Assembly: GCA_003971905.1 (NCBI GenBank)
Contig: RSEE01000059.1
Coordinates: 248,001 to 312,000, forward strand
Source of the DNA: Moniliella sp. 'wahieum'
Lineage: Eukaryota
Direction of reading: 5' to 3'
Length of the DNA stretch: 64,000 nt
Positions 1 to 64,000 of this stretch are shown piece after piece (within the stretch, counting starts at the first letter, position 1; the number at the start of each line of letters is the position of its first letter). The translations under genes were made by a program, and so were the position numbers. A model generated the notes under the pieces. It was not told the origin of the DNA. It ran no database searches and was given only the letters and a program-made list of their open reading frames with translations.

Positions 1-2284
1 CCCAAAGCCCCTTCTCCATCCTTCGCAGATATAACAGCAAACCAGCCTTACAGCCCTTTCCTCACCGCTGCCCCCACATCCATGTTGCCTCGATGCCTAT
101 CAGCCCCTACCCACTTGCTTCCCCAGGATTCGCCTCGCTACTTGCAGCCTGATCAGGTGCGTTTTTTTATATATCTCTGGCCCGTTAGCTGCTGTTCGTC
201 ATGTATTGACACACTTCTCACTTTGCATAGCACATTCCTGCGGAATCAAGTACAAAGATCCAGACTCCAGAAAACAGGCCCACCCGGATCCACCCGCGCT
301 GGCAAAGTGTCCCTCCCCTCTCTCACTCCGGCCACCGCAGAAGAAACCGGTGTCATGGTCTGGTTACGAGATACCACGACACCTATTGGCCGAGGCAGAA
401 CAGAGGGTGGGGGAGTCTGGGGGCGACATGCGGAGTCCATCATCGTTGGGGATGCGTTCTACTCCACTGGAAGTCAACGGGTTAGCTCTAGAGGCCCATC
501 CTTTGGTTCACACTGGCGAGGAGGGTTCAACCCAACCTAGCCAATATGACCGCTCTCGTATGGCCGTCACATCGACCCCGTCTAACCTAAGAGCTCATCC
601 GGCCGCTTGGAGCACAAATGCAGCGTCCCACGCGGGACTCGGGTTGTTTGATCCAATGGGGGTACGAAGGACCAACGCCAGAAGCGCAAGCGGTCATGGG
701 TTTGGATCCTGAACGCTTCCCTTTCCAGCATCTGATGGCAGGAGATCATCCCGAACAGGAAGAGATGACGATACACAGAGCACCAGCTCCTATGGAGAAG
801 TCCGCACCATTGTTGACAACTCAGTGCGCCTCTGGGCCAGTGAGATCTTGCCTACATCTTCCCCAACCTCCACGCAGCCAGCGTTCACTCCTGCTACGGA
901 GGAGCAGCTAAATCTGCTCACGACGTTTCATGCCTCATCATCGACTCCGCACGTGCTTTCAGATGCGTACGAAAAATACCTGCACGCCATTGGGGGGAAG
1001 CCCCGCCGCAACGCAGATGGGATGCGGTGGGACCATCCTGTCCCCCCACCGCGGAGTGCAAAAAGAGGATCGGTTATTCATGGTTCACCCATGACGTGCC
1101 ACAGAGGGAAAGAAAGATATCGCGGCCTCAGTCAGATGTGATGTCGTCCGCTGCCTCACCCTCCTTTGGGGTGAGCGCCTTGCCCAATACATTGGAACAC
1201 CCACTCTCCCTTGCTTCCACTCCGTCTCTGGAATCGCCCTCGGGACTCGTCCGCCCGCTCAGTCCTTCCTGCTCCGCCAACGCTCCTTCACCGTGCCTTG
1301 CACCCGCGATGCATCTCTCTTCCTTCGATCCAGTGCAATCGCCAATCTCTCCACATGAGGAGGGCGTGGTCTTGCGCCATGCCAGACCGAGCCAGGCCTC
1401 CATCACCTCACCGCTTCGCACTTTTGGTCGCACTACCCTTCCCGTACTTGGAGTTACGCCGTACTTGCGTCACACTACCTACACTTCCTCCCCCTCGCTG
1501 TGCTCTTCAAACAATCATACCAGCCACCCGACTCACCTGCTCCATCCGCTCGCAGCGGAAGTTCAGAGGGCTCTCCTCCACCGCCACAGGGCACACAGGC
1601 CTCCCTTGCCATTCTCCGCGCAATGGAACGAAGCCAAGAGGAGAAGAGGGGGGATGCACCGATAAACCGCTGACGCTGAACGCGCCTTCTTCCATGCTGG
1701 CATACCCACCGGGGCCACTAGAGGGTCAGTAATTGAGCAGCATTCTGCAGCGGAAGGATCCTCAATACGACCCAGCTCAGACCGCTGTCTCCTCCTTGTC
1801 ACCGCGCAAGACTGCGCCTGTGCCTGCGCTTGCTCCAAACCAAGTTCACCACCCTGGAGGCGGAGGAGATTGGACGTCTGCTCCAGACGCTGGTGGCACA
1901 CAAGAAAGTCAAGCGTCTGCGCCGCGCCGCGATTGCCGCATTGGCGAAGAGCGAGAGCGACGATTCGGACGAGGAGGAGGCGCGTCGCCCGAGGCCGGCG
2001 TCTCCATCTTCGTTCTCAGGAAGCATGGAACACTTGGCTGACCCGTGGCGGTCGAAAGTTCGCCTGAACCCATTTCGCTCGTTTGGGCCCGTGAACAGGC
2101 GTCCGTGCGCAAGGCAGATTCCGGTTCTTCCCTCGACCCAGGCCGGTTGGGGGATACTGACACACCCTCCAGTGGGGTCCGCCCCTTGTCCCTAGGTAAC
2201 GGCGCCCCCCCGCTCGTCCAAGGCGGGCACCCGGCCGGAGCACCCCTCAGTGGCGTACATCGGTCCAAGCTCTTCCTCCATTGA
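1..2284 (+). CDS. Hypothetical Ser/Pro-rich protein, 5'-partial, spliced, multiple apparent frameshifts
   Basis: Canonical intron ~157-230 (GTGCGT...TATTGAC...TAG). Chain of overlapping + ORFs (206-712, 824-1141, 1027-1665, 1830-2195, 2045-2284) with protein-like segments. No family recognised. Confidence 0.4.
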
Positions 2285-2835
2285 AACGGTTTGGCTGAAA
2301 CCAGTGGGTGCTCTGCATTGACGGCGCGTCCCCACCAACTCCTCAAACTCGCACACACGCACGTTACCTATTTCCGCACACTACACGGCTGCCGTGGCCA
2401 TCACAATTACATTGGCGTCCCTATCTCCTATCTTTGTAAAACCAACAGTGCCATATGGTTCAAAAGGACAAGGGCTTCCTATATTTGAACACTCGTTGTA
2501 TTTCCCAACCTTGAGTAGGCACAGGGATACAGGTTGTGCTAGTACGCCAACAGGCCGTTAGCGCAAAAACTTCGTTGTCGTTTTGTAGCGAACATCCCTC
2601 CCACATTTTTACGCTGTTGGCCCCCGTTAGCAGAAAGCTCCGTGGGTGACCACTGAACTTCAGTCTGGCGCTCTTTCACTCTGGTGGCCAAGATGGGTTG
2701 GACGAGTGGGAGAGTATATGCTCGCGGGCGGGCGTGGATATAGTTCACCCACCACCCTTAAAGCAGGGAACGGTAGGCTAACGGAATGCAAAAGCTGGAG
2801 CACCTTACTTACCGCCTTGAGGCGAAGGCGTATAC

Positions 2836-2932
2836 CTCTCCTTAGCTCAGTTGGAAGAGCGTCAGATTGTAATTGGTCACGTGGAAGCCCCTTCCGCTCT
2901 GAATGTCCTGGGTTCGACTCCCAGAGGGGAGA
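2836..2932 (+). tRNA. tRNA-Tyr(GTA) with 24-nt intron (2873-2896)
   Basis: Acceptor stem CTCTCCT/AGGGGAG with A73 (C1:G72, the eukaryotic Tyr identity). D arm GCTC-AGTTGGAA-GAGC. Anticodon stem TCAGA/TCTGA with GTA at 2869-2871. T arm CTGGG-TTCGACT-CCCAG. 73 nt after intron removal; TTCTTTT follows. Confidence 0.95.
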
Positions 2933-3094
2933 TTCTTTTGCAACTGGCGTGAGGTGGGGCTGCCAAGAGTTGCACGACTGGCGGGCCGGGGGGAATAACC
3001 CCAACATTAAATTAAGCGTTGGCCAGGATGGCCTGAAAGTGGCCTTCCCGCTCATGATTTACTTCTCCCCCGCCACCACCATCCCCAGTAAGCC

Positions 3095-4533
3095 ATGGGC
3101 GTTTTTACGCACCTCCCGTCTTGGGTCCAACCTATCGTCGGCAACCCTCTCAACCTTCTGCTTCTCCTCCTTCTCATCCAATTTGTTCGTCCTGCCCTGC
3201 GCCCCTGGACTGCTTGCCTCACCGCACCCTCGCGCTCGGCCTCATTCCTCCTCCTCTACCCCACTCCGGCTGAAGCAAAGTTGCGTGGCCTCCCCGGCCA
3301 CCTAGGGGCTGGTGTAGGTACCTTTTCGCGTCCCCCGCAGATCCCGACCGGTGGGGGCGGCGGTGGGTTTCACGGCGGGAACCCAGTTGCCGAAGCTCAG
3401 GCCCGCAAGCAGGCAATAGAGGATGGGGCGCAAACAACCCGGACGCGGTGGAGGAACTATCTGCGCCGGCTTGGTCGGGCAGAGCACGCTCCGGAACAAC
3501 GAAAAGAAGTACTGCTGTCTGCGCGGGCCGGCGTACAAGTGCGCACCCGGCGGGGCGTTTGGGCGCATCCTTCCCCATTCCCGGATGGCGGAGAGGAGGT
3601 AGGATACAGCTCTCTCCCCACATACCACACTTCGGTCTCGGTCTGGCGTCGTTACACTCCCAAGATGCTCGCCCTGTTCGATGGTGCCGGACTGGTTCCT
3701 CCGAGGAAGAGAAGGCCCGCGTCGCGGACCCTCGGCGCGAAGCAGGACATAACCCCCATGTTGAGACCGGTTCTTCCCCTGGCACGATGGACGCAGGACA
3801 GGATGCACCTCTTCCTGCAGGTCATCCGCCTGTCCCGGAAGGTGCCGATGCATCACACTGCCCTGCCTCGGCATCGTGGGCTCGTAGTCCCACCCCCCCT
3901 GCCGCTGCTACCGAGGAGAAGACGCTGCCAGAGGCCGAAGCAGTGGAGCAAGCTCCGCTTCCTCCTGGCCACCCGCCTGTACCAATGGGTGCAGGTATTT
4001 CTCAGTGCCCTGGTCTTGCGCGGGTGGCTGAGAAGACGGCGGTAAAGAAAGAGGAGCCCCCCTCTGAGCCTACCCCTGCCCCTATCCCTACCCCTTCTCC
4101 TCCTTTGGCCGATGATGATGCCCAGGCGGAATGGGAAGATCTGGTAGGGAGTTACTGTGGACCGACGCATTCTGGGTCGTCAGCCAGCGGCTCGGGGGTG
4201 ATCTTGATTGGGATCAATGGACGGGTGTATGATGTTTCGTCGGGGCGGGCGTTTTATGGTCCGGGAGGTCCCTATTCATCGTTTGCAGGACGCGACGCGA
4301 CACTGGGCCTGGCCAAGAACTCGTTTGACGCGGACATTCTCCCGTCCCTGACTGAGCGCCCCCTCTTCGTCCCCTTAACTCCTGGGGCACCTCCCATGGA
4401 GCTCCATGCAGACGCTGGACCGGTTGCCCATGCTACGAGGGACCTGACCAAAGCAGAACGCTACGCTTTGGCTGACTGGATCGAGATGTTTGAGTCCAAG
4501 TACGGTGTTGTGGGCGAGCTGGTTGCGGAATGA
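3095..4533 (+). CDS. DAP1: Membrane-anchored cytochrome b5-like heme/steroid-binding protein (Dap1/MAPR family); apparent frameshift ~3690
   Basis: N-terminal hydrophobic anchor (NPLNLLLLLLLIQFV). YTPKMLALFDG is followed, in the second frame, by ILIGINGRVYDVSSGRAFYGPGGPYSSFAGRDATLGLAKNSFD and LADWIEMFESKYGVVGELV. Confidence 0.85.
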
Positions 4534-5035
4534 AGAATGATTTTGGACTGATTGACGGGTGGCCTAAACTGTCTCTGACGCAGAGCTGTAGAACGGAGGA
4601 AACAGGGTCCAACACCCATAGTAATGCGAGCAGTCTAGCTGTTTCCCTCTCCCGCATTGTGACTCCTACCGTCAGATGATCGCTTGACACGCATTCTTCA
4701 GGGAATTGGCAGGCCCGCCTTCGTCCTCACCATGGCTCCCCAGCGTGGGCGTGTCGGCAGCAGCATAGATAATTGTGGTCCTCGTTGACAACTTGTCTTT
4801 GGGCAGTTAACACATGTTGCACAGCACGTGACTTGGTGACTTTAGTCAGCGACTAGTAAACCAAACATTCTCTTCGGGGTCCTTTCGATCCTATGGTCAC
4901 GGACCGGGATGTCCGATGCCCGGGGTGACCAGGATGGCCATCAGGGTGCGCAATTGGCCTGCAAGGGAGGATATGCCGTCTGGGTAGTTAGGCGGTGCAT
5001 TCTTTCGCCCGTTTCTCAGCATGAAGCGAGAGATG

Positions 5036-5080
5036 TCACATGTCACATGTCACATGTCATGCTTCAAGCTTCAAGCTTCA
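5036..5080. repeat. Phased (TCA-N4)7 heptamer array
   Basis: TCA at 5036, 5043, 5050, 5057, 5064, 5071, 5078; spacers CATG x3, TGCT, AGCT x2. Confidence 0.9.
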
Positions 5081-5569
5081 AGGCCGGGAGTCGGTTGGAT
5101 CGGCCCTTGATGGGTCTCATTCCCGCCGCTCCGTCGCTCCACTAGTTTCACTACAAACTGCTGGCGTCCTCACGCGCGGCCTCAGGCCTCACGAGTGCCG
5201 GTGACAGAGACGCGCGCTGGCGATGGCTTGGACCGCGGCTGAGCGCGCTGAGCCGCTGAGCCGCTTCGCTGGCAGGAGGTTATGCGCTTTGAAAACTGTG
5301 ATGTGCGGAATCTGTTTGTGGGGGCTTTTCCGCCCGCACAGGACGAGTGTGCAGCCAGGCTCCTTAAAGCCGCTGGGCCGCCACGAGAGTGGCCCCGTGC
5401 GGCAGCTGCATTGCTTCCGCTGGCCGCAGCGCCCTCAGTTGGGCCGTGTCCCCAATCCAACCGCTGGCGATCTCTTCTGCGGTCCGCTCCTGTCGTCTCC
5501 TTGCGCCCAACTACCGCGACCGCCGCCACCACTACCACCACTACCACCACCACCACCACCTACCCCACA

Positions 5570-5999
5570 ATGGCCTCTGCTGGTGCTCACTCGTCGCGCT
5601 TTCAGGCGTTCCTCAACCACCCGGCGGGTCCCAGGACTGTTTTCTTCTGGGCGCCCCTCTTCAAGTGGGCCCTCGTCATTGCGGGCGTCAAGGATCTTTC
5701 GCGCCCCGCCGAAAAGCTTTCCGTGAGCCAAAATGCTGCCCTCGCCGCCACGGGAATGATCTGGGTCCGGTGCGTCCTCCCTCCCCCCCCCCCCCCCACC
5801 CCCCTTCTCTGTTCCGGCGTAGCCCTGACCCCATCCTATTAGGTACTCGCTCGTGATCACTCCCGTCAACTACTCGCTCGCGGCCGTCAACTTCTTCGTT
5901 GGTGGCACGGGTCTCGCCCAGCTGGCTCGGATTTGGGATTACCGCCGCAAGCACCCCGTCCAGGCCGCGATCGAGGACAAGAAGGCTGATTCGGCGTGA
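5570..5999 (+). CDS. MPC2: Mitochondrial pyruvate carrier (MPC2 type); exons 5570-5769 and 5843-5999
   Basis: NHPAGPRTVFFWAPLFKWALVIAG...RPAEKLS...GMIWVR, intron 5770-5842 (GTGCGT...CTGAC...TAG), then YSLVITPVNYSLAAVNFFVG. Confidence 0.93.
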
Positions 6000-6216
6000 G
6001 GGGCTTTACTAGTCTGACTGACCCCATCTTCTCTCTATCTCCCCCCCTCCCCGCTCGCACATCCGCGGCGCCGGATTCGATAACCTGCACCATCACTTTC
6101 TCTGGCCCTTTTACTGCATCTCTCCTGAGCTCCACATTGCTAACGTTCTAGCATCCCTCCTTCACAATAGGTAGTAGTGCAGACGCACGTCGTTCGTTCA
6201 TTTCAGGAAGGCATGC

Positions 6217-8365
6217 TTAAGCCTTTTTTTGCCCCTCTTCCTCCTCTTTCTCCTCTTCCTGCTCCTCATCGTCTCCCTCAATTGCGCCCACACGCCATTC
6301 GCCCTCGACGTCCCACCGGCTGCCACCCGCCGAAGCCGAAAGGTACTTGACAAAGTGCATCACTCCTTCATCCCTCAGCACCACATTGAGGGCATTGAAC
6401 TGGGGCGTCAAGTTGAGCAGCACACCATCAAAGTCGTCTTCAGGGTCATACTCCTCCATTTCAACCACTTCTCCTCCTCCTCCTCCTCCTCCTCCTCCTC
6501 GCTCTTCTTCTGGGCTTCTTCTCCCGCGTCCTCCTCCTTTTCCTCCTCCTTGGATGCGTCCCCGCTCTTTTTGGGACCGCTTCCATACACCGCCGGGTCA
6601 TCGTCTTCCTCCATCGGGGCCATAAAGCATTCCCATCCACCTGCGTCGCCCGAGTCCCATTTGACTCGCAGCTCTTTGATCTCCTTGGCCGACAGTCCAC
6701 CTGCCGGTCCAGCCGTCTTGGCACGTTTCGCTGCCAAGCCCTGCACCTTTTTTGTTGTCGTCGGCCCGGCCACCGAATCGGCCACATTGGGGGTCAAACC
6801 CAAATTCACATGCAGCACCGCTTCGTCCTCATCCTTCTTAGCCAGGGTGTAGTCAAGCCCGGGACGGAAGCGCCGAGCCCAAAGCGGGTAGCGAGCGGCG
6901 AGAGGAATGAGCTGGGTCACGTTGGCCAAGAACGCGCGGAACGCCGGGGAGGGGAAGAGGACAGATCGCAGCAAGGACAGAATGGCCTCGGCCGTAGCAG
7001 GCACAGACGCAGGCAACGCCGGATTCTGCCCCGTCAGCGTCGAGGGGACATCACCTTTCCAGTCCACGAGAGAAAGGAAGCGGTGGTGGTGCGGCGGTCC
7101 CTCAAGCTCCCACATGTCCTCAGTCCCAGCCGCAGCCCCGACGCCAGTCAAGTGCGGCTGGATGACGCAGGCCTCCCGCAGCTCCTCACCAGACTTGGCC
7201 TCACCAGTAGGCTCGAACCAGCGGAACCGATCGCGGCGGTCGAGGCCGATGAGGCCGGGCCGAAGCACGTCGACCAAGTCCTTCTTGAGGAAGTCGGCGA
7301 GAAGAATGCTGCTTTCATCGCCGAACTGGGCAAAGAGCTTGGCCTGCACCGAGGGGTTTAAGTAGGCCGGGTTGAGAAGAAAGAGAGGAAAGTGCGATCC
7401 TCCGCTGACAGCGGATTACCCGGCACCACGCTGCACGTCATATCCAACGTTTCTTCCCCTGCATCTTCCTGGGCTGCGGCAGGTGCGGCGTCGGGGTAAG
7501 GAACGAAAGGGCGGGTGCGTTTTGGCTCACCAAGCTTTCGGCGGAAGAGTAGTCCTTGCGCGCCTTCTCCTCCTGGTCCTCCACCTCTTGGGAAAAGCCT
7601 TCTCCGGAAGAGGGCGGTGGAACCAGCCCTGGATGCTGATCCGCGATGCCTTGGGGTGCACCACCTCTTCCACCGAGTGGAAGGAGTAGCCCGGAATGAC
7701 AGGGAAAAAGGCGAACTGGTTCCAGTAGGGTACGTGAACCGTAGTGGGGACCGGCTCGGGCTCATGAGCTTTGCTCACCGGGTAGAGCTCGAGGGAACCT
7801 CCGTACTCGCGCTTCCAATCGCGATCGGGCATGTAAAGGATGAAAGAGACGCGGCGCGTGGAAATCACATCACTACCACAGTAAGAAAGGTTAGCTTGCT
7901 CCCCCTTGCCAAGGGAAGGGGTACGTACTCATGGTTGAGTAGGTGGCAGCCATCGCGGTAGTCATTGATGCTCATGTCCTTCTTCTTCAAGGAGAGCGGG
8001 CCGCACCCGGTGATGCGCTGAACGACCGCGCGGAATTCCTCGGAGAAGATGGCATTGCGAACCTTCATCAGGTTCTTAAGTCGATCCTTCTCGCTATCCG
8101 GGAGCCCATCAAGGTTGGCCAAATCGCCAGTTTGGTTGACCTTGTAAATGTCAGTCTCCTTGTCGGCAAAACGCAGCTCCTCCACAATCTCGTCCCGTGC
8201 CGCATGCAACAGCGCATCGTCGAGCAGTGGCCGCACCGCGCCGTGGTGGTAGGGCTGGCTCTGGGCACAGGCCGCGGCGTAGTCCTGCACCAACTGGCTT
8301 TCGGCGTCGGCCAGGTCGGGCGACGAGAAGCAGACTGCAATCTCGGGACGGATGGAAACGGTCAT
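6217..8365 (-). CDS. TPA1: uS12 prolyl 3,4-dihydroxylase (Tpa1/Ofd1/OGFOD1); intron 7873-7928, several apparent frameshifts
   Basis: KETDIYKVNQTGDLANL; spliced GCHLLNHDDVISTRRVSFILY (HxD); FHSVEEV; RISIQGWFH; C-terminal RRFRPGLDYTLA, GGWECFM and VLRDEGVMHFVKYLSASAGGSRWD. Confidence 0.92.
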
Positions 8366-8737
8366 GGCGGTGGTGGGGGGAGGGGAAGTCGGGGGAGGAG
8401 CCAGCAACCTCGAGAAGAATAATTTGTCTTGTCGCGTTTTCTGGTCTGATTTCTGAGGCGAGGGGTTAAATGAACTGACTGAGAGCATATTGAGCGAGCT
8501 GAAAAAAAATGATGAAACTGCAAACGAACTATATAAAGCCAATCGGAGCAGCTTCATTAGCTCTTCACTAGTCGTCACTCCAATCACTGCAGCCTGCCCT
8601 TGTGCTCGATTTTGCCACTGTCACGTGGCCTGCCAAGTAACCCTTCGATTATAGCAGCTACTCTCTTCGTTCGCCCAAAGAGCCAGGGACCAGGCGCGGG
8701 GACATGGCACCATTGGCTACCGTTTCCATCTCGATCG

Positions 8738-9163
8738 TGTCATCAGATCTCAGAACCGAGAGAGAGAAAGAATGCCGACATTGGGAACTTATAGGACGAG
8801 GAGCTTCCCCGAAGGCGGCTTCGAAGGGAGGATAGGGCGCTATGGGGGGCAAGTTAACATAGGAGGATATATGGGGTCCCCGCCAGAGGAGGGAAGCATA
8901 GTTAGTGCACTGATGAACCCGTCTGGTTTTTCTGTATCGCTCACCAAAAGTGGTGATGATGAACTCGGAAACCGTTGTCATAGTTTGACTGATCTCTCAC
9001 TCCCATTTCTGTCCAATTTCTTCGTTCCGAGCGTCTCGCTCTTTCCCTGTTCTTCCGCTTCGCACCATGCCCTCTGCTCTTGCTTCCTCCCCACGAACGA
9101 GTTGATACATCCCTTGGCTTAGTCTCGACTCTGGTTTCGCTCGCCTTAGCCTCTACTGTGACA
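8738..9163 (-). mobile_element. Putative solo LTR / LTR-like dispersed repeat, copy A
   Basis: 426 bp bounded by TGTCA...TGACA. The reverse complement of 8973-9163 aligns with 14001-14172 and partly with 38611-38663. Flanks GATCG/GATAC are only a partial TSD match. Confidence 0.6.
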
Positions 9164-10302
9164 GATACCGAAGAAGAGCTCAGATTGCAGAGAGCACCAA
9201 ATGGAAATGAAGGTCGAAGGAGATGCGAAGGCGGTGTGGCGAATCAAAGTCCTCATCGAGTTGGGGGGAACGACGCCCGAAAGGCATCGCATGCTTATCA
9301 TATTGTATGATGCTCCTTCAAGCTTCAAGCTTCGAGCGTCAACAGCTCCAGCCTCGGACGGAGGCAATGCGATGCCTGGGACGCATGGATGTTGCATGAC
9401 GTACAAAAATGGTCGCAAGTCAACGTTCCGTGCTCGCCATGCTCGATAATGACGATGCATCGAGCAGATGGATAGTCCTGGCTCTGATGGGCAGAGGCAA
9501 AAGGCGGAGGAGAAAGCCGATACAGAGGCGGCAGCGGGAAGAAAAGGTCAGTAAATTTGGCTTGGCACAATCCCGCTCATACCCTGAGGCCTGTGGCCAG
9601 ATGACCATCGAGGGTGGTGGAGTCGCATTAACACTAGTGGTGGTGGTTGATGGTGGTGGTTGTATAGACTTGGGCCAGCGAACGACGCCTGCAGAGAACT
9701 CATCAACAGGCCACTGCACCCAACCGCGCCCGGACTTGAAGGACAATGTAACAAGCGAGAAAACCCCCGCTTTCTTCGTGGCATCCCTCCGGCCCGGCTT
9801 ATCGTTCCTTCCGGATTGCGCGCGGCGGTTAGTCGGAAAGACGAGTTCCCCGATGTCGGTGACTCTGCGAAAAGGAATCATCATCACATCCGCCATGATA
9901 TTCCGCCATCCCCGCGTCTGCGGTGCACCTCCCCCGCCGTAGTTCCGCGCAGGGCACAAGGCTCGGGGACTCACGATAGCCTGGGGTTAATGGGAAGCCG
10001 GTGAGCCGGTACCTGGGCCGTGGAATGTGCCGTGCGGTCGAGCCCCCATCAGAATGAATACGACAGAATGGGGCCGCTTCCGCATCCGCTCGTGCCCTCA
10101 ACCGGTGATGCACCACGCCAACCTCGGCCGAGCCAGGCCGAGGCTCCGACGAGCCGGTGATTAGGTCGTGCGCATTCGGCCTTAGGCCTTAGCATTCGCG
10201 CGCGTGATTGAACTATGTGAGCCGTGCTGAAAGCCTCGTCTTACGCCATTCAGCTGCCTCCCGTCCCTCACCACCCCCACCATCGCTCCGCCAAAGTCAC
10301 CC

Positions 10303-11449
10303 ATGCCCCGCGCGCCCCCCAGCGTCCCACGCCCCGTCGAGCACATCGCCGACGCACTCGCCGTCGACCCCATCGGCGTTGGCACCGACGACATCTTCCG
10401 CTCCCGCACGCTCTGGCTGCCCTCCCAGGCGCGCGGTGTGTTTGGCGGGCAAGTGCTCTCCCAAGCTCTGGCCTCGGCTGGGCGCACGGTGCCCGAAGGT
10501 CTTTCGCTGCACTCGGTCCACTCTTACTTTCTCGCTGCTGGCAATCCGCTCGAATCGATCGAGTACCGCGTTCGGCGCCTCAGGGATGGTGGGCGGTATG
10601 CCGCGCGCGTTACGATCGCCCTGCAAAAGGGCAACATCATCTTCCTCGCCAGCTCTTCCTACCACCGCGGCGAACCGGAACAGCCTTCGTTCCAGCTGGA
10701 CCTTCTAGCTCCCTGGGCCGCCCCTCCCGGCTCTCACACCACCCACTCGGACGCCACCTGGGCCGCCACCCTTGGCATCCTTCCTCCCCTTCCGCTGGCG
10801 CCGACCCTTACACTACCGACAGTGCTGACTGGATGGCGTCGCTGCTTCCCCCGAGGAGGCGCCAACGGCAGTCGCGCGGTTTGATCATGTTGTCGCAGAA
10901 GAACGTGCCCGAAGCGATTGTGGAGGCAGTGAAAGGGTTCTTTGCCGACCGAGATGCGTCACCGATTGAGATTCGAGATGCTGACCCTAACATGTGGGAC
11001 GAGAATGGGTTGGCGTTGCCAGGGACACGGCAAGCATTCTGGATGCGGGCCAAGCATACTGTGTGTGCTGGGGGTGAGAAGTTGGTGGATGGGGACAAGC
11101 TCGCAGTAAGCTATGCCAGCGACTTCAACTTTCTCAGTACCAACGCCAAAGCGTTGGGAATCCTGCTGCCAAGCATGATCGCGACCATCGACCATAGCAT
11201 CTGGTTCTACCGCAGCGACTTTGATGCTCACGATTGGTTCCTCTACCTGATGCAATCTCAAGCGGCCAGCAACGGTCGTGGCGTCGTCTTGGGTCGGTTG
11301 TACCGGCGCGATGGCGCATTGATCGCTGTCACTGTGCGTTCCTTCCCCCCTACTCGTGTTGCCAAGCTAACTCATGACTTGCTTCTTAGGCCCAGGAAGG
11401 CGTCACCCGAACCTGGGGGAAGAAAGAGGGCAAGGAATCTAAGCTCTGA
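10303..11449 (+). CDS. TES1: Peroxisomal acyl-CoA thioesterase II (TesB/TES1 family); apparent frameshift ~10800, intron 11334-11389
   Basis: RGVFGGQVLSQAL, HSVHSYFL, YRVRRLRDGGRY, SYASDFNFL, TIDHSIWFY, WFLYLMQS, NGRGVVLG. The spliced end reads AQEGVTRTWGKKEGKESKL* (PTS1). Confidence 0.9.
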
Positions 11450-11586
11450 TTCAGACGTCACGCCGCAAGTATCACCCTGCTTTGCTTTGCTACTCCCCAC
11501 TGTCCCCTCTAGCGGAGGGAAGGGGGGTTGGACATGGCCTTGTGTGTGCACCGTGTTTCCCACGTACTACCGCTTACTACATATTA

Positions 11587-13207
11587 CTACACGCCATAAT
11601 TATTATACACGCCAAGCGCGATCCTTCGCGGTGGCCAGCAAACGACTGTAAACCCGGATAGGAGAACAACAAGAGATACACCGCCAGCCATCATGGGGCT
11701 TTGGAAGCCGGTCGTTTCTGCATCATCGCCACACGCGATTTTTCGCGGCTTGGTCCGACTCGGGGCAATGTCGGAGGCGATGGATCGAACTTGGAAGGGG
11801 ACATGGGTTGGGCCGAACCAAGAAAGACGTTCAAGTCGGTAGCGTTCAACGGCTGGGGAGACTTGGATGGACGCGACTTGCGCGGAGAGATCGGGGGGAG
11901 GGGGGATAGGTCGCGCCTCGCGCTCCGCAAGGAGAGTGTGGAGCGCCACCTCGTCAGACCCAGGCTGGGAGGAGAGGGGTGGGTCCACTCTTGCCTCGAC
12001 CGAGGCTTTACGCCTGCGTGGGGTGCCGCGTGAGCTGCGGCCCACCGTGTTTGCCGATTCGTCGGGCTTGCGCATCTTGGTATTCAGCTTGGGCAGAGCA
12101 TAGTTTACACTTGAGCGCTGACGCAGAGACCGGCTCCTTCGCCCCCCGCCTCCGCCAGTGGGGAGGTTGGTTCCCTCTCTTCCTGTGGAGGGATTGACTC
12201 ATTCTCCTGTGGCCCAAAGGGCGGCGGATCTGACGGTGTGACGCGGGACTTGCGCCGCGGTTTGGGTACGGGCGTGCCTGGCCCAGTAGCTGTTGCCGGA
12301 GCGGGCTCAAGACCTCGGTCAGGCGACTGGTGCCGCTTCATTGTCCTTCGTGATGAGTCGGCCAGATTGTCAATTGAAGGGGGCGTCTTGCGTTTCATGG
12401 CACGAGAGCCTGAGAGAAACGTCAGTGCGGGCTTGTAGAAAGAGATTCAACACGTACCAGAGTCCGACGGCAACACGTCCTGGGCAGGTGGAGGCACCGG
12501 CTGGGGAGGCGAAGACATTGGCTGCATAGGTGGAGACAACAGGTGGGCGGGTGGAACAAGTGGCTGTACATCCTCGGCGAGTGGTTGTGCATCTTCGGCA
12601 GCCTCCTGTAGGTAGGAGAGAGACGAGAGCTCCACTTGGAATTCGAGCGAAGGATCCATATCGATCTCGGTTTCGGCATTTGAGGTTCTCGGCTCTTCCT
12701 CCGCCGTTAATGGAGTCTCGTTCCGCATTTCATGGGGGGAAGAGGCGACAGGCTCCTCGGGCGACTCGACCAAGGTACCTAGTTCCGGAGGGGAAATGAT
12801 ATTCTGCCGCACGCCGCCGGGAAGCGTACGACCAACAAGAGAAATGCGCGGCACAGTGTCCGCCTCTTCAGGCTCAGAGTCGGGGAGAGGGGGGTGGCGA
12901 GGGCATCGTTGATCGCCGCGCTGGCCCGCGCGGCCGCAAGAGCGCGGCGAGCCTGTTGCAGCTGGGCAAGGAGGCGTGTGTTCTGGATTTGAAGCTCAAT
13001 CAGCTGGGCATCGCGCTCCAGCACCTGCTTCTGAAGTTCCTCTCCCTGAACGATGTGGAAGGCATTGCTGGCGATCAGCTCGCGGTTTTGGGCAGTGTGC
13101 TTGCGCTTGAAGGCACTCAGGTCCGCCAACACGTTCTCGAGCGCAGCGGCTGCCATGGCCGCGTCTGATGCGCCGGGGCCCATGCTGCGGCGTGTGACGC
13201 GCATCAT
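11587..13207 (-). CDS. SGO1: Shugoshin; several apparent frameshifts, 3' end approximate
   Basis: N-terminal coiled coil FKRKHTAQNRELIASN...QIQNTRL. C-terminal basic SGO motif RQRSSVNYALPKLNTKMRKPD read directly at ~12060-12125. Confidence 0.85.
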
Positions 13208-14000
13208 AGCAACAGGACTGGCTGGGCACGGCAGCGAGGCGGGAGATGGCGGAGTGGGTTGGTCTGCGCAGCCAGATCGGGCCCTGGCGACCCGAATGTT
13301 GCTCTGCCTCGCTTCGGCCGCGCCGGGCACGTGACCTGCCACGCACGCGCGTGTTGTGGAAACTTTCGTTTGCTATGCGCCACGTGACAGGCACGTGATG
13401 CCAACCTCTTTGTTCAACTTGAACGTTGAGTTCAACGTTCACGCGTTCACGCGCCGTCAGATCTTCTCGGACGCTTGCCTCCCCAGCCTCCCCAGCCTCC
13501 CCTCGATCTGATCGGTGGACAGATCGACACACTCACACCAAACGCTCATCAACTGGTCGCAACAGTGTTTGCAAAGTGACCGTGGTCTGTTGGACAGCTC
13601 TCATCCAGTGTGCTGGGTTCCATTGTTCTTTGGATGTGTTGTTTCGTCCGGACTGGTGTTGCACTGTATAGTAGTGTGTGCGAACATGGCGATGTCTCAC
13701 TGAAGATGGGCTCTGTGGTGGGCTCCTACTGGTGGCCAACACTTCCTTCAAATCAGTTGTCTAGAGGAACACGTTGTCGTCCCTCCTGCTATAGAATGAT
13801 GATAAAGAGAACTAATGTGACGCCTCACTATGGGGTTGGCGCCTGTAGCCCAAGCGTGGAACCTTCCGGTTCATTCCCTCCAATATTCCTTCCTGGAGGG
13901 CAGGAATATTCTCTAGTCTCTGTAGCTCATCAGTGTGCAATACAATACACCATCACCTGCCTGCCCTCTGGTCTTCTACAACTAATTTACGGCTGTCACA

Positions 14001-14172
14001 TGTCACAGTCGAGGCTAAGGCGAGCGAAACCAGAGTCGAGATTAGGCTAAGGGATGTATTGGCAATCGTTCGCGGGAAAGAAGTAGACATGTGGTGCGAA
14101 GTGGAGGAACAGAGGAAAAGAGCGAGACGCTCGGGACGAAGACATTGGAAATGGGAGTGAGATCAACACTAT
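14001..14172 (+). mobile_element. LTR-like dispersed repeat, copy B (inverted relative to copy A)
   Basis: Begins TGTCACAGT and shares GAGGCTAAGGCGAGCGAAACCAGAGTCGAGA, AAGGGATGTAT, TGGTGCGAAG, AAAGAGCGAGACGCTCGG and AAATGGGAGTGAGA with copy A. Confidence 0.7.
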
Positions 14173-16459
14173 AGGACAGGATGATCATTTCCATCTATCT
14201 TCTTCGTCGCCCCGTGTTGGCTCCAAAAGTCCAACGCTGCATTCCTTTCGTCAAAACAAGAACAGAGGGACATGCGTCTTTTGGTGGAACACTTGTTCCA
14301 TCATGCATCAACCCCCACTCCATTTCTCTTGCGGGCGCAGTTGCGCGGCAATATGGTGCTTTTGTTGACCAGGGTCCTATGGGCCAGCCACCTCCGCGGC
14401 ACTCCTGACCATCTTACTCATCCGGGCACCACACCAGTATCCCTATCCCCTGGCCTAGTGCCGCTCTCCTTTCTTCTTCTCCCTTCTTCTGATCCTCGGT
14501 CTGGGTTCAACCCAGCTCCTGTCTTCTCGACGCCATTGCATAACTGCACTTAGGACGTCGCTGGGTAACCAGGATCATTTGCTTTCTCCAAAAGGGTTTT
14601 CAAACTTCCCTTTCCTCCGCAGGGCCAGCTCTCTCAGCTCACAGCAGAACGCAGCTCCGCCATTGCTCACTCGCATTGACATAGTTCACTCCAAGCTTCA
14701 ACGCCAAGCGCGACTTGAACGCAGAAGTTCAACGACGCTCATTTGCCTCTGTTGCGTCAGAAAAAAAAGGTCATGGGTTACATGGCTTGTGGAGGTCAAT
14801 CCTTCTGACGCCCCCATCCAGGCTGAATAGTGCAGGCTCAAGCACATACATGCTTGGCTAACATGTAACACGGAAGACCGTGGGCTGGATTCTGTTTAGT
14901 CATCTTCTCCACTTTCTTGCGACGCCCGGTGGGTAGCCCATTGCCCATCTCCCATGATGCATGATGCATGACATATTCATGACTTGCGTGCATGATGACG
15001 TTTTGCATGATGCAAACCCTGCCTAAGGCGTACAAGGTAGATGTGTGTTCAACTTTGAAACGGTCAACGTGCAACGTCCAACTTGAACGTTCAACCTTCA
15101 TGAGCACATGGCTCAGGGTGAGGCTGAGGCTGAGGCTGCGGTAAACGAGTAACCCGGTAACCATCGGTTTCAGTGACGTCATACGTCAGTATTCAATGGA
15201 GCAGATCAGATTCGGAAGTTTCCCCGGCTGCGCGCGGAGAGGGGAGGGACACAGCCCTAGTGTTCGTCGTGTTGCGACCGAGAGCAACGCGCTCTGTGGG
15301 GGGATGATTAAGTGATTGATCCTTTGGCGTGCCAGATTCGGCGACAGCATCGACATGTCCTGTACGCCCCCGGCAAAACGGTGGCGGGGATGTCGTGGAT
15401 GCTCGAAGGTCGACTGCTGCAGCGGTGATGATGGCATCGATGGGCAATGGTTAATGGGGGGGCTGGCAGGTGGCTAGCACAATTCAACGCTTCATGACTA
15501 AGAATGGGTGGTCGATGGTCGATGAGCGGAATGACCACTGGGCACTACGAAATGTGCAAGCCACACGAGGCATACGTCTCCACACTGAATACACAGGGCT
15601 GACGCTGCTGACGCGCTGGAGCTACTAGCGCCAGCCGGGCCCCAGGGCGGCAGGCCTGGCCGCACAGCACGCTGAGCCAGGGTGGGGTTAAACGTTAATC
15701 GAGTTCAGCGTTCGTTCACCCAACTTGAACGCTCAGATCCCAGACACTGGTGCCCACCCCTAGCCGCTCGGGGCTACGCGCAACCAGCAGCCAGCACTAA
15801 CTCAGTTTTACTAAACCCGTGAACGTTACTAAACGCGGCTGCTCCTCGGCGGCATGCGGCGAGCGTAGCGTTAACTCCTGTTCATGTTAGAACTCCCCCA
15901 CAGACCCCTCGATCAGCGATCACCGCAGACTGGTGGGGTGCCTGCATGCGGATGACGTAGCGCATCCGCCGCCCCAACAGTGTGCCCGCTGTCACGCATC
16001 GGTCACCGCTGCCCCCTGCTGGGTGCACCGGAGAACACGCAGGCGCGGCGCTGCTGGTTCTCCGCGCAGGCTCGCTGCCCCGCGGCGCGGCGGCTGCAAG
16101 CGGGAGGCAGGCTCGGCTGGGCACGGTCTGTGCTCGGCCGGGGAACAGCTGCGGTGCCTGGGCGCCCACACTGCCCCCGCGCCGCACCCCCCGCGTGCAC
16201 GGGGCAGCACAGGCGCGCAGGCATAAGAAGGGTTGACATGCGTGCGCTCAAAGCCGCCGGCACGGCGGGTGTCGCCGTGGTTGCGCAGCGCCCTGCCCGC
16301 TGGCTGCTCCAGTGCTCCCACCCGCCACGCGGTGCTGCTGACGCTGACGCAAGACAGTGCAGAAACCTTCCTGGGTGCATGTCCGCTCTATAAAAGCTCT
16401 CCGCTGCTTCCGTCGCCCTCCCGCCCCCGCCCCCCTACCCCCACCCCCTCTTCACCGCC

Positions 16460-17872
16460 ATGTCTCTCCAGCGCACCGCCTCTCTCCTCCGTGTTGCCCG
16501 CCAGAGCTCCGCCCCCGCGTTCGCCACTGGCGTCCGCTTCGCCTCCACCAAGACCATCCAGGAGGCCGTGGCCGAGGTGGTGCCCGAGAAGCAGGAGGCG
16601 CTCAAGCAGCTCAAGGCCAACTACGCCGACGCGACCCTGGGTGAGAGCAAGGTCAGCCACCTCCTCGGTGGCATGCGTGGCCTCAAGGCCATGCTCTGGG
16701 AGGGCTCTGTCCTCGACGCCGAGGAGGGCATCCGCTTCCACGGCCGCTCCATCCCCGACTGCGAGAAGGTCCTGCCCAATGCCAAGTCCATTGGTGCCGA
16801 CGGCAAGGAGATGCTTCCCGAGGCCATGTTCTGGCTCATTCTCACTGGCAAGGTTCCCACCCCGGAGGAGGCCAAGCAATTCTCCGAGCAGCTCGCTGCC
16901 CAGGGCAAGCTCCCCGCCTACGCCGAGAAGCTCATCGACTCTTTCCCCAAGTCGATGCACCCCATGACTCAATTTGCCGCTGCCGTTGCTTCGCTCAACC
17001 ACGACTCGGCCTTCGCCCAGGGCTACAAGCAGGGCATGAAGAAGACCGACTACTGGCAGCCCACCCTCGACGACGCGATTAACTTGGTTGCCAAGATCCC
17101 CACTGTCGCCGCCCGCATCTTCTACAACTGCTACGGCAAGGGCGACGCCAACCAGTCCATCGACCCTGCCAAGGACTGGTCGTTCAACTTTGCCAACATG
17201 ATCGGCTACGGTGCCGACAAGGAGTTTGTCGACTACCTCCGTCTCTACCTCTCCATCCACGCCGACCACGAGGGCGGCAACGTGTCGGCCCACACGACCC
17301 ACTTGGTCGGCTCGGCCCTGTCGGACCCCTACCTTGCCTACTCGGCTGGTCTGCTGGGTCTTGCTGGCCCGCTGCACGGTCTGGCCAACCAAGAGGTTCT
17401 TGGGTGGAACTTGGCCATGCAAAAGGCGGTGGGGGATGCGCCCACCAAGGAGCAGATCACCGACTACCTTTGGGCCACCCTCAAGGGCGGCCGTGTCGTG
17501 CCTGGGTACGGCCACGCTGTGCTCCGCAAGCCTGACCCTCGCTTCACTGCCCTGATCCGCTTTGCTTCCGAGTCGCCGCGTCTGTCCAAGGAGCCTATCG
17601 TCCAGCTCGTCCAGAAGGTCTTTGAGACGGCCCCTGCCATCCTCAAGGAGCACGGCAAGACCAAGAACCCCTACCCCAATGTTGACGCTGGCTCGGGCGC
17701 TGCGCTCTACACGTTTGGCCTGACTCAGTTTGAGTACTACACTGTGCTCTTTGGTGTGTCGCGTGCCCTCGGTGCGCTGCCCCAGCTAGTGTGGGACCGT
17801 GTTCTGGGCCTGCCCATTGAACGCCCCAAGTCGATGAGCATTGCCGCGCTCAACGAGCTGCTGAAGAAGTAA
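16460..17872 (+). CDS. Mitochondrial citrate synthase family protein, most similar to fungal 2-methylcitrate synthase; intronless, 470 aa
   Basis: Arg/Ser-rich presequence; DHEGGNVSAH, GLAGPLHGLANQEV, GYGHAVLRKPDPRF, NPYPNVD. McsA-like segments GIRFHG, MLPEAMFW, SMHPMTQ and EHGKTKNP. TATAAAA at ~16389. Confidence 0.93.
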   Translation: MSLQRTASLLRVARQSSAPAFATGVRFASTKTIQEAVAEVVPEKQEALKQLKANYADATLGESKVSHLLGGMRGLKAMLWEGSVLDAEEGIRFHGRSIPDCEKVLPNAKSIGADGKEMLPEAMFWLILTGKVPTPEEAKQFSEQLAAQGKLPAYAEKLIDSFPKSMHPMTQFAAAVASLNHDSAFAQGYKQGMKKTDYWQPTLDDAINLVAKIPTVAARIFYNCYGKGDANQSIDPAKDWSFNFANMIGYGADKEFVDYLRLYLSIHADHEGGNVSAHTTHLVGSALSDPYLAYSAGLLGLAGPLHGLANQEVLGWNLAMQKAVGDAPTKEQITDYLWATLKGGRVVPGYGHAVLRKPDPRFTALIRFASESPRLSKEPIVQLVQKVFETAPAILKEHGKTKNPYPNVDAGSGAALYTFGLTQFEYYTVLFGVSRALGALPQLVWDRVLGLPIERPKSMSIAALNELLKK

Positions 17873-19078
17873 AATGGTTGCTATGACCCCGGATCGGATG
17901 GGATCCCCCTTCCCCTTTTTTCTAATGGCCTCTCTGTCTCTACCCACATGGCTCCATCTTCCTCGCCGCCTGTGTTGCGCTAGTGTTAATGCGTTTCGCT
18001 CTTCCTCTCCCTGACGGGAGGCCTGTCTACACTGTATGACCTCTTTTATACCGTGCTTGAAGCGCCAGTCTTGGGCCTCTATCTGATAGCCTCGACGAAA
18101 GGAAGTAGACCCAATCAATGCTAAGACGAACTGCGAGTTTGAGCATGTAGTAACGTGTGGGGTACCGGTAGTAGTAGGCGAGAAGGGCCAAGTAGGGGAT
18201 GCATTGGGTCCATGCACAAAATGTTGGACCACACGTGATCGGTGACGGCGGGCCCCACATTTCCTCACTAGTGCTTCGTCGGGCATTCCCGGGCCCCGCC
18301 GGGCCTTGCTCTCGGTTATTGTCTTAGTACATACTTCGAACTCGCCGCTCTGCGAACGTTGCGCCCCCAATGAGCGCTGAGCCTGAGCGCTGAGCTGAGC
18401 GCCCTGAGCGCGCTGAGCGCCTTTTGCCAAAAGAGCCAAGGCCCTCAGCGCCTCAGCCCCGCTTGAATCAGGGTCAGACATGCGTCCCAACATCCCAACA
18501 CGGCAGACATATATTACCAGGATACCCCTGGTTCCATCTACCCCGATGCCTAATAGTAACCCAAATAGCAGGACCAGCCCCGCCCCGCGTTTCTATAACC
18601 TGCGCGGGACGCAGCAGCCGACAATTCACGACAGGAACGCTGCTCAGGCGCTCACACTTGGATGGAGAGTTCCGGTGTAGAGAAGGCGTGTCCCATATAT
18701 AGGCTCGTATAGTATACCATGTCTCGCACCCCAGTTCCAGGCTTTTTGGAAAGGAACCCACCAATGAAAAGAATGGCAATGGGAAGAGGAGAGCAGAAGG
18801 TCCGTAAACAGGGGTTGCTGTGGCAAGATCTATTAAGAGTATACCCATCATTACCATCTTGCCTGCATCATAATTTAACTCGGACAATAACATGACAACA
18901 AAAAGCCCGTGGCCTTTCGGTTAATCAAGTCTTGGCCCTTTTTAGCTCTCCCTCCCTCCCTTCCGTTATTGGCAGCCCCACCGCACGCTGGATGACAGAC
19001 AAGCCAAACCACCGCGGGTCTCCTTCGTATGTCACATGCCATATGTCATACACTTCTGTCACCATGAGCGCCTGAGCA

Positions 19079-21014
19079 CTAAAGAAGCTCCGCGCTGAGG
19101 GCAACAGCACTGAACTCCGACTCCCGAACGTGGAGGGAGAGCCGCGCAGCGGTAAGCACGATTTCACCATGTTCCCGTCGTTGCGGCTCTGACGCGTGAC
19201 CGCACACTGAAAATGGAGGTGGCGAGGTGCTAGGCCTATTAGACCTTATTAGGCCTTTTATGGCAGTATGCCCTGCGCTTTTGCTGAGCCTCACGGCTCG
19301 ACCGCTACCGCCCCCCAGACTTCCCCTGCGCCGTATCTGGGGTTGTCGCGCTCGTCTCTGCCACCTTCTTGGAAGGCGCGCTCGGCCCCGACAGGCGACG
19401 TACCGATTGACGTTCTCGCGCGGGCCCGGAGAGCAGGTCGCTGGTGCTAGCTGCTGAGCTGGACCGTGGACGGGCAAACGGGACGAGGTCCGGGGCCCAA
19501 GTGGTGGTACGCTTAATTGGACCCGGCGAAGGGGCGCTTTGGCGAGCATAGAGAGGGTGCCGTATGCAGTGTTGGCACCGTGGCCGGTCCCGCTGTTGAT
19601 GGGGTGTGGGCTGTGGGGCGACCTGCTCCTCCCCAAGGACGAGGCAGGGGAAGCCAGACCGTAAGTGCTGCGCTTGGGCGGGATCAACTTGTTGCGGCGA
19701 CGTTCGATGATGCCCCGTACCAAAGGCTGCCAGGAACCCTGGGGGGCACTGGTGGACTGGGTTCGGGTGACCTTGACCTTGTTGTGCACGTCGAGGTAGA
19801 CGTCAAATTCATCTACGATTTCCCTTCCGATCATCTCCTCAATTACATCTTCGAGTGTTACCACTCCCAGAGCACCACGGGGTTCGCCTGGGTACTCGGA
19901 AACGAGGAGCATGTGCGACCGACCTTGCTGAAAGTAATTGAGGCAGTCAAACAGGGTCAGTTCGGGGGGGCTTCGGGCAACCCAGCCAGCTGGAAGCGGG
20001 AGACTTGGTCCGCGTCCTCGGGATCGTAGGAGATCAGACTTTTGACCAACAACATCCCCAGCACCGCATCGGGCTTGCCGGGTTCGTGCACCGGAATGCG
20101 CGAGTAACCATGCCGCACCAACGTTGCTATCCCGGCCTCGTCCAGGACGGCATCAGACGGTAAGGTAAATACATCTTCGATTGGTGTCATAATATCCTTT
20201 AAGGTCTTCTCGTTCAAGTCCAACACGGCTCGAATGATGGCCACCTCGTCGTTCGTCAACGTCTCCTCACCCAACGCTTGGTGCAGCGATACGAACGTTT
20301 TCAGTTCGGCTTTGCGATAGACGGTGCCCTGCTCCTCGCCCAAGCACCAGTCGAGTAATTTGGCTGTCGGCCACGCAATTGGCGCCAGAATGATCATGAC
20401 AGCATGTACCATCGGAGCACAGTATGCGCCAATCGACAGCCCGTACCGTGCACGATGGCCTGTGGTACAATTTCCCCGAAAATGACAATGAGCAATGTGG
20501 AAGTTAAGACGGCGCTGAGACCACCGCCAAAGGCGGAGAGAAAAACGGGCAAGGTCTCGTTCACAATCACGTTGCCCAGCAGCAGGACAACAAGGACCCA
20601 GTGCCGGCCCTTCTCCAGCAGAGCAAGGACAACACGCGCTTCGCGCTGCTCCGACTCACTCCCACTCGTACTGAGTACTTGCAGATTAACCATATCCAGC
20701 CCCATCAGGCCCAGGGTTAGGCCAGCAAATACACCGCCTAGCAGGACAAGACCAGCAATGCTCAGTAGATTCAAGATCAGCCGGGCATTCGTTTCCTGGG
20801 AGGCAAACGTGGGTTCCCCCCCGCGAGGCTCGGGAGGACGAAGGGGGGCTTCCAAACCCCGGGAGGGGAGGGCAAGAGCAAGTAGGGGGTGGCCAGCGAG
20901 GGCGACGAAGGAGATAAGGGCATGGGCGAGGCGTGTGCGTGCGGGCGGGCCGAGTGTGCGACGGCGCTGAGAAACGGCGAGCACCGAAGGCGACCGCGAA
21001 GACAGCAGAGACAT
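19079..21014 (-). CDS. MAM3: CNNM (DUF21) + CBS-pair metal homeostasis protein, MAM3-like; apparent frameshifts ~20450 and ~19945
   Basis: [101 protein letters not shown]. Confidence 0.9.
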
Positions 21015-21628
21015 CCACGGTTCACCCACGGTTGGAGCGCACGGGTAAATACGTTGCGGGCAAAGTCGGCACAGAAGATGGAGGTGCAAAAAAGGGAGAA
21101 GGGCTGGGCCTTAGGCAGTGCTGTCCGTAGGCAGAGGGGTGTGACGCGGCTTGCCGGCTTGACTCGACGTGACGTTTAAGAAGCTGGCAGACAGCTGGGC
21201 CGAGGTTCATCCATTTCCTTATAGCTGCCGCCGGCGTCGCGATCGGAGCGCTCCTACAACGGCGTTCAACTGATGTACTGACGAGAAGATATGCCTTCCA
21301 ATGCCATTACTGATTGGCACTGGAAGATCCCGATGCCGATGATGATCAGCCTACTAGGTAATCCTCAGCCGCTCTGTGCAAATTTGCACTCAATGAGTAC
21401 TCAGTCTGGGTACTGAACTCAGTTACTCAGCTGTTTGTCCATGTCACTATCACTAGCCACTAGCCACTAGTCACTGGCGTCACATGTCACACATCACAAG
21501 TGACAATGCCACCTAGTCACCACTGAGTTCAGGACACTCTGAATACTCAGACTGAGTACCTTGGCGCCCTCGTCGCTGTGGCAGCTACAACTGGCAGCGT
21601 ACTCCTGCCCCCCAGAACCATGCCTGAA

Positions 21629-23762
21629 TCAAAGAAGCATCCCCTTAGTCTCCCCCCGCGCCTCGAGTTCAGCCCAGCGTGCATGCGCCTCCCTCAACCG
21701 GTGCTGGACGTGGGAACGCTCCAGCATGCGTGCCACCCAGTCCATCAGCCCATCATCGTCCTCCACGACAAAGTAAGACGACAGTGCACTGAGCAACGTC
21801 TCGAATCCACGCTTGGCTCGGGGCTGGCGGGGCGCGAGCAGCCGCGCTCTGCTGGGCATTCGTCCCATCGGAAGAGTATGTCCCACACCCCAGAGCAACG
21901 CCAAGCCCGTCAGTAAGAGCACATCGGGTCCCAGCAACAGGTATGCGTCCCAGATCCGCAGCTGCGTCGCAAAGGGTACGGCACCATTGAAGAGGGTGAT
22001 GTACCAGCGCGTCGCGTAGCTGCTCGGTGTAATTTCCGCCTCGTCCAACGCGGCAGCCAGGGAAGGGAGGTAGGCGCGTACGAGGGTTTGGTGCACAAAA
22101 AAGAGTTGCTGGAGTCCGGGAAAGCCAGATTGGAAGGTACTGTGGAGATTATAGTGGTCGTGCAAGCGCGTGAGCGCAGTGTAGGCAGCCAACGTCGAGG
22201 GCAGCTGGAGCAGAAAAGTGGCTGCGATCGGGCCCATTCCCTGGCAGTATCCGCACGAATCGGGACAGTGCAGACTCATTGCATGCAAGACTTGAAACAG
22301 CTGGACTTGACCCTTTCCATAGCGCGTGTAGAAGGTCCCATGACCATTCATTGTCCGCGGTACGTCCAAATCGATCTGCACGTCGTACCGACTCGGTACT
22401 GTTTGGGCGTGCACAAATTCTCGCTGAGCCTTTTCCTTCGTCTCACGCCCGACCGCGCCCGAGGCAGCACGACGATGGTGCTGATAATGGGTCCAATGTG
22501 TCTCCCCCCCCGACACCTGGGACTCCGCATCCGATCGCATCTTCATCCGGATCAGCAGGGGCCACACCACAGGGCGCCAAGAGTCGGGAACGCCTTTAAA
22601 CACTCGCCTCTTCACTGCCGCAGCAGAGATGACCGACTTGAATTCTACCTCGGCTTGTTGATCCGACACCTTGTGTCTCTGCGGGGGGTAGTGAGCATTT
22701 TTTGCCACTTGGCCGCTCGGGTGCGATCGCGCGCCAGGTGGGCCTTGTACAGCGCCTCTCTTCTTTGCAAAATGATCCGTGCCTCCTGCTGCGAGCGCGG
22801 CACCAGTTCCTCATTCGACATTGGGCTCGCCGACGCTACCAATTGCAACGAGGGGCGGGGGGAGTTGGCGCCTAATCTACCATCGGACCGGATCGCCTCG
22901 ATCCGAGGACGGTGCGGAAGCTTAAGGAACACCCGGCTGGGCAACGCCAAGACCCGACCCTGGCTCATCTTGGTCTCGGCGTCCGTCTCAAAGAAGCCGT
23001 ACCGGTCCACCGCTCGCTCTTCCTCAGACTCCCTTGACTGCGACGTGTCGGGAGACGGCGAGGGAGCTCGCCTCCGTTCGCGCGACGCGCGGGCCGAGCG
23101 ACCCGAGGGCAAATGCAGCAGAGAAGAGCCGGACGATGCAGAGGGATCCTCAGAAATCCTGGATGTATGCGACGACGACGGCGATTGGGAAGGGAGCAGG
23201 CCTTGCCCCGGTGCGGGGGGCGTGGATGCGGGTCTGGAGCTGCGGGGGGCACAAGGAGGGACGTGGCGGCTGCAGCAGCTTGGGCAGGCCCACTGGACTC
23301 GGCATTCAGGCCTTCGCCCATGGATGACGTTGCCGGGCGCTGGCGGCGCGTGGGCGGAGCCAGACCGTCGGCGCCGTCGGTGTCTGGCGGCGTAGGCTGG
23401 GCGATGTGCATGTCAGAGAGCGCGGCCTGGTTGGCCCGGCGCGTCTCGGCCCACGGCAGGGGACCAGCCTTGTGGCGTGTCATCTCCTCGCCGGCCACCC
23501 TGCCGTCGCCGGGAACGGGGTGGGAGGCAAAGTACGTGTAGGTGGCGCGGACCATGGCGCCCTCCTTGGCGCCGGGGGCGGACCAGTCGTTGGCGGAGCG
23601 CGGGAGCTGCTCCGAGGCGCGGGCCATGGCGGGGGGGCGGATGGGGACGGGGGCCGGCGGGCGGCCCAAGGCGAGGCGGCTGGACAGCGCGCGCGAGAGG
23701 GAGCGGGTGCGCGTCGGCGAGGGCGCAGCGCCCTTGCTTGCGGCAGGCGTGGTGGGGGCCAT
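21629..23762 (-). CDS. TBC-domain Rab GTPase-activating protein; apparent frameshifts in the N-terminal half
   Basis: VDRYGFF, RRVFKGVPDSWRPVVW, QIDLDVPRT (Arg finger), GYCQGM (Gln finger), YATRWYITLF, LRIWDAYL. Confidence 0.9.
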
Positions 23763-24818
23763 GCCGTGGGGGCGCTGCTGGCTGCCTGCGCTGCTGCGCT
23801 CCGGCCTCGCCCGCTGCGCCACCCATCGCCCCCGTGGGCCCAGCCGAAATCGGCTGAGGTAATCGCTCCCCATCACCGCACGGGGCCAGCCCCCGCCCCC
23901 CACCCGCCTGTGGGCTCACGACCTGAACCGTAGACGCCCGTCGCGCAGCAGCCCGACAGCCATGTGTCTGGCAGGAGGTAAGCTCGTGGTGCAGGGGAGC
24001 GCGAGCGCAGGAAACAAGGGAGTATGTTTGAAGAGCTGATATGCACTTTCGAGCCGCTCCACATGTCACAGCCGATCCTCTTCATCCCAAGGAGGCCCCC
24101 CCGGCTCCACCAAGCCCTGGCTGGAGACTATACCAGACTCCTGTAAACTATGGGCGATTCTGGGCCATCTTGTACCGCATGTTCACTGCAAGCTGGCATC
24201 ATGCGGCTGTAGGGCAATGAGACGGTGAGGATGCGCACGAGTGGGCTCCTGTGGTTTGGCCATTCGAGTAAGTTCCGGGGCCAGAACATCATGCTTTTAA
24301 GTGTCGGCTCTTTCCTGTGGCACATCTCCACATCTCAACAGTGTGCGTTTTGTCCCCGTATTCCAGCAGGAAGTTTGGCCCAAGACCGTTGGCGCAGTTC
24401 TATAAGTGCATCTTTTTCTGAGGATGCACTTGTGGCGAAACGGCTATTATGGGCACAGGGCGCACTAAGCGACATTTCAGACAGTGGCCAACAGGAATCA
24501 TCGGCTCCATCGCTTTCTGTGGGGTGAAAGACCCGGCAGCAGTGAGCAATGTCAATTGTCCCTTTCAAAGGCCTGTGGGGGGCTTTCAACATTTGCGAGG
24601 CGAGCTGTGTCGAGTGCTACGTAGCATTGAGGAGCGGCCTTGCCGATGCTAATCTTCCATCCATTGCCTGAACAGCGAGCTCATCTCACATGGACCAGCA
24701 CATCCATCTCTAGTTCCCCGCTCATTGACCATTTCCTCTTCCCTCCATCTATACTAGTGGATCTCTAAGACGGATTGGTCGACAATGTTTTCCGCAATGC
24801 ATAACGTTTTTGGTCCAC

Positions 24819-25469
24819 TTACACCGATGCGGTGAGCAGATAGTTCTTAATGGACCACAAAGTCAGTACCAGACCAAGAAACCAATGGGGTTAGGACGAC
24901 ACACCTTCTCGGCCTGGGCCACAGCCGACTTGAACTCTTGGACCGAATTGAAGCAATCCAGCGTGCGCGTCGCATTGTTCCTTTTATCATCTCCTGTCAG
25001 TTCCCTGCCAACACACGGAAAGAAGGACATACTTGTAGCACTGCGCAATTTTCTCGCGCGCCGCAGCAATCTCTGGGGACTGGAGCAGCGATGCGCGCTT
25101 CTCCTGACTGGTCTTGATCTGGGCCTGAATGACATCGAGCTGAGCTTGGAGCTTAGCAGAGCTGGTGGCGGTGGCGGGGAGACTGGCCTCCTTGCTCAGC
25201 GCATCCTTCTCCAGCTCCAACTCGATCTGCCGACGCACATCGGCCTCAGCCTTACGCAGCCGCTTGGCCTCGGCCACAATCGAAGCCTGCACCCGCTCAT
25301 CGAGCTTCTGCAGCTCCTCAGGCGTGAGGCCCTGGCCCTTGGCCGCAGCAAAGAGTGCTTGAGATTCCTTGGACGCCTCAAAGTCGGCCAAAAGCTGAGC
25401 GCCAAGTGACGCCGACTGCTTGCCTTCGGTACGGTCAGCAGTTGCGGGCTTGCTCCCGGACGCTCCCAT
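24819..25469 (-). CDS. MIC19: MICOS subunit MIC19 (DUF1690); introns 24981-25032 and 24846-24904
   Basis: Myristoylation-type start MGASGSK, coiled coil, spliced C-terminus IAQCYKNNATRTLDCFNSVQEFKSAVAQAEKNYLLTASV*. Both introns are GT-AG with CTGAC. Confidence 0.8.
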
Positions 25470-26841
25470 GGTAGCTGGCAGAAAGAAGGTGATGGTGGGG
25501 GCTTCTGTCCACCCGCTTTGGGGGCCTCCCGGCCCTCGCATCGCTCGTCTCCCGGTCTTGGCCGTGCCAGCGTGCGAACGCAGGCCCAGTTGAGCACCAG
25601 CTGACAAATGATTTCATTCTTTCAACTCGATTTTGTTTTCTTCTTCACGCCGCGACGGCTTGGTACCAGAAGGTTACGCTGGGGGCCAACGAAGGATTCC
25701 CAAAACGGAGCCAGGGACAAGGACGACGCTATTCCGACCAACATAGCCATGCAGGTCCACAGAGGATCCTGACCTAGTGTTCACTACGAAAAACGTCGCA
25801 CAGAAACGGGGACAAAAGGGGTATTCATATCTTCCTGGGAAGGAGTGTGGGATCAAAAAATGACCGCTTCACCGGATTCGAGGTGGGCGGTGTCTGCAGA
25901 CCCACCCCTCCGCCCAGGTTGCCCTGAGAAGAGAGTAGCCTTGCTCTTCCCCATACTTAAATTGGCCCGTCCCATAGGCCTCGAGAAGCTGGGCGGACCA
26001 GAGTGTTGATGGGGGTGACGCCTGTCAATGGGCCAATGGCCGGGGGGCGGAGATGTCTGTCGTCAGTAGCTCGTCAAGGCGAGATGGGTTGCGCAGCAGT
26101 GGCAGGTGCTACACAGCCAGCCGCATGATTTGGCCGGAGGAAGGGGATAGGAGGTTGCCGGCTCGTCCGTCGATCGATTGGATGGTTGCTGGGCAGTGGT
26201 TTGGAGGGGAGAAGAACCAAACCAGCGGGTGCAACCCGCCTTTTTGACCAACAGACGACGGCGGCCGGTGGAGGCGTTCCGGGCACTCTGAGCTCATTCC
26301 GCCGGTCGATGACCAGCATTTCCGATTCCCGCTTCAATCCATGTGGGTTTGAATGTGGCGGCGCGGGTTTGAAATGATTTTGTCGAGCCCAAGTTTGAAT
26401 CCCTCGGAGATATCAGTCTGAGAGGTGACTGGTGAGTGATAATGGTTGGCGATCTGAGACCCCCTTGTTTACGGGCTGACATAAGCGCTACGCAGAGGCG
26501 CGGCGCTTGCGTGGGCTGGGTGGCGGCGGGTGGCTGCGGCTGCCGATAGGGCATCGGCACCGATCCCCGCCGGGGTGGGACTGGCCCAGTTGGACGATGA
26601 TCGGCGCATGATCCATCGCCGCATGCCTGCTGGGGCGATATGATAACGCAGGCCGCCGCCCAGCCACCCTCGGCAACGCTCCCTGCAGTGCATCCCCTGC
26701 CCCTCCTACCACCACCACCTCCTCCTCCACCACCGCCCTCAGCAGCACCAGCCCCTCTTTGGTGCGTCTTGGTCGTGTCCCCCTCTTGCATGCATTGCAC
26801 CCACACGCCCTGACCACCCTCCCCCCCATCTCCAGCCCACA

Positions 26842-27306
26842 ATGCAGCTCACTGTTCGCTCCGTGTCAGGCCACGCCTACCCACTCTCCCTCCCCACCGG
26901 CGCTACCGGTGCGCAGGCCAAGACCATGCTCCAGCAGCTTGCCGGCGTTGACGTCGCCCAGCAAAGGCTTTTCTCCCCATCCACTCGATCCTGGATTGGC
27001 GACACTGAATCCCTTTCGACCGACGACCTCTGCCTTGTGCTCCGTCTCCGCGGCGGGGGCAAGAAACGATGCCAGCACAATGCAGGCCAAGTGACGCAGC
27101 AAGGAGGCAATGCCCAATGCCGTGATGCTGCGGTGCGGCTGGTAGGCGAGTGCCCCCACTGCAAGCTGCAATTCTGTGCCCAGCACCGTCTCCCCGAACA
27201 GCACATGTGTGCACTCCAAGATCAAGTGCGCCACGCTGCGTTCCAAGCCAACAAACGACGGCTCGAGGCTGAGCGCACCACTGCAACCCATGGTCTGGCC
27301 CACTAA
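26842..27306 (+). CDS. Ubiquitin-like domain + AN1 zinc finger protein, 154 aa
   Basis: MQLTVRS...QQRL...LVLRLRGG followed by C...C...CPHCKLQFCAQHRLPEQHMC. Confidence 0.88.
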   Translation: MQLTVRSVSGHAYPLSLPTGATGAQAKTMLQQLAGVDVAQQRLFSPSTRSWIGDTESLSTDDLCLVLRLRGGGKKRCQHNAGQVTQQGGNAQCRDAAVRLVGECPHCKLQFCAQHRLPEQHMCALQDQVRHAAFQANKRRLEAERTTATHGLAH

Positions 27307-28142
27307 GGCCTCAGCATGGCTTTTGCTTATTTTTTTCGCCCACGGCTACGCCGCACCTGCCGCGTCTCCCTTTCAGGCACATCTCCATGTACCGTGCTAC
27401 TCAACTCTCACCCGACAAGCTCGGTGTATATACCGCCCACACTCCCCTGGGCTGCCCCCAACCTTCTCTTTTTTCTTGATCCTTCCCTCCTTGCTGTGAG
27501 GACCCCTATGCGCCGCTTGGCCTTCTGGTCTGCGCCGCCTTCATGTGCCATACTCCTGATCTCCGTCTCCTTTCCTTTGATATTTTGTCTTCCTCTCCCC
27601 CCGCCTCTCGCTCACTTGAGTTTGTCCGCGCCCCTTCACCGGCTTCACCGGCTGTCCTTTCTAGTTAACAGAATCTCATTCACTATTTGGCTTTTCTTGG
27701 TATCCCGCTATCGTTCTGGGACTAGGAAGATGGATGTAGATTGCAGGGGCAAGGATGACCTCGATGACCCCTGTTTAATGATGTGAGATGCAGACGATCC
27801 GCGGTGCTCTTTTGCATGCCTGCAGGAAATCCGACGACGCTAGCTAGTACGGAGCTTTTGCCCTCATCCACACACGCCAATACATATACCTTGGGGGTAG
27901 TCGTGAACGCTTTGCCCCTTGTCCGCACAACCGATCCGCTCGGCCAGCTAGGCTTCGCATCGTCGGTACGTAACCCGCAGCTTACCGCACTCCACACACC
28001 ACCACAACCCTGGTCCCAGCTGCGCCTCGTCCCACCTGCCGGCCGTCAGGCGTCAGGCCTTAGGTCGGGTCCTCCGGACGACTCCCACTCCCACCCGCAT
28101 CCTCGATGCCTGGCGTTTGGCCACCACCACCCCTGCCCGACT

Positions 28143-29412
28143 ATGCCCCGCCTCGCCACGTCGCCACAGCAGCAGCGCCAGCTGGCCCCGCCTCTCGGGA
28201 GCCGGCCGCTGGACATGCTCATCTGGTACAAGCCCGTCCCCATCGCCACGCTTTCACTGCCAGGCAGTCTGCCCTTGCCACCCGAAACGCAAGTGCCCAA
28301 TGCCTGCCCCGCCGAGGTAAGGTTAGCTGTTGGCACCGCCGCGCAGACTGTGACGGTGGTGCTCAAGACGGCGGCCGTACTGTTGATGCTGGACGAGCTG
28401 GCAAGCGGATGGCACCTACTCCATCAAGGCGCCGCCATTGCCTTTGCGATCCAACTTGTTGTGGACTTAATCCGTTCCTGGGCGACTTTAGCCCTCGTTG
28501 TCATTCTCCGCCGCCTATCGTATCACAACCTATGCCGCTCTCACTGGTTCGGCATCACCATCCTCTGCATCTTGTCGTTGGCAGAGATCGGGTCATTTGG
28601 TAAGTCGCCCCCCCTCCCCGTCTCTGCTAAACGTTGCTTGGTTCAGTTACTCACGCCTTCCAGTCGTCTCCCAAGTAATGTATGTCCAAGCAAGGCGCGA
28701 GGGAAGCCATCCCGACCCACCCCTCCAGCTGTTGGAATGCAAGACGATCGCCCTGGTCCTGCTCGACGAGCTCAGTTGGGTGGGATGCCACCTCTTGTAC
28801 CTCCTGGCCCAACCGCCCATCAACCACTTCCTCACCACCGTGCTATTCCCCGAACAGGTATACCTCCTCCTCCCGCCCGACAAGCCAAGGGGCCAAAGTC
28901 CTCTCCCCCCCCGCGCAAATACCCCCGCTACACCGTCGGAGACAAGTCCTTTGCTTGCCCCGTCCGCCTCTACCGCAGGGGGAGCAACCACGCTTCCTCA
29001 ACCCATCTCACCGTCGCAGCCTATCCAGCCTCTGCAGCACACCCATCCCATCCAATCCGTTCAATCCGAGCCTCAACGCCAGTGCCAAGTCACAGACGCC
29101 GATACAGCCTCACATAGTCCTATCTTTCTTTCACCTGCACCACAAGATGTGGAGGATGATCCTGCTCAGCCGTTCATCGGTGGGTCGGTGGACGTAGCAC
29201 CGCAGCCGAAGGCCACCTCCTCTCGGACAGCTGCACCAGTGGTCCGAACGCCCGAACCCGAACCCGAACCGAGCCTGGCACCACAGACTATGGTGGTGCG
29301 TACACCTCCTGGGCCGGAACGGACGCGAGGGCCATCGACGACCGATGAATGGGGCTGGGATCCGTCGCTGCCAAGTTCCGATTCAGATCCACAAGTGGTA
29401 TGGGGAAGCTGA
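28143..29412 (+). CDS. Hypothetical multi-pass membrane protein with Pro-rich tail; intron ~28600-28663
   Basis: Several hydrophobic segments. A GTAAGT...TTCCAG intron joins ORF 27783-29117 to ORF 28498-29412. Start codon uncertain. Confidence 0.6.
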
Positions 29413-29570
29413 GCGGGGGCGAAAGCCTGTACGGATCTGCTGCGCTCCCAAAAGGAGCCACCTTGGTCAGTGGACATGTCTTCTCGGTCGGGGTTCGGGG
29501 AGTGCTGTTCTTCGCTTGGCAACTTTTCGAGTTCTATCCTTCCCTCTTGACGAGTTTGTTGGTGTGACGT

Positions 29571-29643
29571 TGAACATTGATCCTCGATCCTTGAGCCTTG
29601 AGCCTTGAGCCTTGAGCCTTGAGCCTTGATCCTTGAGCCTTCA
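29571..29643. repeat. Phased heptamer array, mostly (TGAGCCT)n
   Basis: TGA (one CGA, last TCA) at 11 consecutive 7-bp positions from 29571 to 29641. Confidence 0.9.
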
Positions 29644-30806
29644 TTGCTTCCTTCTCCAAACTTTGTTTCGTTTGCGTTTACAATTGACGTGATGCGTACC
29701 CCTCGTGGAGGGTGTCCCTCCTCTTTCCTCTGTAGATGCGACAGGATATGTTGTGGAGGTTCCTACGGGCTGATCCAGAAAATCAAAAGCAGAAGGGATT
29801 GTACACCCGTCTCTCATGCAAGATTGATACGGGGAAACGCAATCCCAATATATATACGTAACACTGAAAAGGTCTGTAGCTAAGGTTCAAGCCGACCAGG
29901 TCGCGGTGTACCCCCACGAGGGCGTGCGAAGCAAGAGCCGAGGGGCAACAGGGATATTTAGGGGGATTTGTTATTCTCTTCGGTCGCTTCTTTCCTCTGA
30001 TCCATGGTGGATCTGATACCAATTCTCTGGATCGGTTTGACTATAGGATGAAGATGGGCAGTTCCTTTCCTCGTTTAGAAATGGATGCACATAATAGCGG
30101 ATCACTGCGCCAGACCCACACCCCTCTATGCTTGCGGCACAGACGCTGACCCAAGGAAAAAAGGGGGGGGCAAGTCTTCATTGCACCGTGGAAGGACGCA
30201 GCCCCCGGATTAGGCAAGAATCCTATTATTGTTCATCTGCCCATTTCGCATGCTAGAGGCTCTCTACCCCTTGCCACTCAAGATCCAGGGGAACGTAGTG
30301 AGTAGGACGATGGACTGAACGATGTGACCTTTTGACCTGAACGACCAATCTCCAACGGCGTTCCTGTCTCACCTTTGGCCGCTCTCGAAATCCAGCACGT
30401 CAAGCCCAAGCGAAAGACCAACCGCGAGATCAGGCGTGGATGGACGCTATGGTGCAGCGGCTCATGGGCGAACGATCGTCCCAAGAAAAGATGAGGGACG
30501 AGTTGGGCCTCGGCCGTGGACGAGGTCCACAGCTAGCTTGAGGTTGTGGTTGCTAGAGCTCCCCCCTCCCCCCGCTCCCGCCCATGCCCTCGGCATTCCT
30601 TAACCGCTTTGCAGCACATCCGTCTGTTACCCGCCTTTCACCTTTTAGGTCCAAGTCAAGCTTGTAGGTATGGGTTCAAAGTCATATTGGTTGTAGGGGG
30701 AAGAACAGAGAAACGAGAAGAGAAAAGAAGAGAAGAGAAGAGGGGAGGGAGAAGGGACAAGGGATAGAAGAGGAGGGAGGGAGAGAGGAGAAAAGGAGAG
30801 CAAGGG

Positions 30807-32115
30807 TTATAAGAGCAATGCCAAAAAGCTGAGCCCCATCATCAACGCGCTCACCCCCAGCCACGATAGATCGACTCAATTCCTTCTTCCTCCACCATGG
30901 TGCGCAGACAATCCGCCAGGCCCGTGTACGGCCGCACCGTACCGGCGCCCGCATCCGCCTCAATCGCCGACGACGCACATGGACGGAGCACCACCACGGG
31001 CTCCTCAACCGCACCGGGCTCGGAGGGCGGGGCGGCGGACCGCCCCCCCAAAGGCGCATGTTCATCCTCTTCTTCGTCCGCGTGGCGGGCACTCACCCCA
31101 GCTTGGTGCGAGATAGGGTTGATGGTCGGGTCGGACCCGACGGCGCGCGAGGGGGGCTCGCGAGCGCGTTGGGTAGACAGACGGATGGTGGCACATTGCA
31201 GCGGGATGGTGACAGCACCACTGACCACACTCCACACCAAGAAGCCCGCCAGACCTAGGGCCGTGTACCGCCGTCCTCCTGGTCCCGACCCGGGGCTGTC
31301 GGCCGGGAGCGAGGAGGCGCCCAAGTTATGTGGCTCCGACGTCGCAGGGCCAAAGCAGATTCGCTGTGCCAGCGGGTTGCAAAACGCAATCAAAAGTGTG
31401 TGCAGCAAACATACGCTCGCCATGCCCGGCAACGTGTACAGTTTCCACGGCCGCCGTAGCTCACTGGGACTCAACAGTTGGCGTAGGTTCTGGATCGGTT
31501 GCGTCCAGGGTAATGCGTGGGGGTGCACAATCGTCCTAAGAAACAAACAATCAGGTCAGTGTCAACTTTTTTTCCGGCACCAAAAGCGTATGTGACCCTT
31601 GGAACAGCTCCCGCTACGTACCGGTGGGAGAGAATGGACATGGGCAAGTCGATAAAGGCGGCAATGAGGACGCAGATCCCCAAAGCAAAGATCCCGATTT
31701 CACCCTTGGCCGCAGCGCGCTTCCACTTGGACCCGGACGTAACAAAGGGGGCGAGAAGGAGGGTGCCGATCAAGGTGAACCAAGTCATTTGGATGGCCAC
31801 GGGCAACGAGCCGCGGTACAAGCCAGTCCAACCCTCGAGGGAGATCACGCGCTTGGCCATGCCAAACACACCCGAGGTCACCGGCCGATCTTGACCGGTT
31901 CGGCGCGGACAGAGAAGAGCCCGCTGGCGCGTCGGGAGGAGGGCGGATCGGCTTCGTCGGCCAGGCCGAGCGATACGGCACGCGGAAGGTAGTTGGCACG
32001 GAGACGGACGAGGGAGCTCTGGAGCGGCTGGGAGAAGAGGATGGAGACGGCGGTGAGGATGGCGAAGCCGATGAGGGTGGCGAGGCCCATAAAGAGGGCT
32101 CGTGAGGAGGCCCAT
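30807..32115 (-). CDS. Atypical mitochondrial carrier-family (Solcar) protein; intron ~31539-31621, apparent frameshifts
   Basis: PLQSSLVRLRA, GVFGMAKRVISLEGWTGLYRG, PLQCATIRLSTQ, YTGLADCLRTMVEEEGIESIYRGW. Confidence 0.75.
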
Positions 32116-33508
32116 GGCAGACAGACAGGCGCGCGAGGCGAAGGCGGTGGGGGCGGCCGCTTGGCTTGGCTGCGCTCCGCAGAGTGGCTGGGGACGGCCC
32201 GGCTGGGTGCTCCGGCTGAGGCTGACGTGCGCAGCGGCAGCGGCAGCTGGTCACGTGACGTACCGGCAGGCTCTGGCGCTTGGCTCCCAACCGCTGCGGT
32301 AGTCCGGCAGCCGATGAAACATTCAGGCGCACGCACGTGATGGTCACGCCTCAGTCTGAGGACGAAGACTCAGTTAAACGTTCAAGTTCAGCTTGCTTGA
32401 ACTCCCATCGCATCTCTCTCGCTGGCTCTTCTGCCACCCAGCCCCTCCTCCACCAGACCACCCACCACCCCCGCCTGTTAACCATGGGCAGTTAGCCCAG
32501 CATCCCTTCCCCAGTGCTATGCGCTGCCCCCGTTTGGATTCCCCACACTCACATGCGTAGAATGCTTGGACGTACACCACACCGACGCACCGTCGTCTTC
32601 CGCCATATGCATCTCGATATGCATATTCCCTCGCCTCACGCTCTAGTGCTCCACTAATAGTACCCTTTAGCAAATAGGCCTCTTTGCATCATCTGACCAT
32701 GCTTTCCCAAAAAGGGCAAAAGGGATGGGGCTGGAGGATGGCATCGACAGCCTGTTGTCTGAAAGGCTTGTGCGCCAGGGACGTTCAACATACTATATCT
32801 CCCCTGTTTATTCAGCCAGTACTCCGTTGAGACGAACGCGCTTCATCCCCTCTTCTCCCTCTCTGGCCTCTATGGACCCTAAGGTCTCATCACTTCCAGC
32901 CGGACTGCTTGGCTCTATCATATACTCTTGGAAACTGTAGTAGGAGAATCTATATTTCTTGTGGCTATTCGGGAACAAGTGCATATATTGGAGGAGGGGA
33001 TCTGCTGTTGGCCTGCGACACGCGCACACACAGGTTCTGTCGTTTTTGGGTGCAAACCGAGTCGGTGCCCTATTGGATACAGATTGCCGTCCCGTCTAGG
33101 CTGTCAGCCTATACTTACACCTAGAGAGAAGCGCCTCCTCAGAATTACGGGTCTGCGTCGGCGGCACGCGGCCTATGCCCTTTCATTGACTGTACTTCAG
33201 AGGGAAGAACAGGGCCGATAAAGCGGATTTTGTCAAGATGAGAGGCCTGAGGGGGGAGGCTACGATTAGCCAGTAGGATCTTAATGTGCGTGAGGCGCAA
33301 AAGGGGCACTCTTTAGGGACGTGGGCATTGTGTTTGTTCTCTCCCTCTTTTTCCCTCCCATTGCGACCTCCAGTGGACAAGGCGCAACAAGCTGCGGCCT
33401 TTGGATCGTTCTGTGCCAGCCCCAAGGCAATGAAACAATGGGAGCAGCAAAACGTGGCCAAGGTGCCTAGCCACAGGGACTAAGGACTGGCTGAGCGCTG
33501 TCGAACGT

Positions 33509-33789
33509 TGAACATTGAATTTGAACGTTGATCGATGATCGTTGACTAGTGATCCGATCGATGATCTCCTTATGATCGCCCGGCCCCCAACCTAAGAACC
33601 CAAGAAAGTCACTAATAGCGACTTCAATAAGCTTCAAACACGTTCAACGCTTCAACTCGAACTTTTTGTGTTACGCTCCGTTGTGCCCTAAACTTATGAA
33701 ACGCAGGTGTCGCGGATGGCATGGATGACATGGTACTTGGGGCTCAGTGAGCACTGGCTGAACGCTGAACGTTGAACGTTGAACGTTGA
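33509..33789. repeat. Two phased (TGA-N4)n arrays
   Basis: TGA at 33522, 33529, 33536, 33543, 33550 (spacers ACGT, TCGA, TCGT, CTAG) and at 33759, 33766, 33773, 33780, 33787. Confidence 0.85.
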
Positions 33790-34206
33790 ACCCACGACGC
33801 TGACCAAGTTGGGGTGCGTGGACGCTCAACACAGGCGCTGTTCCTGTTGGAAACTGGAATTCAGCGCAGTCACATGTCAACGCCACATCACATGCATCAC
33901 ACGCCATGCCTGTCCGGGTACTGAGACCCAGCCGCCCCGCAACTCCACGGGGCGGCGGCGGGATTTGGGCGTTTCGGACTGCGGACACTGCCATGCTGCC
34001 GCCGGCTCCGCGGCGCCACACAAGCAAAGCGGTGCCGAGTTTGTCAAAGCGCCCGCGTAACACACAACCCGCACTCGCCTAACCCCGCTGTGCTTCCCCG
34101 CCGCCTCCGCCGACACTCGCCCGCGATAAAGGAGCACCGCACCGCCCACCGCCGCCGCCGCCACCCCATCACCACCACCCCTCTCCTCCCCCCGCCGCCT
34201 GCCCAC

Positions 34207-35439
34207 ATGCCATCCACCGCCGCCTCCCCGCCGCCCACCCCAAGGGCATCCTCGACCCTGCCTGCTGCCGCGCCCTGCCTTCCGAGCCGCGCAAGCCCAA
34301 CCGGCTCAAGGACGCCTTCCTCGTCCCAAGCCGCCCGGCTCGCTGGCCAAGAAGACCAACACGCTCTCGGCAAGTCGTACCGTCGCACCACCCCGCCCGG
34401 CACCTTCCCCATCCGGGACCCGAAATCCTTGCTGTCGACCCACGCGGGCCCTCTGCCTCCTTGGCGACGCCTGGGTTCCCACTTTTACTCCCCGCCCCAC
34501 CAAAGACGGTTGCGACTCTACCGCAGACAAGAGCAGTACTTCCACCCACACTTTGTCAGTCTACCTCCACTTCCCCCACCACCCCTCGTCCTCTTTCCCC
34601 GCACTTGAACTCGCCTCTGTGTCGAAGCAAGCCGATCGAGCGCCCGCCTCGCCGTCCCTGCGCTTCTGCCCTTTGCCCCTCACGGACCGTAGGGGACGAG
34701 TCGGTCCCAATATCTCCATTGGCGTTACGTCCCGCGCGCACATGCTGGCGATGCAAGCCAATGCAGAACTGCATACCAACCGCCATTCCAACCAGCACAC
34801 TCTTCCTCCCAACCTCCTCCTCCCCTGCCTCCGCCCTGTTTCGCAAAGAGACGGACGTGGTGGACTTGGGCGAGGTAATGCAAAAGGGTGTCAAGAAAAT
34901 CATCAAGCGTCTCCGAAGGAGCCCATGGACCGTCTGCCCACATCCCACCAGCCGTATCAAGCCCAACTCGAACCCCTCCTGGCATGCAAAGGGCACGCCA
35001 CTCGATCAACTCGCTGAATTGCAGTTGCACAACAGACTCTTCGGCTCCTCCACTCTTCAGGACCACCCTTGTGCCCGAGTCGCCCTTTGATCCAGAGGAG
35101 GAGGAGGAGGAGGAGGAGGCGGAGGAGGAGGAAGGAGAGGAGAGGCGAGGGCGAGGAAGAGGAAGAGGAGACGCGGTCCGTGTCGCCTTGAGGGTAGATC
35201 TCTCCCATCCCGTTGTTTGCTTTGCACATGATGGTGCTGCACCCTCTGTTCCTCCCGAAATCAAAGAGTCCGTCGGACTGCGGACGCGGCGGCATGCCTA
35301 CTGTCTCTTTTTCATTTCCCTCCCTACGGACTTGGTCGAATGTCACCCCCCATACATTCAAACCTGCATATTTTTTCTCATCAGCATCTTACCCTCTCTT
35401 ATTCCCGGGTACCCCCCTCTTTGGCCCACCACCTTCTAA
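34207..35439 (+). CDS. Hypothetical Pro/Ser-rich protein with acidic tract; apparent frameshifts, ends approximate
   Basis: CACATG start after a CCN-rich leader. Protein-like segments LRFCPLP...ISIGVTSRAHML, DVVDLGEVMQKGVKKIIKRL and poly-Glu lie in overlapping frames. Confidence 0.45.
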
Positions 35440-36049
35440 TACACATGGCCTCCCTATCATTCATCTCAGAAAGCCAAGCTAAGCCTATGTTTTGTCTTGC
35501 TGTTTCAAGTGGCTGCCTCCACAGCCTCTCTCTTCTCATGACTCACACGTGGTACGACGGCATGTGGGCAAACATCGTTATTATTCCATTCCGTTCCCTG
35601 CATGATGTCGACAAACAATGGTGATCACACTGAACCTAACCCCTTTCTCCGCCTGTTTGAGACGGGATGCTCATCGCGTCATAAGGTACCACCCGCGCGG
35701 TTTCTGGTTCTCTACCGACACATCGATCGCTGTGAGCCTTCTCAGTACACGGCGGATTAAAAAATAGGTAGAAAATGTAGGAGATGTGCAGGGGCTGTAC
35801 ATCTGCGAGGCGTTTGAATGGGTTTTGGAGGACAATGATGTCAGCGAAGGCGAAAAAAGAGTGGTTAGTGGAATGTAATATGTGCATTTGTGTGCAGTGC
35901 CAGGGGCCCAATGCCGTTGCATGTGAAAGCTTCCTATATGCGCTCACGGTAGCTGGCCAAGGGCAGGGAATCGATTTGGCGTAGTCGCCGCACGGAAGGG
36001 TATGCTGTACGGGGGACGTGTCTTCACATTAGCCAGGGGAACATCGGCA

Positions 36050-36590
36050 ATTGGTTTGGCCAAGATCTATAACGTGGTAAATGGAACCTCATTTCATGTG
36101 GACCAAAAGGCTGGCCATGCGGGACAGCATTGCCCACTGATAGGGGTTTGCTCATCAGGCGTCCATCCTGCGGCTAGTTGCTTGAGTACAGGGCACGCAG
36201 GGACGACTGGTGCAGCCCGCTGCAGAAGATAGGCCTTGGTCCTTCACATTGCTTTGAAAAGTCTGTTGGGCTCTCTCAGCAAACCGACGAGGTCATCGAG
36301 AGTATTTCGTCCTGATGAATCCATAGTCGGACAGGCGCGTTTGAGAGATGGGTCTGAAACCGAAATCCGTCAAGTGAGACTATCTCGCAGAGGTTAGGCT
36401 ATCGTATACGCGGACTTGTCACTTCTTCACCATCTCTTCTTCTTTTCATCAGGCGTGTGTGGGCTCGTGAACCAACCATCTGACCCATTCCTCGTTGGTT
36501 CCGACAACAGTAAGGTTGGATGTGTGGTCGGAGCTTGGCACCACTGGTCCGTGTAGTATAGGCGTCCGTCATCGCAGTTTCTGACTCCGC
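36050..36590 (-). pseudogene. Possible degraded Ty3/gypsy integrase remnant
   Basis: Broken frames give DGRLYY, VRWLVHE, RVYDSL, TMD, DFSK, GWTP and IS...AFW in the order expected for a gypsy integrase. Low-GC, ORF-poor region. Confidence 0.4.
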
Positions 36591-38610
36591 CGGATATTCA
36601 TTGGACAGAGCAATTGTAGGTGGTCACAGAATGACCCCATCAAACGGACCAGAGCGAATGACACCAGTCGACAAATACGGGTTAACGACAGAGTGTTACA
36701 TTTGCGGACCGGCTTGCCCTTCAAACTGTCCTTCACGCAAAATCTACCTTTTGCTTAATGAACGCGGTGTGCGTGTGCGATCTGTCCCAATGACGTGGAA
36801 GATTGTTATTGGAAGTCTCGCTCATCCACTGGCCGTCTGGCAAGGTGATGTGCAGAGCCACGTCGCGTCGCGTCAGATGCCCAGGGACGTACCGATGTCC
36901 AGTAGCTCCCCACGATAAAGGCTAGGGACAAAGGTGACCGTGCCAACATACGCGCTGTGTATAGTTAGAGCACATTGCAGAGCACAGTCGGCAACACATC
37001 ACGAGCCGGAGGGCGAAGTGCACCCAATTGACCTGGCAGTAGGCCCGGTGGTCTCCTAGTCTGACATATTAATGTCAGATGTGGACCAGTAGAGATGGTG
37101 GCCAGCGTTCGCCGGTTGGAGCCAACTGAGATCGTGCTTGCGCGCCGGAGCGCATGGTGCACGAATAATGCCTGCTGCAGTATTGTAGCTGGGTTATTGG
37201 TCGCGACTCGGTGTGCCCGGTGTGATCTTGGTGATGTCGGACGTCCTTGTGTCGAAAAGACAAGTACGGGTATCGACGACATCCGGTGCACATCCAATGG
37301 CTGGCAGTGCGGGGATCGCTGAAGCAAGAGTTGGAGGAGCTAGGGCTCCAGTCTCCAGTACCTTGGTGTCGATACATTGCGGGGTTACCGACTGCGAACG
37401 TTTGAATGTGCGACTCAACTTGCACTGTTGCTTGTTTCTTCGATCTGTTGGTCATCAGGCACTCAACACACGCAGCCTTATTCCCTCACCAGGCCTCACC
37501 ATTGAGCGACAGTTGCCTACTGCCGGTCACGGGCGAAGACGGTTTGGCAAGCCCAACGAAGCCTAAGCGCGCCTTTCGCCTTCCTAACCCCATCCCCAAG
37601 TTGGTCGTAGGGTCAGATTTAATCTGGAGACGATAGTCGCCCCGTGCCCTTTGCCTTTTTAGGTTGCCCGTACCCAAACCGCCTGCCCTGTTTTCCCGTG
37701 TCCCCCGTTCTTCCTCTATGCTACACAGCCTTTTAAGTTGCCACATTTGCAGCCGCCTCTACTATACGCCAAGGCTTTCCCCTTGTCCCTATCCTCTCCG
37801 CTCGCACCATCCAATCAGCCCAAGCGCGTAACAACCGTGAGTCGACCTTAGTATTTCCAATGGATTAGACCCCTTAACCCCCCCGGTCGGGCCCCCTGGC
37901 AGCGCCCGCCCTTACACTCCTGGTATAGAGAATGTTGGGCGTTTCCCTGCAGCAACAGCGCATCAGCGCTTCTTCAGTTAGGCCCCTGGGCCTGACTAGC
38001 CAAATCCGGCCAGGGGGCAAAAGACTTGCCTAGATAGTATACGTTATGGACCCCCCCGCATGTGAGTGGCGCAATCTGCTCTACCCCCCCCGCACTGCAG
38101 CCCACACTTGACAAGAGCCAGCCAGACCCCCTGGTTCCTGCCTCTTTCCACACACACCCCACCAGCATCCCTCGCCGCCGTGTACCAGAGTAAGTGCAAC
38201 ATCCCGTCCAGGCAATGCTCGTGCGAGCCCCTCTCGCGGACCCAGCAGTATCGGCGGTCTAGCTCACACCCGCACCGTCTAGGTTGCCAGGCAGCCGAAA
38301 TGGACGAACCGGACATGGACGAGCCCGCCCCCATCCGGTCTCTTCGCCGCCGCCCCGCCCGCAGCCTGACGGTCCCTGAGACAGCGACAGATGACGATGA
38401 AGGCGCGCAGGCAAATGGTCCAGAAGACGTCGATCAAAATGACGCAAGCGATGCGCAAGATCACGCCCGTGCCCCTGGAGGCGTGCAGGATGCCATGGAT
38501 CAACGTGATCGGGGGAACGCTGGATGCAAGAGCTTCAAAGTGTGCGTGATGAATTTCAGAACTCCCTCGACGCCTTTTGGAGTGAATTCCACGCCACCCT
38601 CCAACAACAA

Positions 38611-38663
38611 CTCGAGACGAAGAAATTGGAAATGGGAGCGAGATCAGCCAAACTATGACAACG
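38611..38663 (+). repeat. LTR-like repeat fragment, copy C
   Basis: CGAAGAAATTGGA-AATGGGAGCGAGATCAGCCAAACTATGACAACG matches the reverse complement of ~8973-9030. Confidence 0.7.
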
Positions 38664-39573
38664 TCGAGGACGTATCTGACGTTCAAGTGGGTGACGTGGA
38701 TGACTATCTAACCTTCAGGGGGTTGACGTCGAGGACGTAACTGACCTGCAGCGCGTGCACTGGTTTGTATAGGTCATCCTAAACTAAATACTCTTCCGAC
38801 GTTTTTGAAGGTATCATTTTATACTTCGAACATTTATGACCTCTTCTTTTTTTAATCCGCTGTGTAGTACTAGCACGAAGGAGGCAAGTCAGTACGTGTA
38901 CTGAAGAGGCAGAGTTGCAGCTGACAGATGAGAAGCAACTTTTATTTTCCTTCTCTATAGACCACTTCGCTTTCATTCACAGTTGCTTGGAGTCACTAAC
39001 TTGGATGCGTCTTCGCCGACGACAGCACGATCCCCCTGGTCCCTTGACCCTGGTGGCGCCCCCAAGTTACCCCGCAAGATGAACGGTTAGGTTTAGAGAC
39101 GTAGCGTTCCGCTGTCCCAGCCTTAAGCTCTGTCAATGAAATGGACGTGACCTAGGGATATGACGAACAACGTCGTCCTCACCGCTATTGGGCTCGTCTG
39201 CCAGTCGGCTGATTTCCTTGTGGTCTGGCCAGTGGCATATGTGTTGAGCGTGAATAAGGGAAAAAGCAGAGCGTTGCAGACTATACGACTGTGGTTGGTG
39301 GGGCAGGGGGGAAAAATAAGCGGTGAAGCTTGAAGAGATTCTTACAACCCAGAACCGAGATGCCCTTTTCGGCCGGATCGTCCACCGTCACGTGATGTAC
39401 ATTCCAGACAGAGCGTTCCGCCTCGCCTCTGACGTCATGCGGCTGGCGCTGGGGCTGGCCAGGGCACCGGCTGAGTCGGATGTCTTGAGCCGGCGCGACG
39501 CGGCCTGGCTTCTTGCTCCTCCCCACCATGCCTGGCCAACCCACCCAGGGCTGGCCCCAGCCACGCCAAGCGC

Positions 39574-41480
39574 AATGGCGCACGCGCCTTGCCCACTGCC
39601 AAACCGTCCTCCAGCGCCACTGGCTCTTCGTTGGCCCCGGCATGCTCAGCGCGACGGTAAGTGGCCCCCGTGTCCCTGTGTCCCTGTGCCCCCGTGCCGC
39701 CCTGCCCGCCGCCCCTGCTCTGCCTGCGGACGTACTGACGCATCCCCTCTCTTCCATGCCCTCAGGGGTACATTGACCCCGGCAACTGGGCCGCCTCCCT
39801 CTCGTCGGGATCCTTGACCGGGTACAGCTTGCTGACCGTCGTGCTTGCTGCCTCGCTCTTTGCTGTGCTGTTGCAAGTCCTCAGTGCCCGGCTGGGCATT
39901 GTGACCGGCATGGACCTGGCCCAGGCCGCACGCGCCTACCTCCTTACTGGGCGGCCGATCGTCTGGCCAAGAACGAAAGCGAACTGGACATCTCCACCTT
40001 GCGTGAGCGCGCCTTTCTCCGAAGGGGAATGGAGAATCCGCCATGCGACCCTGTGGGCGCTCTACATCATCTCGGAATTGAGCATCATCGCAACTGAGTT
40101 GGCTGAGATCATGGGCTCAGCCATTGCCTTGAACCTGTATGTCCTCTTCCTTTCCCTGTTCCTGTTCCTCTCCCTCGCCGGCTGCCACTTCCTTTCCGAC
40201 CCAACCCAATTCGGCTCAAGAGGACTGACCCCCATGACGGTATGAGACAGTTTATTTCCCTTTATTCCGCTCTGGGCGGGCGTACTGCTCACATCGTTGG
40301 ACGTCTTTGGCCTGCTCCTGCTCTACCGGCCTGAAAGGGGCCCGCCACGGCTGTTTGAGTTGCTCATTTCCATCCTCGTACGTTACCTGTCTGTTCCCCT
40401 GTCTTTGGCCGGGGTGGATGGCTCGCACCTAACCTCCTTTCCCACAGGTCTTTGTCGTGCTAGGCTGCTTTGTTGTGCTCACGGTCCGCGTTGGACCCGA
40501 CTGGAGCGACGTGCTGGTTGGTTTCATCCCTTCCTCCGTCCTGCTCCAGCCACGACCGATTTTCCTCGGCGTCAGCATCCTCGGGGCCACCGTGATGCCC
40601 CATGCGCTCTTCCTGGGAAGCCACGTGGGCACGATCAACCGCCTCCCGGAGTTGTGGTACCTCCCCAATCCTTGTCCCAGGGGGCACAAGCAGAGGAGGA
40701 GGAGGAAGAACCAGAACAGGAACCGGAACAGGGAGACGAAGAGGAAGACGAAGAGGCCCACAAAGTCCCACTTTCGCTTCCTGTTATCCGCCTTCACCTC
40801 CGTCATGCCAGTGCCGACATTATCGTTTCCCTGCTCGGGTTTGCGATGGGAATCAATGCGTTGATCCTGATCGTCGCCGCTGCTGCGTTTTACCGCCCCG
40901 ACAAGGGCAGTGGCAGTGGCGAGGTGGGCGGGTGGGGACCTGTTTGATGCGTATGCGCTGTTGAAAACGTACCTGGGCCAAGGCTCAGCTACCGCGTTTG
41001 CCATTGCGCTGCTTGCGTCGGCCCAGTGCTTTCCATCACCGTCACACTTGCTGGCCAGATCATCTCGGAAGGGTTTGTGCGGTGGAAGATCCCGCCTCTG
41101 CAACGCCGCTTGGTCACCCGGCTCTTGGCCATCGTACCTTCCTTTTTTGTGGCTGCGGCGGTGGGACGGAGCGGGCTGAACGAGATGCTGATCGTGTCGC
41201 AAGTGGCCTTATCGATGGCACTCCCGTTTGTCACGCTCCCTTTGCTCCTGCTCACATCGTACAAGCTGGTGATGCGGATCGGCAAGCGGCGGTCCCCATC
41301 GGAGCAGCCCCGACCGACTCGACCGAGCACACCGCGCTGCTTGCCCCAGCATCCGACTGGGTCTCGTTTGCCAATCCGTGGTGGATGTGCTGTCGTGGGC
41401 GACGTTTGTAGTCATTTGCGTGGCCGATGGGTTTGTGTTGGCCACGGGCGGGTAAGGCCCACGTTGCCACGACCTCGGTG
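39574..41480 (+). CDS. NRAMP-family divalent metal transporter (SMF-like); at least 3 introns, apparent frameshifts, ends approximate
   Basis: FVGPG, YIDPGNW, GYSLL...LQVLSARLGIVTGMDLA, LAEIMGSAIALNL, ILGATVMPHALFLGS, TLAGQIISEGF, RRLVTRLLAIVPS, SQVALSMALPF. Introns ~39657-39765, ~40137-40250, ~40378-40448. Confidence 0.92.
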
Positions 41481-42399
41481 ACCGAACCCAAATGCCAGGG
41501 CGGTCAGCGGTCAACGTTCAACTTGAACACGAAAGGATACATGTTCACCAGATGGACTTGTCGCGTTGGATGGGGGTAGCCATTGGACGGTCCACCGGCT
41601 TGGCGATAGATGGGTGAATTTGATGCCGCGTGGATTTGTCTGGGACAGGGAGCTTGGTTGACGCGGTTGACGCGGTTGACAAATGCATCCCCTTGAGAGT
41701 GATCAATGTTCAAAATTACATTTGTTCGACCATGTCGCATGAGGACCAACATACAAATGCGGGCAATGGCAGTATGTGTGCAACCTTTGACAAGTACGGT
41801 CCATCAAGTGTTCCTCGCGGTATGTGCCTCACGCCTTTTACTTGAAGCACCCAGGGGCGCGCTTGATCATTAAATGGACCTGTGGACTTTTTCAATTGCT
41901 ACCCGTGTTCCTCAGCGAGCGTGGAGCTTCCTTCGCCTGTGCCGCCGGCGCAGGAGAATCTTTTTGGCGTACACTGGTGCCGGTCGGTAGCTGCCAGCAC
42001 CACTGTAGCCCATTCGATGCTTGAATCCTTCGTCTTTGCCAAGGGTGTGTTCAACTAGAAGATGCTTATTGCCGATGGATGTGATCGGCTAGGCGACCAC
42101 TCTGCAGCTGACCGGTCCACCACGCTCTCAGATCCCATTGACCTCGTCCCAGCCGTCGTCGAGGGTTACAACGTGCCACGTGCCACCTGGCCCTGCAAGA
42201 TGGAGCAAGCGCCTTTCCCATGCCTACCAGGGATCATACATGTGCGTAATCGAACCGGTTGGACACAGTCGATAGATACCAAGAGACAAGGAACGAAAAG
42301 ATGCAGCAGCAAGATAGCAGAAAACCGCAGAAGATAGCAGGCCCGAACCAGCGAGCCCAGCCCTTCTGCCCTGGTCGGAAGGAGGAGGAGGGGGGAGGA

Positions 42400-44390
42400 G
42401 GGGGGGGAGGGAAGGCACCTACCCAAGCCAATGTGCTTCAAGCACATTCCCCATTCGGCCACGACCCAAATCGAGCCCGCCACGCGTGCACCCTCGTCGG
42501 GGTTCAATGGCGAAAGGGAGCGACCGAGGGGCGGTAGGACGAAGGAGGGGCACGAATGCCATTGTCAGGCAAGGAAGGAAGGCTTTGGATCGGGCTGGAA
42601 ACCTGGACCGGTCGTCGGTCCCTGCCCAACCGTTTTTCCGTCGACGCGTTCATGCGCGGAGCGATCGCCGGCGGGTTGAGTGAAGGCAGGCGCGGCAGGT
42701 CTAGCGACGCTCGACGGTGGCCCGGGGTGGAGGAAAAATCAACCGCCTGGCGCGTCCGATCCTCCCCCGCCTTGGCGTACCCGTACCGCTACCCGTAGCT
42801 GTAGCCGTAGACACTTTCCACCCTCCGCAATTCTTTTCGTGCAGCCCGCGCGGCCGAGGTGGAGTTGGAGCGCGGCTGAATCGTCGGTGGACGCAGCGAG
42901 GAGACAGGGGGCAGACCTTGGATCGAGGCGCGGCGATGGCCCGGAGTCGAAGAGAAGTCTACCTCCTTGCGTGCCCGGGGAGGGGGGGGTGGGAAGCGGT
43001 ACGGTTCGTCGGCCTCGAAGCTTCCTGTGGCGGGGAGGAACTCGAACTGGTACGTGCCATTCGCGGCATGGGCACCGTGCTGGTCAGAGTGAGACTTTGA
43101 CGACGCCGTGCCTCGGCCGCTCGGTTGCTCCGCGGTGGCACATTCGGCTGGCGAAACGACGGGCGGAGGCACACTTGGCCAATCCGTTTGTGCCGGGCGT
43201 CTGCGACGAGTTAGTGGCTCAGCCAAACACGAGAGGGGACGGAGAGAGGCAGAAGACAATGGAGGAGGAAGAGAGGAGGAGAGGAGGAGAGGAAGAGAGA
43301 AGAAACCGTACGTACCGAAGAAAAGTCAAATGGCTTGCGATCCCTAACTGGAGTCGGCGACGGCATCTCGTGGCGCGATCCCGACTTGCGCGCCGCACTG
43401 GCCCTGGTTTCCCGGGGCGGGGACAGAGGGTGCGGCCAAAGCCGGTACAGTGAACTTCTAGAGAACGACGTTTGTGGCCGGGGGTGGTGGTACTGTAATC
43501 GACCTCTTTGCGTGCCCGAGGCGGTCGGTGGCCTGGCCGGCCCTGCCACCGATGAATGGTAGAGGCGGGCAGCTGAGGGCACGGTTCATGCGTACTTTGA
43601 CCGTGGGAGGCGCAAGCGACGACGGGTGGGGACTGGCGCTTTGGGAAGACCAGAGATACCGACATTCGTGCTGTCGGAAGTGGAACTGGTGAGGCTCGGG
43701 GGGTGCGGGGGCTTGGGCGGGAGCGGGATGCCCATGCGGAGCATGGCTGCGCGTGACAGACGGGGGTGATGCTCGGCTCGTGCAACGACGCGGGCACCGG
43801 CGCGCGCGAACGTTCGCCTGCGCCAAAGGTATCTCCTCGTCCGGCTCGAGGCGTGTCGACCTGGGCAATTTCTTCCAGCTCAAGCGGCTCCCCCTCGCAG
43901 CTAGGTACGCACGCCCTTCGTCGTCGTAGTAATGTCGTCGCGTCAACGAAAGTGTCTCTCCGTATACTCGTACTCGTACTCTAGGCTCGTGCTCAATTCC
44001 AGCCGTTCGCACAAGTGGGCGAGGGCTCGTCGTGGGCAGAGGCAAGCACGACCCTGCCTCTGGCTCGGGTTCGGGCTCCGTTCGGGCGGGCGGCAGTGCT
44101 GGGCTGGTTCTGGGTGCGGTGTGGGCTCCAGTTCCAGTTCCGGTTCTGGATCGGGCTCTGGCTCTGGTTCGAGTGTTGGTTCAGGGGTTGGTTCGGGCGT
44201 CGGGTCGGGCGTGGGTTCAGGAACTGGTTCGGGACCGTTGGACGCGGCGATGGCGCAGGCTGGGCGTGGAGGTGGAGCGGGCGACGGCGGCGGCAGCCGG
44301 GGCGCTGCTATGGGCGTGGGCAGGGAAGAGGAGGGCGACGTGGTCGGCCGCAATGGCAGCCGGGGGCGCGTAGAAGGCGTCGGTTCCATG
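42400..44390 (-). CDS. Hypothetical Pro-rich protein with (EP)n repeat; intron ~43201-43314; boundaries uncertain
   Basis: Clear minus-strand intron (GTACGT...CACTAAC...GCAG). Protein-like segments YYDDEGRAYL and a duplicated PPRARKEVD motif. Confidence 0.5.
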
Positions 44391-45213
44391 GAGCTGGCGC
44401 AGCGGCGGCTGGCCATCGGGGGGCGGGGCGGGCGGGGAGGAAGGGGGCACGGCAGGGCGCGTCTCGCAGGGGCCGAGGAGCTGGTGGAGGAGAAGAGAAG
44501 GGGAGGTGGCGGGGCGGGTGCTGGCGAGTAGGACGCAGTATGCGGGGCCCGGGGCGAGGCCCGGGGTGGGCAGGTGGGGGTCGAGGCGGCGAGGAGGGCC
44601 ACGTCGTCGGCGGACAGGGTGGCGGCTGCTCGTCGGCGATGGCCAGGCCGGCACGCTCGAGGCGGCGGAGGATGGCGAGGCGGTGGACCTTGGCGGCGCC
44701 GCGGCGGGACGAGGACGGTGTGGTCGGCGGCGTGCATGCCGGGGAGGGCGGGGGTGGGGTGGGGAGTAGGCAGCATGCTGAATGCTCAGCGCACGGGCAG
44801 GCGGAGGGCGGCGCGGGCGGCGGCTGCTCCACATGCCAGCCACCGCTGCAGGGGGGGAGCACAGCGGAGCCAGCCTGCGCCCAGCACGGCGCCTGTCACC
44901 TGTCGCCTGTCACGTGTCAGTGTCACTGCCGCCCGTCACAATCACACGCAGCGCCATGCATGTCACCGGCACCTGCCCCCTGCTGCCCCCCACACTGTGC
45001 CTGTGCGCCCCTCTCGCTACGGCTGCCTGCTGCTGCTCGTCCCTTGCAGATCATCCATCTGCATGCATTGCATTGCATTGCATCTGCATCACCCCCCGCA
45101 GCCTCCGGCGTCACGTGATATGGATATCCCCGCCCGACGCTACCGTACAACGCACACATATATAGCCCACCCCACTCGCTCGGCAGTCGCATCCCATTCG
45201 CCTCGCCGCGCGC

Positions 45214-46982
45214 CTACAGCTCCCGCCCCGCGAGCACGCGCTCCCGCTCGCGGCACTGCTCGACGCGCGCCGCGGCGGCCGCCCCCCACACCTGCACCGG
45301 CGACGCGCCCTGCTTGAGCACCTGCGCCTCGTGCACCTTGCCCTGCTCGCGCGTGAACAGCGCCACATTGTGCCACGACAGCGGCAGCGTGCTGTCCCAG
45401 CGCAGCAGCACGCCCTGCGACACGTGCTGGAACGGCGGCACGACACTCCCCCCGAAAACAGCTCGTCAAACATCTCCTGCACATCCTGCAGCGAAAACGG
45501 CAGCGCCTGGCTGCCGGCCGTGCGCTTCTCGACAAGAGCAGGTCCATGTGCAGCTTGTCGTACATCTTGCGCCGCCGCTTGTGCGCCAGCGGCTCCATCC
45601 CATGCCCCGCGATCGCACACATAATGTACGTCGCTGCCGCCAGCCCAAACATCGCCGGCAGCGGACCCAGCAGGCAAGATCCGCACACGGAACTGTTCCA
45701 GCGGACTCAGCTCATGCGCGTTCCCAGCGGCATACTCTTCCTCGGGCAGCGGCAGGAGCGAGACGGTCGGTTTTCTCCGTGCTGTACACACACGGGCAAC
45801 ATGAACCGTGGCTCGGCCTCCGCGGCGGGGGCCGGGACAGACTCCGTTGCTTTCTCCTTGTTCTCCGTTTGGGGCGCCTCCTCCCCAGACACGGGGAGCG
45901 CGTCGGGCGAGAGTTCGGTAAGCGACGGGTTCGGACGCCTCCTTCTCCTCCTTCTCCTTCTCGGCGCGGCGCTGCTTGGACTTCTTGACGGCTGGGGGTA
46001 GGTGCTGTTTGGGCGGGAGTTCAGGGATGCCCATGGCGCGCAACCTGCGCCGGACCGAGGCCGCCAAGGGGTCTTCAGAGGTATCGGAGATGTCAGAAAT
46101 TTGGATGCGCGACGGATCGGCTTTACCGCCCGCGCCCATCGAGGCAAACACAGGCACCTTTTCCGGTAGCAGTACGCCAACAGCGCCACCTTGGTTTCAA
46201 TGTTATCGATCGCGTCCAGCACAAAGTCGGGGCGGTCCTGGCCTGGCGCGGCGGCGCCGGGCGTACCTTGGTCCGCAGGCAAGGGCGTGAGCAGGAGTCG
46301 CTCAGCCTCGTCGGCACGGTACACCTCTACCATCGGTTCCACCTTGGCCCAGGGCGATCTTGGCAAAAAGTCGGCGCAGCACTCGACTTTTGGCCGCCCG
46401 ACATCCGCCAACACCGCACACGCGTGCCGGTTCAACGACGATAACGATACTTGATCAAAATCAATCAGCCGGATCCGGCCCACCCCGGACCGAAGCAGCA
46501 TCAGCGCCCCCACGAGCCTACCCCGCCAGCACCAACGACGACGACGTACGAGCGGCGCAACTTGGCCATACCTTCCTCGCCTAAAAACGCATAGTTGCGC
46601 GCCAACTGTTCCCGTAGCAGATCTTCGTCCCACTCGCCCCGCTGCGCCGCCGCGGCCCAGCGCACATCCGCGTCGGCCGAGCCCGCAGGAGGCAGCGCAG
46701 CAGGTAAGTTGGTGAGGTACTTGGGCGAGGCGTGGGTGCCCATCTGGCTGGGCGGGGTCGGGCCCAGCTGGGAGCGGGCGAGAAGGTTAAGCTCGGCGCG
46801 CAGGCGGCGGCGCACGAGACGATGGTAGTACAGCATCGCGCCGGCCGTGGCGACGGAGGAGGTGGCGACCAGGCCGAGCACCACGAGCTGCACGCGCTTC
46901 CGTAGCGCACGGCTCTCCTCCTGCGCGGGGGGGCGTGGCTGCCCAGCAGCAGACGCAGCCAGAACGAAGGAGCGTCCGACAT
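45214..46982 (-). CDS. ThiF/E1-like tRNA threonylcarbamoyladenosine dehydratase (TCD1/TCD2-like); many apparent frameshifts
   Basis: EQLARNYAFLGEEG, VVVVGAGGVGSW, RSGVGRIRLIDFDQVSLSSLNRHA, FVLDAIDNIETKVALL, SMGAGGKADP, SEDPLAASVRRRL, LGPLPAMFG. Confidence 0.92.
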
Positions 46983-47522
46983 GAGGAGCGAGCGGGCAGG
47001 CGAGCAGGGCAGTGGCTGCGCTGTGGCTGTGGCTGGGGAGCGCTGCTGGGGTGGTTGGTGGGGGTGGGTTAGTGCGGCCCATGCCCGTTGGGAAGGGGAA
47101 TCTGCCTGGTGCATTGAAGCTGCGTGCTGGGCGTGACGTCTCAGCAGGCCACACGCGGCGCCTGCCAGCGCTGGGCTGGGGCCATTCGGCGAGGGAAAAA
47201 AATACGTGCAAAAAACCGAGATTGAAATTGCAAGGCATGGGCCCGTCACGTGAGCGCGTGAGCCACCAAGCGCCAGGGCGAAATATATACACGCTGCTCT
47301 GCTGTGGGAATCCGTGCCTGGCGGGGCGGGGTATTCTTCCCCGCCCTGATCTACACCACAATGCCCCCGCTGTTGGCATCCGCAGTCACCTGTCGAATCA
47401 CCTCTACGTCTCCCCCTCGTCCGTACCAACGAGGCACGGGGGCGCGCAGGCCAAAGAATGCCACATTCGGATTCACATTGCCCTGTAGGATGTATCGCAC
47501 CGGGGGGGCGTGCACAAAAAAC

Positions 47523-50237
47523 TTACGCTTGCGCCTCCTCCTCCTCCTTGGGCACCAGCACGACCAACGGCGTGCCCTGCGCGACCAAGTCGCCCTTGGC
47601 CAAGGGAGCGACAGAACGAACGACGCCATCGCGCGGGGCGCGCAGCACATGCTCCGTCTTCATCGCTTCCACTACCACCAGCGCATCGCCCTGCTTCACC
47701 TCGCTCCCCGCCTCCACGTACACCTCCACCATCCGACTCGGCATCGGACTCACTACCCCCGCCCCCTCTCCCGCCGTAGCGGCGCCGTTTGGCCCACCCA
47801 CGACGGCGCAGGCACCAGCAGGTCCACTTGGGTCTCCTCCCCCTCCAGGTGGGGCAGCAACACGGTCAGCTTCTCGCCTTCCTCTTGCAGTTGCGTCGCG
47901 GTCCGAGGATGGCGAACGAGACGGGCGGAAATGGTTTGGCCCTGCGGTTCGGGTTCGGCTCCGGCTCCGGATCCAGATCGCGCGGCAGGCGGCGAGGCCA
48001 AAGAGAGCAGCGTCAGACGTACCTCGACCGACGTTGGGGCACCTAGACGGTCCGCTTGGCCAGTCTCGGCTGGTTCAATCTGCTGCACATGTACCTGCAC
48101 CCAGTCCGACTCGTCTCCCGTACCACATGCACGTCCACCCGCTCCGCACCCTCCACGGGCTTAATCTCCACGGTTGCCTCGGTCTCACGGAGGGGATCGA
48201 GCAAGGTCGTGGTCCACGTGTTGGCCTGGGCTGAGTTGCGAAAGCCCGTCAGCGCCGTACTGGCACCGGAGGCCAACTGCAGCTGCGGCAACCAGCTAGC
48301 TACCGCTGCCACGAGCGCGGCGTGGAGCGGGACAGGCTGCGCTTGCAGGGGCGGTAACAGCTCCGCGCCGTACATGGCCAAAAATGCCGTTTCTACCTCG
48401 CCGCGCACCAGCGCCGGGTGGCGCGTGAGGCGCGTGAGCAACGCCAAGTTGGTGTGCGGACCGACAACTTGACACTGCGCCAGGGCATGGTGCAAGCGCC
48501 GCAACGCATCCTCCCGGTCCGTGCCGGTCGCAATCACCTTGGCGATCATCGGGTCGTAGTGCACGCTCACCTCGTCGCCCTGTTGCACCCCGGCATCGAT
48601 CCGCACCCCTCCGTGCCGGAGCGAGGGCGGTACCGGCGCGCCCTTGCCCCGCACCGCCGCTTCCGGCGCTTGGTACGTCGTGCCGGGCAAGGCGAGGTGG
48701 AGCAACGGGCCGGACGAAGGTAGGTAGCCCCCGCGCGGATGTTCGGCGTAGAGACGCGCTTCGAACGCGTGCCCAGATAGGTTGGCCACCACTTGGGCTT
48801 GCGTCAGCGGCAACGGACGGCCAGCGGCAACTTGGATTTGGAGCGCGACCAGGTCGACGCCCGTAATGGCTTCCGTCACAGGGTGTTCCACTTGCATCCG
48901 AAACGGCAAGAGAGACTCAGGTCAGTATCGGCACTGCAGGGGAAGCGCTCGGGGGGGGGGGGGGGGGGGGGGGAGGGCGAAAGACCAGAGATGGGGAAAG
49001 CACAAAACCAACAAACTCACCTTGCAAGCGCGTGTTCATCTCACAAAAGAAAAACTCTTCTGGATTGGTCGCATCCAACAAAACTCGACCGTGCCTGCAG
49101 CGGCCTTGTACCCAGCCGCCTGGGCCGCCTGCACAGCCGTCGTGCCCAGGCGATCGAGCAGGGCCGGGTCCCGCCGGCGCCGGCGCTTCCTCCAACACCT
49201 TCTGGTGCCGGCGCTGGTACTGCAGTCGCGCGTGCCGAGGTGGACGGTGGTGCCGTTGGCATCGGAGATCACCTGTACCTCCACATGCCGCGGGCGGGCC
49301 AACCAGCGTTCGAGCAGGACGCGCGGATCGCCAAAGCCAGCTTGGGCTTCGCGTTGCGCCGAAGCCAACAGGGCCGGGAACTCGGCTGCGGACCGAGCTA
49401 CTTTCATGCCTTTTCCGCCGCCTCCGGCCGTGGGCTTGATCAAGATCGGGAAGCCGATTTGGTGCGCTTGGTCCAGCAGGTACTGCGGGTCTTGCTCCGC
49501 GCCGTGGTAGCCAGGCACGCACGGCACGCCCGCAGCTTGCATCAAGTCTTTGGACGCTGACTTGCTGCCCATGGCCGAGATGGCGTGGGCGGGCGGACCG
49601 AGGAAGACCAGGCCGGCGTCCTGTACCCGTGGCAAACTCGGCGTTTTCCGATAAAAAGCCGTAGCCCGGATGGATCATTGCTGCGCCCGTCGCGAGCGCA
49701 GCGTGGATCACCTTGTCCATCAACAGGTACGAGTGCGACGACGGTGCCGGGCCCAGCCGCACAGCCTGATCGGCCATCTGCACAAACTGCGCACTCGCAT
49801 CCACATCCGAGTACACCGCCACCGTTTCAATGCCCATCGCACGACAGGTCGCCATCACCCGACACGCAATCTCGCCCCGGTTGGCAATCAGGATCTTGCT
49901 CGGCAGCGGCGCATGCGGATCCAGCGCCACGGTACCGCCGGCCGTGCTGGGCGCAGACGGCGCCGGGGGGGGGGGGCAGAGGCAGAGGCAGAGGCGGAGG
50001 AGGCCAAGGAGGAGGCGAGGCGGGCGAGCGGGAGGGGGGTGCCGCTGCGGGCGCGCGCGGGGCAGGGCGGCGGCGGGGCAGGGGCACGCAGGGGGCGGGG
50101 GCGAGCGGGGCAGGGTGGGGGGGGCGATCGGGCGGGCGGGAGCATGGTGGGGGTGGGGTGGGGGTGCTTGCGGGGGGGGAGGAGGCGCCGAGGGGGTATA
50201 TAGCGACGCGCACAAGCGCTGGGCCGCTGCGAGCCAT
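47523..50237 (-). CDS. MCCA: Biotin carboxylase/biotinyl subunit, likely 3-methylcrotonyl-CoA carboxylase alpha; intron 48891-49020, apparent frameshifts
   Basis: [86 protein letters not shown], biotinyl motif EAMKTEH. Confidence 0.88.
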
Positions 50238-50516
50238 GCGGCGCGCCGGCTGTGTGGCACGCCTCGACCGCACTGGGCCCGGGCGCCGGCGGATGGGGGT
50301 TGACTTAAAGTAGTGCTGCCCCACCCAGCGAATAGCCTGGGGTAGCACCCCCACCCTGCCTCCGCTCAACATTTCAATCCCCCTGCCTCGCCTGTTTGCT
50401 ATGCGCCTTCCCTCCCCGCGCACAGCCGATAGGGTAGCATTAGCAGAGCAAACCCAGTGTCCGTCGATGCAGTCAGTGTATCGCAGCTCCATCCCCCGCG
50501 CACCCCGTCGCGCAGC

Positions 50517-52057
50517 TCACCGCTCCAAACTTCGCGGCGGCGGGTAGGAAGTGGGGATGAGCAGCACGTGGTCGTCGCCATCCGCACTGCGCTGGTGGGG
50601 TGCAGCCGCAGGCGCAGGCGCCGCAGGCGGGTCCAGCGTCTGTCCTGGCCACAGGCTCACGATCCAGGGCAGCGTGAGAGGGGCCAAATCGTAACCGGAT
50701 CCGGTGCCCGGCAACGTGCCTGAACCATGGGCGGGGTGGGGCCGCATCCGGGGAGCTAGGCGGTAAGAGGCGTGGTTCGGGCTGCCTTGTCGGCCCGTCG
50801 CGCAAGAGGATGAGGATGAGGATGAGGGTGAGGATGAGGATGAGGGTGAGGATGAGGATGAGGAAGAGGTATGGTGGCGGCTCGGCAGGGTCCTCCGGGC
50901 CTGGCTTATGGCGAAGGAACGAGTCGATCATGTAAAATTGCAGTACGTTCATCACGGTGGGAAAGATGGCCATGACAAAGAGCACTTGGACCTCGGATGG
51001 CCCTTGCCCAGCGACACCACTGCCCGACCCAGGGTGCTGAGCCAAGGCACGAGCGCCAAGAGAAGCGTCACTGCGCCCTTCATCACGGTCACCGCGGCGC
51101 AGTAGAGCAGCGCTTGGCGCGCCCAAAACGACAGCTTGATGGTATTGCTCGGCGCGGCGGCCGGACGGACCTTGCTCCTCGTCCCGCCCGCGGCCCCACG
51201 CAGGCAGGTGCTCATCTCCCCTCCACTCGGGCCGGGCCACGAGCCGAGGTCGTCGGAAAAGCGCCGCTCCAGCAGAGGCTCGGCAGTGGCCGTGCGGGCA
51301 TGCGCCTTGGTCCCCCGGTGTTCGACCGCATAGCGCGGCGTGGTGAGAACCAAGGGCCCCTCCAGTGCTTCTTTCGGCGGCGGAGGCGGGACGTGTTGCG
51401 CCGAGTCGCATACTCGGGGAGAAGGAGCGGCGGCCGGAGGCGGATGGGCAGACGCATGGCACGTATGGGAAGCAGGCTCGTCCGAGGTCAGGGGCACGTA
51501 GTGGCCGGTGGAGGCAAAGTGCGGGTTGGGGGTGTAGATGCCACTCTGGAAACCATCGAGCTGCAACTGGTCCACCACCACCCACTCGAGCCCGGCCAAG
51601 GCGGCGCGGATAATGACCACGCCCAGGGTGGTGTCGAGTGCAATGTTGAGAAAGTAGAGGGAGCAAGCGGACGATTGAGCGGGGCCGCCGGCAGGGGCCA
51701 ACGCAGCGCTGGCAGCCGACGCAACGGCGGTAGCGGCGCGGCGCAGGAGCAAGGGTGCGGGACTGCTGCTGCTGGGCACGCCAGTGGGCACAGCAGGCGC
51801 GGGAGCCGGCGCTGGCGCACCAACCCCACGGCAGAGAGGGCTACGTTGCAGACATGAACGTATACCTGGCCGGTGAGTTGTTTGGACACGTCCAGGACCC
51901 AGATGCGCCAGGGCCGGCGCGGGTGCTCGCGATAGCGCTTGAGGATGAGGGAGAGGATGACAATGAAGCCCATGCCGGCCTGGACCAGGAGACTAACGCG
52001 CCGAGCAGCCGGCAGGCGCCGTCGACGACGGCGGGTCGTGGGGGGGGGTGCTGCCAT
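50517..52057 (-). CDS. STIMATE/TMEM110-family (YPL162C-like) membrane protein; apparent frameshifts, 3' end approximate
   Basis: LLVQAGMG...KRYREHPRRPWRIWVLDVSKQ...HVCN, CSLYFLNIALDTTLGV, QVLFVMAIFPTVMNVLQFYMIDSFL. Confidence 0.85.
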
Positions 52058-52167
52058 CGAGCGGGGTGCCCGCTATTGGCGGGGGGGGGGACATGGCCGA
52101 GGGGAGGTGGGGGGGGCGGGCGAGGAACACCACGTCAGCCCAGCTGGTGTTCGCAGGGGGAGTGTGT

Positions 52168-52270
52168 CACGTGCAGGGGCACGTGATGGAGGACACGTGA
52201 TGGAGGACACGTGATGGAGGACACGTGATGGAGGACACGTGATGGAGGACACGTGATGGAGGACACGTGA
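52168..52270. repeat. 14-bp tandem repeat (CACGTGATGGAGGA)6 plus partial copies; 8 E-boxes
   Basis: CACGTG at 52168, 52180, 52194, 52208, 52222, 52236, 52250 and 52264. Confidence 0.95.
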
Positions 52271-52566
52271 CGTGGGCGGGTGTTGTACCGAAGGGGTGGG
52301 GGTGATTTCAAAGGTGGCTTGAAGGCAGAGTGGGGCGAGGAGGAGGCGCACGCACAGACAGACAAGGCGCCCCGCTGCGGGCGGGCGGGGGGAGGAGGTA
52401 CGTATAGGCGGCCGAGGGAACATGGTGGGTTGGGCGGGGCAGCGGCGCGGGCAGGCGAGCAAAGGCGGCTGCCATGGCGATGGGCCGAGGCGTTGAGCAG
52501 CGCGTAGGCGGCCACGGGTGCAGGCGGCAGGCGGTATGCACTCAGCGCACGCCGCCCAGCCCATAA

Positions 52567-55500
52567 TGTGCCCCGCATCTCCCAGTAACCTAACCCCCTC
52601 CACCACCACCACCTCCTCCTCTCCTCCTCCTCCTCCTGCGCCATGCCCCGCCTCGCCCCCCTCCACCTCCGCCGCCGCCCCCGCGCCCCTCGCCCCCGTC
52701 CTCGCCGTCGTCCTCGCCCCGTCCTCGCCCCCGACCGCATCCGTCCGCACCCTGTCTGCTGCTCCTCATGCCCGCCCTCGCCCTCGGCCTTCCTCGGGCA
52801 AGATCATGCGTCGCACCCCCCCGCAGCTGCGCCTGCCGACCCCACATCCTCCGCCCTGCCCCCCACCCCATCACCCCCCGCCCGCGTCCTGGGCACCCCC
52901 CCACTCCAGCTGCCTTGGGCATGGAGCCCGCCCCGCGCACCCTCACCCCCACCTCTCGCCAGCCCCTCGACCCGCCCCTCTCCGACACCCCTCCGGCATG
53001 CTGACCAGCCACGGCACCCACCCCGACCCCAACCTGACCGGAAGAAGAAGAAAAGAAGAAAAAAAAAGAAACACATGCTCCGGACCCCTGCCGACGGTCT
53101 CCTCTCGCCTTCCGACACGGACGGCATCCAGGATGGTACCCCGACGCCATCCGCCGACACAAAGAAGCCTAGCAAGAAACCCCACAAGACCGTGCTCTTT
53201 GACCTTGTCTCCCATCCAACCAGTGCCGACGAAGCGGATGACTCTGACGCCCACAAGTCACACAAGAAAAAGAAGAAGAAAAAGAAGATGTCGGTTCCCA
53301 TTGCTGGCAACGCACATCTTGGCCCGCACACCATCCAGTCCATCGAGACAACCCGCCTCGATCCGCCTTCCTCTCACGCGCTTGCACCCCTGGGTACGTG
53401 CCCCGCGACCCTCACCTACTGTGCAGTCGCCATACTGACCTTTTTGATCCTCCCACTCAACGGACCAGCAGCTGCTCCTAGCCCCTTGCTGTCCCCCCTA
53501 CCCGCACAGAGAACACCTGCTCCCGCCCCACTTTCCCGCCCAGCACGCTTCCCTGGCGAGCCAAACCCCGTATCCGACCCTGAGCACGAACCCAAGTTGC
53601 AGTTTGGTCCGCGGGCAACCCGGCGCTCGTCGCGGTTGCTCGCCAAAGCCGAAGCGCGTCGGTCGATGGCAACGGGGGGGAATACGGAACTGCTGGGTCT
53701 GCCGTCCGATACGTTTTCTTGCCGCCGACGGCACTGGGCGGAGGGAAATCCAGTGGCCAGACCGCTCGTCCCCAGGCTCGGTTCTTGCAACGTGCCGAGC
53801 CAGCGTGGGCTGCCCCACCCCTCGGTGAAGACGAGAAAGGATGGGAGAGTACGACTGTACATGCCAATCCCAACCTGAATCCGAATCTGAATCCGAACCC
53901 GAGTCCGAGTCCGAGTCTGAATGCCAAGGCGACGGATACCCCTGCTGAAATGGGCAGTGTGTTGGACATTTCGTTCACCCCTGACCTGTCCCCCCGCATG
54001 CACCCAACACTTGCGTCCGAATCGGAGGAGGAGAGCGTGGTGAGCGTTGGAGAAGGGGAGACGACCCCTCCTCCCGCGCAACCGGTACATACACGTGGGT
54101 CGCGCTGGAGTGGCGAACGCCAAGCGACCTCATCCGACGATGAGGAGGCCCGCCACGACGGCCGGGCCTGGTCGGAGGAGGAGGAGAGGAAGAAGACGAA
54201 GAAAACGAAGGAGGAAGAAAAAGAAGATGAGGAGGAGGGAGAAGAAGAGAATGATGGCTCTGCTAGGGCAAACCGGTTCCACTTCTCCTCTCGCCCGTCG
54301 GTTGTGATGGAAGTATCTGAGCCAGCTACCAGTGTCACATCCAGCGGAGACCACCACCGCGCCCCTCCGCCCGCCCGGCCGCGGGCGTCGGCAGTGGACG
54401 TGCTGGCCGCAACGACGATTCCCATCTCTCCCATACTGTCCTCGCAAGATCTGAGCAGGGAGCGCACCGATCCATTTACCCGCACCGTATCGTACCCGTC
54501 GGCGCTAAGGATTCCCTCTGCTTCCCTCCTTCTCCTTCTCCTTCTCCTTCCCCTTCGCCCCCGCCCGCCAAGAATAAGTCCAAGACCAAGACCAAGACCA
54601 AGGCCATGACCCCGACCACACTGGAGACGTCCACGCCATCGCAGCCGTTGGACCCGGGCGAAAACATACGCAAGAGAGGACGTCAACGCTGCTGTTACGT
54701 CCGCCTGTGGTTCCTCGACCAACGCGTCACTCGACAGATGTGCCACGGACCATGGGTTCGTACCGCACCGAACGAGAAGAATGGCACGACGCCTCACGTC
54801 CACGGGAACGGTACGGGAGGGACCGCATGTCAGTGGCTCTATTTCCACCCAAGAAGGGCGAACGAAGCTTTTCGTTAGACTTGGACCGGGCAGCGTACCT
54901 GCGGTCTGGCGCGCCTTCCCTCGCCCGAAGACCGGGGCTGGACAAGTCCTACTCCGATCACGCCGTCCCCGCCTCGGGACCGGCACTGGTGCCCAAGAAA
55001 AAAGGTGAGGCACTTACTTCCCCCGTCGCGGTCGCTACGAATGTACCAGGCTACGGCGCACCGCACCCTTCCTCCGGCCAGCCGGTACCGACGCGCAAAC
55101 CGAGCCGATCCCAGCCCCGCACTGCGCCCCGTCCGTCCGAAGAAGACGTGCCACCGTCCCTGTTGTCACCCACCGCGCTGACCGTCCCGCTTTCTGCCAC
55201 CTCCACCGTGACTTCCCTGCCGCCGCTTCGGACCCCGAAGGGGGCCCAGGTCGCGGGTCCCGCACGAGACCGGCGGAGCTGGGTGCGTAGCCCGGTGCGC
55301 AGTCCGATGCGCAGTCCGCATGCCCAGACACTTTCGATCGACGAGGAGGACGAGGAAGCAGTGGCTATGCAGCGTGGCGAACTTCATTCGTGGGAAGAAG
55401 CGGTGGTACGACAAGCGCAGCACTTATCTGGCCGTGGCACGGGGCCTATTAATACGCCGATCCACACCGACACCAAGAAATCTGTGTCCCGATCTTCTTA

Positions 55501-57786
55501 CCTCGCGCCAGCGGCGCAGGTACAACGCCCTTCGATCGTCTGGGCCGACCAGCTTACCGCCCACCCTATCGTGCCTCGTACTCAGCCGTCCCCTCCCCCG
55601 GGCCAGAGGCCCCACTCACCATGGAGCAGCACGCGCGGATCGGTACAGGACGACCGATGGACCGCACCCACTTCGGCCGGGTCGCGCCGACGCAGCCACC
55701 TGGCCGCCCTGACCGAGCCAACGCCCGGCCCAGCGCTAGACTCGGACGCCGAACTGGCCCACCCAGGTGCCCACCCTCCTTCGCGCGCCCACCGTCGCGC
55801 GTCAGAGGACTTGGGCGCCAAGTCGGGCCGCGCGCGCGCGCGAGCGCGCGCGCAAGACCGACGACCTCGACCTCGACCTCGAGGTTAACCGTAACCTCGA
55901 TTTCCCGCCCCACCCGCGCTGCGCACGCGGTCGCAGCCTCGTATGCGCGACGAACTGACGGGGCGGCGCAGGTCCCCCAGCCGAGACTTCGTTGCCGCCC
56001 TGCCGTCCGGCATGGCACTCACGCTGGAGGGGGCAGAAAGCGCGGTAGCCAGCTTGGTTCGGTGCCCGCTGCCGAGGCTGAGCGGGACCTTCTCCCGCGC
56101 GAGGTGGATGGACGACGCGAGGCTCGAGATCATAGGAACAAGCTGCACGCGCCTAACCCGCCGAAGCAAATGCACACGCCTAACCCGCCCCCGCAGATGC
56201 CCAAGTGGAAGCTGCAGCAGATGGAAGAGGCATCTAAGCGTGCTGTCCCGCCCGCCGTGGGGGAGGAAGCAGGGGACGAGAAAGAGGTAAGACCGTCTCC
56301 GTCTCCGTCTCCGTTGGCGGTGACGTCGTCTCTGGTTCCCACTTCGTCAGCTTCGGCCTCCCTCCCGGCCTCGGCCTTGGCCTCGGCTCTGCCTGTGGGG
56401 CCGAAGGAGAAAGAGACAGACAAGGAGAAGGAGAAGGAGAAGGAGAAGGAGAAGGAGAAGGAGAAGGAAATGGGAAAGAAACCAAAGCACCGTCTTCTCC
56501 TAGCCTCGTTCCGCCACTCTCGCACGCTCAGTCCCAGCACCTCGTCCCTCGTCCCGCCCCTCCCGCATGACCTGCACATCGATACATCCGTACCCACCTT
56601 GACCAACCCGCCACACCCACACCCACACCCCTCAACCCTCCCGGCCCACCCATCCTTCCGACCTGCCCACGCCCACGTCCACCATCCCATCCACCCTCCC
56701 TTCCACCTTCCGTCCACGTTTCCGCCCACGCCCATAGCACCCAGCGGCGTGCTCTCACCCCCGCTGGATCCTACGTACGACGTTTGAGCTTCCTGGGCCC
56801 GCGCACCGCTCCCCCTCCCGTCCACGGTGTCCCCTCAGCTGGGCCCAGTAACAAGGAAGCAGGCCCGGCCGACCCGGGTCGCGGCGCAAGTGTCCGCCAT
56901 TTCTTCCGCTCCTTGGGCCGGGGGGCGGGAGACGGGACTCAGATCGAGCCCGTTACTCTGGCCTCTGCCGGTACAACTACCGCTGCTAGAACCGCGAGTA
57001 CCGGCACGGCGAGCGGGACTGCCACCACGGCCGCTCCTGCACTTGCAGGGCCTTCGCCCCCACCTTGACGCCCACACCCATACCCCACCCACACCCACCT
57101 CGCCCTCGCTTCCGTCTGCCCCTACCGTGCTGTGGGATGCGAACCGGGCGTGGCCGCTAGGCCAGCCGTTGGGCCGGGCCGGACCACCGAAGGTCCCGTA
57201 TCCCCTCGGGCTATGGGACTGCCACCTGCCCCGCCCCGTTCGCCCCGTTCGCCCCACACACCCCACTTGCCCCACATGCCCACTTGCCCATTCGCCCCCT
57301 CCGGCCAACCCGAAACCGACGAAACCAGCCAAACCAGCTAAGCCACCGGGCGAACGCAGTTCCCGCGCGACCATCTTATCCTCCATGCCCGTTGGGCCCT
57401 GGACCTTCCCTCTGCCAGAACGGGCGGGGAGGTACGGTTACAGCTCCAGCTTGTCGGTGCCAGGCCCCGCACCCGCACCCGGGCCGCCGGGACCGCCTGC
57501 GTCGTGGATGGCACCCTCTGCAGGTAGGCCGCTGGGCGCGCGTGAGGAGCGCAGGGTCAGCGTACCGTCCTACGCTGCAGGTCTGCCTCCCCCCCTCGGA
57601 CCCGCGGCGCCGGTGGTGGTATCGCCGGGGGCCGGGTCGGCGCATGGGTATGGGTATGGATTCGGCAGCCCGATTAGCCCGGTTCAGCGGCGCGGTTTAG
57701 TCCTTTGGGCGGCGTGTTGGACTAAAGGCCCACTGGACCAACACGACGGGGGAGAGGCGTGTGATCTGATCTTGTGTTTTTCTTGA
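52567..57786 (+). CDS. Large low-complexity, probably disordered hypothetical protein; introns and frameshifts unresolved
   Basis: Chain of + ORFs with a poly-Lys tract, (NP)n, acidic tract, (KE)n and (HP)n. Probable intron ~53394-53470. No family recognised. Confidence 0.5.
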
Positions 57787-59004
57787 TCTTTCTCTTGATT
57801 TTTCCTCCTCTTCTCCTCCTTCGTCCCTCGCTGGCCTCACGTTTCGGTGCTTGGGCGGCAAGGAGAAGGGGGGTTGGATATTCCTTGTTTTCCTTCCAAC
57901 GGCCCCACTCGGTTGAGCTGGTACGTTTGGTTTGGTTCGGTTGGGTTGGGTTTTGGGCCGTGGGTTTTGGTTTACTGTTTTCCTTCGCTATCGTTCTCGC
58001 TCTTGCTCTCGTTGTCGTTGACGTTGATCCAACGTCCATCTGTATGGACCAAAGAGATACCTTTTTTTTGTTCGTTCTGCACTATCTGCTCTGCTCTCTG
58101 CTCTACTTTGCTCTGCTTTGCTCGCTGCTCTGCTCTCTGGTCTGTTTTGGCTTGGGTTTTGGTTTGTTTTGGTTGGGGGGGGATGATGCCCGCTGGCTTT
58201 GTACTTGCTGTAGACTCTCACTTCTCACCAGTATCCCATATCTCTGTCTCTCGTCCTTTTGGGTTCCGCACGTCCTTTGCTTCCCTACGTCCTTTGCTTC
58301 CTCACACCCGACGGTCAGGATGTTTGAACCTTGGATTGTGTCTTATCAGACTTGTAGTGTCCCCTCCTATATCCCCCGTTACGACTACCTACCTCCCTCA
58401 TCTCTCTCCTAACCTGAACCTGTACCCGCCCCCGCCCCTTGGTTCCCCCTCACAGATCTATCCACATAGCAGCAAAGTCCCCATTTTGCGCGCGGTGGTC
58501 TTGCCCTGGGCCGTAGGGTTGCCAAGCAAACAGCCGAGTGGTTACAGAGGAACTCTTATCGTCTTTAGGTCATCCCCGGTGGAGAGAAAGCGCAGAGGCC
58601 CAGAAGTACAATAACCGCGTTGCTACGCCCCTAGGCCCTCGCCCCTTTTCTTTCTTGTCCAGTCGCATTTTTCGGTCGCGAACATCGAGTGGGTTCATTC
58701 TGTTAGCCGAACTACGATATGGGATGCATCTGTGGACACGACAAGTGGTGGAAGGCGGTAATAAGGCCGAAAAGATATCGAAAAGAGGTATGGTACATGC
58801 ACGAGAGTAAAAAAGAAAACAGGGTGACAATGGCAAACCGCACAGACGAGAGAAGCTAGCTTGAACAGCTCGCACTTTCGACGAGGCGGAAGATGGCAAG
58901 AGAGGTAGAGTAGAGGGCATCAAAGCATACCGAGTCAAAGGAAACGAGTGACGAAGATCATTGATCAGGGAAACAAGGTGCACAGATTGTTCACACTGGA
59001 GAGA

Positions 59005-61018
59005 TTAGTGTCCAAATTCGAGGACCGACTTGCCAGCGCTCGTGTCGAGTTTGACAAGGGATTGATCGGTAACCTCTTGAGTGCCCGCACGGGTCAAGGT
59101 ACCGCTAACTTCCACCTTGCCCCCAACAGTTTTTTGGGATGGCTTCCATTTCCGAGACAAGTCCGACACTGCCGCGGGAGGGATAACCTTGGTTCCCTTG
59201 CGACCAGACACATCCACGTGCCCGACAAAGTGTTTGTCCAAGACCGCATACACGCCCCCAGCCTTGCTGCTGGCGTTGATTTGGACCGGGACCAAATCGG
59301 ACTGCGGGAGGAAAAGAAGGTTGACCGCGCCTGCCTTGGTCTGGGCTTGGACCGAGACCGTCTTTACAAACGTCTCCGAGGGACGGAATCCATAGAGCTG
59401 TGGCTTCTCCACTTCGATCGGCAAGGGCCCAATTTCGCCAGATCCGACTTGGAGGCTAATCGAATGGTTGGCATAGATCTTGCCGCTGCCATCGGCAGTG
59501 GCGTTGGGTGCGGAAAAGATGGAACCCGAGCCGGTGGTAATGTCCAAAGTGGTAGCTCGGATGTACGAGCCATGGTTCAACTCGACCCCTCCCGCTTGGG
59601 TGTGAATCGAAGCTTCGCGCCATACCTCGAGACCCATGCCAGGTCCGATCCGTACCGCGCCGGCTTGGGTGGAAAAGTCGAGCATGTGGGCATGCACATT
59701 GCCTCCGACCAAAATGTCACCCGAGCCAGTACGGACGGTGAACACGCCCGCCGTCTCCAGGGGCCGATCCAGGTCCCAGCCAACGGCCACCCGGCCGGAA
59801 CTCGTCTGAACGTTGAGCGCACCAAAGTGGGTGAGAGTGGATTGGTCCATGTGAATGTTTTCAAAGTGGCGCTTGGCCATCCCACCGTTCCGGTTCTCCC
59901 CCTGCTCGCCCTGGTTTTCGGGGGGCGAGAGGGAAGGGCCCAAGCCATCAAAAGAGCGCGACATGCATCGAGGTCGTCTTGACATCAAACATGGGGATGG
60001 GAACGTGTTTGGGAATGAGCACTGTCACGTCCCATTCGACCGCATGCTTGCCCGGGATCGGGCGCGTGTAGATGCCTACGCCTTGGTGGAAGGCGTTGGA
60101 GCCAAGCTTGACGACATTGGCTCCACGGAAGTATCGCTCCTTCATCTTGTCGTATTTGGCCTGGACAATGACCTTGATTTTGGCCTGCAGGTCTGCGGGA
60201 ACCCCGTGGTCCACCGGATCTTCAACAAAGCGGATGGTACCCTTGGCAGAGCCGCGCTTGTCTTCGGGGGGCAATTCGGTGGTGGGGAGGATCAACCAAG
60301 ACATAGAGGTGGTCCCCGGCGCCAAAGGAAGGGGGCACCGTCAGTTCAAACTCGCTCGAAGCCGTGCAGAAGAGGTACGAAGAAAAGCTGTTGGTAACCT
60401 TTTCCAGCCCACAGCCCTTCATTGTCCAATTGGCCGATTGGCGCACATGACCGTCCTCGGGGAACGGCTGAGGGAGCGTCTCATAGGGCTGGCGCCAGGG
60501 CCACAAGTAGGTTAGCTAGCTCGTTCGCGTGGCTCCCCAAGCAAGGGCGCAAAGCGCGTACATACCTCGATGTCTTCCCAGTTCCAAAAGCCGTCCTCGC
60601 CCTCGGTATCGCCAGTGAGGGCAGGGCCGGTAAAGATAAACAGAATCCACAGCCCCGTAAGGACAAGAAACACGTGACCCAAACGCGACTTGGGCCACAA
60701 ACGGCCAAGGCCGAGCTTGGTGCAACGCCACTTGTCGCTGATGGATTCACGAACACCTTCGGGGATGCATTGTGGGAGGGCGCCCAGGTGGTCCTGGAGG
60801 GTAGCCCAAGTGGAGCGGTGGTTGAGGTCGGCACGCATCACATCGTTGTACGAGGGCGGCAGGGGCGGATACTTGCCTTCCTCGTCGCCGGCGTCGGGGG
60901 CAGAGCGGGAGGAGCTAGCCTCCTGGCTGATGCTGAGGCGGTCGTCGGGGACCTCGACGCCCTCGACCATGAGGAGAGGCACGCGCACCTCATCGGCCGG
61001 CCGGATGGAGGAGGACAT
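59005..61018 (-). CDS. Single-pass membrane protein with putative adhesin-like (DUF4097-like) beta-repeat region; intron ~60507-60564, apparent frameshifts
   Basis: PPSY motif and a TM segment (VFLVLTGLWILFIF), then repeated xxTxxGxI/V units (VQTSSGRV, VRTGSGDI, FSTQAGAV, IHTQAGGV, ITTGSGSI, AQTKAGAV). Confidence 0.65.
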
Positions 61019-61537
61019 GGTGTGGGTGATGGGGTGATGGGGTGGTGGGGTGGTGGGGTGGTGGGGCGGGGCGGCGGGGGGACGCAAGAGGCGGCTGCCT
61101 GAAGGCCTGAAGTGGCCAGGGATCGACGCACCGCACAACCCTAGCGCGCGTTTGACGTGGCAGGGTTAGTAGCCGCGCGCCCCAAAATGGGGTGAGTGTG
61201 GGTGGGTGAGTGCTGGGTACCGGTGAGTACTGAGTATGTATACGAGTGGAGCGCGTCAGCAGCTCAGCCCAGCCCCGGTCTTCCGCCACCCCCAGCGGCC
61301 CGACTACCGCCTGCGCGGCTGGGGCGGCCAGGGCCAGCCATGCCCCGTGTCCGCCCTGAACTGGGCGCATCATCGCACGATTCTGCCCCCACGACGCCCC
61401 GACAACATCATCCAGCTATGTCAAAATGACTGATCGTCAGGCCTCAGGCCAGCCTCAGGCGCCGGTCCATCTGTTCCATCCAACCCACGCAACGCCGCCG
61501 TGCCTCTCGAGTCGCCTTCTCTGGCGGGCACGCTGCG

Positions 61538-63294
61538 TCAAGCACTCGTCGCCTCGACCAATTTCGCAACCCCCGACGCCAGCTTGTCCAGATCCTCCGC
61601 CGAGTTGCACTCGGCATAGACCCGCACACAGTCTTCCGTCCCCGACGGCCGCACAAACGAGCGTGCACCCGGAATGGTAGCCACCAGCGCGTCAATCTGC
61701 GCCTGCAGGCCCGGGGCGAAGTCAGCTTGCGCTCGGCGTCGGTCGTCTTGAAGACAAAGCGGTCCTTGACATTGACCTTGAGCAGCTTGTTGGGCAGGTC
61801 GGTGTAAGACGCATCCCACTCCTTAGTCCCCCATTGCTTGGCCCGCAGCACATACTCGACCAGAAGCATGTCGCTCACCGCATCGCCAACAGTCTGGTTG
61901 ATCACGTCCACCAAGCCCGCCAGTTCTTCAAGAGCATGTCTGGGCCTGCTCGGTCGCCTTGGCCAGCGCGTCCTTGATCCGCTGTTGAGCGGCAGGGGAA
62001 AAGAGAACAGTGCCATGACCGTTGGCCTCAAAGTACACCCCACATCGTAGTGTTCGGCGGCATGGTGGAGGTGCTTGACGCCAGTCGGGGTGCAGGTGAT
62101 GGGCACCCGCTGCGCCAGGTACTTGTTGAGCTGCCGTTGGCATAGGCCGTCTGAACACAGCCCACCTCGATGGCTACCCCGGCCTTTTGGCAAGATCAGA
62201 AATGTAATCGGCTGCCAGGGAAGCAATCTTATCGCCGTCCAGCAACCGGAAGGAGGTCTTGTCTTGGGGCGGGCCAGCACAGTAAAAGTACACAATCCGG
62301 TCGGCATCGCCATCGTACGCGGCCAAGCGGTCGTACGGCTTGATTCCGAGCGAAGCGTCCTCAAATCCCACGGGCAAGCTCTGGTGCGTCTTGACATAGT
62401 CGCCCCGCTCCCGTTGTTGAGCACGCCAGGAGTGGTAATGTCGGTGCGGAGGATGCGAACGGACAAGTTGGAGGAAGGGATGTGCTCTGTCAACTTCTTC
62501 AATGACACAGCACCCACACCATTGGCACAGTCGACGGTCAGAGGCGAAATCTCTGGCTTGCCCTCAACCAGGGTGTTGTAGGCATGGCTCAGCTTCTGGT
62601 AGTACCCCTCGAGCGTGGGCTCGCCATACGCCGGGGGGTACCGGCAGTGTTGTTGGCCAAGACAAGGTAGTGCAGTTGGGGGGTGGTGACCAGGCCAGCA
62701 TCAATGATCTTGGCACCAAGGGAGGCCAGACCATCCTTGACCGCCGTGGCCAATGGTACAGAGCTAGGGCGAGTGTCGTAGCCCACCACTACCGTCGCAG
62801 GCGTGGCCAGATCAATCTTGAATTCGAACACAAGTTTGTCCAGCACGCCAATCAGCTCCTCGGGGGAACTGGCATTGGCGAGCGACGAGCAAAACGGTTC
62901 CCACGGAGCCTCGAGCATCTCGCCCCGCGCATCGACGGCCTTGATGCCATTGTCCTGCCAAGCCAAACACGGGTCAGCACCGTTCCCACCAAGGGGAACG
63001 CAGGGGGGGGGTGACGCGACGTACCTCTTCGGGGTTGGCTAGCGGTGACCATGAGGCCAGTATACTTGCCTCCAAGCGCCTTGCTGCGGAGGGCACCAAT
63101 AAGGCCCATGCGGAAGCAGACGCCATCGAGGACGTTGGCCTGGCACAGGCGTCAGCTGGGCTGGTGGGGGGGGGGCGGGGGCGGAGGGGGACGTACTTGG
63201 TCCGGAGACCGGCGGTGCCATAGGTGAACTTGACGCCGGCGGGGGTGGGGTGCTTGGCGGAGGCAGCGAGGATGGCGTCCGAGGGCAGCGACAT
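61538..63294 (-). CDS. PCM1: Phosphoacetylglucosamine mutase; 2 introns near the 5' end, several apparent frameshifts
   Basis: FTYGTAGLRT, GLMVTAS, DNGIK, GYDTRPS, TTPQLHY, VDCANGVG, YDGDADRIVY, LLDGDKIA, TGVKHLHH, YFEANGHGT, INQTVGDAVSDML, RSFVRPSGTEDCVRVYAE. Confidence 0.95.
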
Positions 63295-64000
63295 GGCGGT
63301 GGTGGTGAAGGCGGGGTGCGGGCAGGGGCGCTGCTGGCCCGCAGCAAGCATTCATCCAGCGCCGCTGGAGCCGGGGCGGGCGTGTCGATCCGATCGTGGA
63401 TCGAGGCGGGCGCGGCAGCAGCGGCGCCACGTGGACGCTGCCCCCGTGCGCGGGCGGCGGAGGTGCGGTGTGCGCTGCCAACACCAACACTCGCGGCAGA
63501 GCAGCGCAGTGCCAGCTGCAATGGAACACTCCTCCCAGCCAACATCACGTGATGCCGCAGCGGACTCTAACGTTCAGCGGACGGAGGTGCACGTGCATTC
63601 AATCAGGAGGACGGCGAAGATGCTCTCCCCACAGCAGCCTTCTGGACCGCAAAATACACAGTGTTAGTAGCGTCGGAGCAGTTCGCTGTGGGTTTATCTC
63701 GTCTCTATGCTCGCTTCTCAACGAGCATGCTTGGTTTTGGCCTTGTTTGGCGGCGCTGTTCAATGATCGAGACGGATCATCTGCATACTGACATGGGTTC
63801 CTATGCCGCATGCACAGCGGACAGGCAAACAAGAGCGGATGCTGCAATGGTATCTATGCCGCACATGGTACAATGCCAGAACGACAGGGGTGGAAATACA
63901 CGCGGTCCACAGGAAGAGCCCATTCGTTCTTGCCCCGTTTCAATCCTCGCTAACCATGGGGATAAAGAACTGCCGTTCAGGTCAGTTGGGACCACAATCA

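Follow-up and report, generated by a model that had tools for sequence, protein, structure and literature searches.

Arrays of T-any-A triplets (TxA, where x is any base) held in exact 7-bp phase are scattered through the intergenic DNA of the fungus Moniliella sp. 'wahieum', and we conclude with high confidence that these arrays arise from a stereotyped hairpin-type insertion. The reading that we favor, and consider probable, is that they are the accumulated scars of the entry and exit of a cut-and-paste transposon. Footprints of excision have usually been described one locus at a time and vary in form, whereas here one uniform footprint makes up 72 of the 210 non-coding 6-9-base differences between gene copies. 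Intergenic DNA carries ~1.6 TxA-palindrome-TxA cores per kb, from which tens of thousands can be extrapolated for the whole genome. The transposon reading, if true, would trace a class of microsatellites to a concrete source and would provide a readable archive of earlier transposition and of the way hairpin ends are opened and joined in this fungus, a map of accessible DNA (new events cluster near older cores), and a precise target signature for locating a transposon with an unusual 7-bp duplication. Such motifs are also liable to be mistaken for transcription-factor sites.

The 7-bp rule in intergenic DNA

The window, that is, the whole stretch of 64,000 nucleotides analyzed here, belongs to contig RSEE01000059.1 of a eukaryotic assembly (GCA_003971905.1) of 69.5 Mb in 223 contigs, with many one-base errors. 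The nearest named proteins of the window citrate synthase come from Ustilaginomycotina (Exobasidium, Pseudozyma flocculosa, Malassezia, Ceraceosorus and Tilletia, 65-69% identity). Most window genes have two further copies elsewhere in the assembly, at 69-80% DNA identity, and these two are collinear and close to each other (~96% identical, with ~2% coding and 3.5-3.8% non-coding substitutions; contig pairs C9/C18, C1/C73, C27/C5, C22/C20 and C20/C159); across all three copies, coding DNA diverges by 20-30%. Three gene sets can be recognized, as in a hybrid or an unphased polyploid, and the window gene order is not preserved in the other copies. The close collinear pairs provide a natural before/after comparison, and the 1.0 Mb retrieved consists mostly of such pairs. 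Statistics are based on 574 kb of non-redundant sequence (313 kb intergenic and 261 kb genic) from the window and 100 further stretches, with ~440 kb of aligned copies; the event rate comes from 187 kb of aligned columns. Because of the one-base errors, genes were delimited with our own frameshift-tolerant gene model, and intergenic limits are approximate. One-base indels between copies are frequent in coding regions across the assembly (~0.7 per 100 bases), for example at 6220-8406 of the window, and broken frames are therefore probably assembly errors.

The original prediction held that TGA or TCA (TSA) triplets, interchangeable and separated by free, often palindromic 4-base spacers, form a single intergenic grammar. 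Its type example is accurately described: seven TCA triplets stay in 7-bp phase at 5036-5080, with the spacers CATG, CATG, CATG, TGCT, AGCT and AGCT (Table 1). The window contains 14 overlapping four-unit TSA runs, whereas none occurs in any of 20 order-4 Markov copies. TxA-palindrome-TxA cores number 34 (Markov mean 1.55, maximum 4), and 33 of these lie outside our gene models. Genome-wide, five-unit phased TSA was found at 2,689 places (overlapping matches counted) versus 146 at period 8; the reversed pattern occurs at 549 places, which partly belong to the same arrays. The 12 other sites that had been listed in the window are a mixed set. At six of these (14955, 15084, 21480-21503, 29592-29643, 33522 and 33759), there are at least three phased TSA triplets, and so there are at 41504-41520, one unit upstream of the predicted start; 9318, 13414-13449, 18371 and 61437 have two-unit cores only, and 44896-44919 has neither a phased run nor a core. 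The GCCT array is real, but its phase begins at 29592 rather than at 29571 and its spacer is not palindromic; it is explained by slippage, as a plain 7-bp unit expanded in tandem.

Table 1. Phased arrays, cores and neighboring genes in the window (window coordinates)
Feature	Position	Strand	Description
Upstream gene, cytochrome b5-like domain	3274..4533	+	Pfam PF00173, E 1.9e-08; stop-to-stop frame, frameshift errors in assembly
Compound array	5034..5082		Seen in the sequence; putative reconstruction as one ancestral TG-TCA-AG site plus six 7-base units
Left-type units (three)	5034..5056		Spacer CATG, predicted from left flank TG (mirror of TG, then TG)
Putative original triplet	5057-5059		TCA of the ancestral site
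Right-type units (three)	5060..5082		Spacer AGCT, predicted from right flank AG (AG, then its mirror)
Single core	5182..5191		TCA-GGCC-TCA, 100 bp from the 5036 array
Downstream mitochondrial pyruvate carrier (MPC) gene	5570..5996	+	Pfam PF03650, E 5.6e-24; end from gene model
Core	9318..9327		TCA-AGCT-TCA, then decayed units
Two ACGT cores	13420..13441		One TGA and one TCA, 12 bp apart, differing phase
Array	14955..14971		Three TGA with TGCA spacers
Two cores	18371..18393		TGA-GCGC-TGA, 13 bp apart
CATG core	21480..21503		Decayed neighbors
Array	29592..29643		Eight phased triplets, spacer GCCT; exception to the palindrome rule
Array	33522..33552		Five TGA; spacers ACGT, TCGA, TCGT, CTAG
Array	33759..33789		Five TGA; spacers ACGC and three ACGT
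Core	41511..41520		TCA-ACGT-TCA
Core	61437..61446		TCA-GGCC-TCA

In non-redundant intergenic DNA, TSA triplets recur at distance 7 at 2.73 times the expected frequency and at distance 14 at 1.57-1.70 times, compared to 0.91 and 0.82 times, respectively, in genic DNA. Masking of identical-unit repeats, a test that had been set beforehand, left an excess of 1.83x at distance 7; when palindromic cores were masked as well, it dropped to 1.26x. Thus, the claim that different-looking microsatellites form one class under one 7-bp rule holds, but the rule itself had to be reformulated. It is not restricted to TSA, given that TAA and TTA follow it too (3.7x at distance 7), so that the triplet is T-any-A. 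Nor are TGA and TCA interchangeable: mixed pairs number 150 compared to ~178 expected, and neighboring units share the same triplet. The spacers are indeed often palindromic (399 of 751 same-triplet pairs compared to 6% by chance), but they are not free: palindromic spacers are found 399 times versus ~11 expected, those with one mismatch 213 versus ~62, and fully unpaired ones 139 versus ~105, ~1.3 times the background. The commonest spacers include 14 of the 16 palindromic 4-mers.

The arrays do lie in tandem, divergent and convergent gene contexts, as originally stated, but not evenly. Almost all TxA-palindrome-TxA cores (491 of 499) are intergenic, and their density is 1.47 per kb in divergent gaps and 1.20 in tandem gaps, compared to 0.42, about a third, in convergent gaps. 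Outside the cores, the repeat extends by exactly two bases (match 0.60-0.69), after which the match falls to ~0.35. Among arrays consisting of a 6-bp palindrome plus one base, 94 have the outer pair A..T, and the other outer pairs are represented by 1, 3 and 3 arrays; such hexamer-palindrome arrays are absent from Markov controls and from genes. In the 11 arrays with two different end spacers, the flanks predict the spacers on both sides in six (including 5036), on one side in two, and on neither side in three; among single cores, 63 of 307 match neither flank. The array at 33522..33552, where the end spacers are not predicted by the flanks, would therefore be old or multiply hit. Perfect 10-bp palindromes of the form TGA-palindrome-TCA or TCA-palindrome-TGA number 50 in intergenic DNA versus ~11 expected, and these mixed palindromes could come from longer P tracts or from quasi-palindrome correction.

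No description of this heptamer pattern was found in titles and the opening parts of abstracts. The original prediction compared the arrays with CACGAAT repeats, in which the intergenic DNA of Ustilago maydis would be rich. A literature search for this repeat gave no paper by title or abstract, and the repeat falls outside the rule found here because its spacer as quoted is not palindromic. Among at least 120 metagenome loci with five phased TGA triplets (80 with flanks), none of those listed had multiple palindromic spacers above controls, a result that says little about the presence of the pattern in relatives. One metagenome contig (L127) carries seven separate TCA-ACGT-TCA cores in 2.6 kb, with a single spacer type.

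Insertions between homeologous gene copies

The sizes of non-coding indels between close copies peak at 7 bases, and the alignments capture the birth of individual units. An empty site v w TxA y z becomes TxA + y z z' y' + TxA (two bases of the flank followed by their mirror) or carries the mirror product w' v' v w, with a net gain of 7 bases; in the 7-base indels with an inverted filler, the empty allele T x A y z has become T x A y z z' y' T x A y z. Among 6-9-base indels, those that fit this rule are confined to non-coding DNA (72 of 210, compared to 0 of 29 in coding DNA). When the model is written as two tips, each two bases outside TxA, 85 of 339 clean non-coding indels of 4-12 nt fit, versus 14, 13 and 18 for the control triplets AxT, CxG and GxC; with the tip placed 1 or 3 bases from the triplet, the fits drop to 14 and 46. 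In the +7 class, there are 50 TxA events compared to 0, 0 and 0 in the controls, and in the +9 class 11 compared to 0, 0 and 0.

Events with a full y z z' y' side comprise 50 of +7, 11 of +9, 4 of +8 and 7 of +6. In all of these, one side carries the complete palindrome; on the opposite side, 0 bases remain in 50 events, 2 in 11 and 1 in 4, and in 7 the T is lost as well, so that the rarer +6, +8 and +9 forms have the non-palindromic side trimmed by 3, 1 and 0 bases, respectively. The spacer in fitted events is an even 4-base palindrome, the duplication spans 4-7 bases and never extends beyond v..z, and P nucleotides on both sides were seen in none of the 85 polymorphic events. At one site, one copy carries the left product and the other copy the right product. 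The model leaves 22 eight-base-plus-2 patterns in the genome-level count unexplained.

The orientation and the target of the events can be read from the same alignments. Four of the 72 events lie within multi-copy repeats, and in all four every other copy is empty, so that the insert is the derived state. At 38 oriented empty sites, position 1 is T in 31 and position 3 is A in 34, whereas the middle base is C in 17, G in 15, A in 4 and T in 2. Most events (59 of 72) occurred at sites without an earlier core; existing cores received 13 of the 72 although they make up 6.5% of sites, and new events lie at a median of 103 bp from an older core versus 604 bp (p 2e-11). The 72 events stand against ~7,200 substitutions, that is, ~1 event per 100 substitutions. 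Most of the aligned cores (139 of 213) are identical in both copies, and the others show decay.

Applied to the type array, the rule would account for its architecture: the switch from CATG to AGCT is explained if one site was hit on both sides, and the 7-bp phase is maintained because each unit is added at the same triplet. The first right-type spacer, TGCT, would differ from AGCT by one later substitution. The likely ATG of the MPC gene, at 5570, is 490-535 bp downstream of the array. At 2836-2932 of the window, there is an Rfam match to a tRNA gene, for which ARAGORN gave none; it looks intron-containing, with the anticodon GTA by eye.

Proposed excision through flank hairpins and its rivals

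The transposon model, deduced from the geometry of the insertions, would operate as follows. A transposon of the cut-and-paste type, duplicating 7 bp of target and favoring nnTnAnn, would insert, and would later be excised through flush hairpins on both host flanks by RAG/Transib chemistry. A Pso2/Artemis-type nuclease would open each hairpin 2 nt 3' of its tip, leaving two 4-nt 3' overhangs which, given the 7-bp duplication v..z, would read y z z' y' and w' v' v w. End joining would retain one overhang and usually drop the other, yielding the +7 product, with +8 and +9 resulting from partial retention. Flush hairpin tips 7 bases apart and two P nucleotides would be the geometry of a flank-hairpin transposon, and a palindrome without a central base, copied from the flank without priming homology, is the mark of a covalent hairpin. 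The scar recreates a palindromic target, so that repeat hits (or slippage) would add units, and a site hit from opposite sides would end up with two kinds of spacer in the same phase, as at 5036. Since cut-and-paste transposition adds no copies, one or a few active elements could produce many scars.

RAG and Transib cleave by nicking and hairpin formation, with P nucleotides as the trace (PMC4840297); with hAT, Transib and MULE transposases, the hairpin arises on the flanking host DNA and its processing falls to host enzymes (PMC5499845); and in the case of Pso2 and Artemis, the cut falls 2 nt 3' of the hairpin apex (PMC3299998). A simulation of the process without selection gave a 2.1x peak at distance 7 and a similar spacer spectrum, but underestimated the peak at distance 14 (1.19x compared to 1.57x). 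Several observations count against the model: mixed TGA/TCA perfect palindromes are in excess; 63 of the 307 single cores match neither flank; in 5 of the 11 two-spacer arrays, at least one end spacer is not predicted by its flank; two hairpins should sometimes leave P nucleotides on both sides, which was never seen; and the dominant +7 product involves no microhomology, in contrast to the majority of Ac footprints from yeast and plants (PMC5873905).

The original prediction inferred a cooperative scaffold of phased TSA triplets with free spacers, kept by selection and read by a general DNA-binding protein, and this now appears improbable. Its appeal lies in the confinement of cores to intergenic DNA, with higher densities in divergent and tandem than in convergent gaps, in the 1.26x residue after masking, and in a deficit of single-base differences at triplets (22 versus 34.7 expected, compared to 24 versus 23.1 in spacers). 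However, a denser 5' gap is expected from a promoter element and from insertion bias alike: insertion into open chromatin should favor such gaps, and frameshifting insertions should be absent from exons. The deficit in single differences (0.63 times the neutral rate) is not significant for the triplet share (p 0.10), and when all differences are counted, triplets change at about the neutral rate (36 versus ~33, ~1.1 times), so that there is no clear constraint, weak constraint being possible. The excess lies in palindromic or one-mismatch spacers, TAA and TTA obey the rule as well, and the units appear in a single step with a flank-templated spacer, as stereotyped insertions between homeologous copies, all of which speaks against a scaffold of fixed TSA and free spacers. 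In the one promoter examined, that of the MPC gene, the three copies do not share the element: the upstream elements differ in position, and one copy has no core within 1.3 kb. Moreover, the neutral simulation yields a distance-7 peak, so that a scaffold is not needed for the pattern. Short motifs concentrated in 5' intergenic DNA are familiar from yeast general regulatory factor sites and replication-origin repeats, which have a shared sequence motif, unlike the 14 different palindromic spacers here, each copied from its own flank. Later co-option of arrays as protein binding sites or nucleosome signals may have occurred.

Among the other rivals, ordinary replication slippage of hairpin-prone, near-palindromic microsatellites would fit the 33 full tandem duplications among 94 clean 7-base indels, the over-representation of existing cores among the targets, and the folding of the 5036 strand (z -3.06). 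As the origin of the units, it is highly improbable, and is refuted by the 31 of the 94 indels that repeat only 5-6 bases and carry inverted filler and that, therefore, are not tandem duplications; it cannot make the first unit, which the events at core-free sites represent, and gives no reason why the outer pair should be A..T only. Slippage may well extend arrays as a secondary process. An artifact of an error-rich long-read assembly deserves hardly any credence: the frequency of one-base indels in coding DNA does indicate an unpolished assembly, but most aligned cores are identical in both copies and the rest decayed, and the absence of fitting indels from coding DNA argues against assembly error, which would affect exons too. 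The most serious competitor, which we nevertheless consider rather unlikely, produces the same scars without a transposon: either a host or orphan nuclease (e.g., a domesticated transposase) makes cuts at nnTnAnn that are staggered by 7 bases, or a polymerase folding back at T-x-A copies two bases before it restarts 5-7 bases back. It is favored by the one-sidedness of the P nucleotides, by the lack of a matching element in 1.06 Mb and of hAT, MULE, Harbinger, KDZ or Plavaka matches in the genome, and by the T.A pair around one base, which could prime fold-back. These family searches, however, are insensitive in an error-rich assembly, and four of them had silent controls; furthermore, the duplication together with the flush hairpin would be hard to obtain without an insertion step. 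With respect to fold-back, the priming base is not favored in the +9 class (the first base is T in 14 of 63 cases with A in place, and T occupies position 3 in 59 of 90), so that the role of TxA is that of a target rather than of a primer. The pattern is present in all three gene copies, divergent as they are, and the process is therefore old.

Known transposons and candidate elements

For the transposon model, the closest chemical parallels are the P nucleotides of RAG V(D)J coding joints, likewise an even palindrome at the joint, as from a flush flank hairpin, and the nick-hairpin cleavage shared with Transib (PMC4840297, PMC5499845), and the opening by Artemis/Pso2 at 2 nt 3' of the apex matches the two P nucleotides found here (PMC3299998). 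The scars differ from these in that the joint lies within a duplication of up to 7 bases centered on TxA, and in that the product is very uniform, with one-sided P nucleotides, and accumulates genome-wide as germline-type changes. Two features expected of flank-hairpin transposase footprints are found in the scars, namely, flank-templated even P nucleotides at a fixed tip and the remnant of a fixed-length target duplication.

The hAT elements (Ac/Ds) leave short palindromic insertions at the empty donor site, and their footprints in Candida albicans, a biased set with short P tracts, resemble the scars, but the center of a hAT footprint is an unpaired base, complementary to the one adjoining the element, which does not fit a palindrome without a central base (PMC5873905). 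The hAT7 elements of rust fungi produce 7-bp duplications, the right length (PMC12730594). The same length is found in Kyakuja (KDZ), a basidiomycete cut-and-paste group with CA..TG ends and no inverted repeats (PMC12730594). The MULE Muta1 makes the hairpin on the flanking DNA but, unlike the scars, has 8-9 bp duplications and more than 90% precise excision (PMC5499845). The fungal EnSpm-like CNEST and CNIRT6 elements are basidiomycete cut-and-paste transposons with 2-3 bp duplications, unlike the 7 bp here (PMC12810828), and the CMCT elements, of the clade that includes EnSpm and Transib, are described with 2-5 bp duplications, shorter than the length of 7 that the scars point to (PMC12730594).

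An element of the EnSpm/CMCT clade would nevertheless be our candidate agent. The EnSpm-type Transposase_21 domain (PF02992) has two genome matches (G000:C17:557095-557541 and C34:514908-515195; one match at E 1e-12), and this transposase is a candidate link to the source of the scars. We consider it doubtful that the agent is a RAG/Transib-like transposase of long standing, which may have been domesticated, or else a CMCT lineage not yet described whose targets are 7-bp nnTnAnn, and that it cuts promoter DNA and leaves V(D)J-like P-nucleotide joints. Were this so, a single enzyme would write a third of the 6-9-base non-coding indels and would leave many palindromic 6-7-mers in promoter hot spots, some of which perhaps are binding sites now.

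In 1.06 Mb of the 69.5-Mb genome, the search yielded no inverted-end element flanked by a 7-bp nnTnAnn duplication, nor did any of the large presence/absence differences listed between copies have such a duplication. An inverted-repeat scan with 7-, 8- and 9-bp duplications gave 3, 2 and 1 candidates, respectively, none TxA-centered; a relaxed CA..TG scan gave 2 TxA candidates, which are array or chance matches, versus 1, 1 and 0 in controls; and among 127 matches to candidate element ends, five, at three sites, were TxA-flanked and none was element-like. Genome searches for the hAT, MULE, Harbinger, KDZ and Plavaka families gave no matches each, with the limited sensitivity given above: hAT (PF05699) had 0 matches with 2 candidates scored and a silent control, MULE (PF10551) had 0 matches, and KDZ (PF18758) had 0 matches with a silent control, KDZ being elements that the inverted-end scan would miss.

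Three potential sources were rejected. A 9.1-kb element with CACG-starting inverted ends (G000:C20:415502-424630, from L059:6500 to L060:5630) is absent from the other copy and has at least 40 related ends in the genome, and its ends resemble those of CNEST (PMC12810828). It was discarded as the source because it has a 2-bp duplication and no transposase family was found among the 40 frames scanned. Solo LTRs have 4-6 bp duplications with no TxA preference by eye and do not excise. A 3-bp TNA-duplicating element is not supported either, given that TxA-TxA pairs show no excess (301 versus 350) and the filler derives from host flanking DNA rather than from the ends of an element.

Other repeats were noted along the way. 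Opposite-strand copies of a ~190-bp TG..CA repeat at 8976-9163 and 14001-14165 of the window are solo LTRs, and elsewhere this repeat flanks both ends of 3.7 and 5.7 kb insertions. The window also contains a ~2.8 kb dispersed repeat at 35746-38611 (more than 20 copies at 74-84% identity, no Pfam match), a 217-bp dispersed repeat at 14363-14579 (at least 26 copies at 81-96% identity), a 32-bp tandem repeat at 38661-38751 (2.8 copies) and, at 52180-52270, a perfect 14-bp tandem repeat of 6.5 copies that includes CACGTG. Short insertions in the C20 and C9 stretches (three examples), with no duplication and with a CTAG-like end by a GC-rich hairpin, are helitron-like.
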